Shown in pieces: positions 1 to 64,000 of a stretch of 64,000 nucleotides of DNA. The notes beneath the pieces were generated by a model. The model ran no database searches and was not told the origin of the DNA. It saw only the letters and a program-made list of their open reading frames with translations. Positions within the stretch are counted from its first letter, which is position 1; each line of letters opens with the position of its first letter. A program made the position numbers and the translations under genes. The stretch is from Parachlamydiales bacterium (lineage in GTDB: Bacteria; Chlamydiota; Chlamydiia; Chlamydiales; Rhabdochlamydiaceae), in NCBI GenBank assembly GCA_963705295.1, contig OY970065.1, positions 1,760,001-1,824,000 of the forward strand, written 5' to 3'.

Positions 1-473
<473 letters not shown>

Positions 474-491
474 CTATTCTCCCTTAACTCT

Positions 492-4266
<3,775 letters not shown>

Positions 4267-4376
4267 TGAAGCGTGCTCCTACACTTGTAATCTGATTACA
4301 AATAACATAGGCAAGCAGAAGACTATCTTCATACCGCTTCTGCTCAATGCATTATACCATTCTATATAAAGTTGTC

Positions 4377-4771
4377 TTACAGACCTTTTAAGGTTACCTT
4401 ACCGCCAGCAGCTGTGATCTTTTTCGCGATTTCTTCTGCTTCTGCTTTATTGCAAGTTGCTTTCAAGACTTTAGGAGCTCCGTCCACGAGGTCTTTTGCT
4501 TCTTTAAGCCAAGTCCAGTGATTTCACGGACAGCTTTAATCACTCCGATTTTCTTATCATCTGGAGATTTCTTCCAAAGTGACTTGGAATTCTGTTGATT
4601 CAGCAGCAGGAGCTGCAGCGCCAGCTGCTGGAGCTGCAGCCATCATCATAGGAGCTGCAGCTGCAGCTTTAACGCCCCACTTTTCTTCAAGCATGTTTTC
4701 AATTTGGACATATCGAGTACGCTGAGATCGCTCAAGTCTTCAACGAATTGTTCTAATGTTTAGTAGCTCAC
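4377..4771 (-). CDS. rplL: 50S ribosomal protein L7/L12 (frameshifted)
   Basis: Ala-rich hinge, [30 protein letters not shown] start with AGAGG RBS; position after rplJ. Confidence 0.9.
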
Positions 4772-4783
4772 GGTTATACCTCT

Positions 4784-5310
4784 TTACTTGTTTATTGATT
4801 CTTGTTGCTTTGTTTTCCAAGCAATGTACGACGCTTGTGAGCAAGTGCATCCATGACAGCCAGAGTTTGCGACAGCGGACAGCTTCGAAAAGACCCAGGA
4901 ACTGTGCTCGCATTTCTTGTTTGCACGGCAAGTTTAGAAAGGGCTTCTACATCTTTTGCAGAATAGAGCTGCCCTTCAAAGCGTCCACCGATAACTTCGA
5001 GATCTCTTCATTTTCATTTCTGAATTGAAAATAGCTTTCGTCGTTTGTAGAAGATCATCATCTGCAAAAATGATACCAATATGCCCTTCCAAAGCGCTCG
5101 GTCAATAGTGACATCCAGCAGCTTCAGCAGCTTTCATGAGAATCCGTTTACGGATCACTTCGAAATCGCCGCCCAGACTTAGTCAAGTCGACATCCGAAA
5201 TTGAGCAGCGAGGTTCGGATCCAGTTTGCTATAACGGGTTAAAACAAACCCTTTTGAGTGATCGATCTTTTCTTTAATGTCATCGAGAAGAATTGTTTTT
5301 CTGGTCTCAT
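4784..5310 (-). CDS. rplJ: 50S ribosomal protein L10 (frameshifted)
   Basis: Start MRPEKQF, fragments KQEMRAQFLGLFEA and LLTSVVHCLENK; synteny rplA-rplJ-rplL. Confidence 0.85.
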
Positions 5311-5312
5311 GT

Positions 5313-6011
5313 TTAGCCTCCTCCGCATTCCAGCTACGATGATCGATCTTAAGCCAGGTCCCATCGTCGATGAAATCGCGACGGATACCAAATAATGTCC
5401 TTTTGCAGATGCAGGCTTTGACCTAGCAATAGCACCGAAGTAGAGTTCTAATATTTTCAACGAGCTTTTCTGAAGAAAAAGAGAGTTTTCCAACACCGTT
5501 ATTGACAACTCCATACTTGTCAGTTTTAAATTCGATCCGTCCTGCTTTAATTTCACGAACGGCATTTGCGACATCATTGGTCACGGTTCCTGCTTTTGGT
5601 GTTGGCATCAAGCCCTCGTGGTCCTAAAACTTTACCGAGTTTACCGACATCTCGCATCATATCTGGCGTAGAAATAACGGCATCAAAATCGGTCCAGCCC
5701 CCTTTAACTTTTTCAAAGAGTTCTTCATTCCCAGCAAAGTCAGCTCCAGCATCTAGTGCTTCTTTCATCTTATCGCCTTTGGCAAAGACGATAACCACTG
5801 ACTTTTTGCCTGTTCCATTCGGTAATGAGACAGTGCCACGCACTTGCTGGTCAGATTTTTGGAGATCGATCGCCTGTCTTAAGCGCCAGTTCCACCGATT
5901 GATCAAATTTGACCGGTGGACATTTTTCAAAATATCGATAGCTTCTTCGAGTTTGTACACCTTTTGTGAATCAACGAGTTTTGCTATCTCCCGAAAGCGT
6001 TTACTTAACAT
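5313..6011 (-). CDS. rplA: 50S ribosomal protein L1 (frameshifted)
   Basis: [46 protein letters not shown]. Confidence 0.95.
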
Positions 6012-6024
6012 TTTTTTATCCTTC

Positions 6025-6119
6025 TTAAATTTAGGATTTCACCACAGAGACACAGAGGAGGATGAGGTAGGAAGAGGAATTCTCTGTGCAATCTCATCTT
6101 TCTCTGTGTCTCTGTGGTT
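6025..6119. repeat. 95-bp palindromic intergenic repeat, copy 1 (rplK-rplA spacer)
   Basis: 17-bp perfect inverted repeat ACCACAGAGACACAGAG (6041-6057) / CTCTGTGTCTCTGTGGT (6102-6118); 2 mismatches to the copy at 6572-6666. Confidence 0.9.
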
Positions 6120-6126
6120 ATTTCCT

Positions 6127-6556
6127 TCATCCTTCTACAATATCTACACCCATCGAACGGGCAGTTCCAGCTACCAAGCGAAGAGCTGCATCAGAAGAGC
6201 GGACCCGCATGTCGGGCATCTTTTCTCTGCGATTTTCTTTACTTGAGCTCTTGTTAATGCTTCCAACTTTGTCACGATTCGGCACTTTAGATCCCGACTC
6301 GATTCCCAGTTCTTTTAAAATCATCCGGGAAACAGGAGGTTGCTTTGTGATAAACGTGAATGTTTTATCGGAAAATACAGAGATCTCAACAGGAAGAATA
6401 TCTCCCGCTTGATCTCTGTGTTTTTGCATTAAATTCTTTGCAGAAGGCCATGATATTGACCTGAGCAGCACCGAGCGCGGGTCCAATAGGAGGCGCTGGA
6501 TTTGCTTTCCCTGCAGGAATTTGCAACTTAATTATTTTAACGAGTTTTTTTGCCAT
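6127..6556 (-). CDS. rplK: 50S ribosomal protein L11 (frameshifted)
   Basis: [29 protein letters not shown] ... [14 protein letters not shown]. Confidence 0.95.
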
Positions 6557-6571
6557 ATCGTTCTTACTTCT

Positions 6572-6666
6572 TTAAATTTAGGATTTCACCACAGAGATAC
6601 AGAGGAAGATGAGGTAGGAAGAGGAATTCTCTGTGCAATCTCATCTTTCTCTGTGTCTCTGTGGTT
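6572..6666. repeat. 95-bp palindromic intergenic repeat, copy 2 (nusG-rplK spacer)
   Basis: Direct repeat of 6025-6119 with the same terminal inverted repeats. Confidence 0.9.
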
Positions 6667-6687
6667 GCTTTCTTCATTTTTATCTTT

Positions 6688-7227
6688 CTACTTCTTGAGG
6701 CACTTGTTCCACTTGCCAGAATTCCAGATCATCGACCCGGGTTTCTCGTCCAAAAATCGAAACCAAAACGCTGAGTCTTCCCTTATCGTGGAAGACTTCT
6801 TGGACAGTTCCGATGAAGTTAACAAACACACCATCGATAATTTTAACTTTGTCGCCGGTATCAATATTATGTTTCTGAACAACGCCTTGTTTTCTTCTCT
6901 TCGAGATCTGTCAAAATCGCATCGACTTCGTGCTGAGGCAAGGGCATCGGTTTTTCTCCACCGAGAAAATCGATCACGCCGTTCGTGTTCTTCACATACA
7001 TCCATGAATCATCGGTCAGATTCCATCTTCACCAGGATATAACCTGGCCACAGACTTTTTTCACTGATACGTTGTTCACCCCGTTTCACTTCAGCGACAT
7101 TTTCTGTGGGAACGAGGACTTCTGAAATGAGCTCGGCCATCCCTTTCGACTTCGCGATTTTCTTCGAGAGCTTTTTTAACTCTTTTTTCCTGACTTGAAA
7201 TACCTGTACGACATACCACTTATGCAT
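6688..7227 (-). CDS. nusG: Transcription antitermination factor NusG (frameshifted)
   Basis: MHKWYVVQV, EVLVPTENVAEVKRGEQRISEK.LWPGYILVKM; synteny. Confidence 0.9.
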
Positions 7228-7232
7228 GTTTT

Positions 7233-7508
7233 TCACCCAAAAATTAGGTGCACAACGACACCAATAACCATTTAAAATCGCCTTGAATCGACTAGATCTA
7301 CACCATAGATTCCAAATCCAAAAAGGAACGTCGCATCCTACGACAATCTTTGTAAAAAGTATGAGTTCTTCTCTTCGTCGTCCAGGTAACTTTCTTAAGC
7401 TCTGCTTTGAGTTCTTGCACATATCCGATGCTTTCTTGCGAAGGCTTAGTCTCGGTTTGCAGACGCACTGAGCTGTTACCTGGTTCCACTTGTAACATCC
7501 CATCGCAT
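7233..7508 (-). CDS. secE: Preprotein translocase SecE (frameshifted; ends approximate)
   Basis: YVQELKAELKKVTWT motif between tRNA-Trp and nusG. Confidence 0.8.
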
Positions 7509-7529
7509 ATTCCTACCTCTTTAATTTAT

Positions 7530-7602
7530 CGAGTGCGGAGGGATTCGAACCCCCGACCGGCGACTTTGGAGACCGCTGCTCTACCAGCTGAGCTACACAC
7601 CC
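7530..7602 (-). tRNA. tRNA-Trp(CCA)
   Basis: GGGTGTGTAGCTCAGCTGGTAGAGCAGCGGTCTCCAAAGTCGCCGGTCGGGGGTTCGAATCCCTCCGCACTCG cloverleaf. Confidence 0.95.
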
Positions 7603-7659
7603 ACAAAAGCAAGACATAAGCTCCAGGCTTGCAACCGCAGCTCACTCTCCTAACAATCT

Positions 7660-8843
7660 TTACTTGATGAATTTCAGAAACGTTCCGGCACCGATCGTAC
7701 GTGCCGCCTTCGCGGATCGCAAAGCGCATCCTTCTTCCATCGCGATCGGAGCGATCAGTTCAGCTGTAATTTCAACGTTATCGCCAGGCATCACCATCTC
7801 AGTCCCTGCTGGAAGTTCGACAGTTCCTGTCACGTCGGTCGTACGGAAGTAGAACTGTGGACGGTATCCGGTGAAGAATGGCTTATGACGTCCACCTTCT
7901 TCTTTTGTCAGAACGTAGACAGGCCCTTTGAATTTCGTATGAGGTGTGCAAGTACCAGGAGCAGCAAGCACCATTCCGCGCTCGACATCTTCTTTCTCAA
8001 ACCGCGAAGGAGGATACCAACGTTTTCACCAGCACGCGCTTCGTCGAGGGTCTTGTTGAACATTTCAAGACCTGTCGCAACAGTTTCACGTGTTTCGCGG
8101 AGACCGACGAGTTGAAGCTTATCGTTAACTTTAACAATTCCTCGCTCGACACGTCCTGTAGCTACAGTTCCGCGGCCGGAGATGGAGAACACGTCTTCGA
8201 TAGGCATCAGGAAAGGCTTATCGATTTCGCGTGCTGGAGTTGGGATCTTCTCATCGACAGTTTTCATCAGTTTGTCGATGCTTTCACATACTTTGGATCG
8301 CCTTCAAGAGCTTTCAGAGCAGAACCTCGGATGATCGGAGCATTTTTATACCCTTTGATTCGAGAAGTTCATGCAGTTCCATTTCGACGAGGTCGACAAG
8401 TTCTTCGTCGCCTTCGCCAAGCATGTCCATCTTGTTGAGGAACACGACGATCGCAGGAACCTGCATCTTGGCGAGCAAGAAGGATGTGTTCTCGTGTTTG
8501 AGGCATCGCACCGTCTGTTGCAGCGACAACGAGGATAGCGCCGTCCATCTGAGCAGCACCTGTGATCATGTTTTTGACATAGTCGGCGTGGCCTGGGCAG
8601 TCGACGTGTGCATAGTGGCGTTTATCTGTTTCATATTCAACGTGAGTAGAGTTAATCGTAATACCGCGCGCTTTTTCTTCAGGTGTATTATCGATAGAAG
8701 CATAATCTCGAAATTTTGCTCCGCCTTTTTCTGCTAAAACTTTTGTAATTGCAGCTGTTAATGTGGTTTTACCATGGTCAACGTGACCAATGGTTCCGAT
8801 GTTGACGTGTGGCTTTGTTCCTTTGAAATGTTTCTTTTGCCAT
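7660..8843 (-). CDS. tuf: Elongation factor Tu (frameshifted)
   Basis: [69 protein letters not shown]. Confidence 0.97.
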
Positions 8844-8889
8844 TTTAACTTCCTCCGTTAGGCTCCAGTATTTATTTAATTTTAACTTC

Positions 8890-8961
8890 TGCCCAGAATA
8901 GGAATTGAACCTACGACCGCTTGCTTACCATGCAAGTGCTCTACCACTGAGCTATCTGGGC
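8890..8961 (-). tRNA. tRNA-Thr(GGT)
   Basis: GCCCAGATAGCTCAGTGGTAGAGCACTTGCATGGTAAGCAAGCGGTCGTAGGTTCAATTCCTATTCTGGGCA. Confidence 0.95.
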
Positions 8962-9076
8962 CTAAACAAGGAAAAAAGGGTACTTTTTGCTGGGGCCCAA
9001 TCCTTTTTTTTCATGTAAAGGCCACAAGCATACAAGGATGTACAAATATATTCAAGAGTTAATTTTAAAGAAATTT

Positions 9077-9298
9077 CTACCGACTTTTTCGGTAAACGAT
9101 GCGCGCTTTCGTCAAATCATAAGGTGACATTTCGACCGTCACTGTATCCCCTGTCATGACCCTAATATTCCGCATCCTCATCTTCCCACTCAAGTGAGCT
9201 ATGACCCGCATGTCATTTTGAAGCACCACCCGAAAGTGCATGTTCGGAAGAACCTCTTCTACACTACCATCAATCGTAATCGTGTCTTCTTTCGGCAT
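9077..9298 (-). CDS. infA: Translation initiation factor IF-1
   Basis: [19 protein letters not shown]...[14 protein letters not shown]...[15 protein letters not shown]. Confidence 0.95.
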
Positions 9299-9354
9299 AA
9301 AGAAAAATATCTTATCAGAGACTCAAATATACGAAAAGCTGCATTTAAGATATT

Positions 9355-9783
9355 ATGGGTTATGTGAGCTTTGAATCGTGCTTAGAAAAACAAGAGGAAC
9401 TGAGAAGAATTTTTTCAATTTGCTCCACTCCAGAGGCAAAATATCAAAAAATTATTGAGCTTGGACGGCAGCTCCCCCCTCTCCATCCCAGCTCCAAAAT
9501 TCCCGAGAATCTCGTTCCCGGTTGTCAAAGCACGATGTACCTCGAAGTCTCCCTTCAAAACGGCAAGCTCTTCCTCAATGCCGACTCCGAAGCCCTCATC
9601 TCTAAAGGACTCGCTGCCCTCCTTATTAAGATCTATTCCGGCGAAACTCCCCAAACCTGCTCGGAATGCCCACCCACCGTCCTACGAGAGATGGGACTCC
9701 ATGACATTCTTTCCCCTACCCGCTCCAATGGCCTATCAAGTCTTTATCATAAACTTCGAAGCGAAGCCCTTAAACATTTTTGA
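9355..9783 (+). CDS. sufE: SufE-family sulfur acceptor
   Basis: YQKIIELGRQLP, VPGCQS, ADSEALISKGL, LSPTRSNGL. Confidence 0.88.
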   Translation: MGYVSFESCLEKQEELRRIFSICSTPEAKYQKIIELGRQLPPLHPSSKIPENLVPGCQSTMYLEVSLQNGKLFLNADSEALISKGLAALLIKIYSGETPQTCSECPPTVLREMGLHDILSPTRSNGLSSLYHKLRSEALKHF

Positions 9784-9793
9784 TGATCACTTG

Positions 9794-10654
9794 TTAATTT
9801 TCTGGGCACCCATTTTCTCTCGCCCATTTCAAGACTCCTAAATGCCCGCCTATAGCTGCATGGGCATAGGTCGATTCATCCCAAGGACAACCATTTGCTC
9901 TCGCCCATAGCAAAACGGCTAAATGCCCGCCTTCAGCAGCAAAGGTACAGGTCCTTTCATCCCAAGGACAACCCCTTTTTCTCGCCCATTGCAAGACCTC
10001 TAAATGCCCATGTTTAGCGGCTAAGGCACAGGTCAAACGACTCCACGGACAATCCTTTTCTCTCGCCCATTGCAAAACGGCTAAATGCCCGCCTTGAGCT
10101 ACATAAGCACAGGTCCATGCATCCCAAGGGCAACCATTTTCTCTCGCCCATTTCAAGACTTCTAAATGCCCGCCTTGAGCTGCCTTCGCACAGGTCAATT
10201 CATTCCAAGGACAATCCTTTCCTCTCGCCCATTTCAAGACCTCTAAATGCCCGCTTTGAGCTGCCAAGGCACAGGTCGATGCATCCCAAGGGCAATCATT
10301 TGCTCTGAGTATTGTCAAAAGCACTAAGTGGCCTCCCCTTGCAGCACCTCTGCATGTATTCGCATCCCAGCACGCTTTTTCACCGCGACCCATCACATTT
10401 GCCCGGCGAGCCCACACTAAGAATGAATACGACCCCAGCTCCGCTGCTTTCTCACAAAACTCAGATCGGCTTTTAAAGGGAATAACACGATTTTTCAAAC
10501 TTGCGCAATGAACGCGGAAACGATAACAAGTGGCTCGTGCTGCTACAAGCGACACAGCATCCAGGTTGGAAAGAACGAGTTCAAGTATCTCACTTGGGAT
10601 ATTATGAATGGATGCCGGAGGACTCTTTGGTAATAAATTTACATTTGCAGCCAT
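9794..10654 (-). CDS. F-box plus 27-aa ankyrin-like repeat protein (CPW-type repeats)
   Basis: N-terminal F-box-like IPSEILELVLSNLD...C.RFR; about 7 repeats CPWD..TCA.AA.GGHLEVL.WARE.G with an 81-bp DNA period. Confidence 0.85.
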   Translation of the reverse strand: MAANVNLLPKSPPASIHNIPSEILELVLSNLDAVSLVAARATCYRFRVHCASLKNRVIPFKSRSEFCEKAAELGSYSFLVWARRANVMGRGEKACWDANTCRGAARGGHLVLLTILRANDCPWDASTCALAAQSGHLEVLKWARGKDCPWNELTCAKAAQGGHLEVLKWARENGCPWDAWTCAYVAQGGHLAVLQWAREKDCPWSRLTCALAAKHGHLEVLQWARKRGCPWDERTCTFAAEGGHLAVLLWARANGCPWDESTYAHAAIGGHLGVLKWARENGCPEN

Positions 10655-10803
10655 AGTTCAATTATTTTATACTATCTTTACATTTATTTAAAGAACCTAT
10701 TTATAAGAACATATCTATCTTAAAGTCAAAAACTTAATCGAATGCCTTACTACAATTAGTTTGTCAATTGTAATGAATTAATTTTTAAATTATAATAATT
10801 TCT

Positions 10804-12300
10804 ATGATTAATTGTTCTCCTTTATTAGCTATGCCTTCAGAGATGATTTTAGCTATATCCCGTTGTTTGGATGATAAATCCAAATATTTGTTAACTTTCG
10901 TATGCAGCCGATTCACTCTGATATTAAGAGATAAAATTAGAACCCTCAACATCCCTCCAGAAACAAAACCCTCTCATCTTGAGGGACTTGCAAAGCGAGT
11001 GGGTCTCATTACAAAAATAACAGCCCAAAATCTATCTTGCGGAGCCGCCACACGGTTCCTGAAAAATTTTCCAGCTTTGGAAATTTTAAGTCTTCCAGGT
11101 CTCACGGGCAGTGAAGAAGAAAGGGATCTTGCCCAAACTTTAGCAACACTCCGTTCTTTAAGAGTTCTCGAAATTACCTCTTCTTCTGTTACAGGAAAAT
11201 GTATACCACCTGAACTTGGCTCTAAAAGTTTAATTCTGGTGGATTGTAAAAAGATCACTCATCTGGATGTTCCAGAAGCTGTTAGCCATCTCGATGTCTC
11301 CGATTCAGTGGGTTTAACAACAATCGCAGGGCTAGCTCATGTTTCTCTGCTCCGTTCAGAGGGAGTCGAGCTATCTTTAAAAGGATATCAAGGAAAAGTC
11401 TACATTGCCAATTCGTTATTGTTTAATCCCGAGTCTGAAAAATTGAGCTTATTAGAAAGCGGAGCCAATATCAATGCAGCAAACCAAAATGGAGCAACTA
11501 TTTTGCATTCGGCGATTTCCCAAAAAGAGTCGAAGTCCGCCGCTTTTTTGATCCATCAGGGAGCCAATCCAAATGCACAGACTCATCAGGGATTTAGTGC
11601 ATTAAGCTTTGCGATTCATATGCGAGATTTTGAGACCGCCTTTCTCCTCCTTGAAAAGGGAGCCGTTCCAAATTCTCAGAAGAAGGAGGGAGAATACCTT
11701 TTAATTGGGGCCCTCGAGCGAGAAAATTATAAAACAGCAGAACTTCTCCTAAAAAGAGGGATCGATCCAAACACAGCCCTGGATCGTTACGGCAATCCCG
11801 CTTTATTTCTTGCCTTGCCCAATAAAGACATGGCCCGTCTTGTCTTGAGTTATGGTGCAAATCCCAACATTCAGTACTTAAAAGAAGGGCGAAGCAACTA
11901 TCTTCGATGTACGGTTGGAAATACTCCCCTCCATTTTGCTGTTGAAAATGAAGGGAAAGAAGATCTCGCAGCTGTTCTTTTGGAGTACGGAGCCGATGTC
12001 AATGCTGAAAATGTCGATGGAGAAACCCCTCTTTATTGGGCGGTACGGTCTGGAACAGAACTATCGATGGCTATTCTCCTGAATCATGGAGCCGATCCTA
12101 ATAAAGCAAGTCGAGAAGGAACCCCGATAAATCGGGCCATTTTGACAAATAATGATCAAAAAGCAGCTCTTCTTTTAGAATGGGGAGCTAATCCCTTCCT
12201 CCTCGATCATGGGAAAAACTCTTTTGAGTTCGCAGAAAAATGGCACTGCTTCCGCTGCTTAGATCTATTTTATAATTTTCATAAAAAAAGGGAAGAATGA
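10804..12300 (+). CDS. F-box-like / LRR-like / ankyrin-repeat protein
   Basis: LLAMPSEMILAISRCLD...VCSRF; LRR-like LRSLRVLEIT; ankyrin units GNTPLHFAV, GETPLYWAV, GADVNAEN. Confidence 0.8.
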   Translation: MINCSPLLAMPSEMILAISRCLDDKSKYLLTFVCSRFTLILRDKIRTLNIPPETKPSHLEGLAKRVGLITKITAQNLSCGAATRFLKNFPALEILSLPGLTGSEEERDLAQTLATLRSLRVLEITSSSVTGKCIPPELGSKSLILVDCKKITHLDVPEAVSHLDVSDSVGLTTIAGLAHVSLLRSEGVELSLKGYQGKVYIANSLLFNPESEKLSLLESGANINAANQNGATILHSAISQKESKSAAFLIHQGANPNAQTHQGFSALSFAIHMRDFETAFLLLEKGAVPNSQKKEGEYLLIGALERENYKTAELLLKRGIDPNTALDRYGNPALFLALPNKDMARLVLSYGANPNIQYLKEGRSNYLRCTVGNTPLHFAVENEGKEDLAAVLLEYGADVNAENVDGETPLYWAVRSGTELSMAILLNHGADPNKASREGTPINRAILTNNDQKAALLLEWGANPFLLDHGKNSFEFAEKWHCFRCLDLFYNFHKKREE

Positions 12301-13722
12301 CACCGATACAATCGATCCGAAATTATTTAAGTCCTGTCGGTTTAATGCGGGCTACCCCTGTCTACAATGAAGAAGGATTTCGAGAATTAACCCGGAGGCT
12401 TCGACCTGGGGAACAAGCTCTCTTACAGGAAGAATTAGCGCGTGTAAAGCACGGGCAGGTTGCATCGCTAGTTAGAGCTGTCAGAGAGGGGAACTGGAGA
12501 GCGGCTGTCTTTAAAGAGAGGAATTATCCTCACATCGCCTTAAAGGCGTATCAAATGAATAGTATTACCGTAGAGCAATTTGCCACCATTATGTTCTATT
12601 GGGTCAATTTTACAAAAGTTGAGAAAGAACCAAAAATTGTTCCTCTTTTTTTAGAGGGCGGCGTGGTAAATCCTGAGGCAAGACGACTCGTCCGACAAAC
12701 GTTGATTTTAAGACGGATTACCGACTCAGATATGTCCCGTGTCTATGCTCAATCCCCTGAAACTCCTGTTTTAACAGAAGAGCAGATCGATGCTCTATTC
12801 AAAAAAATAGGGGAGGAACATCCCCCTTCCGCACACTACCTTTTCCTAAAAGAAAGAGAAGAGACTCCTGATCTCATCGCGAGAATTCAACAACTAGGGT
12901 TCAATATTCTCTATGAAACGGGTGACGGTGCCATTATTCCTCCTCTAGAACTGGTCAATACTTATTTGCAGATCAAATATGGACCAAATGCTTTAAGGGC
13001 AAAACCTGTTCTGGGTTTATCCACCCCTAAAGATATTGAGGAGAGTCTTGCTGAGGGACTGAGAGATTTAGGCCTCCATTTTCCTGGAACTTCCCTTCCA
13101 CCCTTGGTCGATGGTTACGGAGCACCTGATTATGCATTCACCTGGCACGATATTTACCATCTCCTCTTGATCTCTGCCTTGCTTAAGAAATATCAGGAAT
13201 TGTTTTTGAAAATCGGACGTTTTGCTAAAGAGTATTTCGAAAAAACAAACCTTTCCTTTGCCAACAAATTTTATGAGTACATCATTGATATGGAATTTCC
13301 CGTAGCTCAAGACGACCTTTTCAACCGGCTCTTCGAGAACATTCCACCCGATCAGAAAATGAACCACATCTTCTGGGAAGCGATCCGGACAAGCTTCCTT
13401 CGAGCCCATGCTTCTCTTCTCAATCCCTTGGTTGCTGCATTGATTCCTTATAGTATGGTCCTCGTGGGTCCTGAAGAAAAACTGTTCATCGAGGCGGTTT
13501 TGAACTTTATCCCTATGGATGACGATTATCGCCTGGGCCGCAAAAAAAGAGATGGAGGATCTCGATCGGGATCTTGATCGGCAGATCGAAGAGTTCACCC
13601 GCCAATACGAGCAAGCCCCTCCAACGACTTTTGACAGGCGGCTTGTTTATCAAGCCATGAAACAAGCCCATATTTTCCGTATCATCCACGATACATGGGC
13701 AAGTAGATATTTGGCCAGATAG
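12297..13722 (+). pseudogene. HDxxH-family paralog 1, +1 frameshift in an A7 run near the 3' end
   Basis: Homologous to 15749, 17159 and 18579; C-terminus continues in ORF 13519-13722 (KEMEDLD...QAMKQAHIFRIIHDTW) and matches the end of paralog 4. Confidence 0.7.
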
Positions 13723-13750
13723 CCTGATTTTTTTACCTATCTGGCCATAA

Positions 13751-14653
13751 ATGATTGAATTTTCCCTTAAGGAGACAAAGGAATTTCTCGGGAAGCGGTC
13801 AAATCGCGAAATCATGGATGCCTACCTTACGGTTGGCGGTATTCCAGAATACCTCAAGCGCCTGAAAAAGCATTCTTCCATCCAGATTGGCATTTGCGAA
13901 GAAAGCTTTAAGAAAGACAGCTATTTTAGCAATGAAAAGAGGCATATTTTTATTAGCAGTTTCGCCTCAAACGTCCACTATGAAGAGATTGTCAATTTTT
14001 TAAGCCAGGTCAAATTCGCAAACAAATTGGATATTGAAAAACATCTCCGCGTAAAAGGAGGCGGGACGTTAAAAGATGTCTTAAATGACCTTGAGCAGTG
14101 CGGTTTTATTGAGCGCTATGTGCCCTACCAGCTAGACAACAATAGCAATTTGGTTCGGTATTGCATAGCAGACAGCTATTTGCGGTTTTATTTTAAGTTC
14201 ATTGCCCCCCTTTCTGATCGCATACAGCAGGCCGATTTCAATCGAACGCCGCTATATGCCTTAAACAAAGAATCGTATCAAAAATGGCTTGGTTTTTCAT
14301 TTGAACGGTTTTGCAGAAAAAACAGTCAGCTCATTGCCTCCATCATAGGTTTTTCCGCTGTACGCAGTGGAGCATTCTTCAATCGAACGAGCATAAAAGA
14401 GCAGCCTGGATATCAGATCGACCTTTTTTTTGACCGCGCCGATCATGTTCTCACGATTTGTGAAATTAAATACACGATAGCAAAGACTGGGGTTGAAGTG
14501 ATCGAGGAATTTGAAAAAAAATTGCGCCTATTGACCGACGTCGCCGGCAAAACAATTGAGAAGGTATTGATATCTGCAAGTGGTGTAACCGATGGCTTAA
14601 TTTCCCAAAGCTATTTTGATCGCATCATCACATTAAATGATATCTTCTTATGA
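13751..14653 (+). pseudogene. N-truncated AAA-ATPase / DUF234-type PD-(D/E)xK protein (C-terminal portion only)
   Basis: GGIPEYL, Y.IADSYLRFYFKFI, GFSFERFC, QIDL..DR....ICEIKY; no Walker A motif in the ORF. Confidence 0.6.
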
Positions 14654-14659
14654 GGCAGT

Positions 14660-15667
14660 TTATTTTAATCCGTAGAGAGATCCGTAGAACAAATTTGATA
14701 TCATGGATACGGTAAAGAGCAATCCTAAACAAATGGCCAGCGAATGATTGCAAAACGTCCGCTTTTTTTCTATCTTGCGTATTGAATCGTGGATCTCTTC
14801 GAAACCGTTTAAAAGAAAACGATTTAACCGCTTTAATGAAGAGGAGTCCATTTGGGCTAAATACCGATATCTGGAAGCGGCATCGGGTAGGGTTTGGTAC
14901 GCTTGCAGATGATAGTCCCTAAACCGGACATCGAGATGAAAAACTACTTGAGAGGCCAGGCCGAGCATAGTCTGGGCGAGATAGAACGTCGTACTGTAAG
15001 CCAAAGCTTGAGTTTTAGGATGGTCCGGATAAAGCTCCATATCTTGAAACATCGACGTCAAGTAGTCTTCCCTTGCGCGCAAAACTTCAGCTAAATCAAA
15101 ATTGAAATCAACGAATTGTCCCAGCGCATTCAGATGGGGCATGAGCTGCTGATGAAAGTCGTTGATCAGCGCGACCATTTCCTCATTGGAACCTGGTGGG
15201 TTGTTATAAACATTGGAAAAAGTATCAAAAAGTTTTTGTAAATGCTGGACAAGAGCTTCCAAAGCTTCTCGATTCGGCCCGTTTTGCAAAGATGGCGCGA
15301 GTGACCTCATCCGCGCCTGTAAAAATCGATTGATCTGATCTAAACGGCTACCAATATAGTTTCCAAAAGGCTCCCGAGGGACAAGGATCGAATAGCCTAG
15401 GAGAGAAACTTTAGTACCGACCAAAGATGTCTTATCATAGGGACAAACTTTATGACGGAGATTTCTTAAACAATCTGCATGCATCGCATGACCGCATGAA
15501 AACGTAACTACCTGGCTTTTAAGTGTATAATCACCAAAGCAAAAAAAACATTTCTCAGATAAGTGTTTGACCCTCAATCCCTTAGCATTTTCATACGATC
15601 CAACCCAATTCTCAATGTTTTCAGTCCGCACAGCACATCGATTGAGAAGATGCGTTAGAGTTGCCAT
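14660..15667 (-). CDS. RING-H2-like zinc finger protein with C-terminal TM helix, putative E3 ligase effector
   Basis: C-x2-C...CGH.MH..C......CPYD; hydrophobic C-terminus LAICLGLLFTVSMISNLFY; start moved to MATLTH. Confidence 0.75.
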   Translation of the reverse strand: MATLTHLLNRCAVRTENIENWVGSYENAKGLRVKHLSEKCFFCFGDYTLKSQVVTFSCGHAMHADCLRNLRHKVCPYDKTSLVGTKVSLLGYSILVPREPFGNYIGSRLDQINRFLQARMRSLAPSLQNGPNREALEALVQHLQKLFDTFSNVYNNPPGSNEEMVALINDFHQQLMPHLNALGQFVDFNFDLAEVLRAREDYLTSMFQDMELYPDHPKTQALAYSTTFYLAQTMLGLASQVVFHLDVRFRDYHLQAYQTLPDAASRYRYLAQMDSSSLKRLNRFLLNGFEEIHDSIRKIEKKRTFCNHSLAICLGLLFTVSMISNLFYGSLYGLK

Positions 15668-15748
15668 GCTATCTAATATACAGGAAAACGGTATTGTTAT
15701 AAACAATTTTTTATTGTATAATAACTTTATTAAAAAATAGGCAATAAT

Positions 15749-17155
15749 ATGGCAATTACACAAACTATACCGCATTCTTTTAGTGCTATAAATAAAGAAG
15801 ATGGTTTCACTGAACTCACGAAAAGGCTGCCGGCCGATGAGCTGGCGCGCCTGCATGAGGGATTGTCGCGTGTCACAGATCCTCAGGTCGATTCACTCGT
15901 CACGGCCATGAAAAGCATGAATTGGAAAGCCTCCGTCCTTCAAGAAGAAAATTGTCCTCATATTGCTTTAAAGGCGTATCAAATAATGAAAATTTCAAAA
16001 CTGCAATTCGCAACGGTGATGTTCTACTGGACTAATTTTACAGAGGAGCAAAAAGAGGCTCGCGTCATCCCTCTTTTTACGGAGACGGGTGGTGTCAATC
16101 CTGACGCACGCGAGCTCATCCGTCAGACACTTGTGATAAAAGAGACGCATTTAATCGGGAGAGACTATCGGTTAAAGAGTATGGCACCTGGAACCTCTTT
16201 TATGACCGAGCAGCAACTTGATACTTTAATTGAAGAGATGAGAAAATGCCCGGCTTCGGCACACTGCATTTTCCTTAAAGAAAAGGGGAAGCTGTCGGAG
16301 ATCGTTAGACGGATTCATCGGAATGGTTTCAATGTTTTTTATGAAACAGATCAAGGAATCATGGTTCCGACATGTGAGTTGGTACAAACGTATTTAAGGG
16401 TCAAATATGGAATCGACAGTTTCAATATCAATGTTGTCCTCGGTTGGTCGACTTTAAATCAAATCTATGAATCGCTCAAAAAGAGAGAAAGAGATTTGGT
16501 TCTCCGTTTTCCAGGCACAACAATTCCCCTGCTTGCCGATGGAGCGGAAGCGCGTGGCTTTTCCATCACATGGCACGATATTTTCCATCTTGCTCTCAAC
16601 TCAGGCGCTTCTGCACCATTTGTAGAATTCTGTTTAAAATTAGCAGATTTTTCTAAAGAGTACTTTGAAGCCCATCCTGAATGCAAGCTCGCTGAAAAGT
16701 TTCATGAAGCCGTCGTCGATATGGAACTGGTTTATCAGCAGAGAGAATATTATGATCAACTCTTAGGTGAAAATAATAGAGCGGTTTATTCTATCTGGGG
16801 AGGCGCACTTGCAACCAATCTATATAAAGCAAAAATATTGATGAAGGCTGACAGTTTGGCGACAACGTTAACAGAAAGGCGATTCCTGGAAGCCCTTGTC
16901 CAGGCTATTCCCCAGAATGAAGCTTATCGGTGCGGGCGGACAAAAGAAGCCGATGATATCGATGAAGAAATCGAAATGGCCTTGGCACGTTTAAAAATGC
17001 AACTTTTTTATTTTCCCTTTTTTTTCTTCGGCGGGCTTGCACAACTCGAAGATCTCAAACAGACCAACATCCACCGTGTGGTCAGTAATGCTTGGAAGAG
17101 AAGGCTCATGGATCGTGAAACCTCAGGAAATACACGGCGGATGGTCGGAGGATAA
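15749..17155 (+). CDS. HDxxH-family hypothetical protein, paralog 2
   Basis: Shared motifs GF.ELT.RLP, PHIALKA, FPGT, WHDIFH, VDME. Confidence 0.85.
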   Translation: MAITQTIPHSFSAINKEDGFTELTKRLPADELARLHEGLSRVTDPQVDSLVTAMKSMNWKASVLQEENCPHIALKAYQIMKISKLQFATVMFYWTNFTEEQKEARVIPLFTETGGVNPDARELIRQTLVIKETHLIGRDYRLKSMAPGTSFMTEQQLDTLIEEMRKCPASAHCIFLKEKGKLSEIVRRIHRNGFNVFYETDQGIMVPTCELVQTYLRVKYGIDSFNINVVLGWSTLNQIYESLKKRERDLVLRFPGTTIPLLADGAEARGFSITWHDIFHLALNSGASAPFVEFCLKLADFSKEYFEAHPECKLAEKFHEAVVDMELVYQQREYYDQLLGENNRAVYSIWGGALATNLYKAKILMKADSLATTLTERRFLEALVQAIPQNEAYRCGRTKEADDIDEEIEMALARLKMQLFYFPFFFFGGLAQLEDLKQTNIHRVVSNAWKRRLMDRETSGNTRRMVGG

Positions 17156-17158
17156 CGA

Positions 17159-18574
17159 ATGGCTACTATACAACCTGCAGCGTCTTCTTTACGTACGGTG
17201 AATTTAACTCCAGTCACATCCGCTTCCAACGAGGGAGGGTTTATTGAACTAACACGCAGGCTTCCCGCAGATGAGCTGGCGCTCCTGCATGAGGGATTGT
17301 CGCGCGTGACCGGGGAAGAAGTTCACTCCTTAGTCGTTGCTATGAACCGGGGAGACTGGAAGGCAAAGATCTTTGAGAAGAATAATTATCCCCACATTGC
17401 TTTAAAAGCCTTTCAAATGGGAGAAATTTCTGAAATTCAGTTTGGAACGATCATGTTCTATTGGATGAATTCTAACGGCGAAATTAAAGAGATTCCCCTC
17501 TTCACGGAAACGGGAGATGTTAACCCTGTAGCGAAAGATCTCCTTCGGCAGACTCTTCTTGTCCGACCTTACAAAAGAGACCTTTATAAAAATCTGGAAC
17601 CGGGTACATCCTTTTTAACAGAAAGCCAGCTCAATGATCTTTTGGAAGAGATGCGACATTATCCCCCTTTAGAACGTTATCTTTTTCTCAAAGAAGAGAA
17701 GAAAATCCCAGACATAGTCAAGATTATTCAACAGATTGGGATCAATGTCTTTTATCAGACAGATCAAGGTGTGATCATCCCATCGGCTGCACTCGTTCAA
17801 GCTTTTCTCGATGCGAGATATGGAGAAAAAGGACTCAAGGCCCATTTTGTCCTGGGTTTTTCAACGCCACGAGACATCTCTGAAAGTATCTCAAAAAATA
17901 GGAGGGAGGTTGTCCTCCGTTTTCCAGGAACGACAATCACTGATAGTGCCGATGGAAAGGCTGCCCCAGGATGGGCCATCACATATCACGATATTTATCA
18001 TTTAATCGTTGTTTCTGCACTCGATATCTGGCTCCGTAACTTGTTATTAAAAATCGGAGATTTCTCTCAGAAATATTATGAGCAAAATCCCACCTATAAG
18101 CTTGCACAAAGATTTTACGAACTCATTATTGATATGGAGTACGTCTTTGCACTCGATGAATTTATTTGTCGCAATCCTGGTGCAAAATTAACCACGAAAA
18201 CAAACTTTATTTTCTGGGGCTGCATCACAGGCTCTCTATTGCGAGCAAAAAAAGAAAATTATCTGATAACAGAAGACGATCGACGGTTCATTGAAGCCCT
18301 CATTGCTTTTATCCCTATGGATAGAGCTTATGCGGAAGGCCATTTATTCCACGAGCATGAGCACAGGATTGATGAAACGCTCAAAGAGGTCGAAGAAAAA
18401 CTCAACAATATCGATCCAAATAATATTCTTAGTAGATGGATCGGAGCGACTTATGAACCACAAAGAAAAGCGCTGTTGGATTTAAAAAACAACAATGTCG
18501 ATCGGGTCATCGTCCAAGCTTGGAATCGGCGACTCGAGGAAGAAAAAAGAATGGCGGGTCCTTACACAAGGTAA
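17159..18574 (+). CDS. HDxxH-family hypothetical protein, paralog 3
   Basis: YPHIALKA, FPGT, YHDIYH, IDME. Confidence 0.85.
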   Translation: MATIQPAASSLRTVNLTPVTSASNEGGFIELTRRLPADELALLHEGLSRVTGEEVHSLVVAMNRGDWKAKIFEKNNYPHIALKAFQMGEISEIQFGTIMFYWMNSNGEIKEIPLFTETGDVNPVAKDLLRQTLLVRPYKRDLYKNLEPGTSFLTESQLNDLLEEMRHYPPLERYLFLKEEKKIPDIVKIIQQIGINVFYQTDQGVIIPSAALVQAFLDARYGEKGLKAHFVLGFSTPRDISESISKNRREVVLRFPGTTITDSADGKAAPGWAITYHDIYHLIVVSALDIWLRNLLLKIGDFSQKYYEQNPTYKLAQRFYELIIDMEYVFALDEFICRNPGAKLTTKTNFIFWGCITGSLLRAKKENYLITEDDRRFIEALIAFIPMDRAYAEGHLFHEHEHRIDETLKEVEEKLNNIDPNNILSRWIGATYEPQRKALLDLKNNNVDRVIVQAWNRRLEEEKRMAGPYTR

Positions 18575-18578
18575 AAAT

Positions 18579-20039
18579 ATGGCAACCATACAATCTGTAA
18601 CAGATTCTTTTAGTAGAGCAAGTTTAACTCCGGTGTCTTCACCATCCAACGAGGAAGGGTTTATTGAACTAACACGAAGGCTTCCCGCAGATGAGCTGGC
18701 GCTCCTGCATGAGGGATTGTCGCGCGTCAAAGATCATCAGGTCGATTTGCTCGTCACGGCCATGCAAGGGATGAACTGGCAAGCCGCTGTCTTTCTAGAA
18801 GAAAATTATCCTCATATTGCTTTAAAGGCATTTGAAAGAGGGAGAATCACCGAGGAACAATTTACAACGATCATGTTTTATTGGGTCAACTTTACCAAAG
18901 TGCGGAAACGGGCCCGGATTGTTCCACTTTTTACGGAGACAGGTTGTGTTAATCCTAAAGCTCGAGAACTCATCCGAAGCACACTCACCTTAAGGGAGAT
19001 TAAGCGACCCTTATTGGCAACTTTCATAGCTCAACCTGACCTCACTAAACCTGTTCTGACAGAACAACAACTCGATGATTTATTTGAGAAAATGAGAAAG
19101 CACCCCGCTTCCGCACAATGCATTTTCATCAAAGAAAGAGAAAAAACTCCCGAACTCATCAGTAAAATTCAAGAGCTAGGTTTCAATGTACTCTACGAAA
19201 CAAGTGAGGGACCTATGGTCCCTTCCGCAGAACTTGTCAATACTTACTTACAAGTTAAATACGGGGAAACAAATGCCCTTAAAATAAAAGCGGCCCTGGG
19301 TTTTTCTTCAACGGAGGAGATCGGAGATAGCATTGCAGAAGGCAAGAGGCATTTGGCCCTTCCATTTCCTGGCACCACACTTCCTTCTAAGATAGACGAT
19401 TTCGATGCGCGTGATTATGCAATCAGCTGGCACGACATCTATCATTTACTTTTGATCTCAGCCTTAAGTAAAAAATTTCAGGAGTTGTTTTTAAAAATCG
19501 GCCGTTTTTCTAAAGATTATTTCGAAAAGCATGGCCTCATATTCGCAGCTAAGTTTTATGAATTGATGATCGATATGGAATTCCCCATCGCTCAAGAAGA
19601 TCTGCTAAAGTTAGCCTTCGAAAAAGTTGATCCTGATAAGAAAATGAACTATATATTTTGGACGGCTATTATAGGTAATTTTCAAAGGGCAAAAAGGTCA
19701 CAACTCGGTCCATATGATAAATTATTTAATCCTTTCATTGAAGTTTTAAACTCGCCTGAAGAGAGAAAATTCATAGAAGCTCTTCTTAGCTTCATTCCCC
19801 TAGATAAAGAATACAATGAGGGACGGAGGAAAGAACTCGATGAGCTGGATGAAAATCTTAACAAGAGCATAGCCGCGTTTGACATCCAATTTAAAGATGT
19901 ACCCGAAGATTGTGTGAGTAATCAAGATCCAAGACCTTTCTTCCAAGCCGTAAAGGAAGCTCATTTCTACCGTTTTCTCTACGATACGTGGAATCAACGT
20001 GTTACTTCCGACGCAAAACACCTAACCGAACGAACATGA
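18579..20039 (+). CDS. HDxxH-family hypothetical protein, paralog 4
   Basis: Start MATIQS by homology to paralog 3; WHDIYH, IDME. Confidence 0.85.
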   Translation: MATIQSVTDSFSRASLTPVSSPSNEEGFIELTRRLPADELALLHEGLSRVKDHQVDLLVTAMQGMNWQAAVFLEENYPHIALKAFERGRITEEQFTTIMFYWVNFTKVRKRARIVPLFTETGCVNPKARELIRSTLTLREIKRPLLATFIAQPDLTKPVLTEQQLDDLFEKMRKHPASAQCIFIKEREKTPELISKIQELGFNVLYETSEGPMVPSAELVNTYLQVKYGETNALKIKAALGFSSTEEIGDSIAEGKRHLALPFPGTTLPSKIDDFDARDYAISWHDIYHLLLISALSKKFQELFLKIGRFSKDYFEKHGLIFAAKFYELMIDMEFPIAQEDLLKLAFEKVDPDKKMNYIFWTAIIGNFQRAKRSQLGPYDKLFNPFIEVLNSPEERKFIEALLSFIPLDKEYNEGRRKELDELDENLNKSIAAFDIQFKDVPEDCVSNQDPRPFFQAVKEAHFYRFLYDTWNQRVTSDAKHLTERT

Positions 20040-21831
20040 GTCTTTTAAAGATGTGCTTCGTTTTTTCAGGATTCGTTGGATCGATAAACCTTTCAATAAG
20101 ATCTTCTTTTTGAGTGGGAGTTATTTTCATCGAATGGATCAGTGCGGGAATGTAAGTTCCAAAATAAATTTCTCCATTATAAGTGACGGCTCCGTCTAAA
20201 TTTTGTATGTAATCGTTATAGATTTCGGGCATTGACTTGGATAAGTTAAATGTAGCGAACACAATCTCAAAAAGAGAAACAAGATCTCGTTCATAAGTCG
20301 TGAGCGGGACAAATCCTAAACCGCCCCAACCTTTATAACTCTCAAATATATGAAGATTGGACAACATGGAAGAAGAGAATTGTTGCGCGAAGCCGCCTGT
20401 TTGTTGTCGATACCATTCACTCATAGCTCCATACACAGCTTCAATGGGCGCCAGCCGCCAAAGCTCCAAAGTCCTTAAAATTTTGAACTCGTAGACCTTG
20501 AGGGGATCTCCAGAAAGGCCAATTGTTTCGAATTCATCCAATAGTTTCCCCATTGTACGTCTAATCTCGATGGCGCAGTAGTTACCCCCTTCAATACTGA
20601 GTTGTAATAAAGCATCCTCTACATGCGTTTTGTCTTTACACGTGATAAGATGGGGTATAAGTCTCGAACATTTGGAAATCGCCTCTTCTAAAACCCTTTC
20701 ATCCCCCTCTACAGGTTTCTCTCGTTTTAAAATGGCAACTAAATCTGCCATTTGTCTTCGGGTCCAATGAGCTAAAAATCTTTCTGTCGAGAGTCCGTTT
20801 GTGAGGTTTTGAAGATCTCTTTGAAAATCGTTTTGGACCGGGACACCTTTTTTTTCCAACTGGGTTCGCATAAAAGCTCTAAATCGGGTGTCATCTTTTA
20901 ACTTGGGAAGAAGAAGAGAGGTTTTTTTTGTCCAATCGATTCGGTCGAATAAAACCAATAATTTTTGAAAATCTCTATCACAAGGCAAATGATCACCGAG
21001 AATAGGTTTGGAACAATGGGCAGGGTTTATTTCGTACTCTTCATCTCTCCCACCCAGAATTTCTAGAATTTGAGCGGCAGTAAACTCTCTATTTTTAACC
21101 CAGTCTGCATCGATGTCTGAAAGAGCAATTCCTTTTTCCCAACCAAAAAGATAGCGGGCGAAACAACTAACCTGATTTTGTACATAGAAATTCAATGGAC
21201 GATAGTGGGTTATAACTTTATAGAAATTGATCAAACGACTGATAAAGACACCTTGGACAATAAAGGTCATTTTTGCAAGCAATGGCAAATACATATCACT
21301 ATAAATCCTCACCCTGCGAAACATGAAGAAATGCCGTATTGCAATTTCGGAAATACACGCGGTGATGATCCCCAGTCCATAGAGATAGTTTCTAGAGCCT
21401 AGGATAGAAATTGCCGCAAAGAAAGCGGTGATACGAATACCCTTGTTTAAATTTTTTGAGACAAAGGTTGTCATGTTTAATGTCGATGGACTCAATCTTC
21501 TCGGAACCGTTACGAATTTCCACCTCGCAAGCCGTTGATTCCATTGCAGTGCCATCGCCTCGTAATATCCCTCATGGATGAGATGAGAAACCGGCAAGGC
21601 TATATGACACACAGGAACGACATTGCACAAGATATGGAGAGGAATTTTTATCCAAGGTGGATATTTTTCAGCTGCAAGAAAAATGATATTTGCAAGAGTA
21701 GTGACTTGCGAAGCCTGAATCATCGAAGCAAGGAATAAACCGTGTTCTCCTTGTTTGAACTCATCGATCCCATGTTGGATGTGCATGAATTCATAACCCA
21801 AAGCAAATCCATTGATGAATTGCATCACCAT
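20002..21831 (-). CDS. Hypothetical protein with N-terminal hydrophobic segments
   Basis: 609-aa ORF overlapping the stop of the upstream gene; no family recognised. Confidence 0.7.
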   Translation of the reverse strand: MVMQFINGFALGYEFMHIQHGIDEFKQGEHGLFLASMIQASQVTTLANIIFLAAEKYPPWIKIPLHILCNVVPVCHIALPVSHLIHEGYYEAMALQWNQRLARWKFVTVPRRLSPSTLNMTTFVSKNLNKGIRITAFFAAISILGSRNYLYGLGIITACISEIAIRHFFMFRRVRIYSDMYLPLLAKMTFIVQGVFISRLINFYKVITHYRPLNFYVQNQVSCFARYLFGWEKGIALSDIDADWVKNREFTAAQILEILGGRDEEYEINPAHCSKPILGDHLPCDRDFQKLLVLFDRIDWTKKTSLLLPKLKDDTRFRAFMRTQLEKKGVPVQNDFQRDLQNLTNGLSTERFLAHWTRRQMADLVAILKREKPVEGDERVLEEAISKCSRLIPHLITCKDKTHVEDALLQLSIEGGNYCAIEIRRTMGKLLDEFETIGLSGDPLKVYEFKILRTLELWRLAPIEAVYGAMSEWYRQQTGGFAQQFSSSMLSNLHIFESYKGWGGLGFVPLTTYERDLVSLFEIVFATFNLSKSMPEIYNDYIQNLDGAVTYNGEIYFGTYIPALIHSMKITPTQKEDLIERFIDPTNPEKTKHIFKRLMFVRLGVLRRK

Positions 21832-23171
21832 AACAATTCCGCGGTCACTTCTTTGCCAACAAAAATGTCGAACTCTTGGATCATACCTCGCCGTCGAATG
21901 TACTCCATAAAGGCATCGAGAGTTTCTTGGTCGGGAACGATCATTTTGATAGGTCTGGCGGCTTCTTTGATCATGACTTCATTTTCTTGGACGAAAGTGT
22001 TTTGGAGTTTTTCTGTGAATTGGAGAATGGAAGGGCGTTCGAGATAATCGTTCCACGTCGGATCTTTTGCATCCGGATCGTTGGAGGTGGTTTCGAATTG
22101 AGGATTTCGAAATCCATAAAACGCGTCGTAATATTGATATGTTCCCATTTCCAAGGCAGTGAGGGGAATCAAAAAGCGGATGAGACTAAAATAACCGAAA
22201 TCAATCAAAGGCCGTTTTTCTTGGACATCCCGCTCCGTCACAAGTTGCGCCCAGACGCAATCATCGCTTCCTGCCGTTGCATAAAACCGGTAAATCGATG
22301 CCATTTCAGGCCTCAGAGAAGGGGCTAAAAATCCCATTTTCCAGATCGTGAGAGCATCTTCGAAATTTTTATCATTATTGGCCGGATCGTGCCGACCAAT
22401 GGCCGTGATGAGCGCGCGACCACCGGCTGCATAGACCTCTTTAGCCAATCCAGGAATCGCATATCGTTTTTTACCGGGCAGAAGATCGCGCGCTTCCATC
22501 TTGGATAGATACTTTTCGAAAATCTGTTGCATGGTGGGCGACTTTCGAATGATTGCTTCTTTAAGCTCAACGATGGGCATAGCATAAAAAGCAGAGGTAT
22601 TTTCTAAAAAAGTCGCTTCTCGCGGATGAAAAGCACGGAAAAGCATTCCGACCTTCAGTCGCTCGATATCCTCCGCCGATGATGGCTCGATCGCATCTTC
22701 GAGCTCGACATAGGACAAAAGCTTGCTCACCTCAGGCAATGTTCTACTCGAATCGAACTGAACAATCACCCTGTCGAAAAAGTTAGGATATTCCCGATCG
22801 GCTCCGATACAAATTGTCCCCAGCCCTTCAAAGCTCATTTTGTAAGCCATAATATGTTCGCTGGGAGCCCTAGGGTCAATCTCCTTAAAAGGGACTTCCT
22901 CCTTTGGAAGGTTTTCCAAAATCGAGACAAGCCGATTTCGAAAAACATGCGTCACCAAAAAGCTCAGCTCAATCATGTCTCGATCGATCTTCGCCTGAAC
23001 ATTCATCCCATCGACTTTTCCCTTCCCAACTCCATGGAAAAAAGCTCCAAAGTCGTGCTTCTTGCCCGAAGCATCTTCCAAAACCACCCGGTTCTGCTCA
23101 ATTTTTTCCTTAAAAGGATAGAGGTGTTCTCCCACCAGGACAGAGCTTTCCCGTATCGATTCGACTGACAT
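21825..23171 (-). CDS. Hypothetical protein (possible C-terminal ADP-ribosyltransferase-like fold)
   Basis: 448-aa ORF; GFLAPSLR ... CVWAQL ... ENEVMIK. Confidence 0.65.
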   Translation of the reverse strand: MSVESIRESSVLVGEHLYPFKEKIEQNRVVLEDASGKKHDFGAFFHGVGKGKVDGMNVQAKIDRDMIELSFLVTHVFRNRLVSILENLPKEEVPFKEIDPRAPSEHIMAYKMSFEGLGTICIGADREYPNFFDRVIVQFDSSRTLPEVSKLLSYVELEDAIEPSSAEDIERLKVGMLFRAFHPREATFLENTSAFYAMPIVELKEAIIRKSPTMQQIFEKYLSKMEARDLLPGKKRYAIPGLAKEVYAAGGRALITAIGRHDPANNDKNFEDALTIWKMGFLAPSLRPEMASIYRFYATAGSDDCVWAQLVTERDVQEKRPLIDFGYFSLIRFLIPLTALEMGTYQYYDAFYGFRNPQFETTSNDPDAKDPTWNDYLERPSILQFTEKLQNTFVQENEVMIKEAARPIKMIVPDQETLDAFMEYIRRRGMIQEFDIFVGKEVTAELLW

Positions 23172-23375
23172 AGGGGCAAAAGGATACCAAAAACTCTAGC
23201 GATATTCGATCAAAATAATTCTTTTGAAATTCAACCGTTACGAAGATTTCACGCAAAGACGCGCAAGACGCGAAGACGCAATTTTTTTCTTTTTTTAGGT
23301 TGACGCAACAGTAGCAAAACAGTCATCACTAAAGTATTGCATTTTGGGGCAGCGGGGGACTTGTCACCCGACTGT

Positions 23376-24548
23376 CTATTTTATTTCTACCAAAGTATCT
23401 TCAATGCCGCCGGTGACTTCGATGGTGTGGTTTTCGAGGATGAAGACATCGTATTCGAGGCGGACGCCAAATTCGGTGGGGAGGTAGATGCCGGGCTCGA
23501 TAGAGAAGCAGGTGCGGGGGATGAGGGGTCTTTCGTCGAGGGTTTCGTAGCTGTCGATATTGGCACCGGGGCCGTGGTCTTCTTCATGGATATTGTGGCC
23601 GGTTCGGTGGGTGAAAAAATCTCCGTAGCCGGCGTCTAGGATGACTTTGCGGCAGACTTGATCGACTTCGTATCCTTTGACCTCTTCTCTGTGCTCGATT
23701 TTTTGCTGGACAAAGTCGGTGGCGGTCTTTTGGGCATTGCGGACAATTTGGAAGATTTCGAGGTGGCGGGGTGATGGTTGTCCGGCAACGGCAACACGGG
23801 TGATGTCGGCATAGACGGCGTGAGGAAGAGTTCGCTTGCACCAGAGATCGATGAGGATGAAATCCCCTTTTTTCACAAGGAGAGCAGAAGACGGCTCGGG
23901 ATTATAGTGGGGATTGGCGCTGTTTTGATTCACGCCGCAGATCGGAAGGGAATCGGAGGTGCAGCCCCCTTTTTTGATTTCACTGAAGATGAATTGCTGC
24001 ACATCGTATTCGGTGATCTTGCCGAGATTGTTGCCGATCCACTCCCAGGTTTTGGCTGCGGTCTTATCGAGAACATCGGCAGCTTCTTTATGGAGCTTGT
24101 ATTGTTCATCGGTGAAGCGGCAAATAAAGTATTGAAGAAACGGCGCAGAGCTGACGACTTTAACCCCTTGTTCGCGGACGAGATCGAGCATCCCTCCATC
24201 GACTCTGGACATGGTCGGGATAGCACCTCGTGGGGAATATTCCATGGCGACGGTTTTGTAATTTTTGAGAATCTCTTTTAAGTCTGATTCAAAGACGGTT
24301 CTTGCAGAATAGACGAGTTTTTTTCCTGGGAGGTGTTTGAAGATATGGGTTTCGACGGCGTGGATGAGGGCTATGGGCTCGCCGGTTTTAGGGATGAAAT
24401 AACAAAATCTACGGGTGAGCATCGTTTCAGGAGGAATGCCAAGAAAATCGCAGGCGAGTGGATTGATTCGGTGGAAATCATAGAGAAGCCATCCATCGAT
24501 GTTTTTTTCTTGGAGAATCTTCTGAACTTCTTTTAGTTGCATAGACAT
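23376..24548 (-). CDS. Xaa-Pro aminopeptidase, M24 family
   Basis: ILIDLW, YADITR, FTHRTGHNI...DHG, FSIEPGIY, GVRLE metal-ligand motifs. Confidence 0.9.
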   Translation of the reverse strand: MSMQLKEVQKILQEKNIDGWLLYDFHRINPLACDFLGIPPETMLTRRFCYFIPKTGEPIALIHAVETHIFKHLPGKKLVYSARTVFESDLKEILKNYKTVAMEYSPRGAIPTMSRVDGGMLDLVREQGVKVVSSAPFLQYFICRFTDEQYKLHKEAADVLDKTAAKTWEWIGNNLGKITEYDVQQFIFSEIKKGGCTSDSLPICGVNQNSANPHYNPEPSSALLVKKGDFILIDLWCKRTLPHAVYADITRVAVAGQPSPRHLEIFQIVRNAQKTATDFVQQKIEHREEVKGYEVDQVCRKVILDAGYGDFFTHRTGHNIHEEDHGPGANIDSYETLDERPLIPRTCFSIEPGIYLPTEFGVRLEYDVFILENHTIEVTGGIEDTLVEIK

Positions 24549-26200
24549 TGAATTATAGCAGAGGCTGCGACCACTCGCAAGAGTTGAAAAGGCTCGTTTA
24601 AAATATCGACGAGGAAAGGAATCGATTCCATACTGCCGACATGGCCGATCGCTTCAAGAATCTGAATTTTCATCTCACGGTTCATGTGGGGATAGACCTC
24701 GGTTAGAACTTTCAACGCTTCAGGGTCACGACCTACCATGGCCAAGAGAAAAGCAGCTTGCACACGGACTTCGGCATCTTCATCTTTCAGAAGCTGCCGG
24801 ATGATCACCATCGCCTCTTCATCCCCCTCTTCTAATAAAACAGAAATAGCCGCTCCTGTGATGCCCCAGGTTTCATTCTTCACAAACCCTTTAATGGCTT
24901 CTTGAGCTTTGGGGTATTGCAAAATGCACAAAATATTCAGAAGATCGAGTCTGACTTTTTGATCGATGACCTTGGGATAGTTGGGTATTTGTTCGATATG
25001 ACTCACAAGGCTCGGCGCGAGCATCCGTAATTGAAAATTGTCATCCCACATCAAATAGGTTTCGTGGTCCTTTTCTAAAAATTGGCTCAGGGTTGTGCAC
25101 GCTTTTTCAACTTCCGCCCTCTGTCCAATCAGACCCATGGCTAAATTCACTCTGACAAACGGATCTTCATTTTTTTCCATCTCTTGGATCATGAGAGGAA
25201 ATGCCGATTTTCCACAGCTACTGAGCGTGACAGCCGCCACGAGTCGCCACCGAGGATGGATGTCTTTCAACCATATGCCTAAATTTTCAATTCCTTTATC
25301 TATGCCTTGAAGAGCGGAGACCCAACACGCGGTGATGGCAACAAGGGGCGAAGAGTCTTCCATGAGAGTTTCGAGTTTTTTTTCAGAAATACGGAATTTT
25401 AAGAGTCCAATTGTTCTCAGGGCATGTGCCCTGACATCGGGAGAAGAGTCTTGTAGGAGAGGCATTAATTCTTTGAGATGGCCATGCAAGTCAAAATAGC
25501 TGATCAGTTCACAACCGAGCTCGCGCAGGCCTGCCCTGTTGCTTTTTAAAAGTTCGCTCAAGTCTTCGGGACGAACAGCATCGTACATCTGAACTAAAGC
25601 CAAAATGGCATGGGCTTTTTCTTCTGTGAGGGTTTTTTTGTTCCCAATGATCTCTTTCAGGGATTCTCTCACCGATTGCATTCTCAGCTTTCCGATCGCC
25701 TGCAACACCTCGAGGCGGACAAACCAAACCTTTTCTTCGACGAGTAGTCTTTTGAGTTCATCTTGAAGAGGTCCATCTCCATAGTGGGCGGCAAATCGAA
25801 TGGCCAAGAGCCGAAATAGCGCATTCGTCCCTCGCATCGCCTGAATGAGCATCGGTACTGCCCGGACATCGCGGGTTAAAGCCGAGCCTATGAGTGCATT
25901 GAAGTGGATATTGAGCTGCGATGAATGGTCCCCTTTTTTTAGCACTCCCCAAGCAAGAATCTCGAGAGCCCGCCGATTTTTTACGAGCTCATCTTTTTTG
26001 CCCATCCATTTTTGGAGTGCGATGGCTTCATCGCCTCTCTCTGTCAAAGCTTGGAGATAGGCTAGCTGAAGATCGCTCGACTCGGGATAGAGTTGTAATA
26101 ACTTTTCTGCTTCTTTGACAGCAGAGTTCGGATCGTGCACCAAGAGATGGGCATAGACACGCCTGACCGCCTCGGCTTCATCAGCGCCAAGAGATGTCAT
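24533..26200 (-). CDS. HEAT-repeat protein (conserved chlamydial)
   Basis: Repeated L.D....VR..A...L units; synteny with HIT and MYG1. Confidence 0.8.
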   Translation of the reverse strand: MTSLGADEAEAVRRVYAHLLVHDPNSAVKEAEKLLQLYPESSDLQLAYLQALTERGDEAIALQKWMGKKDELVKNRRALEILAWGVLKKGDHSSQLNIHFNALIGSALTRDVRAVPMLIQAMRGTNALFRLLAIRFAAHYGDGPLQDELKRLLVEEKVWFVRLEVLQAIGKLRMQSVRESLKEIIGNKKTLTEEKAHAILALVQMYDAVRPEDLSELLKSNRAGLRELGCELISYFDLHGHLKELMPLLQDSSPDVRAHALRTIGLLKFRISEKKLETLMEDSSPLVAITACWVSALQGIDKGIENLGIWLKDIHPRWRLVAAVTLSSCGKSAFPLMIQEMEKNEDPFVRVNLAMGLIGQRAEVEKACTTLSQFLEKDHETYLMWDDNFQLRMLAPSLVSHIEQIPNYPKVIDQKVRLDLLNILCILQYPKAQEAIKGFVKNETWGITGAAISVLLEEGDEEAMVIIRQLLKDEDAEVRVQAAFLLAMVGRDPEALKVLTEVYPHMNREMKIQILEAIGHVGSMESIPFLVDILNEPFQLLRVVAASAIIQCLCN

Positions 26201-26223
26201 CCATAAGACGAGTAAAATCCACT

Positions 26224-26559
26224 TTAAGCCAGATGTGATAGCCGACGTCCTCCGATCAGATGAAAATGGAGATGAAAGATCGTTTGCCCCGCTTCTTCCC
26301 CACTATTGGTGAGAAAACGGTATCCATCGGTGATTTCGAACTCTTCCGCTAGTTTCTGTGCTAACGTGATAATCTCCTCAATCAAAGGGAAATCTTCGGG
26401 CTGCAGGGCCTGCAGATTCGGAATTTCTTTTTTGGGCATGATCAAAATGTGGACGGGTGCTGCAGGAAACCTATCTTTGATGGCCAAAATTCTTTCATTT
26501 TCAAAAACTTTTTCCGAGGGAAGTTCGCCACGGATAATCTTTCCAAAAATCGTTGTCAT
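26224..26559 (-). CDS. HIT family nucleotide-binding protein
   Basis: GQTIFHLHFHLIGG histidine triad. Confidence 0.95.
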   Translation of the reverse strand: MTTIFGKIIRGELPSEKVFENERILAIKDRFPAAPVHILIMPKKEIPNLQALQPEDFPLIEEIITLAQKLAEEFEITDGYRFLTNSGEEAGQTIFHLHFHLIGGRRLSHLA

Positions 26560-27422
26560 GTGTCCCTCAAAATTTTGTCTGCAGCTCTCAAGGCGTCTTC
26601 CTTCGTTTCCCAGACGGAGATAAATCTCCCTTTATGGCAGAAAATGGCTCCAGGAATACCGGTTACTTTTTTAAGCTCTCCATCCATCAGGCCGGCCCAC
26701 TCTGCTGGAAGGGGTTTTCGGACTTTCATCCGATCTTGCGGATTGGGAGGGATTCCTCGGAGCTTCCAGTGAGAGCCAGACGGCATGATCACAAACAAAG
26801 CCGGATGATGCTCTCCCCCATTATCAAAAAAGACATCCATCCACGGCATCGCTTTATCAAAAATGAGGAGTTTTCCTCCCGTTTGCATCGCGCGGGTCAC
26901 AGCCTCTCGACACTCTTCGATATAGTGATACCTTGCCACGAGCCGTTTTAAATGGCCAAATGCAAAATCAAGGGCTTCAAAGAACGCCTTTTGCATCTCT
27001 TCTGAAGAGACTTCATAATCGGGTGGGACAAAATTGCTGATCACCTGGGAAAAAGTGCAAACCCCCGGCTCAAAAATGACCCGCCCTGTGTCGTGCGCAT
27101 CGACACCTCCAATCAACGACCGATTAAGGAAATCGTAGATTTTTTCATCGATCACACCTTGGTCTTTTAGGTAGAGCAAAACCATCCCTGCGCTGCTGAG
27201 ATCGCCTTGGTAATCGAGCTGATGATGATCGAACCGTTTCAGCCCGGGATCGTAAATCCCTCCCACATCGCACACGTATTCGCACTTTTCAAGAACAGAA
27301 GGTGATCTGGATCTAACAATTTTATCCCGATCAATTTTATCAAAAACTTCAAGGAGTGCACAGGCAGTCACCTCATCGGCATGAAAGGTTCCATCATGTG
27401 TTCCGCACGATCTAGTTATCAT
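26556..27422 (-). CDS. MYG1 family exonuclease/hydrolase
   Basis: THDGTFHADE, DVGG.YD..RFDHHQ, LSSAG, FCHKG.F. Confidence 0.92.
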   Translation of the reverse strand: MITRSCGTHDGTFHADEVTACALLEVFDKIDRDKIVRSRSPSVLEKCEYVCDVGGIYDPGLKRFDHHQLDYQGDLSSAGMVLLYLKDQGVIDEKIYDFLNRSLIGGVDAHDTGRVIFEPGVCTFSQVISNFVPPDYEVSSEEMQKAFFEALDFAFGHLKRLVARYHYIEECREAVTRAMQTGGKLLIFDKAMPWMDVFFDNGGEHHPALFVIMPSGSHWKLRGIPPNPQDRMKVRKPLPAEWAGLMDGELKKVTGIPGAIFCHKGRFISVWETKEDALRAADKILRDT

Positions 27423-27462
27423 AGCATTCCATTATAACATTAAATGCACTACATTTGGCAAG

Positions 27463-29562
27463 ATGGAGAGCTACCTACACTCAGACCATTTCGACCTGAT
27501 TACACCTGACGGTCGAATCACCGCCATCACGAAACGATTTATAGAAGTCACGATTGAAAATATTTCTTCGGCCTTTAAAGGATTTACAATTGATCCAAAA
27601 CTTGTCACTTTTAATTTTAAAAGCACTCTTGCCCAGCTAGGTCTCAATGCAACGACGGAGGGTATCGAGCTCGATGCAAAATCGTTTCTAGCAAAAGTCC
27701 ATCTTCAGATTGAATCACTCGATCCCGTTGGAAACAAGCTTCTTCCCCTTCTCACCCCGGGAGCATATATTGGAAAACTGTTCGCCGCCGATGATCGGAG
27801 ACGGGTCCGCGATCCCGAATATCTTTCCCGTATGTTTGGACGGTCTGACCGGCACGGGCTCCCTCTTCTTTCTCTGGGAGGATTGCAAGGGAGTGACGAA
27901 CTCATCTTGGAAAAGATTGAAGGCCGAACGGTTGCATTCTTGGCTCTATTGGAAGGGGTTTTAGTCTACGACAACGAAGTCGAAGGACTCCTCCCCGTTC
28001 TCGCCAAAGCTCTCCATATTCCGTATCTCAAGACGAGAACTCTCCTCCAAATCGAACAGATTTGGAAACCGGGCGCTTCTCGGACGGTCAAAGAAGGTGA
28101 AATTCTCCTCGTTCGGACACTCCCCCTCCATGTCCGCACCGTCTTTGGCAGAGTTGCTACAGAACTTCTCCCCAAGGGTGTTCATCATACTTCTGCCTCC
28201 GTCCTCCAACCCGATACAAAGGCATCTGGAGATATCTATGAACTCTTTGGATCTTCAACGCATGAAGTGCGCGATATGCCGCTCGAATTTTTCACTCTAG
28301 AGCCTCATCGTGAACATGTCTTTTTTGCTGACAGAGATCAGCTCCAGAGTTCTCTTGAAAATCCAGAAATTGTTTTTAAAGCTTTTGACACAGCTCCAGC
28401 ACCGGAACATCAACTAGCAGCTGTATTTGTTGTGAAGGGCGAGCAGCTCCTCAATCTGCAGCCACACGATTGGATCGCCCGGGAACCGCACATGACCGAA
28501 TTCCCAGGGATTGTCAATCCGTCCAGGCAAGCGGCTGCCGTCGAACATTATATCCAGCAACAACCGGCTCTCCCCTTTTTGAAAGCGATCGAAGAAGGGC
28601 TCATCACGAGCGAAGGTGTTCTCTTTACCCGGTATTTCCCCTCGCCTCTTCTCAAACAAATGCTCCTCGGCGCTCAAATTCACCGGAACCTCAAACGGAT
28701 CTATTTTAAATACCCTTCTCGAACCTATGGAAATTATTTTTCCCACGAAGACCGATCTCTCCTGCTCGATCTAGCCAAATTCGGGATACCCACCTATTGG
28801 GTCGATCAAATCAGTCAAAACATCTTGCAATACATCCCTAAACCTGGAAAAGACTCGGGGATGTTTGTCCCGCTGGGTAGCATCGAAACTTTTTTGAAAG
28901 CAACCCTCTTCGGAATTTATGGGTCCAATCTCTTTGAGGACACCCATTTCGAGCAAGAACTGACAAAACTTCTCGAAGGAGTGGTGCAACTTTCGAAAGA
29001 AATGCACCACCCTCTTCTCAATAGTGACACACCCGTGGCTCTCGTCACAGGAGGAGGTCCTGGCTCGATGAGCATCGGAAATCGTGTTGCAAAATCACTC
29101 GGCATTCTATCATGTGCCAATATCATGGATTTTCGGGGAAATGGCGAGCGCGTTGTCAATGAACAAAAACCAAACCCATACGTCGACGCCAAAATGACCT
29201 ACCGTTTAGACAAACTGGTCGAAAGACAAGCTGAGTTCAATCTCGATTTTCCCATTTTTCTCCTGGGAGGCATTGGGTCCGATTTTGAATATTGTTTAGA
29301 AGAAGTCCGCCGCAAAGTGGGAGCTACCCCTGCCACGCCTGTTCTTCTCTTCGGCAAAACCGACTATTGGAAACAAAAAATCACATCCCGTTTCCGTTGC
29401 AATCTAGAAACCGGAACCATCACCGGCTCCGAATGGGTCAGCAATTGTTTTTACTGCATCCAAAATGCGCAGCAAGGGCTCAAAATATATAAGCAATTTT
29501 TCAGCGGCACCCTGAAAATTGGAGTCAACGGACCGATCTTCGAAGATGGGTTCTATTCTTAG
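27463..29562 (+). CDS. Conserved chlamydial protein with C-terminal LOG-like Rossmann domain
   Basis: VTGGGPGSM..GN..A, LVERQ, GGIGSDFE motifs. Confidence 0.75.
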   Translation: MESYLHSDHFDLITPDGRITAITKRFIEVTIENISSAFKGFTIDPKLVTFNFKSTLAQLGLNATTEGIELDAKSFLAKVHLQIESLDPVGNKLLPLLTPGAYIGKLFAADDRRRVRDPEYLSRMFGRSDRHGLPLLSLGGLQGSDELILEKIEGRTVAFLALLEGVLVYDNEVEGLLPVLAKALHIPYLKTRTLLQIEQIWKPGASRTVKEGEILLVRTLPLHVRTVFGRVATELLPKGVHHTSASVLQPDTKASGDIYELFGSSTHEVRDMPLEFFTLEPHREHVFFADRDQLQSSLENPEIVFKAFDTAPAPEHQLAAVFVVKGEQLLNLQPHDWIAREPHMTEFPGIVNPSRQAAAVEHYIQQQPALPFLKAIEEGLITSEGVLFTRYFPSPLLKQMLLGAQIHRNLKRIYFKYPSRTYGNYFSHEDRSLLLDLAKFGIPTYWVDQISQNILQYIPKPGKDSGMFVPLGSIETFLKATLFGIYGSNLFEDTHFEQELTKLLEGVVQLSKEMHHPLLNSDTPVALVTGGGPGSMSIGNRVAKSLGILSCANIMDFRGNGERVVNEQKPNPYVDAKMTYRLDKLVERQAEFNLDFPIFLLGGIGSDFEYCLEEVRRKVGATPATPVLLFGKTDYWKQKITSRFRCNLETGTITGSEWVSNCFYCIQNAQQGLKIYKQFFSGTLKIGVNGPIFEDGFYS

Positions 29563-30746
29563 AATCCCCACGAGAACCCAACCTCCCCGTATTGAGTCCG
29601 TTTTTTGAAGAACTGACCCTCGTACGAATATCCTTGGTGATACGCCAGATAAACGCGCATCTTTCGACCCACACCTTGTAGTTTACTGATCTCGTATCCT
29701 AGCTTAAACGTGCTGTCGATGTTCCAATGACGCTCTTGCCAGTTTTCCATATGGGCCGCAAAAAAGGGAGTTCCAAATAGACGGTGGTAGTTGAGCTTTT
29801 GACCAAAAAGGCGGAGCTCTGTCCCCCAAAATATGTAGAGAGGTTTCATTTTATAGGTATGATCACTCGCAAAAACACATCCAGGACCCCCATAGACCCG
29901 AAGACCACTTGTAAATTGATACGAGCCGATGAGATCGATCGCCTCGAAGCTCGGATTTCTCCGTTTCTTCACCAAATGAGGCCGATTACAAAGCACTTCA
30001 TCGCCCAAATGCCCCGAGATATGATAGACCCTTCCACGGAATGACCATTTATCAAACGCATAACTGAGCGGAACTCCCACCAAATAATCGGTATTGATCA
30101 GCTCGCATGTATTGTGTCTTCGGTGCGGAACATGGCTAAAATTGAAGACCGCCCAGACACCCGCTTGGATTCCAATCTGCAAATCCCCATGCCACCGGAA
30201 AACATCGTGCCACCGAAAAATCGGAAAATCATCCCCGAGTGATACCGCCACCGCTTCTTTTCCCACCACGTGATCGCCAAACCGCCAATTCGCCGAATAC
30301 ATCGGCTCTCTCGGATCGGCAATGAGGGGCAAAAACAGCACCGTCGACTGTGGAAACCATATCCCCGAAACCCGGGGCGCTTCCGTATAAATGACCTTTG
30401 TCTGCAATTCCTCCGGAGTCAGCTCCTTGCGCACCTCGACCGAAGTCACCCCCGGCAGATCTTGCACATAGGTCACAATACTCTTTGCAATCAGATCGTT
30501 TTTCGGAAGATTCGACAAAATAACACGATGATCTTTGACCAAAACCACAACGCTATAATCGTAATAGTTGACATCGATCAGCGCCTGAATATACCCCTCT
30601 AGATAAGGGTCAGTCGCATGCTCAAAACTCTCAACAGGCAAACTGTCTCCCCGTTTAATCACAGACAGTTCCGGATCAATTTTAACAATCTCCTGGGCTC
30701 CCAATGTCAATGCGGCCAATCCAAGCAGCCCAATCCAACGGTACAT
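29559..30746 (-). CDS. DUF1207-type exported/outer-membrane protein
   Basis: Signal peptide MYRWIGLLGLAALTLGA with AAGGAG RBS; PLIADPREP, HISGHLGDE; terminal Phe. Confidence 0.75.
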   Translation of the reverse strand: MYRWIGLLGLAALTLGAQEIVKIDPELSVIKRGDSLPVESFEHATDPYLEGYIQALIDVNYYDYSVVVLVKDHRVILSNLPKNDLIAKSIVTYVQDLPGVTSVEVRKELTPEELQTKVIYTEAPRVSGIWFPQSTVLFLPLIADPREPMYSANWRFGDHVVGKEAVAVSLGDDFPIFRWHDVFRWHGDLQIGIQAGVWAVFNFSHVPHRRHNTCELINTDYLVGVPLSYAFDKWSFRGRVYHISGHLGDEVLCNRPHLVKKRRNPSFEAIDLIGSYQFTSGLRVYGGPGCVFASDHTYKMKPLYIFWGTELRLFGQKLNYHRLFGTPFFAAHMENWQERHWNIDSTFKLGYEISKLQGVGRKMRVYLAYHQGYSYEGQFFKKRTQYGEVGFSWGF

Positions 30747-30845
30747 AGATCTCCTTAATCCTTCTATATCGAACTCCCCTATATTATCCAAAAAATTTTT
30801 TACATTGCTTCGCCAACTTTTCTCCGATATGATTTTCCCCTATTC

Positions 30846-30919
<74 letters not shown>

Positions 30920-31152
30920 CATTTCTCAAGGAAGCCACAGTCAACACCAGAACAGCAAGACGACAAAAGACCCCCATTCACAATAGATTGAAAAACTATT
31001 CTAGCTCCATTATGCGGTTGTACTGTTTGGCGATTGGGAAAAAATATCCGAACTGACGAGAAAATTTTCTCTTTGGAAACTGCTCACAAGGAAAGGTTTT
31101 TTATGATGCCGGCCTTTCTGTCGGAAACGAATTTCGTGATAAGATATCCGCT

Positions 31153-31899
31153 TTATGGCACGCCAGCATTGAATTTATCCAAAAAGAATTTTTTAAACCA
31201 GGCTGGGATTTGATCGGTTTTCATCTCGAGGGAGCTGCCATCGGTGATTTCTGCAAGCCAAACATGTTCATGGGTTGAATTATCGAAGATATAGGCTCGA
31301 TGTGTGAATTGAACAGCCTGTACTAATAGATCCAGAGAACGTTTGTAACGACTTACAATCTTGTCTTCGGGTACAGAATGACCTCCCCTGCTAACTCTAT
31401 ATCGGACGCGAGAAACATTTATCTCAGGATTTTCTGTGGCCACGTAATATAGATAAGTACGATAACCTCTGGATTGTGCTTTGCGGAGAAGCTCTATTTT
31501 ATCAGGAAAAGACATGACAGTTTCAAAGGTGAAAGATGTTGTAGATTGGATTAACTTTTGGCGAATAAAGTCAGCTGCAACGGAGGCAAAATAAGCATCG
31601 ATCTTTGATTCGTGAAAGGATAGTTTATTCTCATTAAAGCGTAATGTACATGTCTCGTCCAGGCTGCCCGATTCCAGCAGCAGAGGGGATTTGTTAAAGA
31701 AGCCGAGGATTTCTTGTTCTGATGTTGTTACTTGATAGGCATCAAGATCGAGAAACCCATAATTTCGGATTTCTTTTTCAATTTCATCAGGATTTATATA
31801 GACGCCAAGGAGCTCTTGACGAAGCATTTTTTTAAACGTGCTTTTGCCCGATCCATTGGGTCCAGCAAACATACGAAGACGTGGAGTATTTAGAATCAT
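31153..31899 (-). CDS. Zeta-toxin-like P-loop kinase
   Basis: AGPNGSGKST, YINPDEI, FTFETVMS, RV..GGH.VP..KI.SRY.RSL. Confidence 0.8.
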   Translation of the reverse strand: MILNTPRLRMFAGPNGSGKSTFKKMLRQELLGVYINPDEIEKEIRNYGFLDLDAYQVTTSEQEILGFFNKSPLLLESGSLDETCTLRFNENKLSFHESKIDAYFASVAADFIRQKLIQSTTSFTFETVMSFPDKIELLRKAQSRGYRTYLYYVATENPEINVSRVRYRVSRGGHSVPEDKIVSRYKRSLDLLVQAVQFTHRAYIFDNSTHEHVWLAEITDGSSLEMKTDQIPAWFKKFFLDKFNAGVP

Positions 31900-32123
31900 T
31901 TTAATTCAAACCTTTGGCCACGCTTTACTGGTATCCAAGCAGGTAATTTCTTAATGAATTTACGCGTTCCATCAGGGAACACCTCTACGAGACTTCCATT
32001 TTCACTGACGAGCACACTACTGCCGGATGCAAGAGCTGCCCAGTATGCTTGTTTGAATGCCACCTCAGCTAGCTCTGGAATGTGCTCTTCCAAATAGTCG
32101 AGAGCCTTTTCACTTAAATCCAT
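31896..32123 (-). CDS. Small protein coupled to the zeta-like kinase (putative antitoxin)
   Basis: 75 aa, ATGA overlap with the downstream gene. Confidence 0.65.
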   Translation of the reverse strand: MDLSEKALDYLEEHIPELAEVAFKQAYWAALASGSSVLVSENGSLVEVFPDGTRKFIKKLPAWIPVKRGQRFELK

Positions 32124-32218
32124 GATTCTATCTCGATTTAGTTTTGAAACAGAAACTTTATTCTAAGAGATTTTCTCTATTTTCTTCATGACATTTTTCC
32201 GCATGATAATATTTCTCA

Positions 32219-32331
32219 GACAAAAATTTACGACGAATGATACAGCTTGCTGAGGCTTTCCCTGACGAATAGCGAGAATCGATGTGGCGAAGCCACAGCA
32301 AGCAGGTTGTCACCTTTTGACCTCTCGGGTT
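32219..32331. repeat. Partial or divergent copy of the palindromic MITE-like repeat; its intact terminus is the IS insertion site
   Basis: CAGCAAGCAGGTTGTCACCTTTTGACCTCTCGGGTT matches termini of the copies at 34474-34659 and 40509-40695; left arm degenerate. Confidence 0.75.
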
Positions 32332-32439
32332 CTCTAATTGCGCACAAGGGCAAATATAAATTCTCTCTTTTTTCTCTCTAAAGCCTCCTCGCCGGTATTT
32401 CTCTTGCGAAATTAAAGGCGAAATAATCTTCAGGACTTT

Positions 32440-32620
32440 GAACTTAGGAAACCAATGTAAGAGAAGTTCCATGGTTCTCTTCGGGGTCTTTTTTGGAGAA
32501 TTATATTTGGATTCTCCGCCCCATTATGCCGACCGAAATGAAACAGGCAAGACAATGTTAATAACGGCTTCCAAGAGCCAACCCGACTTCGTCTTTGCCT
32601 ATCTCTTCGGTTTTTCTCCT
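32440..32620 (-). ncRNA. Putative bridge/seek RNA of the IS1111 element (boundaries approximate)
   Basis: Two stem-internal loop-hairpin units; loop strands GUCGGGUU and UUAUUAACAU match the target and left junction; AGAGAACC matches the right junction. Confidence 0.75.
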
Positions 32621-32661
32621 ACATAATTTAAGCTCTTTGCCTGTTTGTTTTTCTTTTTGGT

Positions 32662-33693
32662 TTAAGCTACTTTTGGCTCGCCATAAATAAATTGTTTATT
32701 TTCAATCATCATACGATGCATGATCACTGCTAGTTTTCTTCCCACCGCTAGGGCTGCTTTCTTTAGCCCCTTTTTTCTCATAATCTTTAATCCCCAAGCT
32801 TTCAGCTTACTCCATTTCTTGCTTCTTGTAAGAATCACTACTCCAGCTTCGACTAATAAAGATCTGAGTTCATTGGATCCACATTTGGAAATTTTTCCCT
32901 GCCTCTGAACATCCCCCGATGCATACTGCGTTGGAGTCATGCCTAGATAGGCCCCTACAGATTTAGAGTCTTTAAATCGCGTTGGATCAAAAATTTCTGT
33001 TTTATAGGTTAGGGCCGTTACAGGTCCTATTCCAGGCACGCTCATGAGTTGTCGAACTTCCTTGTCTTGACTGACTAATTGGAGCATTTTTTTATCGATC
33101 TTCTCGATTTCTTTCACAAGATGATCAAATGCGCTCAGAATGGCTGTTATACTGATTATGACTATCTCTTCATGTTTTTCTAAGTGCTTCATAACAGTGG
33201 AAGAGAATTTTTTAGCTCCCACAGACCCTAATCGTATCCCATAGATTTTGAGCAGTCCTCGAACTGTATTTTTTAGCTGTGTTTGCTGATTGATCAAGGC
33301 TCTTCTAGAAACTAACAAAATTGATCGTTCTACAGATTCCTAGGGTTTACAGTGAACTCGCGTATACAGATTTGACCGAAGCGCTTCTGCGATTCCTCGC
33401 GCATCATTTTTGTCGGTCTTGTTTATTTTCAGAGAGAGAATTGGGCTTAGAGTTCTTGCATCCATACAGATGGGGTCTATAGCTCTTTCCCTAAATCCTT
33501 TGATTAAATAATGAGATAATGCCCCACTTTCAAAACCAACAATAATTTCTTGAAGACCGATTTTTGAAAAATAATCCGCTATCAATTGTGGGTCTGTTTT
33601 TTCCGACCCTTCATGGACAATTTTTCCATGCTCGTTGAGTACACAGATAAAAGTTCTTTTCATTGCGACATCTAATCCAATATAATGTTTCAT
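32662..33693 (-). pseudogene. IS110 transposase/recombinase with in-frame TAG at 33342-33340
   Basis: GLDV, FESG, KTDKND (RuvC-like DEDD), VPGIG, QYASG serine motif; both ORF pieces are in the same frame. Confidence 0.9.
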
Positions 33694-33789
33694 GGGTTAC
33701 TCCAGTTTTTTGCTCTTTATGAGCGTTTGAGATTTGAAAAAATCTCGTTACATTGGAGAGTTTATACTACTCCGTTTTTGGAGTAACCC
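33694..33789 (-). promoter_or_regulatory. Structured 5' leader of the transposase that sequesters the RBS
   Basis: 11-bp perfect IR GGGTTACTCCA (33694-33704) / TGGAGTAACCC (33779-33789) covering GGAG directly before the ATG, enclosing small hairpins. Confidence 0.6.
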
Positions 33790-33836
33790 CTTGTTAATGG
33801 CGCAATTATGGCATGTTAATAAGATGATACGGCCCT

Positions 33837-34346
33837 TTAGCTTTTTAAATGTGCCGCAAGTGTTTCGAAGAGAAACCATGTTCTTCTTTCAGTTTCATCA
33901 ATGAAAATTTCTAGGATGCTGGTCGTTGCCACATCGTTATTGTCTTCGCAGACTTTATGAGCAGCGCGCATACGGGCAGTATAATCTTGATTGTCTTTCA
34001 TCAGGGATTGAAGCATTTTTTCGGGTTCTAAAAAAGCCCGATCCTCATCCTTGACATTTTGTAAACGACTGATATGACCAATAGAACATATCGTTGTTCT
34101 TCCCATTTTGCGAACACGTTCTGCCAGAATATCAATCATGGCAAAAATTTGATCTGCTTGTTCATCGAATAAAAGATGATAGTCTCGAAAGTGACAGCCG
34201 GACATATGCCAATGGAAATTTTTACTTTTGACATATAAGGCGAACGCATCAGCCACTAATGGGTTAATATTTTCTGCTATTTCTTGACGCCCTTTTTCAC
34301 TGAGATCGCTTGGCGTTGCGAGTTTTACGGGTACTTCTTTTTTCAT
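33837..34346 (-). CDS. dps: Dps DNA starvation/stationary phase protein
   Basis: LYVKSKNFHWHMSG.HFRDYHLLFDEQ, D.LAERVR, ERRTWFL. Confidence 0.92.
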   Translation of the reverse strand: MKKEVPVKLATPSDLSEKGRQEIAENINPLVADAFALYVKSKNFHWHMSGCHFRDYHLLFDEQADQIFAMIDILAERVRKMGRTTICSIGHISRLQNVKDEDRAFLEPEKMLQSLMKDNQDYTARMRAAHKVCEDNNDVATTSILEIFIDETERRTWFLFETLAAHLKS

Positions 34347-35713
34347 TGTTTAACTCCTTTTTTATATTCAGGTTTGTAGACATTTTTCTGAATTAACTCG
34401 TGGATGTTATCCGGTCTGGTAACACGAGATAATTTTTGATCGAAAATATTTTTAGCTATTCTTTCCGCCGCTCTTATTAGCCCGACGGGCAAACAGGTGA
34501 CAAAATGCGTCAGCGAACTCCCGTCAGATCGAAGCGTTAGCGGTCCGACTGACGAGGACCCCATCGATAGGTTAGGGCGGAGGCTAGGCCGAGGAGGAGG
34601 ATCGATCTGGCAGGAGTGTAGCAAGCAGATTGTCACCTGTTTGCCTGTTGGGTTAATAATCGCCTCGAGAAACTCTTTTGTGGGAATATTTGGATGTGCA
34701 TAAGGCTTTTGATAATCCATGAGGTCGGATCGTTTTGATTCGATTAAACCCTTTACATCAAATAAAGAAATTCGAGACTGTGCATCTTTTAAAGAAAGAC
34801 CTTCTTGCACCATCACCGATACAATTAAATCTGCTATTCCAATTCCTGCTGAACCGGCTCCTAAAAATAAAATCTTTTGTTGGCTTAACTTTTGTTTTTT
34901 TATTTTCGTTGCATTGATGAGCCCGGATAAAGTAATTGCAGCCGTTCCCTGAATATCATCATTAAAACAGCAGACTTTCTCACGGTATCGTTTTAAAAGA
35001 TCAATTGCATCGCTGCCCGTCCAGTCTTCAAAATGGATACAACACCGTGGAAATACCTCCTGCACAGCTTCGACAAATTCATCCACAAATGCATGCAATT
35101 CTTTCTGAGAAGGTCTAGTTTCCCTGATACCTAAATATAACGGATCATGAAGAAGGGATTCGTTATTTGTTCCAACATCCAGAAAAAGAGGCAGTAAATA
35201 TTTAGGAAGAACACCAGCTGCGGCTGTATAAAGTTGTAATTTGCCAATAGGAATGCCCATCCCATTGGCTCCAAGATCACCCAGTCCAAGAATCCTTCCT
35301 CCATCCGTGACACAAATAAAGCGTACATCGTTTTCTGGCCAGTTTTTCAGAATCTCCTTAATGTGCCCCCGTTGTTTGATAGAAATGTACATCCCTCTTG
35401 GTTGACGAAATCCGATATCAAACTTTAGGCAGGCTTCTCCAATCGTAGGATCATAAATAATGGGTAAGAAATAAGCAGGATCAGACATGATCGTTTTGTA
35501 AAAAAGAGTTTCGTTATGATCTAATAAATTCATCAAGTAAATGTACCGTTCATAATCGGTAGGTTTATGGCCTAATTGTTTAAGAACTCTTTTGTGCTGC
35601 AATTCGATGGTTTCTATTGTACCTGGCAATAATCCAGTCAAACCGAGCTGCTCCCTTTCTTGCTGAGAAAATGCAGTCGATTTATTTAAGGCAGGGTTTT
35701 GTAAAATACTCAT
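34343..35713 (-). pseudogene. NAD-dependent malic enzyme; part of the C-terminal domain replaced in frame by a repeat element
   Basis: VTDGGRILGLGDLG, GIPIGKL, FNDDIQGTA, GAGSAG; the usual ALSNPT and GQANN segments are missing, with repeat-derived residues in their place. Confidence 0.8.
34474..34659. repeat. 186-bp palindromic MITE-like element (copy A, inside the malic enzyme gene)
   Basis: About 30-bp imperfect TIR TTATTAGCCCGACGGGCAAACAGGTGACAA / TTGTCACCTGTTTGCCTGTTGGGTTAATAA; core nearly identical to the reverse complement of copy B. Confidence 0.9.
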
Positions 35714-35714
35714 T

Positions 35715-37118
35715 TTACCTCTCCTTCTTTTTGGCTGGCTGGCACATCTTCAATGGATTGACAAGACGATCGAACTCACCAGGTGTGACACCCAATTTTA
35801 AGGCTGCATCGCGGAGACTTAAATCATGATCTAAGGCGAAATGGGCTATTTGAGAAGCTTTGTCATATCCGATGACGGGACTAAGAGCTGTGACAAGCAT
35901 TAATGAATCACTTAAGTCTTTTTTGATCCGTTTTAAGTTCGGTTTGGTATTTTTAACTAGGAACTTTTCAAAATTTTCACAACTATCCCTTAAGATTCTA
36001 ATGGAATGCATCACGTTATGAATAATTAACGGTTTGTAGACGTTCATTTCTAGATAACCGCCCGCACCCCCAAAAGATACAGCTATATCATTCGCCATGA
36101 CCTGTACTGCTACCATGGATAGAGCTTCGCACTGGGTGGGATTGACCTTGCCTGGCATGATAGAAGATCCTGTTTCATTGGATGGAATAATAAGTTCGTA
36201 AATCCCTGAACGTGGACCACACGATAGAAGTCTAATGTCATTTGCAATTTTATAAAGAGATACAGCTAGAGTCTTTAATGAACCGCTCATTTGAACTTGA
36301 CCATTATGAGCCCCCTGTACGGCAAATTTATTTTTTGCAGTTGTAAAAGGGAGTCGAGTAAGCTTTGCAATCTCTTTGGCAACTTCTCTATCAAATCCTT
36401 CTATCGTATTTAATCCTGTACCCACCGCTGTTCCTCCAAGGGGTAACTGATAGACGGTTTTAAGAGAGTTTTCTAGGTCTTTAATATTATCATCCAACAT
36501 TCCCACATATCCGGAAAATTCTTGACCTAGTGTGATGGGCGTAGCGTCTTGAAGGTGGGTTCGACCGAGTTTAACGACGTTTTTCCATTGCTGAGATTTA
36601 GCGTGGAGGCTATTGCGGAGCTGTTTAAGAATTGGTATGAGATTTTTCTCAGCACCTAGCGCTGCTGCAATATTCATCGCTGTTGGAAAAGAGTCATTCG
36701 AGGATTGGGACATATTCACGTCATCATTGGGATGAACAGGGAGTTTGCTACCCAAAGGCTTTTTAGCTATCTGAGAACAACGGTTTGCAATGACTTCATT
36801 GACATTCATATTGAATTGCGTCCCGCTACCCGTCATCCAAACATGAAGAGGAAAATGGTCATTCAGGTTCCCGTCAAGAATTTCGTCGCAAACTCGTAGG
36901 ATCAAGTCTGCTTTGTATTTAGGAAGACGGCCTTGCCTGCAGTTGACTAAAGCCGACGCTTTTTTCTCTATAGCATAGGCAGGAATCATTTCTCTTGGAA
37001 TGAGATCATCTCCAATACAAAAATGTTCCAATGAACGCTGGGTTTGAGCTCCCCACAAACGATCCTTAGGAACCTTTACTTTTCCGAGACTGTCATTTTC
37101 AAATCTAAACTCTGTCAT
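35715..37118 (-). CDS. fumC: Class II fumarate hydratase
   Basis: [44 protein letters not shown]; start moved to [12 protein letters not shown]. Confidence 0.95.
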
Positions 37119-37169
37119 TTCTATTTCTTGAAATAAAACATCTCTACTTTTAAAGAAATAAGTAAACAG

Positions 37170-38303
37170 ATGAATCCACAGGAACCGACGCGCGATAACA
37201 AGAGGGCCTCTATCATGGGACCTACGAATGCCGCGCGTGAAGCTGAAAGCTCCGATAGAGTACTCCCGCCGAAGACAGACCATGGCACGCTGCCAAGCCT
37301 AAGATGGTCGTTTTGCGATAGCCACAATCGTGTGTCAGAAGGTGGTTGGGCCCGGCAAACAACGGTCCGCGAACTGCCGACCGCAACAACTCTTGCTGGC
37401 GTTAACATGCGCCTTACGGCCGGCGGAGTGCGGGAAATGCATTGGCATAAGGAGGGTGAATGGGCGTACATGCTCAAAGGACGAGCCCGGATCACTGCCG
37501 TTGACCAAAACCTTCGAACCTTTCAAGATGATGTCAATGAGGGCGAGGGGTGGTATTTCCCTGCTGGCATTCCACACTCGATCCAAGGCCTTGAGGATGA
37601 TGGGTGCGAATTTCTTCTTGTTTTCGACGATGGCAACTTCGATGAGAACGAGACTTTTTTGCTCACCGATTGGTTGTCCCGCGTTCCAAAAGACGTCCTT
37701 GCCAAGAATTTCAACGTGCCCGAGAGTGCCTTCGATAAAATTCCGAAGAATGAACTCTATATTTTCCAATCAAAAGTGCCCGGACCGCTATCGAAAGATC
37801 GTGTTACAGGCCAGGGGCCTGTTCCGGAGACGTTTAGCCATCGGTTGGATAAAATAGATCCGATCCGGATGAAGTATGGTACCGTTCGCATCATGGATTC
37901 TACTAATTTCCCTGCCTCCAAGACAATTACAAGTGCCCTGGTTGAAGTAGAGCCAGGTGGCATGCGGGAATTGCACTGGCACCCCAATGCCGATGAGTGG
38001 CAATACTATCTTTCAGGCCGGGGGCGAATGACCGTGTTTGCATCGAGTGGTAACGCTCAAACCTTTGACTACCAAGCTGGCGATGTCGGTTCTATACCAC
38101 GGGCGCTGCCCCATTATGTCGAAAACACCGGCAAGACAACGCTCCGGTTCCTTGAAATGTTCCGCAGCCCGCTTTTTGAAGATGTTCCTCTTGCCCAATG
38201 GTTAGCATTCACCCCTCATGAACTCGTGCGAGCGCATCTGAATATCGACGAGTCTGTCCTATCTAAGATCTCGCCGTTTAGGATCCCGGTAGTTGGACCC
38301 TAA
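37170..38303 (+). CDS. oxdC: Oxalate decarboxylase family bicupin
   Basis: Two Mn-binding cupin motifs REMHWH..EW and [12 protein letters not shown]; lid-like DENET. Confidence 0.88.
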
Positions 38304-38432
38304 ATTTCTTCTTTTTTCACTTATTAACGGTGGTCAAACTTCGCCCTACTATTCTCTTCTACTAAAAACATCATGTAGAATTATAATGGGACCCATGAAC
38401 ACATTTGAAGCAGAGCATAGGCTTAGATCATT

Positions 38433-38879
38433 ATGGCAACAGATCTAATACAGGTCAGATCAGCTGAAAGATCGGAAATAGAATGGGTTAATCTACAGTA
38501 TGATGAAGTCGAGTTCGTCCATTCTAACTTTGATAATGAGATTGTTGCTATTGCCGAAGTGAATGGCCAAAAAGCCGGTCTAGGAAGACTTATCACAATT
38601 GATAAAGAAAACCTTGAGCTCGGAGGAATGTATGTCTTTGAGCCATTTCGAGGTCAAGGAATTGCAAGGAAAATAGTTCAGTTCCTTTTGAAACACGCCC
38701 TTCCTTCACAAACCATCTATTGTATTCCTTTCGAACATCTTGTCCCTTTTTATAAACAGTGTGGATTTGCCCTTTGCATCCACTTGGACCGTGTTCCTAA
38801 AGAGGTTCAACATAAATATCTCTGGTGCAAAAAAAAGTATACCCACCCAACATCACTTTTATTAACCGGAGGGGAATAA
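38433..38879 (+). CDS. GNAT family acetyltransferase
   Basis: MYVFEPFRGQGIA, FYKQCGF. Confidence 0.8.
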   Translation: MATDLIQVRSAERSEIEWVNLQYDEVEFVHSNFDNEIVAIAEVNGQKAGLGRLITIDKENLELGGMYVFEPFRGQGIARKIVQFLLKHALPSQTIYCIPFEHLVPFYKQCGFALCIHLDRVPKEVQHKYLWCKKKYTHPTSLLLTGGE

Positions 38880-38882
38880 ACC

Positions 38883-39243
38883 ATGACATTATCTTTGGAA
38901 CGAAAATGCTCACTTTACTCCAGCAATTGAAATCGGCTGGCGTTTAGCCTACGATTATTGGGGACGTGGATATGCTACAGAGGGTGCTCTAGAAGTTCTA
39001 AAGTATGGATTTGAAATCCTCCATCTAAACCAAATTGTTTCATTCACTTCGGTTCAAAATCGTCGTTCCATCGGTGTCATGGAAAAAATCGGCATGCACC
39101 ATGATTCCATGGATGACTTTGATCACCCGAAACTACCCGAGGGGCATAAACTCAGAAAGCATGTCCTCTATCGCCTTAATAGCGAAGGCGGTATCAAAAA
39201 GTCACCGAGAAGAGTCCAGAATCGTCAACTTTTTCATTTTTGA
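38883..39243 (+). pseudogene. Truncated RimJ/RimL-type GNAT acetyltransferase
   Basis: Frame reading IEIGWRLAYDYWGRGYATEGA...NRRSIGVMEKIGM...HVLYRL lacks an in-frame start and N-terminal half. Confidence 0.7.
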
Positions 39244-39279
39244 TAGAATTTACGAGTGTGATATCATTTTTGCCTAAAG

Positions 39280-39708
39280 ATGAAAACCCAAGCGTATGTT
39301 TGTGCTTATCTTCTTCTAAAACAAGAGGATAAGGTTTTATTGCAACTTAGGAAAAATACCGGCTACTGCGATGGAATGTGGTGCTTGGTATCGGGCCATG
39401 TTGAAGAAGAGGAATCTGCAACGCACGGGATGATTCGAGAAGCCGCAGAAGAAATCGGAGTGATCTTAAGACCTGAAGACTTAAAGGTCTTGCATGTGAT
39501 GCATAGCAGAACAAATCGATTTAATATGGACATTTTTTTCGAGTGCCTGCAGTGGGAAGGTGAAATCAAAAACCTCGAACCGGACAAATGCGAAAAGCTG
39601 GAGTTTTTCCCTATAAATTCTTTACCAACAAATACTGCAGGTTTTAATGGGGAAGCCTTAAACGCTATTTTAACCGGGAAATTTTATTCGGAGCAAGGAT
39701 GGAAATGA
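39280..39708 (+). CDS. NUDIX hydrolase
   Basis: SGHVEEEESATHGMIREAAEEIG Nudix box. Confidence 0.88.
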   Translation: MKTQAYVCAYLLLKQEDKVLLQLRKNTGYCDGMWCLVSGHVEEEESATHGMIREAAEEIGVILRPEDLKVLHVMHSRTNRFNMDIFFECLQWEGEIKNLEPDKCEKLEFFPINSLPTNTAGFNGEALNAILTGKFYSEQGWK

Positions 39709-40034
39709 TTCAATTTTCTGATTTTTTAAAGGTTGATATCCGGGTCGGAACAATAGTGAAGGTCGATGATTTTCCCGAGGCGAGAAAACCTGCGTATAAA
39801 CTCGAGATCGATTTTGGTACGCTTGGAATTAAGAGATCTTCCGCACAAATCACCGACCATTATTCTAAAGAAAATCTCCTAGGCAAACAAGTGATCGCTG
39901 TCGTCAATTTTCCTCCAAAACAGATCGGGAAATTCATGTCAGAAGTCCTCACCTTGGGCCTGCCTGATGAAAATGGAGCTGTCATTCTTTTAGAACCCTC
40001 CAAGTCGATTCCCAATAGCGGCAGATTGTTTTAA
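39699..40034 (+). CDS. csaA: tRNA-binding / CsaA-like protein
   Basis: DFLKVDIRVGTI, KRSSAQIT, VVNFPPKQIG.FMSEVL.LG. Confidence 0.85.
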   Translation: MEMIQFSDFLKVDIRVGTIVKVDDFPEARKPAYKLEIDFGTLGIKRSSAQITDHYSKENLLGKQVIAVVNFPPKQIGKFMSEVLTLGLPDENGAVILLEPSKSIPNSGRLF

Positions 40035-40050
40035 TGAAAAGAACATTTTT

Positions 40051-40515
40051 ATGAAAATTGCGATTAGTTCAGACGAGTATTTTCCGATCATTGACCTTTT
40101 AATCGATGCTGTAAAGAAGAGGGGGCACGAGGTTCATTATTTTGGACCTTCGGCTGGAGGAAAATCGATCGATTGGCCTGAAGTGACACTGAAAGCTGTA
40201 GAGGAACTTAGAGAAGGAAAAGCTGATGAAGCCATTGTTCTTTGTTGGACCGGAACAGGATGCACGTTAATCGCCAATAAAATCCCCGGAATCCGGGCTG
40301 CACTTTGTTTTGATGCAGAGACAGCAAAAGGCGCAAGGACTTGGAATCATGCCAATGTTCTGGGGCTTAGTCTTCGACTCACTTCTCCTGCCATTTTACA
40401 AGAGATTTTACAGGCATGGTTTGATACTCCTTTCAGCCAAGATCCTTGGAATCTTCGACAAATTGAGAGAATTACTCAAACGGAAAGAAAAGCGACATCA
40501 TGGCTTGTTTACTAA
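40051..40515 (+). CDS. rpiB: RpiB/LacA/LacB family sugar-phosphate isomerase
   Basis: LCWTGTG...ANKIPGIRAALC, WNHANVL; stop codon supplied by the repeat terminus. Confidence 0.8.
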   Translation: MKIAISSDEYFPIIDLLIDAVKKRGHEVHYFGPSAGGKSIDWPEVTLKAVEELREGKADEAIVLCWTGTGCTLIANKIPGIRAALCFDAETAKGARTWNHANVLGLSLRLTSPAILQEILQAWFDTPFSQDPWNLRQIERITQTERKATSWLVY

Positions 40516-40695
40516 CCCGAGGGTCAAATAGGTTACAACCTGCTTGCTGCACTCCTGCCAGATCGATCCTCCTCCTCGGCCTAGCCTCTCGCCCTAACCT
40601 ATCGATGGGGTCCTCGTCGGTCGGACCGCTAACGCTTCGATCTGGCAGGAGTTCGCTGACGCATGTTGTAACCTATTTGACCCTCGGGTTAGTAG
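40509..40695. repeat. 187-bp palindromic MITE-like element (copy B)
   Basis: Perfect TIR TACTAACCCGAGGGTCAAATAGGTTACAA / TTGTAACCTATTTGACCCTCGGGTTAGTA; inner IR ACTCCTGCCAGATCGA / TCGATCTGGCAGGAGT. Confidence 0.9.
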
Positions 40696-40897
40696 CAACT
40701 CAATCGTATACTCATACCTAAGATACGGCGCACTTCGGCACCATTACTCGATTCACTTGAGTGAACTTGAACCTATCCCGAAATAGTATTGACCCTATAT
40801 CAAGTTAAAGTTTAAATTACATTCGAACTATTTTATTTCTTCCTTTTAGCTTTCGATTAGAAGCTTATAGATGAAGGAATTCTGAAAGGAGGGTCTT

Positions 40898-41956
40898 GTG
40901 ACCGTACAATCCACAGAAACCAATACTTCAGCTCTTCAATTAAATGACCTTATTGGAGAACTAAGGCTCATGATAGACGAAGCTCGTGAATCGATTGCTT
41001 CCACTGTTAATTCTAGACTTGCAATGCTTTACTGGCATGTTGGAAATAGAGTGCGTAAGGAAATTTTGAAAGAAGAACGTGCTGAATATGGTCAAACTAT
41101 TGTCGCATCCGTGGCACGACACTTAACAATTCATTATGGCAAAGGGTTCTCTGAAAAAAGCTTACGTCGAATGATCCAATTCGGAAATACCTTTCCTGAT
41201 CAACAGATTGTCGCATCACTGCTGCGACAATTGAGCTGGACCCATTTTACCTTGCTACTACCTATAAAAGACCCCATAAAACGAGACTTTTACGCCGAGA
41301 TGTGTCGGATAGAAAAGTGGAATGTACGGACTTTAGAGAAAAAAATTGATTCCATGCTTTTTGAACGAACTGCTCTTTCGAAAAAGCCGGAGTCTTTAGC
41401 ACAAAAAGAGCTAGATGCTTTACGAAAAGATGATCAGCTCACTCCTGACCTTGTCTTTCGAGATCCTTACGTTCTCGAGTTTTTGAATCTCGATGATCAC
41501 TATATAGAAAAAGATCTTGAAGACGCCATAATGCGAGAGCTAGAACAATTCCTTTTAGAGCTTGGAATTGGTTTCTGCTTCCTTGCCCGACAGAAACGAA
41601 TCATCATTGATGATAAAGATTTTCATCTCGACCTACTTTTTTTTCATCGCAAATTAAAACGCCTCGTTGCCATTGAATTGAAATTAGGAGATTTCAAGCC
41701 AGAATACAAAGGGCAAATGGAATTATATCTCCGATGGCTTGATAAATATGAACGACAATCAGGAGAAGAATCGCCTTTAGGATTCATACTCTGTGCAGGC
41801 AAACAAAGAGAACAAATTGAACTGCTCGAATTGAATCAAGCAGGCATTCATGTAGCCGAATATCTTACAGCACTGCCATCCAAAGAAGTCTTGAGGGAAA
41901 AACTACATAAAGCCATAGAACATGCACGAAAACGGATTCAAGATCAAAATGAATGA
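40898..41956 (+). CDS. DUF1016/YhcG family PD-(D/E)xK nuclease
   Basis: LYWHVG, LSWTHF, RDPYVLEFL, FLLELG.GF.F.ARQKR, DLLFFHR, AIELK. Confidence 0.9.
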   Translation: MTVQSTETNTSALQLNDLIGELRLMIDEARESIASTVNSRLAMLYWHVGNRVRKEILKEERAEYGQTIVASVARHLTIHYGKGFSEKSLRRMIQFGNTFPDQQIVASLLRQLSWTHFTLLLPIKDPIKRDFYAEMCRIEKWNVRTLEKKIDSMLFERTALSKKPESLAQKELDALRKDDQLTPDLVFRDPYVLEFLNLDDHYIEKDLEDAIMRELEQFLLELGIGFCFLARQKRIIIDDKDFHLDLLFFHRKLKRLVAIELKLGDFKPEYKGQMELYLRWLDKYERQSGEESPLGFILCAGKQREQIELLELNQAGIHVAEYLTALPSKEVLREKLHKAIEHARKRIQDQNE

Positions 41957-42815
41957 TGAACTTACCCAAAATACCCCTGAATGGTTCGAATTTCGTCGTA
42001 CAAAGATAGGAGCTAGTGATGCACCCATTATAATGGAAGTATCACCTTGGAAAACTCCTTTTCAGCTCTGGCTTGAAAAAACTAGAATGACTCTACAAGA
42101 AACTGCACCTCATCAAATGCGGGGAATTGAGTTAGAGAAACTAGCCAGACATGTATTCGAAAAGAAAACGGGGATGATCATGAATCCAAAGGTTGTTTTG
42201 CATCCTACGTTGGATTGGATGATGGCAAGTCTAGATGGTATTGATGGAAACGCCGTTTTGGAAATCAAATGTCCCGGTCAAAATGACCATGAAATAGCCA
42301 AAAATGGAAAAATTCCTGAAAAATATATTCCGCAAATTCAGCACCAACTGGCTGTAACTAGTTTGAATTTGGCCTATTACTTTAGCTTTGATGGAAGTGA
42401 TGGTATCGTTGTCGAAGTGGGTAGGGATGATAGGTACATTGAGCGGATGATATGTAAAGAACTGGCTTTTTGGAAGTGTATCGAAACATGTACACCACCT
42501 CCTCTGAATGATCGTGATTTTGTAAGGCGTAATGATTTTTCTTGGATTGAAACCTCACAAAAATGGCTAAAACTACAAAAAAAGCTTACAGAACTAGAAC
42601 ATGAGGAAAAATCTTTACGCGAGACATTGATCCAAATGGCCGAAAATCAAAGCTGTTTTGGCGGTGGAATTCGGCTTACAAGGTCTTTGCGAAAAGGGAA
42701 TATTCAGTACTCACAAATACAAGAACTCAAAGAAATTGATCTAGAAAAGTACAGAAACGCGCCGAGTGAATATTGGAGACTTTCTGCTATTGAGCAACAA
42801 AAGCCTGACAAATAA
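41949..42815 (+). CDS. YqaJ / lambda-exonuclease-like nuclease
   Basis: EW...RR..IGASD, SPWKT, ASLDG, LEIKCP, Y.PQIQHQL. Confidence 0.85.
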   Translation: MNDELTQNTPEWFEFRRTKIGASDAPIIMEVSPWKTPFQLWLEKTRMTLQETAPHQMRGIELEKLARHVFEKKTGMIMNPKVVLHPTLDWMMASLDGIDGNAVLEIKCPGQNDHEIAKNGKIPEKYIPQIQHQLAVTSLNLAYYFSFDGSDGIVVEVGRDDRYIERMICKELAFWKCIETCTPPPLNDRDFVRRNDFSWIETSQKWLKLQKKLTELEHEEKSLRETLIQMAENQSCFGGGIRLTRSLRKGNIQYSQIQELKEIDLEKYRNAPSEYWRLSAIEQQKPDK

Positions 42816-42868
42816 TGCTGCCAAAAGCATTGACTCTTCTAGAGTCGTGCGATAATCTATGTCCGACT

Positions 42869-43591
42869 ATGAAAGTGTGCTATTTTATTTTCTTTTTTTC
42901 TTCGCTTTTTATTTACGGAACTGAGGAGAATTTCATTCTCATGGATGGTACGACTGGGCAAACCATCCAAGAACTCGGCCGGGTCGATGAACGAATGACA
43001 CCTGGCTCAACTTTTAAAATTGCGCTTAGCCTGATGGGATTTGACCGCGGAATCTTAAAAGATCAGGAGAATCCGATTTGGCCTTTTCATAAGGGTTACG
43101 ACGATTTTTTAGAGTCATGGAAATGTCCGCAAACTCCCCAGTCATGGATGAAAACGTCTTGTGTTTGGTATTCACGACTTCTAGCCAATCAACTCGGTTT
43201 CTACTACCTTTTATCCTATGTAGGAGCCTTCGACTATGGCAATCTAGATGCTTCAGACCCCGATTCTTGGTTAAACTCTACTCTTAAGATCTCTCCTCGC
43301 GAACAAGTTGTTTTTATTAAAAAAATGGTTCAAGAAGAGCTTCCCGTTTCCCGCTATGCAATTCAAATGACAAAACAACTCGTTTTCATCGATGCATTCC
43401 ACAAGTGGAAATTATTCGGAAAAACAGGACAGGGCTCCATTGATGGTCACGAACTTGGCTGGTTTGTCGGCTGGATCGAAAAAGATAACCGCTTCTATCC
43501 ATTTGCCTATACGATCCGCGACACAAAAATCGATCTTTCTAAGCGAATCCCCCGAGTCAAAGAGTTGCTGATGGAGCACCTCATTTTCTGA
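42869..43591 (+). CDS. Class D beta-lactamase-like serine enzyme
   Basis: Signal peptide; STFK, SCV, YGN, W...LKISP.EQ and KTG motifs. Confidence 0.85.
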   Translation: MKVCYFIFFFSSLFIYGTEENFILMDGTTGQTIQELGRVDERMTPGSTFKIALSLMGFDRGILKDQENPIWPFHKGYDDFLESWKCPQTPQSWMKTSCVWYSRLLANQLGFYYLLSYVGAFDYGNLDASDPDSWLNSTLKISPREQVVFIKKMVQEELPVSRYAIQMTKQLVFIDAFHKWKLFGKTGQGSIDGHELGWFVGWIEKDNRFYPFAYTIRDTKIDLSKRIPRVKELLMEHLIF

Positions 43592-43798
43592 CCGTCTGGA
43601 TCCCAAACAATCTTTTACCCAGAGTTCCACCGCAAAATTTTTGGATACATGGATTGGGTCGATTATTCTTAAGTAGTTAATAAACAATGTGTTAAATTAA
43701 ACCATCCTTTTTCAAGTGAGTTAATTGGGTTAAATAAATTAACGAAAATTGACCCATATAACCCATCCATGTTAGAATGAAAAATTGGAGGACAAGCT

Positions 43799-45136
43799 AT
43801 GAAATTTCCAGAGGCTGAATCATCTACTCTAGAGTTTAAGCAGGAAATGCCCAAAAACGATCAAATCGTTAAGACTGTAATTGGATTCTGCAATCAGAAT
43901 GGCGGGAAATTGGTGATTGGAGTGACTGATCATGGTCATATCGTTGGAGTTTCTCCAGAGACAGCCGCCGATGCAATTGAGTCTTTAAGTAAAGCAATTT
44001 ACGATGCGTCAACCCCATCAATTTTACCTCTTGTCTATACTCAAACAGTCCATGACAAAACGTTACTTGTTATAGAAGTTTCCTCAGGCACCAATAAACC
44101 TTACTATATTAAATCGGAGGGGTTAGAAAAGGGGACCTATGTTCGATTAGCCACTATGACAATGCGAGCCTCAGCTGATTTGATCGAAGAGCTGAAATGG
44201 CAGGCACGTGGAAAATCTTACGATATGATGCCCGTTTACAAGACGACGGAAAATGATTTAGATCAAGAGAAGATAAAAGAATTTATTCGGTCCAGAAAGA
44301 GTGAAAAAAAAGCAAAGATTTCACATGAGCTTTTAAGTTCATACTATCTGATCACTCAAGAGCATGCCCATATCTATGCAACTACAGCAGGAATTCTTTT
44401 ATTTGGTAGACAACCTCAATACTTTTTCACTGAAGCTATGATTATCTGTAGCCATTTTAAAAGGAACGAAGGAAGAGAGTCACTGGCCTCTATCGATTGC
44501 AATGGCACCTTATTTGAACAGTTTGAGAGAGCTTACGATTTTATCGTGAGCCGATTGTCCAAAGCTTTTACTATTGAAGGGCCTCGTCGCAAAGAAGTTC
44601 TCGAAATCCCACCTCAAGCTATTCGTGAAGCACTTCTAAATATGATTGTCCATAGAAATTACCATCAAAAAAGTCCTTCAAAAATTGCGATTTATCAAAA
44701 CCGGATTGAATTTTTCAGCCCGGGAACATTTTTTGGACCGCTGAATCCTCAGAACTTAAAAATGGGTCTTAGCTTCATTAGAAATGCTGCCATCTGTAAA
44801 GCTTTCCGCGAGGCTGAATATATTGAAAAAATGGGAACAGGATTTATCACGATTTTTAAAGCTTATGAAGAGAGAAACTTAAAAACACCTTCGATCATCG
44901 AAGGAGAAGGTTTCGTCAAATGTATCTTGCCAAGAGAACCAATCATACAAGCTATTCAAGATGAGCTACAGCCCATTTTAGCCTTATTTGATCTGGTAAG
45001 AGAACTCACCATTTCAGATGTCATAAAAAGTCTTGGACTTGCAAGAACAACTGCTGGTAGGAGACTAGATACCCTCGTAAAACTCGGCAAAATCAAAAAA
45101 AGGGGTAAAGGAAGAGGCACCGTGTATCTTTTATGA
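43799..45136 (+). CDS. AlbA/Schlafen-like domain + RecG-C-type ATP-binding domain + HTH protein
   Basis: ESSTLEFKQ, FCNQNGG.L.IGV.D, REALLN.IVHRNY, EKMGTG, C-terminal HTH. Confidence 0.8.
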   Translation: MKFPEAESSTLEFKQEMPKNDQIVKTVIGFCNQNGGKLVIGVTDHGHIVGVSPETAADAIESLSKAIYDASTPSILPLVYTQTVHDKTLLVIEVSSGTNKPYYIKSEGLEKGTYVRLATMTMRASADLIEELKWQARGKSYDMMPVYKTTENDLDQEKIKEFIRSRKSEKKAKISHELLSSYYLITQEHAHIYATTAGILLFGRQPQYFFTEAMIICSHFKRNEGRESLASIDCNGTLFEQFERAYDFIVSRLSKAFTIEGPRRKEVLEIPPQAIREALLNMIVHRNYHQKSPSKIAIYQNRIEFFSPGTFFGPLNPQNLKMGLSFIRNAAICKAFREAEYIEKMGTGFITIFKAYEERNLKTPSIIEGEGFVKCILPREPIIQAIQDELQPILALFDLVRELTISDVIKSLGLARTTAGRRLDTLVKLGKIKKRGKGRGTVYLL

Positions 45137-45676
45137 ATAGAGATGGGTATTTTCAAGTTGAAGAAGGGCCGACACAATACTTTGCTTTGAATACTCTTTT
45201 CGATCGATTCTACCTTTCGTAAGAATGCCAATGATACCTTCTGTAGATCCGAGCATCGTATTGGAGGTGATCCCCTGGTGGAGGCAGGCCTGAGAGAGAT
45301 CCATTTTTTTCTCCAAAATCAGGTCGATAAGGCGCCTGGGTATTTCAAAACCCATGGAGAGGCCTGTATAGTAATGAACTCCATCGTAAATGCAGCAAAC
45401 TGTCGTGATTAAAAAGCCTGTTTTGGTGCCGTCGGCTTCCATGATCCCTCCTTCGATCCCAAAGCTATAATGGCACCCTTGACACTCTTGGAAGGCATTT
45501 TTGGCTCGATTTTTTGCTCCTTGGATGGTCGTCTGAAGGGAGAGTGGTTGGTCCGGAACATCGGAAGGTGAGGCATAAGAAAAAATCTTCGCCTCAGCAA
45601 ATATCGAGAAATCTCTGATAACTTCTGTGACAGCAAGAACTTTCACACGATTTGTTGAACCAATGGCGATGATCAT
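45131..45676 (-). CDS. yjjX: Inosine/xanthosine triphosphatase (YjjX-like)
   Basis: GSTN.VK, S.VPDQP...T..GA.NRA, GIEGG, G.IG.LT.G. Confidence 0.85.
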   Translation of the reverse strand: MIIAIGSTNRVKVLAVTEVIRDFSIFAEAKIFSYASPSDVPDQPLSLQTTIQGAKNRAKNAFQECQGCHYSFGIEGGIMEADGTKTGFLITTVCCIYDGVHYYTGLSMGFEIPRRLIDLILEKKMDLSQACLHQGITSNTMLGSTEGIIGILTKGRIDRKEYSKQSIVSALLQLENTHLYS

Positions 45677-45693
45677 GATCGTAAAATATTACA

Positions 45694-46368
45694 TTAACAG
45701 ATCTTAATTTCAAGAGTCTGGGGGTTGACTTGGATGTAAAGCATTTCACCTTTGTCAAAATGTTTCGCGTCTTTCATTTCAACGCCTTTGATCCGAGATA
45801 CAACTTGTGCAGAGGATTGATCTTTGAGGGGACCGAAAAGGGTTTCAATTTGTTGAAGATTCAATACCGATCTCATCGCCCCATCATGGGAGGCACAAAC
45901 GACCGTTTTCCCGACATACTCTGAAGAAATGCTAAGAATAAATCGTCTCATCCGATCGATCACTTCACAATCGGTTTCTGCGCCATCTGCTTGCTGGGAG
46001 ATGATTTTTTCTAATCGACTTAATTTCGAATACCCTTTCCATGAAGGATGGACTTTCCAGTCTTCACTTAGAAAACCTGTCAAAGAGCCGTGATCGAGTT
46101 CATTCAAAGCATTTTGTACAACAATAGGAAGATTTAATTTTTGTGCTAGGGGACGGACCGTCTCGAGTGTTCGAAGATACGGAGAAGAAAAAATCGCGGC
46201 TACATGCTGATCGGAAAATTTCTCATATAACGTTTGAGCTTTATCTCGACTCTCTTCCGTGAGCCCTGTGTCGAGTTCAGATCCTGGAACGGATCCGCCG
46301 CATAAAACTTTCCCTTTTGCTGGAAGCTTGGGTTCAAAATGCCGTATAAAATAGATATTACAAACCAT
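45694..46368 (-). CDS. Histidine phosphatase family protein
   Basis: FIRH, SSPYLRTLET, LNELDHG, SHDG. Confidence 0.8.
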   Translation of the reverse strand: MVCNIYFIRHFEPKLPAKGKVLCGGSVPGSELDTGLTEESRDKAQTLYEKFSDQHVAAIFSSPYLRTLETVRPLAQKLNLPIVVQNALNELDHGSLTGFLSEDWKVHPSWKGYSKLSRLEKIISQQADGAETDCEVIDRMRRFILSISSEYVGKTVVCASHDGAMRSVLNLQQIETLFGPLKDQSSAQVVSRIKGVEMKDAKHFDKGEMLYIQVNPQTLEIKIC

Positions 46369-46434
46369 AGGTTGATTATTATACCATAATTGATCATTTA
46401 TATAAATTTTTGCAAATCTCTTATTGTTAATAAT

Positions 46435-46986
46435 TTAAGACGGATTAAAAGAGCAGTTGATGAGATGATCATTGACGAGGCCGACGGCTTGCATGAAGGC
46501 ATAGATGATCGTGGGGCCGACAAAGGTCATCCCCCGTTTTTTGAGATCTTTTGATAGGGCGATACTCTCGGGAGAGGTTGCAGGGATTTCTTTTAGATTT
46601 CTCCATTTATTTCGGATCGGTTTTCCCCCGACAAAATTCCAAAGATAGGTGTCAAAAGAACCAAATTCTTTCTGGATCTGTAGAAAAACTTGGGCATTTT
46701 GCCGGGCTGCAAAGATCTTCAATCGATTTCGGATGATCCTTTCGTCCTTGCATAACGATTCCAGTTCACCATCGGTCATCGAGGCAACTTTTTTGGGATC
46801 AAAATGATGGAAGAGTTTTCTGTAAGAAGGCCGTCTTCGGAGGATGGTTTCCCAGCTAAGACCGGCCTGAGCACCTTCCAAGATCAACATTTCGAACAGA
46901 TGCCGGTCATCATGGACAGGAATCCCCCATTCGTTGTCATGATACTCGGCATAAATCTCTTTTCCTTCACCAAAACATCGATTCAT
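46435..46986 (-). CDS. tag: DNA-3-methyladenine glycosylase I
   Basis: YHDNEWG, LEGAQAGLSW, IIRNRLKI, FVGPT..YAFMQAVG.VNDH. Confidence 0.95.
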   Translation of the reverse strand: MNRCFGEGKEIYAEYHDNEWGIPVHDDRHLFEMLILEGAQAGLSWETILRRRPSYRKLFHHFDPKKVASMTDGELESLCKDERIIRNRLKIFAARQNAQVFLQIQKEFGSFDTYLWNFVGGKPIRNKWRNLKEIPATSPESIALSKDLKKRGMTFVGPTIIYAFMQAVGLVNDHLINCSFNPS

Positions 46987-47831
46987 AGATCGGGATACCG
47001 TTTTACAAGGGTTTCTTTCATTTCACACACCACCCGCTTTATCTCTTTTTCGGGAGAGAGCTGAATGATCTCATCTTTTACGATTCTGCCGAGGTCGATT
47101 TGGATGGCTTGGCCGTCGACAAAACCGTAGTTGTTATGAAGCGTTTGAATCCGGTCGGTGTATCCTTTTTTTGCACGGGATACGAAGAGGTTCCGTAGTT
47201 GAAGAACGGCCTCTTTGGCTTTTAACACTTCTCCTTGTTGGAGTAACTTGTCTAAATATGCGAAAACGAGAATGGCTTTCTTTTGTAAAACAAAAGGGGT
47301 TTGCTTGAGATCGATCGTATAAGATTTTCCTTTTTGGTCGATCAGCTGCAACGGTTGATTAAGCTCCGTTGATGCGCTCAGATGGACATAAACCAACCCT
47401 GACTCTTCTCGAAGGTGATCGAACCCTATTTCATACCGTTTAAAAAGTTTCTCGAGTCTTTCTCTTTTTTTAAAATAAGCATGGGAAATCCACTTGAGTG
47501 ATATGAGCCGTTTTAGCCGTTTATAATCACGGAATTTACTTTTCTTGAGAACGGGGCGCGGATTGAAAAGTTTGAGGATGTACCGACCGTCTTCGCTTTC
47601 AAAGGCCGTCATTTGTTTCCCATGGCCGCAATAAACAAACGTTTGTTTTAGGATATGGGAGACTTCTGCTTGGGATGTCGCCGGCCCTTCTCTAGTGAGG
47701 ATAAACGGATGAGAAAATTGATCGGGTTTAAATTCTCGGTGGGTGTAGAGATACAAAAGATGGCCAATTCCAACCACCGCCACACAGAGAAGACTATAGA
47801 GAAAACCTTTTTTTAAAGAAGAGCCATTCAT
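46983..47831 (-). CDS. Membrane-anchored hypothetical protein with kinase-like motifs
   Basis: N-terminal TM; G.GKQ..AF.SED..YILKLF ... NYGF...IDLG. Confidence 0.65.
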   Translation of the reverse strand: MNGSSLKKGFLYSLLCVAVVGIGHLLYLYTHREFKPDQFSHPFILTREGPATSQAEVSHILKQTFVYCGHGKQMTAFESEDGRYILKLFNPRPVLKKSKFRDYKRLKRLISLKWISHAYFKKRERLEKLFKRYEIGFDHLREESGLVYVHLSASTELNQPLQLIDQKGKSYTIDLKQTPFVLQKKAILVFAYLDKLLQQGEVLKAKEAVLQLRNLFVSRAKKGYTDRIQTLHNNYGFVDGQAIQIDLGRIVKDEIIQLSPEKEIKRVVCEMKETLVKRYPDL

Positions 47832-48267
47832 TTTTTTCTCTCTTTTTCAAACGGACAAGATTAAAGATGCCCTTCAATTTTCTCCCTTTTAAAGTAAAAT
47901 GAAAAGCCCCTTTTTCGATCCCTTCTTTCACGCTCGTTTCAACCGAATAGGTTCCTTTATCCCAGATCGACACTGTCCCAGCTCCATAACCGGATGGAAT
48001 CGTTCCTTCAAAATCTTTATAATCATACGGATGGTCTTCCACCATGATTGCGAGTCTTTTGACCTCAGGGTCATTCGATGGTTTCTTAGGAATCGCCCAG
48101 CTCTTCAAAACCCCTTCCACTTCGAGTCTCAAATCGTAATGCAAATGCGATGCATGGTGCTCCTGAATGACAAAGATGAGGCTTTTTCCTTTTGCTTTCC
48201 TTACCTTTGCTGCAGGCTCTCTCGAAACTTTTAAGTTTCTTTTTCTTTTGTACTTCGTTAGCTTCAT
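47794..48267 (-). CDS. Stand-alone LigD 3'-phosphoesterase (PE) domain
   Basis: Y..KR......EP, FVIQEHHASHLHYDLRLE, LKSWAIPK, EDHP.DY..FEG.IP..YGAG.V.IWD.G. Confidence 0.9.
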   Translation of the reverse strand: MKLTKYKRKRNLKVSREPAAKVRKAKGKSLIFVIQEHHASHLHYDLRLEVEGVLKSWAIPKKPSNDPEVKRLAIMVEDHPYDYKDFEGTIPSGYGAGTVSIWDKGTYSVETSVKEGIEKGAFHFTLKGRKLKGIFNLVRLKKREKNEWLFFKKRFSL

Positions 48268-48295
48268 GGTATCCTCTGTGGTAAAAAAAATCTTA

Positions 48296-50350
48296 TCAGT
48301 TACGGTAAAAGAGTCTTAAAATTTTGGAGATGAACGAAAGAAAAGGATGAAGGGTGTCTATGAAACGGGAAACTTCACGGTTTTGGGACCGATGGGCTGC
48401 TTCTTTGAAAGAGTTCATGTTTTTAAGAATGTAAATGTAATAAAATAGGCCTAAGAGATTCTGGGTTGTTTGCAAAAAGAGATGAGCTGCTGAAAGATGG
48501 CCCCTCAAAAGCGCATCGATTGTGTAGCTCTTCAGGGTTTTCACAGACTTGATGTTGCATCCCCGTCTCAGCAAGTGAGCGACAATTTTATCTAACGGAT
48601 CTGCATTTATGCAATGGTCTTCGAAATATTTTTCCAGCTCAGCTTGAAGCGGCGCATCTCTTTCAAAATCTTTTCCTATTTCTCTGACGATTGTAGCAAC
48701 AACGACCTGTTTTTTGGCTTTAATATAGGAAGAGCTCCCAATGATATGCAAAGGTTGTTTTAAATCAATACTAGCGATGAAACGTTCTAAGTCAGAGGGT
48801 GGTACGCGTTGGAAAAGCCTTTCTATTTCAGCGGCTTTAGAGACATTAAAGATCTTTTGTGTGATCAGAAGTTCAGCAATGGCAGGAAATTCACATGCAG
48901 CTTCAGAAGCCGAGCGCAAATCGGATTCGGGACTGATGTTTTTCAACGCATATTCAACAATAGATGTCTCTCCCGTTTCGCAGGCGTATTTGAGCTCATG
49001 GGGGTCAGGCGGTGCCGATTTTACTCGATCTTCATTACGAGCTCGCTCGATTAATTTGAGGTTTTTAGTTTTATAAGCAGCTCTCAACAAATCAGAGGGT
49101 GTGAGGGCATTTTCTAAGAATAAATGTGGAGTGAGATTATCTAAGATTAATTCTACCAATTGTTCGAAATGGTTTTGTTTTTCTGCCTCCAGCAACACGG
49201 TGCGTAAAAGGGTCGGATCATCCAATTGAAAAAGGCGTATTTGCAAAAGCGTCCTAAACACATTGAAATTATAGGTCTTACATGCAGCTCGAGTTGCTGC
49301 GAGGATATTACAACACCCTCGATCAATGATTCTGAATGCAAAGTCGACAACGGTATGGTTTCCTGTCTCCCCTGTTTCAAGGGCAAAAGCGAGTTCACCA
49401 CTGATCGGGTTGTTTTTTACATCCAGTCTATCTCTCCAAATTGTTATGTAAGCAACATCTTGCGTCGAATAGGCTTCTTTTAGGATTTCTGCGGAATCAC
49501 AGGGTAACGTGAGCGCAAAGTTTAAAATCTTGGTCCTCAGCTCCGAGGGCTCCATGCGATGAATACCCCTCACTAACCTATAATCGAGTCTTAAACCCTG
49601 AATTTCACGCAAACTAGAAATCACATGTTGTAAAATAATTTCGGTATTCGATGCATGGACTGCAATAAAGATATAGAGTTGATTTTCTGCATAATATTTT
49701 TGACGCGACTCTAAATCACAATATCCTTCGATTTTCTTGACAAAGTCTAAATTCCCCTGGCGCAAAGTGGGACATAAAAAGGAAAGTAAGATGTCGCCAT
49801 CGAGTTTTGATCTGTATTCTTTTTCAACTTGAAGGTTGTCGCGTAGTGCGGCTTCAATGACACAACTCACCATGCGGAGTTGTTTTCTCTGACTCGCTGC
49901 TTTGCCCCAGTTAATCAGAGTCGATAAGGGCCACCAAGGCGGAGGATTCGATGTTGTCGCGCGTTGCAGACGGTATTGTAAAAGTTCCAAACTTCTCAAA
50001 CCCACAATGATGTTCACGGGATATTCACGGAAATCAGGTATAAATCCCACCAACATTCTTAAACCAGGGAGTTCTGCTTTAAAGGGTATAAAAAAATATC
50101 CTTGATCTTCCTTCTTCCAAATACGAAAAGTTTCGCGCAAATTTTCCACAGTGGCTTTCAGTTCAGCTCCTAGTCTCTCATTGGGAATATCGGCAGGCAG
50201 GTCGAGCTTCAGCCTTCTCTCAAATTCTCTTAAAACAACGATATTTGTCAGCCTATCCGCTCGAGAGAGTGCAATCAAACTTCGGTTATCTAAAAATCTG
50301 AAAAAATAAGCCCGTATCTCCGCAGGCATCGTCGAAAAACTCAGCGCCAT
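48296..50350 (-). CDS. F-box-like protein with degenerate ankyrin-like helical repeats
   Basis: FSTMPAEIRAYFFRFLD..SL..LSR; LKYACETGETSIVEY-type units. Confidence 0.6.
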   Translation of the reverse strand: MALSFSTMPAEIRAYFFRFLDNRSLIALSRADRLTNIVVLREFERRLKLDLPADIPNERLGAELKATVENLRETFRIWKKEDQGYFFIPFKAELPGLRMLVGFIPDFREYPVNIIVGLRSLELLQYRLQRATTSNPPPWWPLSTLINWGKAASQRKQLRMVSCVIEAALRDNLQVEKEYRSKLDGDILLSFLCPTLRQGNLDFVKKIEGYCDLESRQKYYAENQLYIFIAVHASNTEIILQHVISSLREIQGLRLDYRLVRGIHRMEPSELRTKILNFALTLPCDSAEILKEAYSTQDVAYITIWRDRLDVKNNPISGELAFALETGETGNHTVVDFAFRIIDRGCCNILAATRAACKTYNFNVFRTLLQIRLFQLDDPTLLRTVLLEAEKQNHFEQLVELILDNLTPHLFLENALTPSDLLRAAYKTKNLKLIERARNEDRVKSAPPDPHELKYACETGETSIVEYALKNISPESDLRSASEAACEFPAIAELLITQKIFNVSKAAEIERLFQRVPPSDLERFIASIDLKQPLHIIGSSSYIKAKKQVVVATIVREIGKDFERDAPLQAELEKYFEDHCINADPLDKIVAHLLRRGCNIKSVKTLKSYTIDALLRGHLSAAHLFLQTTQNLLGLFYYIYILKNMNSFKEAAHRSQNREVSRFIDTLHPFLSFISKILRLFYRN

Positions 50351-50437
50351 GGAACTAGTATATCACATCGAAAACTAAACAGACTGACAAGAGGTTTTTT
50401 TAGCGAGTAAAAATTATCCTATTCACTTTCAGGGGAT

Positions 50438-50592
50438 AACAGGATATGCAGGATCGCCCCGAAGAAAAGACCCGAAGAAAAGATAGGGGCGGCAAGATAT
50501 GCAGGATGGTAAATTCTTTCTTATCATGCCTATCCTGCCGCCCCTATCTTTTCTTCGGGGCTTTTCTTCGGGGCGATCCTGCATATCCTGTT
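50438..50592. repeat. 155-bp near-perfect hairpin (REP-like, possible terminator)
   Basis: AACAGGATATGCAGGATCGCCCCGAAGAAAAG... / ...CTTTTCTTCGGGGCGATCCTGCATATCCTGTT. Confidence 0.85.
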
Positions 50593-50601
50593 CTCTTTAT
50601 C

Positions 50602-53600
50602 CTACCATTTCCAAGAAAGACCGCCTGTGAAGGTATATGCATAGAAGTGTTTCCAGAAATCACCGGCGACTTCGGCGAAGAGGTCTATGTTCTTCGGCAA
50701 TGCTGCGGTGAAGTTCAAAGATCCTTGGAACGCATCGTGGTGGAGTTCGACACCTTCGATGGTGAACTGTTTACCAAAGTGCTTGAATTTGGCCCTAATT
50801 TCGTCTTGATGGAAATAAAACCGGTGGAGCCAGGCTGCATCAATACCGAAGGTGAGGGATGACCATGCTTTGGTTGCAAAGTGGAGTCCTAGGCGGCTGT
50901 TGACAGGGTTGACATTTCTTTCTTCGACGTGGAGATCCCATCTTTTTGCTCCGTGCTCTTTAAAAGAGTTACGGTGGAAGTGCTGGTATTCGAGTCCTGC
51001 AAAGGGTTGGAGTGTGGTGCATCCGAGAAAGATATTTCCACCCAGTTCATTGTAGAAAGTGACCTCGGTGATTTTGGGATAGCCGGTGGCTTTTCTGTCA
51101 TGGATCGAACGTCTGACTTTATCATGGCTGTAGCCGGCGAGAAGATTAGAGATGAAGTAGACCGGATCGGGATTGTAGGCACCGTAGATGGCTCCCATGA
51201 TGTTATGGGCATGACCGAAATCAATATGATCTTGTTCATAAGAGCCGGCAACTCCAATCGTCCCATGAGTGCCGATATACCGATGGGCTCCGAGGGTGAA
51301 ATTCCAGTTGTGGAGTTTATATCCTTTTCGAAGATGGCTTTTGCCCCACTCACCATCGGCCCAGATCTTCGTCGTATCGGGACAGACATATTCGCAGCCA
51401 TCTCCGATGCGGCGAGCTAAAGGATAGTAGATTCTTTGGATGAAACGTTGGCTGGAGTGCTGGGCGATATAGAAGAGGTTGGTGTATTGTTTTCCTGTTA
51501 ACTCGGAGAGTTTTCCGTGGAACTCATGATGGCCATGGTCAAGTTGTCCTCCGACATGCGCTTCATTCGAGTCTTTAGCACCCTCTTTGTAATGGCTTTG
51601 TAGTGTTAAATGAACATGATTTTTTCCATAGCTGAGGACAGGTGTGAGGTGCGGATGGTTGAATTCGGCTTTTTCAAATTTTCCAGTGATGCCTTTCTTT
51701 GATTTGAGAATGGTGTAAGGTTTGTTGATCGAATATTCTTCGAGAGGAAGAACTTCGACAACACCTCCTTTGAGGTGGGATTTGCCTCGGACATCGATCT
51801 GGTCACTTTTGCGTCCGATTTCCAGTTCATACCGACTACCTTTTTCTTGGGTGTAGTTCTTGATAACTCTTAGAGTGCCGATGCTATTTCCTGGAGCAAT
51901 AGCGCCCCCTTTTTTGATGGTGAGAAAGTTCGTCGTTCCACTTCCGCCGAGTTTTCCCGTAACGATGACTTCTCCTAAGATTTTTCCATTATTGAGGATG
52001 GAGCCGCCAGGGATATTTCCTTTGAGCACCCCTTGCCGAACGATCGTTCCACCCGTATAGGTATTGTGGCCCGTCAAAGTGAGTGTGGCTTTCCCTGTTT
52101 TGATGAGTCTCCCGGAACCTTTGATGTTGCCAGGGAACTTAGCATTGAAAGTCTGATCGAAGATGAGGGTGGCATTGTCGGTGATGTTCCCTGTGATGCT
52201 ATTGGTATTTCCAAGCAAAGATCCTTTCTTAATGAGGGTTCCGCCGGTATACGAGTTGTTTCCGGTGAGTTTTAGAGTTCCTCCGCCTGCTTTTGTGACT
52301 TTTCCGGTTCCACTGATATCACCGGCATACGTCTTAGATTTAGCATTGAAAAAAATGAGTTTTGCATTATCGATGATATTGCCGAGCGGGGTTTTGCCTC
52401 TATTCTTCAAAATTCCTTCTTGGATGATCGTATCACCCGTGTAGGCTGCCGCTCCATTTCGAAAAACAAGTGTTCCAGGCCCTTCTTTTATCACTTCTCC
52501 TGTTCCTGTGATCGATCCTTCAAAGATGCCCTTCGTTTGTTGGTCGAAGATCAGAATACTGTCATCCACAATACTACCTCGGAGAGATGCCGTCGTCCCT
52601 GCAAGGGCTCCTTCTTCTATCAATGTTCCCCCTGTGTAGGTATTCGTTCCGGTGAGGGTTACAGTTCCAGTCCCTGTTTTAATCAACTCGCCTGGCCCAC
52701 TGATATTTCCACTGAAGGTTCCATTAAAATTTTGGTTAAAGATCAGCGTTGTATCATCGACGATATTGCCCGGTAAGCTGCTCGTGGTCACCTGAAGAGT
52801 TCCAACCTCGAGAAATGTACCTCCCGTGTACGTATTAGTCCCCGTAAGAGTGAGTGTTCCACTTCCTATTTTGACAAGCTCCCCCGTTCCGCTGATATTT
52901 CCACCAAAGGTTCCATCAAAGGTTTGGTTAAAGGTCAAAATGGCATTGTCAACGACATTTCCAGGAAGTGTGGTCGTATTAACTTGGAGATTCCCTCCAT
53001 TAATAATCGTTCCGCCCGAATACGTATTCGCTCCACCCAGTGTTAGTGTCCCAGACCCAATTTTGACGAGCTCGCCCGTTCCACTGATATTTCCAGGAAA
53101 TGTTCCATCAAAAGTCTGATTAAAAGTCAGGGTTGCATTATCGACGACATTTCCAGGAAGTGTGCTTGTGTTGACTTGTAAATTTCCTGCATTAATCACC
53201 GTTCCGCCCGCGTATGTATTGGCTGCACCCAGAGTCAGTGTCCCACTTCCGATTTTAACAAGTTGTCCTGTTCCACTGATAAGCCCATTGAAAGTCCCGT
53301 CAAAATTCTGATCAAAAGTCAGGGTTGCATTATCAACGACATTACCAGGAAGTGTGTTTGTGTTGACTTGTAGATTTCCAGCATTAATCACCGTTCCGCC
53401 CGCGTATGTATTGCCACCGGTAAGAGAGAGCGTCCCACTTCCTATTTTAATAACCTGGCCTGGCCCACTGATAATTCCACCAAATGTCCCATCAAAGGTT
53501 TGGTTGAAGATAAGCGTGGTGTTATCGACGATATTGCCTGGCAAACTATTGGTGTTGACCTGAAGGGTTCCTGCATCGAGAAAGGTCCCTCCCGAATATG

Positions 53601-54969
53601 AATTACTCCCCGTAAGAGTGAGTGTTCCACTGCCTATTTTGACGAGCTCGCCCGTACCACTGATATTGCCAGGAAAGGTTCCATCAAAAGTCTGGTTGAA
53701 GGTCAAAATGGCATTGTCGACGACATTTCCAGGAAGTGTGGTCGTGTTGACTTGAAGATTTCCAGCATTAATAATCGTTCCGCCCATGTACGTATTCGCT
53801 CCACCCAGAGTCAATGTCCCACTTCCTATTTTAACAAGCTGCCCTGTCCCACTGATGAGTCCATTGAAAGTCCCGTCAAAGGTTTGGTTGAATTGCAACG
53901 TGGCGTTGTCGACGACATTTCCTGGTAAACTCATCGTATTGACTTGAAGGGTTCCTCCATTTATCGTTGTCCCCCCTGCATAAGTATTAGCCCCTGTTAA
54001 TGTCAGAGTTCCCGTTCCAACCTTGATCAAACTTCCCGATCCCGTGTCACTGATCACACCTGCAACGGTTGTGCTCAGGTTAAGACTGCCGATCTGAAGC
54101 TCAAAGTTATTCAGCTCAACCGTGCTGGAGCTATCGGTCGTGAGCGCCCCCACTGTATTATTTTGATTAATCGTGAGTGATGAGCTATTCGTCAAAGAGA
54201 CATTTGCACTCCCTCCCGAAGCGGAATTATTAAACGTCAAACTAGATTTATTTAAGGCAAGAGTCGAAGACCCAGCTGAAGAATTATTATTAAATACGAT
54301 CTCGGATATAGGACCACTAGGTGCTCCGGGGCTAGATGAATTTATTTGGGCTGAACCTGCTTGAGAAGTACTAGAAAATTGAAGGAGTGAATCCTGTACG
54401 TCAATAGTCGATTGTGCAGCGGTCGAAGAGTTATTGAACAAAATGCTCCCATTAGGAAAAGCGGTACCAAGGTTTTGCATATTGATTTGAGAGTTGCCCG
54501 CTGTCGAAGAATTATTGAAATTTAATGTTTGTGTAGTCGCATTCGTTGCACTAAAATTGAATTGAGAATTACTTGCTGTCGAAGAATTATTGAAATTCAA
54601 TTGATTCGCAACTGCACCCATGACAGGAAAATTGAATATCTGTACCGATCCCCCCAGATTTGTAATACCCCCATTCTGAAAGTCTAAAACAGCACCCTCG
54701 TTAATGGTAAAAGTAAAGACAGTTGTATCATTAAATTGAAACGTCCCTGGAGTGAATGGATTCACCGAAGCTGAAATCCCATTAAAGGCAGGCGTTGTTG
54801 AAAATCCCGTCATGAACATCCCTGTATCTGCAGCGCCGGGTGGACCTCCTGCGGGAGTCCAACTGGAAGATGACGTGAGATCAGGTGTGGGCCCCGTTCC
54901 AACCCAGCTGTAATTGGTTGCACCTAAATAACCCCCTGTCAAAAGGGCAATTCCTAAGTAGACTTTCAT
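50602..54969 (-). CDS. Autotransporter with passenger-associated (PATR) beta-strand repeats
   Basis: Signal peptide; about 11 repeats L.K.G.GTLTL.G.NTY.GGT.I..G.L of ~64 aa; PGNSIGTL; C-terminal beta-barrel ending in W. Confidence 0.9.
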   Translation of the reverse strand: MKVYLGIALLTGGYLGATNYSWVGTGPTPDLTSSSSWTPAGGPPGAADTGMFMTGFSTTPAFNGISASVNPFTPGTFQFNDTTVFTFTINEGAVLDFQNGGITNLGGSVQIFNFPVMGAVANQLNFNNSSTASNSQFNFSATNATTQTLNFNNSSTAGNSQINMQNLGTAFPNGSILFNNSSTAAQSTIDVQDSLLQFSSTSQAGSAQINSSSPGAPSGPISEIVFNNNSSAGSSTLALNKSSLTFNNSASGGSANVSLTNSSSLTINQNNTVGALTTDSSSTVELNNFELQIGSLNLSTTVAGVISDTGSGSLIKVGTGTLTLTGANTYAGGTTINGGTLQVNTMSLPGNVVDNATLQFNQTFDGTFNGLISGTGQLVKIGSGTLTLGGANTYMGGTIINAGNLQVNTTTLPGNVVDNAILTFNQTFDGTFPGNISGTGELVKIGSGTLTLTGSNSYSGGTFLDAGTLQVNTNSLPGNIVDNTTLIFNQTFDGTFGGIISGPGQVIKIGSGTLSLTGGNTYAGGTVINAGNLQVNTNTLPGNVVDNATLTFDQNFDGTFNGLISGTGQLVKIGSGTLTLGAANTYAGGTVINAGNLQVNTSTLPGNVVDNATLTFNQTFDGTFPGNISGTGELVKIGSGTLTLGGANTYSGGTIINGGNLQVNTTTLPGNVVDNAILTFNQTFDGTFGGNISGTGELVKIGSGTLTLTGTNTYTGGTFLEVGTLQVTTSSLPGNIVDDTTLIFNQNFNGTFSGNISGPGELIKTGTGTVTLTGTNTYTGGTLIEEGALAGTTASLRGSIVDDSILIFDQQTKGIFEGSITGTGEVIKEGPGTLVFRNGAAAYTGDTIIQEGILKNRGKTPLGNIIDNAKLIFFNAKSKTYAGDISGTGKVTKAGGGTLKLTGNNSYTGGTLIKKGSLLGNTNSITGNITDNATLIFDQTFNAKFPGNIKGSGRLIKTGKATLTLTGHNTYTGGTIVRQGVLKGNIPGGSILNNGKILGEVIVTGKLGGSGTTNFLTIKKGGAIAPGNSIGTLRVIKNYTQEKGSRYELEIGRKSDQIDVRGKSHLKGGVVEVLPLEEYSINKPYTILKSKKGITGKFEKAEFNHPHLTPVLSYGKNHVHLTLQSHYKEGAKDSNEAHVGGQLDHGHHEFHGKLSELTGKQYTNLFYIAQHSSQRFIQRIYYPLARRIGDGCEYVCPDTTKIWADGEWGKSHLRKGYKLHNWNFTLGAHRYIGTHGTIGVAGSYEQDHIDFGHAHNIMGAIYGAYNPDPVYFISNLLAGYSHDKVRRSIHDRKATGYPKITEVTFYNELGGNIFLGCTTLQPFAGLEYQHFHRNSFKEHGAKRWDLHVEERNVNPVNSRLGLHFATKAWSSLTFGIDAAWLHRFYFHQDEIRAKFKHFGKQFTIEGVELHHDAFQGSLNFTAALPKNIDLFAEVAGDFWKHFYAYTFTGGLSWKW

Positions 54970-55247
54970 GATGTTCTCCCAAATAGACGGCGTAATTCTT
55001 CTTTCGCCTTCTGGAGTTTTTCTTTGGTTTCTGGACTCAATTTACTCCCTGCACGATTTTGATAAAAGGTGAGCATCGACATCGCCGACCTAAAAGGAGA
55101 GCTTTTGCGGCGGGTGCTTTGCTCGGCCGATCTTTTCAGAGATTGTGCCATTTTACGGGGGCTCATCATGAAAACCCCTTTTTCTAAGTCGAGAGCATTG
55201 CTCCGCATCGTCACTTTTTTTGACCAATATTTTTTAGATTTAGACAT
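54966..55247 (-). CDS. DUF3175-type small basic protein
   Basis: WS..VT..SNALDLE.GVF, SLKRSAE.S.RRK..PFRSAMSML.FY.NRAG. Confidence 0.8.
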   Translation of the reverse strand: MSKSKKYWSKKVTMRSNALDLEKGVFMMSPRKMAQSLKRSAEQSTRRKSSPFRSAMSMLTFYQNRAGSKLSPETKEKLQKAKEELRRLFGRTS

Positions 55248-55297
55248 ATGTTTCTAAATTTAATCTTTAGCATGAAAGGATATTTTTTGTAGTATAG

Positions 55298-56923
55298 TTG
55301 TTTATGTTGATTTTGATTCTATTTGCATTCTTAGCTGGAATTGTCACGGTATTGTCTCCGTGTATCTTGCCGATTTTGCCTGCAATTCTCGGAGCTGGGA
55401 CACTGCAAGGAAAACTCCGTCCAATAGGGATCATCACAGGGCTTGTTGTAAGTTTTTCTTTTTTCACACTGGCCTTGACAGCGATTGTTCATGCGACCGG
55501 AATACCTCCGAATGTTCTTCGGTATGCAGCGATTGTTCTTATTTTTCTTTTCGGCCTTGTGATGCTTTTCCCACGTCTCTCCAATGCATTTGCACAGTGG
55601 ACGGCGTCGATTGCATCCATTGGGCAGAAAATTCCCTCTAAAAGCGGATTTTGGGGCGGAGTCATTTTTGGAGTCGCACTCGGTTTATTGTGGACTCCGT
55701 GTGCGGGTCCTATTTTGGCGAGCATCACCACTTTGGTTGCAACGCGGGCTATTACGGCCAGTGCTGTGATATTAACTCTAGTTTATAGCCTTGGAGCAGC
55801 ACTTCCTCTTTTTTTAATCGCTTATGGAAGTAGCAGAATCTTAAGATCATCCCAATATCTCTCCAAGCATAGCGAGGGGATTCGGCAATTTTTTGGCGCC
55901 ATCATGATTTTACTCGCTCTTGTCTTGGCCTTTCATTGGGAAATGCTCCTCGAGCAAAAGTTGATCCGGTATATCCCCCAGAGCTTTGTCGAAAACAATC
56001 CACGGCTCGATCAAGAACTCAAAAAACTGCGGGGCGAAACGGTCAGTCAAGGAAAAGCACCTGAACTTGTCGGGATCGTCCAATGGATTAATTCACCGCC
56101 GCTGACCCTTGAACAATTGAGAGGGAAAGTCGTTCTCATCGACTTTTGGACCTACAGCTGTATCAATTGTCTCAGGACCATTCCGTACCTGGAAAAATGG
56201 AACGATACGTATGAAGATAAGGGTCTTGTCATCATTGGAGTGCACACGCCCGAATTTGAGTTTGAAAAAGACCCGATGAATGTTTTAAAAGCCGCCACTT
56301 CGCTGGGGATCAAATATCCGATCGCCCTCGACAACAATTACGAAACATGGACTGCTTTTCATAATAATTATTGGCCAGCCCATTATCTGATCGACCAAGA
56401 AGGGAATATCCGGATGGTCCATTATGGAGAAGGGGCTTATGTTGAAACCGAAAACAATATCCGTTCCCTCCTGGGTCTGGCACCCCTTGCTATGCAAGAG
56501 ACTGAAAAAGTGATGCGACCTTTAACACCGGAAATCTATCTAGGAATGTCTCGCGGAACTAATTATACAGGGGAAATCACCCTCAAATTCCACCAACTTG
56601 TACGGTATTCTTATAAATCGCCTTTGAGACACGACACAGTCGGCTTAAGAGGTCCTTGGATGGCAGAAAGAGAATACGTTCAATCCGAAGGAGACGAGAC
56701 TTACATCGATCTTAACTTCCTTGCTAAAAAAGTCTACCTTGTCCTCGCCGGAGAAAGCCCGATTCCTCTCCGCGTTTACCTCGATGGAAAACTGGTTAAG
56801 GAAATTGAGATCGATAGTGACCGGAAATATGACATCGTAACTACGACCTATGGAAGGCACCATCTTTCTGTCCTTGTTCCCCAAGGGATAAAAGCATATA
56901 CTTTCACCTTTGGAGATTATTAA
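55298..56923 (+). CDS. dipZ: DipZ-like CcdA + thioredoxin fusion
   Basis: SPCILP, WTPCAGPIL, DFWTYSCINC, GVHTPEF. Confidence 0.88.
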   Translation: MFMLILILFAFLAGIVTVLSPCILPILPAILGAGTLQGKLRPIGIITGLVVSFSFFTLALTAIVHATGIPPNVLRYAAIVLIFLFGLVMLFPRLSNAFAQWTASIASIGQKIPSKSGFWGGVIFGVALGLLWTPCAGPILASITTLVATRAITASAVILTLVYSLGAALPLFLIAYGSSRILRSSQYLSKHSEGIRQFFGAIMILLALVLAFHWEMLLEQKLIRYIPQSFVENNPRLDQELKKLRGETVSQGKAPELVGIVQWINSPPLTLEQLRGKVVLIDFWTYSCINCLRTIPYLEKWNDTYEDKGLVIIGVHTPEFEFEKDPMNVLKAATSLGIKYPIALDNNYETWTAFHNNYWPAHYLIDQEGNIRMVHYGEGAYVETENNIRSLLGLAPLAMQETEKVMRPLTPEIYLGMSRGTNYTGEITLKFHQLVRYSYKSPLRHDTVGLRGPWMAEREYVQSEGDETYIDLNFLAKKVYLVLAGESPIPLRVYLDGKLVKEIEIDSDRKYDIVTTTYGRHHLSVLVPQGIKAYTFTFGDY

Positions 56924-56924
56924 T

Positions 56925-57704
56925 ATGATTATTTTAATTCTTGCCTTGGCCGCTTTCCTCTCCCCTCTTCAAAGTGACGTTTACCATGTTCCTTTTTTCA
57001 ATGCCGATTTTTGTTTCGAAGATGATCCCAGCGATTCTGTTAAAAGTTTCCTAAAACAGGGAATTCCTTATGAAGGAAATATCAATATCCTCATCGATCA
57101 AATGACCGAGCCAGGATCTGTTGCCATCGATATGGGGGCGCATGTGGGCATCCATACCATCACGATGTCGAGAAAAGTCGGACCAACAGGGCGTGTGATC
57201 GCCTTCGAACCCAATCCAAAACTATACCAAGAACTTCTCCAGACTCTGCAGCTCAACAAATGCACCAATGTCACGGCCATTTGCAAAGGGCTTGGCGCAA
57301 AACCCAAAACCGAAACCCTCGATTTCATCAAAATTGAGAAAAACTCGACCAAAGGGGAAACCATCGAGATCATTCCTCTCGATTCCCTCGAGCTCAATAA
57401 TATTTCTCTGATCAAAATGGATGTCGAAAATTACGAATATTTTGTCCTCAGAGGCGCTCGAAAAACCATTTTAAGAAACAAGCCTGTTATCATCTTCGAA
57501 TGTTGGATCGGCGCTGATTACGAAAAGAGTGCACCCGAAGAAAAAGCAAACTTTGATCGGGTGAGAGATCTCTTGGAAAGCTATGGCTACGAAATCTATG
57601 TCATCTATTGCAATGATTTCATCGCCTTCCCAAAAGATGTCCCGAACGATTTCAAAAAACTGTTTAAAAAACTTGATATGAATAACTTTAATCTGGGTCT
57701 ATGA
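56925..57704 (+). CDS. FkbM family methyltransferase
   Basis: IDMGAHVG, V.AFEPN, IKMDVE.YE..VL.GA. Confidence 0.85.
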   Translation: MIILILALAAFLSPLQSDVYHVPFFNADFCFEDDPSDSVKSFLKQGIPYEGNINILIDQMTEPGSVAIDMGAHVGIHTITMSRKVGPTGRVIAFEPNPKLYQELLQTLQLNKCTNVTAICKGLGAKPKTETLDFIKIEKNSTKGETIEIIPLDSLELNNISLIKMDVENYEYFVLRGARKTILRNKPVIIFECWIGADYEKSAPEEKANFDRVRDLLESYGYEIYVIYCNDFIAFPKDVPNDFKKLFKKLDMNNFNLGL

Positions 57705-58906
57705 AAAAACTACTTCTACTATTTTTTGTACCTGTTCTTTGTTTTGCCTCTTTGAAGGTGGGCATTGGAAAGACCGATATCACACCACCTGTGGGAACTC
57801 CTTCGGCTGGATATATGGAGCGCAAAGGAATGGGAATGAAAGGGGTTCATGATCCCCTTCTCGCCATAGCACTTTGGTTGGACACTGGAGAAAAAAAGAT
57901 CGGTCTTTGCAGTGTCGATCATTTGGGTTTTTCATATGAGATGGTTCAAGAGATCATCAAAAGTGTTCAAGAGCGCGTTGGAAACTGTGAAATCTTCATT
58001 GGCTCAACCCATACCCATTCGGGCGGAGGAGCTTTTCTTAATATTCCCCAGTTGGAACAGAGTTTAGCTGGCAAATACAACGCTCAAATCGTCGAATTTT
58101 ATATCCATCAAACGGCGGAAGCGATTATTCAGGCTAGTCAAAATACAACACCTGCAAAAGTGGGATTCGGTTATGGATTTGCGGGAGCTTTAACAAAATA
58201 CCGTGGAAAGTGGCCCTTAGATATTTCTCCCCTGAGCGATGTCACCCTGATTAAAGTGACAACACTCGACGATGCTCCGCTGGCCGTTTTATTCAACTAT
58301 CCGATTCACCCAACGATCCTCGATGGCAAAAATGAACTTTTCTCGTCCGATCTCGTCGGTTATGCCCGGGGCTACATCCAATCTGAACTCGGCGCGCAGC
58401 CTCTTTTTTTCAATGGAGCGCAAGGCGATATTGTCCCCTCGACCGATGAACACACCTTCGAAGCGTGCGACAAAGTTGGCCGCTCTCTTGCAGAAACCGT
58501 CGTAAAAATCTGGAACACAACTGCGACCAGCGATGAGCTCCACGTTTCAACACAAAAAGAGGCATACACCTTCAAACCCCAACCAACAGCTTTTGGCCTG
58601 GAGCTACCCGTCGAAAATTACCCCACCGAAATGAATCTTCTCGTTTTCAACCAAAAACATGCATTTATCACCATTCCCGGTGAACTCAGCTCCATTTACG
58701 ACCACCGGTTTAAAGAATACGGCGCACGGCTTGGCTTTGAACATGTCTCGATTTTTGGTCTAACCAATGATGCCCACGGCTACATCATTTTGCCCGAATC
58801 GTTTCGAAGAAAAACCTTCGAATCGTACCTTTCCTTCGGAGGAGAACATTACGGAGACAAAACAGAAAATCGAGCAATTTCTCTTCTCATGAAAAATGCC
58901 CCCTGA
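57701..58906 (+). CDS. Neutral/alkaline ceramidase-family protein, exported
   Basis: Signal peptide; DITPP, G.HDPL.A, THTHSG, NY..HPT, GAQGD, IPGE, GYI. Confidence 0.78.
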   Translation: MKKLLLLFFVPVLCFASLKVGIGKTDITPPVGTPSAGYMERKGMGMKGVHDPLLAIALWLDTGEKKIGLCSVDHLGFSYEMVQEIIKSVQERVGNCEIFIGSTHTHSGGGAFLNIPQLEQSLAGKYNAQIVEFYIHQTAEAIIQASQNTTPAKVGFGYGFAGALTKYRGKWPLDISPLSDVTLIKVTTLDDAPLAVLFNYPIHPTILDGKNELFSSDLVGYARGYIQSELGAQPLFFNGAQGDIVPSTDEHTFEACDKVGRSLAETVVKIWNTTATSDELHVSTQKEAYTFKPQPTAFGLELPVENYPTEMNLLVFNQKHAFITIPGELSSIYDHRFKEYGARLGFEHVSIFGLTNDAHGYIILPESFRRKTFESYLSFGGEHYGDKTENRAISLLMKNAP

Positions 58907-60110
58907 AAGAAAATCGTTTTATATTGCTCTTTTCGTTGCATTCATCGATTTGATGGGGATCGGTCTTATTTTTCCTCTTTTTTCCTCGATGCTTTTCAGT
59001 GAATCTTTCACACTTCTTCACCCCGATACTTCAGCGCATGTGCGCGGTATATATCTAGGCCTTCTGATTGCACTCATGCCGCTGACACAATTTTTTAGCG
59101 CTCCTATCTGGGGAACCTTATCCGATGGGTACGGCCGAAAAAAACCGCTCCAATACAGCTTAACCACAGCTTTAATCGGCTATCTCGTAGCACTTTTGGG
59201 TGTGAGTTTTAAGAATATTTTTATTTTGCTGGCATCTCGGATAGTCGTTGGATTTGCTGCAGGCAATACTTCGATTGTTCAAGCGACCATTGCAGACTTA
59301 AGTTCAGTCCAGAGTAAAGCAAAAAACTTTGGCCTCTATAGTATGGCTCTTGGAATGGGATTCACCATCGGACCTTTTTTTGGCGGATATTTTGCCAAAT
59401 GGGGATACGCTATTCCTTTTCTGTTTGCAGCCTGCATGGTCTCAATCAATCTCGCATTCGTCTTCCTTTTTTTCCGAGAGACGCATTTGAAACCTATTCC
59501 TCAAAAAATCAGCTGGGGGATTGGATTTTCAAATTTGAAAAAAGCGTTTGCTTTTCACGAAGTGCGAACGATTTTACTCGCCTCTTTCCTGCACAATTTT
59601 GGTTGGTCGTATTTTTTTGAATTTGTTCCCGTCTATTTCATTGACAGGTTTCAGTTCACCCCGAAAGAGTTGGGATACTTTTATGCCAGTGTCGGTGCTT
59701 TTTATGCCTTAAGTACAGGCCTCCTCATCCGTCCCCTCATTAAACGGTTTAAACCGGAGCTCCTTTTCTTTGCGGGAAACCTTCTCGGAGCACTCACCAT
59801 CTTCTCTCTCAGCTTTGTAAAAATACCCGTATGGATCTGGCCCTTGCAATTTTTACTCTGCTACTTCATCGCCTTCGTTGCACCAACTTACACCACTCTT
59901 ATTTCTAACAATGCCCCCAAAGAAATCCAGGGCGAAGCTCTCGGCGTCTTGAGTTCCGTCAATGCAGCCGCCCTCATTTTCAGCCCTCTTTTTTCAGGCT
60001 CTTTGGTCGGCATCCACCCCTCCCTTTCCATGTGGATCGGGGGTAGCATCATGCTGGTAGGTTCAGCAATCCTTCTCCGTTATTTCTTCTTGAATAAAAC
60101 CGCGTTGTAA
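58896..60110 (+). CDS. MFS transporter (TetA/DHA1-like)
   Basis: About 12 TM segments; G.LSD.YGRK motif A; GF.IGP..GG motif C. Confidence 0.88.
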   Translation: MPPERKSFYIALFVAFIDLMGIGLIFPLFSSMLFSESFTLLHPDTSAHVRGIYLGLLIALMPLTQFFSAPIWGTLSDGYGRKKPLQYSLTTALIGYLVALLGVSFKNIFILLASRIVVGFAAGNTSIVQATIADLSSVQSKAKNFGLYSMALGMGFTIGPFFGGYFAKWGYAIPFLFAACMVSINLAFVFLFFRETHLKPIPQKISWGIGFSNLKKAFAFHEVRTILLASFLHNFGWSYFFEFVPVYFIDRFQFTPKELGYFYASVGAFYALSTGLLIRPLIKRFKPELLFFAGNLLGALTIFSLSFVKIPVWIWPLQFLLCYFIAFVAPTYTTLISNNAPKEIQGEALGVLSSVNAAALIFSPLFSGSLVGIHPSLSMWIGGSIMLVGSAILLRYFFLNKTAL

Positions 60111-60814
60111 CCATCGAGATCTGTGATCAGTTCGCAGTCGTTAAAAAGAGCATAAAAAGCTTTCGTTTTAAACTTTTTCCCTATGCTCAACAAATTGGAT
60201 AGGAGAATATATCCCCCCTGCTTGACTTTGGGAACATAGAGTTCGACATCCAGAATCGCTCCTTGTTCGGAGTAATTTCCATCGAGATGGAGAAAATCGA
60301 TATTATCGATATAGGTCGATGCAGCTTCAGAAGTGCTATGGACAAGAACACAATAAGGATTGAGTCCTTCTCGGTTTAATAGACGCTCAAATTTTCGACG
60401 GGCTTGCAGCATATTGGTTCTGGCCCACCAAGTCATATCGGGATCGTTCTGATCTAAATTTTTAATCGCCTCATCATTCGACCAGGCATCGATCGCATAG
60501 ACAACCCCTTGATTCAAATATTTCATAGTGGCAGCCACGGGATAAATAGACGACCCCGCATAGACCCCAATTTCAACACAGATTTCAGGTTTTCTGAGTA
60601 AAACCAGGTCCATCAAAAGATGGATTTTTTGTTCCGTACACCAGCTATTGGCTACAGAGGAAATCACCTTTCCTTTGAGTTCTTGATAACCGGGTTCCTC
60701 GAGCAGCTCCATGTAAGAAGGATCTACACCCGCATGAGCCCTAGGATGCCAATCTGCCATCAAAGCACAATTTACAAACGTCGCTATCACCAAGAAAAAT
60801 TGTTTCATATTCAT
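60080..60814 (-). CDS. Class I SAM-dependent methyltransferase
   Basis: VEIGVYAGSS, YAIDAW, IDFLHLDGN. Confidence 0.8.
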   Translation of the reverse strand: MNMKQFFLVIATFVNCALMADWHPRAHAGVDPSYMELLEEPGYQELKGKVISSVANSWCTEQKIHLLMDLVLLRKPEICVEIGVYAGSSIYPVAATMKYLNQGVVYAIDAWSNDEAIKNLDQNDPDMTWWARTNMLQARRKFERLLNREGLNPYCVLVHSTSEAASTYIDNIDFLHLDGNYSEQGAILDVELYVPKVKQGGYILLSNLLSIGKKFKTKAFYALFNDCELITDLDGYNAVLFKKK

Positions 60815-60838
60815 AAAATTCCCCAATTTTACAAAACT

Positions 60839-61435
60839 TTAAGATTTGGCGTCATTTCTGCAAAGAGAAATCGATTTAATAACTTGAAAAAAGAGCCGCA
60901 TTTTATGAATACTCGCCACCATCGAATTCCATGGAAACTCTTCCTTTCTAAGCATCTCTTCCATACCGCTCAAATTTTCCTCCGAAGGATCGCTCAGCCA
61001 TGCATACCCTGCACGATTGATCTCCCCTTTTTCCAACAGTTTTTTCAGCCGTGGCAGCAAAGTCTGTTTTTGCCACTCCCGATCAAAGCTAGCATGCTGA
61101 CAGATGAGCCAAGCATGGAAATCGGCCTCTTTCCCATATTTGCTAATCACAGGCCAACCCTCGTCGAGTCCCTCTAAAATCTGCTTGAGCTGTGCGTAGT
61201 GTTTCCGATCAAACTCCTCGATGATCCCATCTTCACCCGGAGAAAAACTCTCCCTTTTCAAGTTGATCATCGAACATAAGAAATTGACATTGTCTCGATC
61301 ATGGATCATCACTTCGACAAGACATTCCCTCAAAGCTTGATCGACTTTCGCCATCGCCTCCAACCTTTTGCAAACGTCATCCGAGGCGAAAACAGCTGAT
61401 ATAAAAATTAATATGAAGATGGTTTGGTGGAACAC
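60839..61435 (-). CDS. DUF6624-like exported protein (start uncertain)
   Basis: DQALR, GWP..S.YG......AWLI.QH, YAWL.D. Confidence 0.6.
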   Translation of the reverse strand: MFHQTIFILIFISAVFASDDVCKRLEAMAKVDQALRECLVEVMIHDRDNVNFLCSMINLKRESFSPGEDGIIEEFDRKHYAQLKQILEGLDEGWPVISKYGKEADFHAWLICQHASFDREWQKQTLLPRLKKLLEKGEINRAGYAWLSDPSEENLSGMEEMLRKEEFPWNSMVASIHKMRLFFQVIKSISLCRNDAKS

Positions 61436-61848
61436 AGATAGTAGGTTACCATACAACCTAAAATGGCGCCACCGATCACGTCGTGCACCCAATGGGCTTT
61501 GATCAAAACACGCCCCGCCGCTACTCCCACCGCATCGACTAAAGAGAGTGCTAAAAGCGGTTTAGGAACATTTGAAGCACCATATCGAAAGATCAAAAAC
61601 GATGGTCCCAAAAAAGCCGCTGCCGTATCACCCGATGGAAAAGACCTGCTCCCTCCATTCGGCCTCTTCTCGGCTATGACCGTTTTTAAGATCTCAATAC
61701 AGATCTGATTGACACCCGTTGCGATACATAGCCAATTAAAACCTTCATAGTCCTCCCTCTTCAGGGCATAAATCCCCGAGGCGAGAGGTAACAGAATTTG
61801 GTTGGTCCACGTGTACCAACCAATACCGTGTCGTAACGATGAACTCAT
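61408..61848 (-). CDS. PAP2 family phosphatase
   Basis: K......RP, SFPSGD (His to Asp at the usual PSGH), GRV...AHW.HDV. Confidence 0.8.
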   Translation of the reverse strand: MSSSLRHGIGWYTWTNQILLPLASGIYALKREDYEGFNWLCIATGVNQICIEILKTVIAEKRPNGGSRSFPSGDTAAAFLGPSFLIFRYGASNVPKPLLALSLVDAVGVAAGRVLIKAHWVHDVIGGAILGCMVTYYLCSTKPSSY

Positions 61849-61849
61849 T

Positions 61850-62335
61850 TTATGATTCTGTTTTTTCTTCTCGGAATTCTTTCTCAATGAGAACTTCTGC
61901 AAAATTTTTCGTCATCCGATCAAACAAAATAGTTCCCGGTTTAAGTTCTTTGGTAAGATCTTGAATTTTTCTTTCCTTACTGTAAGCTACAGCTAAAGCT
62001 CTTCCCCAGTATTTTTGGAACTTACTATTATCATGAATCACTGCGTCTAAATTCTGTGACCATTTTCTAAGATTATAAGAGAACCATCCCACAGCACCAC
62101 TCAGGCCTGATAGAAGTAACGCAGGGACAGGTTTCTTTGAAGAATGGTAAACGAATAAACTGAGCGCTGCGAAAGCTAGTGCTGCAATAGTCAAAACCTG
62201 AGAAGAACCTTTAGAATCCTTAACTTCTTCCTCTAAAACTGCAATATCGCTTTTATAATTTCTACTGAGTTTTTTTTCTGTAGCATGCAAAGCCGATGAA
62301 ACTGCTCGAGAAGCTATTCGAATAGCAAATGCCAT
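61850..62335 (-). CDS. Hypothetical membrane protein, Inc-like bilobed hydrophobic domain
   Basis: Two adjacent hydrophobic lobes VLTIAALAFAALSLFVY / PVPALLLSGLSGAVGWFSY. Confidence 0.6.
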   Translation of the reverse strand: MAFAIRIASRAVSSALHATEKKLSRNYKSDIAVLEEEVKDSKGSSQVLTIAALAFAALSLFVYHSSKKPVPALLLSGLSGAVGWFSYNLRKWSQNLDAVIHDNSKFQKYWGRALAVAYSKERKIQDLTKELKPGTILFDRMTKNFAEVLIEKEFREEKTES

Positions 62336-62537
62336 AAATTTCTCCTTTTTGTGTGTTAAAGTTTAGTGAAAAAACGAGAAAAATACAAGATTAGAATTCA
62401 GATGCAAGTAACTCATTATCAATGATAAACAAACATTAAATTTTAAGTATATATCAAGTTTTTATATTAGTTGATTAGTTAATTATTAAATGTTAAATTA
62501 TTTGAAGAATGAAACAAATTAACAAAAGAAACAAACA

Positions 62538-63176
62538 ATGAAATTAACAAACCTTTTAGCAGTTGCTTTATGTGGTAGCGGATTTCAGCCGAAACCGGTG
62601 GGGAAAACTAAAGATTTTCTTACTGTCAATGGAAGATTTGAATCAAAGAAAACTTTGAATGATCGGACTTGGGACACGGTAAGAAATATTTTATTTACAG
62701 ACAGGGTTTCCAATAAAAACAAACTCAAGCTGATGGCTGTTGCAAGCGTTGCAGCCTACGTCTTTATTCCAGGTATCGAAAGATTAGCAATCGGACTTCT
62801 GTGCCCAGCTCTCGGCTCTGTGATGCTCTTGGCATGGGTTGGATACCAACTCAGTCGATTTTTAGCTGGAAAAATCCCCAGCTTGCTCGGTTCTACAGTT
62901 GCACCTAAAGCTCTGGAAGGTATTCCAGCTGCTGCCGCTCTAGTCAAAGAAGTCAAAGCCTTAACAAGCCGGGCAGAGATCATGACATCTGACAAATGGG
63001 TAAAGGAATTCGCCGCCATGAGCACAGCTCCAAAAACAGAGCCTTCTGAAGAAGAAAAAGAAGCTGAGCGGATTAAAGCAGAAGAGGCGAAAAAAGCTTA
63101 CCTCAGAATGGAAAAAGCCAGACAGATGCGGCAAATACAACAAAGACGCCGAGCTGGTACGATGGCACGCCTCTAA
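62538..63176 (+). CDS. Hypothetical membrane protein, Inc-like with C-terminal coiled coil
   Basis: Bilobed hydrophobic region plus charged helix EEEKEAERIKAEEAKK. Confidence 0.6.
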   Translation: MKLTNLLAVALCGSGFQPKPVGKTKDFLTVNGRFESKKTLNDRTWDTVRNILFTDRVSNKNKLKLMAVASVAAYVFIPGIERLAIGLLCPALGSVMLLAWVGYQLSRFLAGKIPSLLGSTVAPKALEGIPAAAALVKEVKALTSRAEIMTSDKWVKEFAAMSTAPKTEPSEEEKEAERIKAEEAKKAYLRMEKARQMRQIQQRRRAGTMARL

Positions 63177-63220
63177 AACACTCTTGACGAAAGGCATATA
63201 CTCCTTTATGTAAAGTTGAT

Positions 63221-64000
63221 ATGCGGTCCATCTGGAAAGGTGCTCTTAGTTTTGGTCTCATTCACATTCCCGTGCGGCTCTATAGTGCGAGTAGGTCACG
63301 GGAACTTCAATTTAAACTTCTCCATAAACAAGATTTATCAGAGATTCGGTATGCGCGGATCTGCAAGGCTGATGGTAAAGAAATTCCTTGGACTGACATC
63401 GTCAAAGGATACGAATATCGGGAAGGTGATTATGTGGTCCTCACCGAGGAAGATTTTGCCCGGGCTAACTTAAAAAAAACAAAAACCATTGAAATCCTCG
63501 AATTTGCAAAAGAAGATGAAATTGAGCCGATTTACTACGAAAAACCGTACTATCTCGAACCGGAACAAGGGGCTGCCAAGGCATACCATCTCTTGAGAGA
63601 GGCTCTCAAACAGTCGAAGAAAGTGGCCGTTGGGAATTTTATTCTCAAACAACACGAACACGTCGGTGTGATCAAGCCGTACAAGGATATCCTCGTCTTG
63701 AACCAGCTCCGGTATAACGCCGAACTGACTCATCCGAAAGATCTCCATATTCCGAAAGAAACCTCTCTTCCCAAAAATGAGGTGGCCATTGCCCTGGAAC
63801 TGATCGATCAACTGACAAAGCCGTTCAAACCCGAAGATTTTAAAGATACCTACACCAAAGAAGTGAAGAAAATCATCGAGCAAAAAGCGAAAGGGAAAAA
63901 AGTTAAAATCAAAAAAGGGGCCGAGGAAAAACCACCCAAAATACACGATATCATGTCACTTCTTCGAACTAGTTTAGAACAACATAAGAAAAAACCGAAA
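63221..64000 (+). CDS. ku: Ku protein (NHEJ), runs off the window end; not in the supplied ORF track
   Basis: MRSIWKGALSFGLIHIPVRLY, IVKGYEY, YYEKPYYL.P, AY.LLREAL, DIMSLLR.SL. Confidence 0.93.
   Translation, partial: MRSIWKGALSFGLIHIPVRLYSASRSRELQFKLLHKQDLSEIRYARICKADGKEIPWTDIVKGYEYREGDYVVLTEEDFARANLKKTKTIEILEFAKEDEIEPIYYEKPYYLEPEQGAAKAYHLLREALKQSKKVAVGNFILKQHEHVGVIKPYKDILVLNQLRYNAELTHPKDLHIPKETSLPKNEVAIALELIDQLTKPFKPEDFKDTYTKEVKKIIEQKAKGKKVKIKKGAEEKPPKIHDIMSLLRTSLEQHKKKPK

Follow-up and report, generated by a model that had tools for sequence, protein, structure and literature searches.

An IS1111-group insertion sequence of a Chlamydia-like bacterium with a predicted bridge RNA directed at the terminus of a resident palindromic repeat

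What brings an insertion sequence into the very end of a repeat that is itself scattered over the genome? The question is raised by a locus in a 64,000-nucleotide stretch of a Parachlamydiales genome (assembly GCA_963705295.1, contig OY970065.1, positions 1,760,001 to 1,824,000; referred to as the window), for which a first-pass annotation had proposed an IS1111-type, RNA-guided recombinase of a Chlamydia-like host. The host assignment was supported, and Pfam domains, homology to IS621 and ISCro4, and overall architecture agree on an IS1111-type element of the IS110 family. The element comprises 1484 bp on the minus strand (32331..33814), with ends set by comparison with relatives. It carries a gene of 343 codons for a DEDD transposase, or bridge recombinase (32662..33693, minus strand), including the N-terminal RuvC-like DEDD domain PF01548 (E = 7.6e-09, residues 5–108) and the C-terminal domain PF02371 (E = 3.5e-23). 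In phmmer searches the transposase matched IS621 (8wt6, E = 9.8e-11) and ISCro4 (9t56). Its motif NKTDKNDAR aligns to NKTDTVDAR of IS621, which contains D102 and D105, and GMTPTQYASG aligns to TPRRYESG around S241, the serine motif. Relatives encode proteins of the same length (343 aa), inside the 330–350 aa that mark the IS1111 group, and NCBIfam model NF033542, a family named 'IS110 family RNA-guided transposase', matches the intact relative L028 with 241.6 bits. Non-coding DNA is distributed unevenly, with about 330 nt on the 3' side of the gene versus 121 nt on its 5' side.

Chlamydia-like genomes and metagenomes supplied 33 non-redundant relatives for comparison. From the metagenome pattern scan, 11 of 39 stretches were dropped before the guide tables were compiled, as they matched the degenerate pattern with no closing stem or element ends (L057, L064, L065, L071, L074, L075, L080, L083, L086, L092, and L093); seven duplicates, as well as L058 and L069, both truncated at contig ends, are omitted from alignment A1. 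To define the element ends we used the sequences common to the relatives, ATGCCATAATTGC at the left and GCGCAATTAGAGA at the right; one copy of an AC core lies on each side of the element (33816-33815 and 32330-32329, minus strand). Further inward, 9-bp sub-terminal inverted repeats are kept in relatives, i.e., TAATTGCGC on the left (33800..33808, minus strand; 6 nt inward from the element end) and GCGCAATTA on the right (32335..32343, minus strand; 4 nt inward), leaving asymmetric terminal extensions of 6 and 4 nt. At 9 bp, these repeats are shorter than the 11–13 bp given as usual for IS1111 in PMC11187229 and fall inside the 7–17 bp range of PMC11208160. Two motifs conserved in relatives, the −35-like TTGTGC of the right end (32342..32347, minus strand) and CATAAT of the left end (33810-33805, minus strand), could form a junction promoter with 17-nt spacing in a circular form of the element; junction promoters are described for the IS1111 family in PMC11187229.

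The site of insertion is a repeat terminus. Removal of the element together with one GTT restores CTCGG-GTT-AATAA, as the first-pass annotation had reported, from CTCGG-GTT at 32324-32331 and GTT-AATAA at 33815-33822 on the plus strand. Upstream, the resident palindromic repeat is represented by a single 61-bp arm (32271..32330, plus strand; the last base is shared with the element end or ambiguous against it), the rest of this repeat copy being missing. A BLAST search of 32190-32331 against the genome gave alignments limited to query positions 82–142, with 88–97% identity and many copies. On the other side, 33815..33822 (plus strand) holds the GT copy of the core and a T, followed by AATAA; these final 5 bp of the repeat terminus are now separated from the arm by the insertion. 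The insertion point lies 5–7 bp inside the terminus. The 12-mer TCGGGTTAATAA occurs 47 times in the genome on both strands, versus 0.38 occurrences expected from base composition. Another 43 termini in the genome match the 61-bp arm; they run to ...CTCGG GTT AATAA, exactly or nearly so, and diverge beyond it. The genome census revealed 27 full repeats of 163–190 bp, palindromic in structure, as well as solo ends. Four MITE-like termini cited earlier for the window were found at 34647-34659, 34474-34486 (reverse complement), 40509-40521 (reverse complement), and 40683-40695. We also considered the possibility that the recombinase moves the palindromic repeats as its donors, and rejected it because the repeat ends bear no likeness to the element ends or to the donor-loop words.

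The window copy is most likely a relic that has lost activity, with an RNA part and ends that still appear intact. Its gene is interrupted by an in-frame TAG at codon 118 (33340..33342, minus strand), between the RuvC-like domain and the coiled coil, where relatives have Gln (L094, L077, L082, and L073), Glu (L028), or Ala (L031). Searches of the own genome for further copies by DNA, by protein, and with an nhmmer profile of the RNA left the element as single-copy, and because of this and the nonsense codon the copy is probably inert; the activity implied by the first-pass annotation was therefore overstated. A copy that is still mobile and arrived recently, with the TAG being an assembly error or read through, or with a recombinase acting in trans, seems improbable to us. 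Such mobility would fit a 343-codon frame that is open apart from the TAG and retains the catalytic motifs, an RNA, both ends, and inverted repeats that keep every column invariant among relatives, and 47 empty sites, which are compatible with a recent arrival. However, the TAG stands in the assembled sequence at a position occupied by Gln in the four closest intact relatives, the analysis gave no sign of TAG being decoded as a residue, and the DNA, protein, and nhmmer searches found no second recombinase gene or bridge RNA in the genome.

The 3' non-coding region contains a structured non-coding RNA, a candidate bridge or seekRNA (32456..32623, minus strand), in which an outer stem surrounds a target-binding arm and a donor-binding arm. 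The single-sequence fold of the region yielded z = −3.58, and the consensus fold of 27 sequences comprises 45 pairs, 12 of them with compensatory changes. In the target-binding arm (32545..32600, minus strand), a closing stem, AGGCAAAGAC/GUCUUGCCU, is followed by an internal loop and the apical hairpin GGCUC...GAAGCC; across relatives the stems of this arm are invariant or compensated and the loop words are hypervariable. Both the single-sequence fold and the 27-sequence consensus place GUCGGGUU (32587-32580) and UUAUUAAC (32564-32557) as the strands of this internal loop, closed by AGGCAAAGAC/GUCUUGCCU, in agreement with the earlier description. An Rfam cmscan of 31500-35000 with E up to 10 returned two chance microRNA matches only, both outside the non-coding right end, and Rfam 15 may hold no model for IS1111-type bridge RNAs. 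Among public sequencing runs, no RNA run contained the stretch, which is uninformative on expression, and the best DNA run covered 0.14 of the sampled words.

The two loop strands read like guides for the insertion site. The 5' strand GUCGGGUU (32580..32587, minus strand) resembles a right-target guide: it is complementary to core and right target on their top strand and matches the right flank at 7 of 8 positions, the sole mismatch being G versus C in the site; its last U faces the last base of the element right end, i.e., a handshake position. The 3' strand UUAUUAAC followed by AU (32555..32564, minus strand) resembles a left-target guide, has the same sense as left target and core, and is identical to the left flank over 8 of 8 positions, with AU equalling the first two bases of the element left end. 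When the 330-nt 3' non-coding region was shuffled 20,000 times with dinucleotides preserved, the 8-mer arose 103 times and the 7-mer or longer 251 times; none of the 20,000 shuffles contained both guide words in the right order and within 60 nt of each other. We regard it as extremely improbable that these matches are something other than guides, such as chance similarity, a terminator hairpin, or carried target DNA. Each match is admittedly short (7–8 nt), the region is AT-rich, and single 8-mers turn up in about 0.5–1% of shuffles; against this stand the failure of all 20,000 shuffles to yield both matches jointly, the arrangement of one word in sense and the other in antisense around an invariant hairpin, and covariation in relatives, where the words follow the flanks and the stems stay fixed, which already contradicts such readings. 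A captured copy of the target in the 3' region was likewise considered and rejected because a conserved hairpin separates the two words, which are on opposite strands.

This covariation was quantified for both guides. Right guides matched their own flanks at 4.97 of 6 variable positions (n = 30) compared to 2.74 for cross pairs (n = 772); for the 17 distinct right-guide words, 76 of 102 positions matched versus 38.7 in permutations, none of 100,000 permutations reached the observed value, and since many relatives have one common target, the independent retargeting events number fewer than 17. Left guides matched at 5.05 of 6 positions (n = 22) versus 2.99 for cross pairs, and the five distinct left words at 21 of 30 positions versus 12.4 in permutations. 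Two misses are kept in these counts, namely L031 (the first of two tandem right-end copies, 1/6) and L068 (a 1-nt offset, 1/6). Poor fits also include the left guide of L028 (4/9), the right guide of L094, which fits only with a 1-nt gap, and L063 and L077, with 6 contiguous matches. Loops that do not covary with targets in homologs had been named beforehand as grounds for abandoning the guide reading; the words were instead found to change with the flanks, with stems conserved. The earlier remark that AU beside the 3' guide matches donor sequence also held across relatives: in 22 of 22 cases the base corresponds to the start of the left end, being A where that end begins with A and U where it begins with T, although U occurs in two only, probably of one lineage. 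Handshake guides have so far been described for top strands only, in IS621, and the base after the left guide would be their bottom-strand counterpart.

The repeat terminus that holds the window element is also occupied elsewhere. L077, an intact relative with 86% DNA identity, lies in such a terminus and represents an independent insertion: its outer left flank is different, its left guide is identical, and its right guide is closely related. Other relatives, in the genomes G061 and G062, are aimed at the ends of palindromic repeats other than the TTATTAAC|CCGAG repeat ends of the window. G061 has 13 copies of the uninterrupted target (control 0), arranged as inverted pairs with a spacing of about 187 bp, and target-loop words are of the type ACAAGAGGUU / UAUUAGAC, as compared to GUCGGGUU / UUAUUAAC in the window type; in G062, the uninterrupted target occurs 215 times (control 0), often as inverted pairs about 62 bp apart. 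Judged by these guide and flank comparisons, the guides appear to have been rewritten many times in the clade and, in at least three genomes, to be aimed at the ends of the genome's own palindromic repeat family.

The putative donor-binding arm would address the element itself. Its 5' strand GGCAU (32526..32530, minus strand) is the complement of ATGCC at the left end (33814-33810), and its 3' strand AGAGAACC (32473..32480, minus strand) equals the last five right-end bases followed by the core AC and one C and is invariant in the close subfamily; both strands had been described correctly by the first-pass annotation, as those of a second stem-loop. AGAGAAC corresponds to right end plus core over 7 nt, and GGCAU matches the left end over 5 nt. 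The core-facing AA after GGCAU is non-complementary to the AC core in the window subfamily and complementary in the L043 group. The 5' word covaries with the left end, as seen from ATACC/GGUAU in L061 and ATACT/AGUAU in L043-47, L051, and L035; no covariation of this 5-nt word with the left end was found in L029, L031, and L090.

The length of the core deserves a separate consideration, as a 3-nt GTT had been proposed and was not supported by the relatives, most of which show GAC, TAC, or CAC at the left junction and always AAC at the right. Because the left junction varies and the right does not, the third base is assigned to the element right end and the shared repeat to AC. On these junctions we take the core to be 2 nt, AC (GT on the plus strand), and the 3-nt duplication to be a coincidence of the window site. 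A core of 3 nt, AAC (GTT on the plus strand), is very unlikely. It agrees with the window, where both junctions read AAC and both target-loop strands contain the core (GUU and AAC), and with the distant relatives L036, L037, and L051, which have AAC at both junctions; yet the left junction is GAC in 17 of 22 non-redundant relatives with a left flank and CAC in L043-47 and L040, the right junction being AAC throughout, and L056, L072, and L088, for which no left flank was captured, have left guides ending in UAC, predicting TAC.

We consider it highly probable that the locus holds an IS1111-group element whose 3' bridge or seekRNA is aimed at the repeat terminus and whose present copy is most likely inactive. 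The element is composed of a DEDD/serine bridge recombinase gene and a right end of about 330 nt, which would encode the bridge (seek) RNA with its target and donor loops. In the proposed mechanism, the 5' strand of the target loop would pair with the top strand of core and right target (AAC CCGAG), the 3' strand with the bottom strand of left target and core (TTATT AAC), and the donor loop with ATGCC... and ...AGAGA, the two ends of the element itself, around the AC core. A circular copy of the element would then have inserted in one orientation at the AC 6–7 bp inside the terminus of a 163–190-bp palindromic repeat; counting near-identical copies of this terminus, the genome offers about 47 such sites. 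The data show the anatomy, the family membership, the conservation of the RNA structure, the guide–flank covariation, and the multicopy nature of the target; we infer that the RNA is produced and bound, how strand exchange is ordered, that a junction promoter forms, and that this copy is inactive.

A wider reading, in which this Chlamydia-like IS1111 clade follows palindromic, partly in-frame (RPE-like) repeats of its hosts, with both guides rewritten per lineage and a bottom-strand handshake at the base after the left guide, seems to us possible rather than probable. If the clade did follow repeats in this way, repeat ends could serve as safe harbours in gene-dense intracellular genomes. Landings a few bases inside a terminal inverted repeat involve three unrelated repeat families in three genomes. 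The known working of the IS1111/IS110 family is left unchanged by our finding, which extends RNA-guided bridge recombinases to Chlamydia-like bacteria, for which genetic tools are scarce. It also provides a readable natural retargeting series of 17 guide words on one conserved scaffold, and intact natural relatives are available for direct testing, e.g., L077, L094, L082, and L028. The palindromic repeats of these genomes, some of them inside genes, double as landing pads for another mobile element, which is relevant to the way reduced intracellular genomes are shaped by repeats and insertion sequences.

The claim that a target loop resembling that of a 3' bridge or seekRNA is directed at the end of a multicopy palindromic repeat resident in the genome stood up to the analysis; its novelty had been overstated. 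Landing in REP, MITE, or transposon termini is already known for IS1111-group elements with bridge or seekRNAs, and a guide RNA matched to repeat ends is ordinary for the family. IS1111 of Coxiella burnetii is reported to land in a MITE, QMITE2 (PMC5896051), and bridge RNAs are predicted in 93% of IS1111 elements (PMC11208160). As described in PMC5896051, the Coxiella case shares with ours an obligate intracellular host, a palindromic MITE of 150–190 bp in tens of copies, and occupied repeat copies that are mostly partial or diverged, as here, where one 61-bp arm is left. It differs in its gammaproteobacterial host, its repeat and target word, and its copy number (about 20, versus one defective copy here), and, unlike the Coxiella insertion as given in that source, ours has 5–7 bp between the insertion point and the outermost end of the terminal inverted repeat. 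Regarding the seekRNA elements of PMC11187229, ISPa11 targets REP repeats, and natural retargeting among relatives is reported. Our element fits that IS1111 description in its non-coding regions and sub-terminal inverted repeats and, as in IS1111 seekRNAs, has the top-strand complement 5' of the bottom-strand match; its terminal extensions of 6 and 4 nt with a 2-nt core contrast with the 7 and 3 quoted there. ISEc11, ISPa11, ISKpn4, and ISPst6, as presented in PMC11187229, do not come from Chlamydia-like bacteria, and the RNA described here is a predicted one. IS621, according to PMC11208160 and PMC11208158, shares the DEDD and Ser recombinase, target and donor internal loops, a 2-nt core, REP-type natural targets, and, beside the right-target guide, a handshake base pairing with the donor's final base. 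It belongs to the IS110 group, however, with its RNA in the left end, a reversed order of guide strands, and CT rather than AC as core (PMC11208160, PMC11208158), and the sequence similarity is confined to the C-terminal domain. Terminal inverted repeats of other mobile elements are landing sites for further IS1111-family elements as well; there the targets are the 38-bp ends of large plasmid transposons, whereas here they are the ends of a small, non-autonomous palindromic repeat.

The element occupies 1484 bp of the minus strand (33814–32331) and consists of a 121-nt leader 5' of the gene, a transposase gene of 343 codons (33693–32662, minus strand) interrupted by a TAG, and a non-coding right end of about 330 nt. 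Pfam assigned the N-terminal part of the gene product to PF01548 (DEDD_Tnp_IS110) and the C-terminal part to PF02371, and phmmer against solved structures retrieved the IS621 (8wt6, E 9.8e-11) and ISCro4 (9t56) recombinases, with which the NKTDxxDAR and Y-x-S-G motifs align. One intact relative reached 241.6 bits with NCBIfam NF033542, 'IS110 family RNA-guided transposase' (cut-off 140). Sub-terminal inverted repeats of nine bases lie 6 nt from the left end (TAATTGCGC, 33808–33800) and 4 nt from the right end (GCGCAATTA, 32343–32335). The element thereby shares the features that, according to PMC11187229, tell the IS1111 group apart from the IS110 group, i.e., a transposase of 330–350 aa, a long downstream non-coding region, and sub-terminal repeats.

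Left of the element on the plus strand, 61 bp (32271–32331) form one arm of a palindromic repeat, and the remainder of this copy is absent. Elsewhere in the genome, 43 termini match the arm, nearly all ending in CTCGG GTT AATAA followed by unique DNA; since they diverge right after AATAA, the element sits 5 bp inside the very end of the repeat with a 3-nt core, or 6–7 bp with a 2-nt core. The word TCGGGTTAATAA occurs 47 times on both strands of the genome (0.38 expected), and a loose genome search revealed 27 complete repeat elements of 163–190 bp, 19 solo starts, and 19 solo ends. Sequence checks confirmed the observation of the first-pass annotation that the element interrupts such a terminus, and all four further termini it had cited are present at the stated coordinates. 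One 186-bp copy (34474–34659) lies in frame within a malic-enzyme ORF (34343–35713, minus strand), whose NAD-binding domain matches only profile positions 1–94 of 258, ahead of the repeat, so that about 160 domain residues seem to be missing. The lengths of full copies are divisible by three at 174 and 186 bp, but not in the 163–164-bp class. Immediately next to the repeat arm and the element, two minus-strand ORFs (31153–32123) overlap by 4 nt, one of 75 aa and one for a 248-aa P-loop protein with a Pfam Zeta_toxin match (E 1.8e-12); by sequence, the two look like a toxin–antitoxin pair.

Relatives were collected from three sources. A protein search covered 60 related genomes and the window's own (17/61 matched, mostly fragments), a scan of genome contigs yielded 28 loci, almost all in MAGs labelled Chlamydiae, Chlamydiales, Parachlamydiales, Simkania, or Verrucomicrobia, and a metagenome scan with conserved stem words carrying N at guide positions returned 39 stretches, comprising 28 relatives and 11 unrelated stretches that were dropped. 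The right end of the window element folds with z = −3.58. A consensus of 27 distinct aligned RNAs contains 45 pairs, 12 of them with compensatory changes, and places an outer stem around a target arm and a donor arm, the former built from a closing stem, an internal loop, and the invariant hairpin GGCUC...GAAGCC. Across the alignment, stems either do not vary or carry compensating changes, and the most variable columns are the two strands of the target loop. In a same-genus genome, a related element is reduced to its 3' 657 bp (L004, 1170–1818; 86% DNA identity); the 5' part has been lost, and the bridge RNA is complete, has guide words of its own, and has a right flank that matches.

In the element's orientation, the site reads TTATT-AAC, the element, and AAC-CCGAG. 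The 5' target-loop strand GUCGGGUU (32587–32580) is the complement of AACCCGAC and fits the actual flank at 7/8 positions, while the 3' strand UUAUUAAC (32564–32557) equals the left flank (8/8); no dinucleotide shuffle of the right end, out of 20,000, contained both matches in the right order. This strand order, with the top-strand complement first, is that described for IS1111 seekRNAs (PMC11187229) and opposite to that of IS621. Six variable positions per guide were then scored in 33 non-redundant elements. Right guides matched their own flank at 4.97/6 positions (n = 30), compared with 2.74 for the flanks of other elements (n = 772), and with one representative for each of 17 distinct right-guide words, 76/102 matches were obtained against a permutation mean of 38.7, and the observed count was reached in 0/100,000 permutations. 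For left guides the scores were 5.05/6 (n = 22) and 2.99; with only five distinct words, the observed 21/30 was reached in 2/120 permutations. Examples of right guides matching their right flanks are L029 (CAAGAUGUU and AACATCTTG, 9/9), L082 (GCAAAUGGGUU and AACCCATTTGC, 11/11), L056 (CGAGCGGUU and AACCGCTCG, 9/9), and L004 (AGUGGGUU and AACCCACT, 8/8). Poorly fitting relatives were retained and counted as real misses, which applies to L028 (four matching bases in the left guide), L094 (fit only with a 1-nt gap), L063 and L077 (six contiguous matching bases), and L031 and L068 (1/6 each, because of a duplicated right end or a 1-nt register shift). The covariation of loops with targets across relatives supports the earlier proposal that the RNA guides are written against the resident repeat.

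The 3-nt core GTT proposed alongside was not supported. Right junctions always read GAGA-AC; left junctions read GAC in 17/22 non-redundant relatives with a left flank and CAC in L043–L047 and L040, and the left guides of L056, L072, and L088, whose left flank was not captured, end in UAC, predicting TAC. As left junctions vary whereas the right one is always AAC, the two have only AC (GT on the plus strand) in common. Judged from these junctions, the core is the 2-nt AC, and the third base of GTT is the last element base, equal by coincidence to the target base at the window site. In all right guides the last bases are GU-U, and the final U faces the last A of the element, the position of the target-loop handshake guide, with its handshake base pairing, in IS621 (PMC11208158). 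Directly after the core of the left guide stands an A in the 20 elements with a left end beginning with A, and a U in the two with a left end beginning with T; this would be a bottom-strand analogue of the handshake. This 22/22 agreement fits the earlier remark that bases next to the 3' target guide match donor sequence, although it probably reflects one evolutionary event.

In the donor loop, AGAGAAC(C) (32480–32473) corresponds to the right end plus core, and GGCAU (32530–32526) is the complement of the left end ATGCC. In L061 (ATACC/GGUAU) and in L043–L047, L051, and L035 (ATACT/AGUAU), this five-base word changes together with the left end; such covariation was absent in L029, L031, and L090. 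The two 5'-strand bases due to face the AC core (32523–32525 and the same columns of the bridge RNA alignment) are AA, AG, or GG in the subfamily of the window element, and GU, as expected, in the L043–L047 group.

No second copy was found in the element's own genome by DNA, protein, or RNA profile, and the same-target comparison was therefore made in other genomes. L077, 86% identical in DNA and with an intact gene, shares the left guide of the window element, and its right guide ends in CGGGUU; its site, TTATTAAC / AACCCGAGAGGTCAAAAG..., is the same repeat terminus, and its different outer left flank indicates an independent insertion. L094 shares this left guide too but differs in the right one, and its site, ATATTAAC / AACCTCGTC, is not obviously a repeat. 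In the genome of L030, L032, and L034 the guides are ACAAGAGGUU and UA(U/A)UAGAC, and 13 copies of the uninterrupted target TTAGACCTCTTGYGTAA are present (0 with the reversed pattern as control), forming inverted pairs about 187 bp apart that are both ends of a different palindromic element. The Parachlamydiales MAG of L043–L047 has at least five copies of a related element (48% protein identity) and a very abundant short palindromic repeat: the uninterrupted 19-mer target is found 215 times (control 0), in many cases paired in inverted orientation at a spacing of about 62 bp. These retargeted genomes suggest that the clade habitually lands in the ends of host palindromic repeats and that its guides have been rewritten to suit each repeat family. 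Past the right junction of L034 (8–45 nt), a window-type repeat terminus (TATTAACCCGAC...GGTGACAAGATGC) follows after 8 nt; both repeat families and the element therefore co-occur in that genome. Two unrelated relatives (L031, 3109–3150, and the downstream region of L037) carry, ahead of the target flank, a tandem duplication of the final 21–22 bp of their right end with the AC core, possibly left behind when insertion or excision recurred at an occupied site.

Regarding the state of the window copy, a circle junction with one AC would place a −35-like TTGTGC (32347–32342) and a −10-like CATAAT (33810–33805) 17 nt apart, a putative junction promoter in agreement with those described for the family (PMC11187229). 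All columns of the RNA, ends, and repeats that are invariant in relatives are present. The TAG lies at codon 118 (33342–33340), where the four closest relatives (L094, L077, L082, and L073) encode Gln; 6/8 translated genes are open, the others being that of the window, with its nonsense codon, and the frameshifted L030. A single copy alongside 47 empty sites is most simply read as an inactive relic.

IS4321/IS5075 reportedly land in transposon terminal repeats. One limited search by title and abstract for IS110, chlamydia, and palindromic repeats returned nothing on the subject, and no claim to the first chlamydial members is made on this basis. ISPa11, IS621, and ISPpu9 are described as landing in REP repeats (PMC11187229; PMC11208160; PMC12288879), and 93% of IS1111 elements were predicted to encode a bridge RNA in their right end (PMC11208160). 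The first-pass account thus stands in its main reading and is not supported on the 3-nt core, and its novelty is modest: the window element is a defective further case of an already known kind of element, and its relatives in Chlamydia-like bacteria supply a useful series of naturally retargeted guides.
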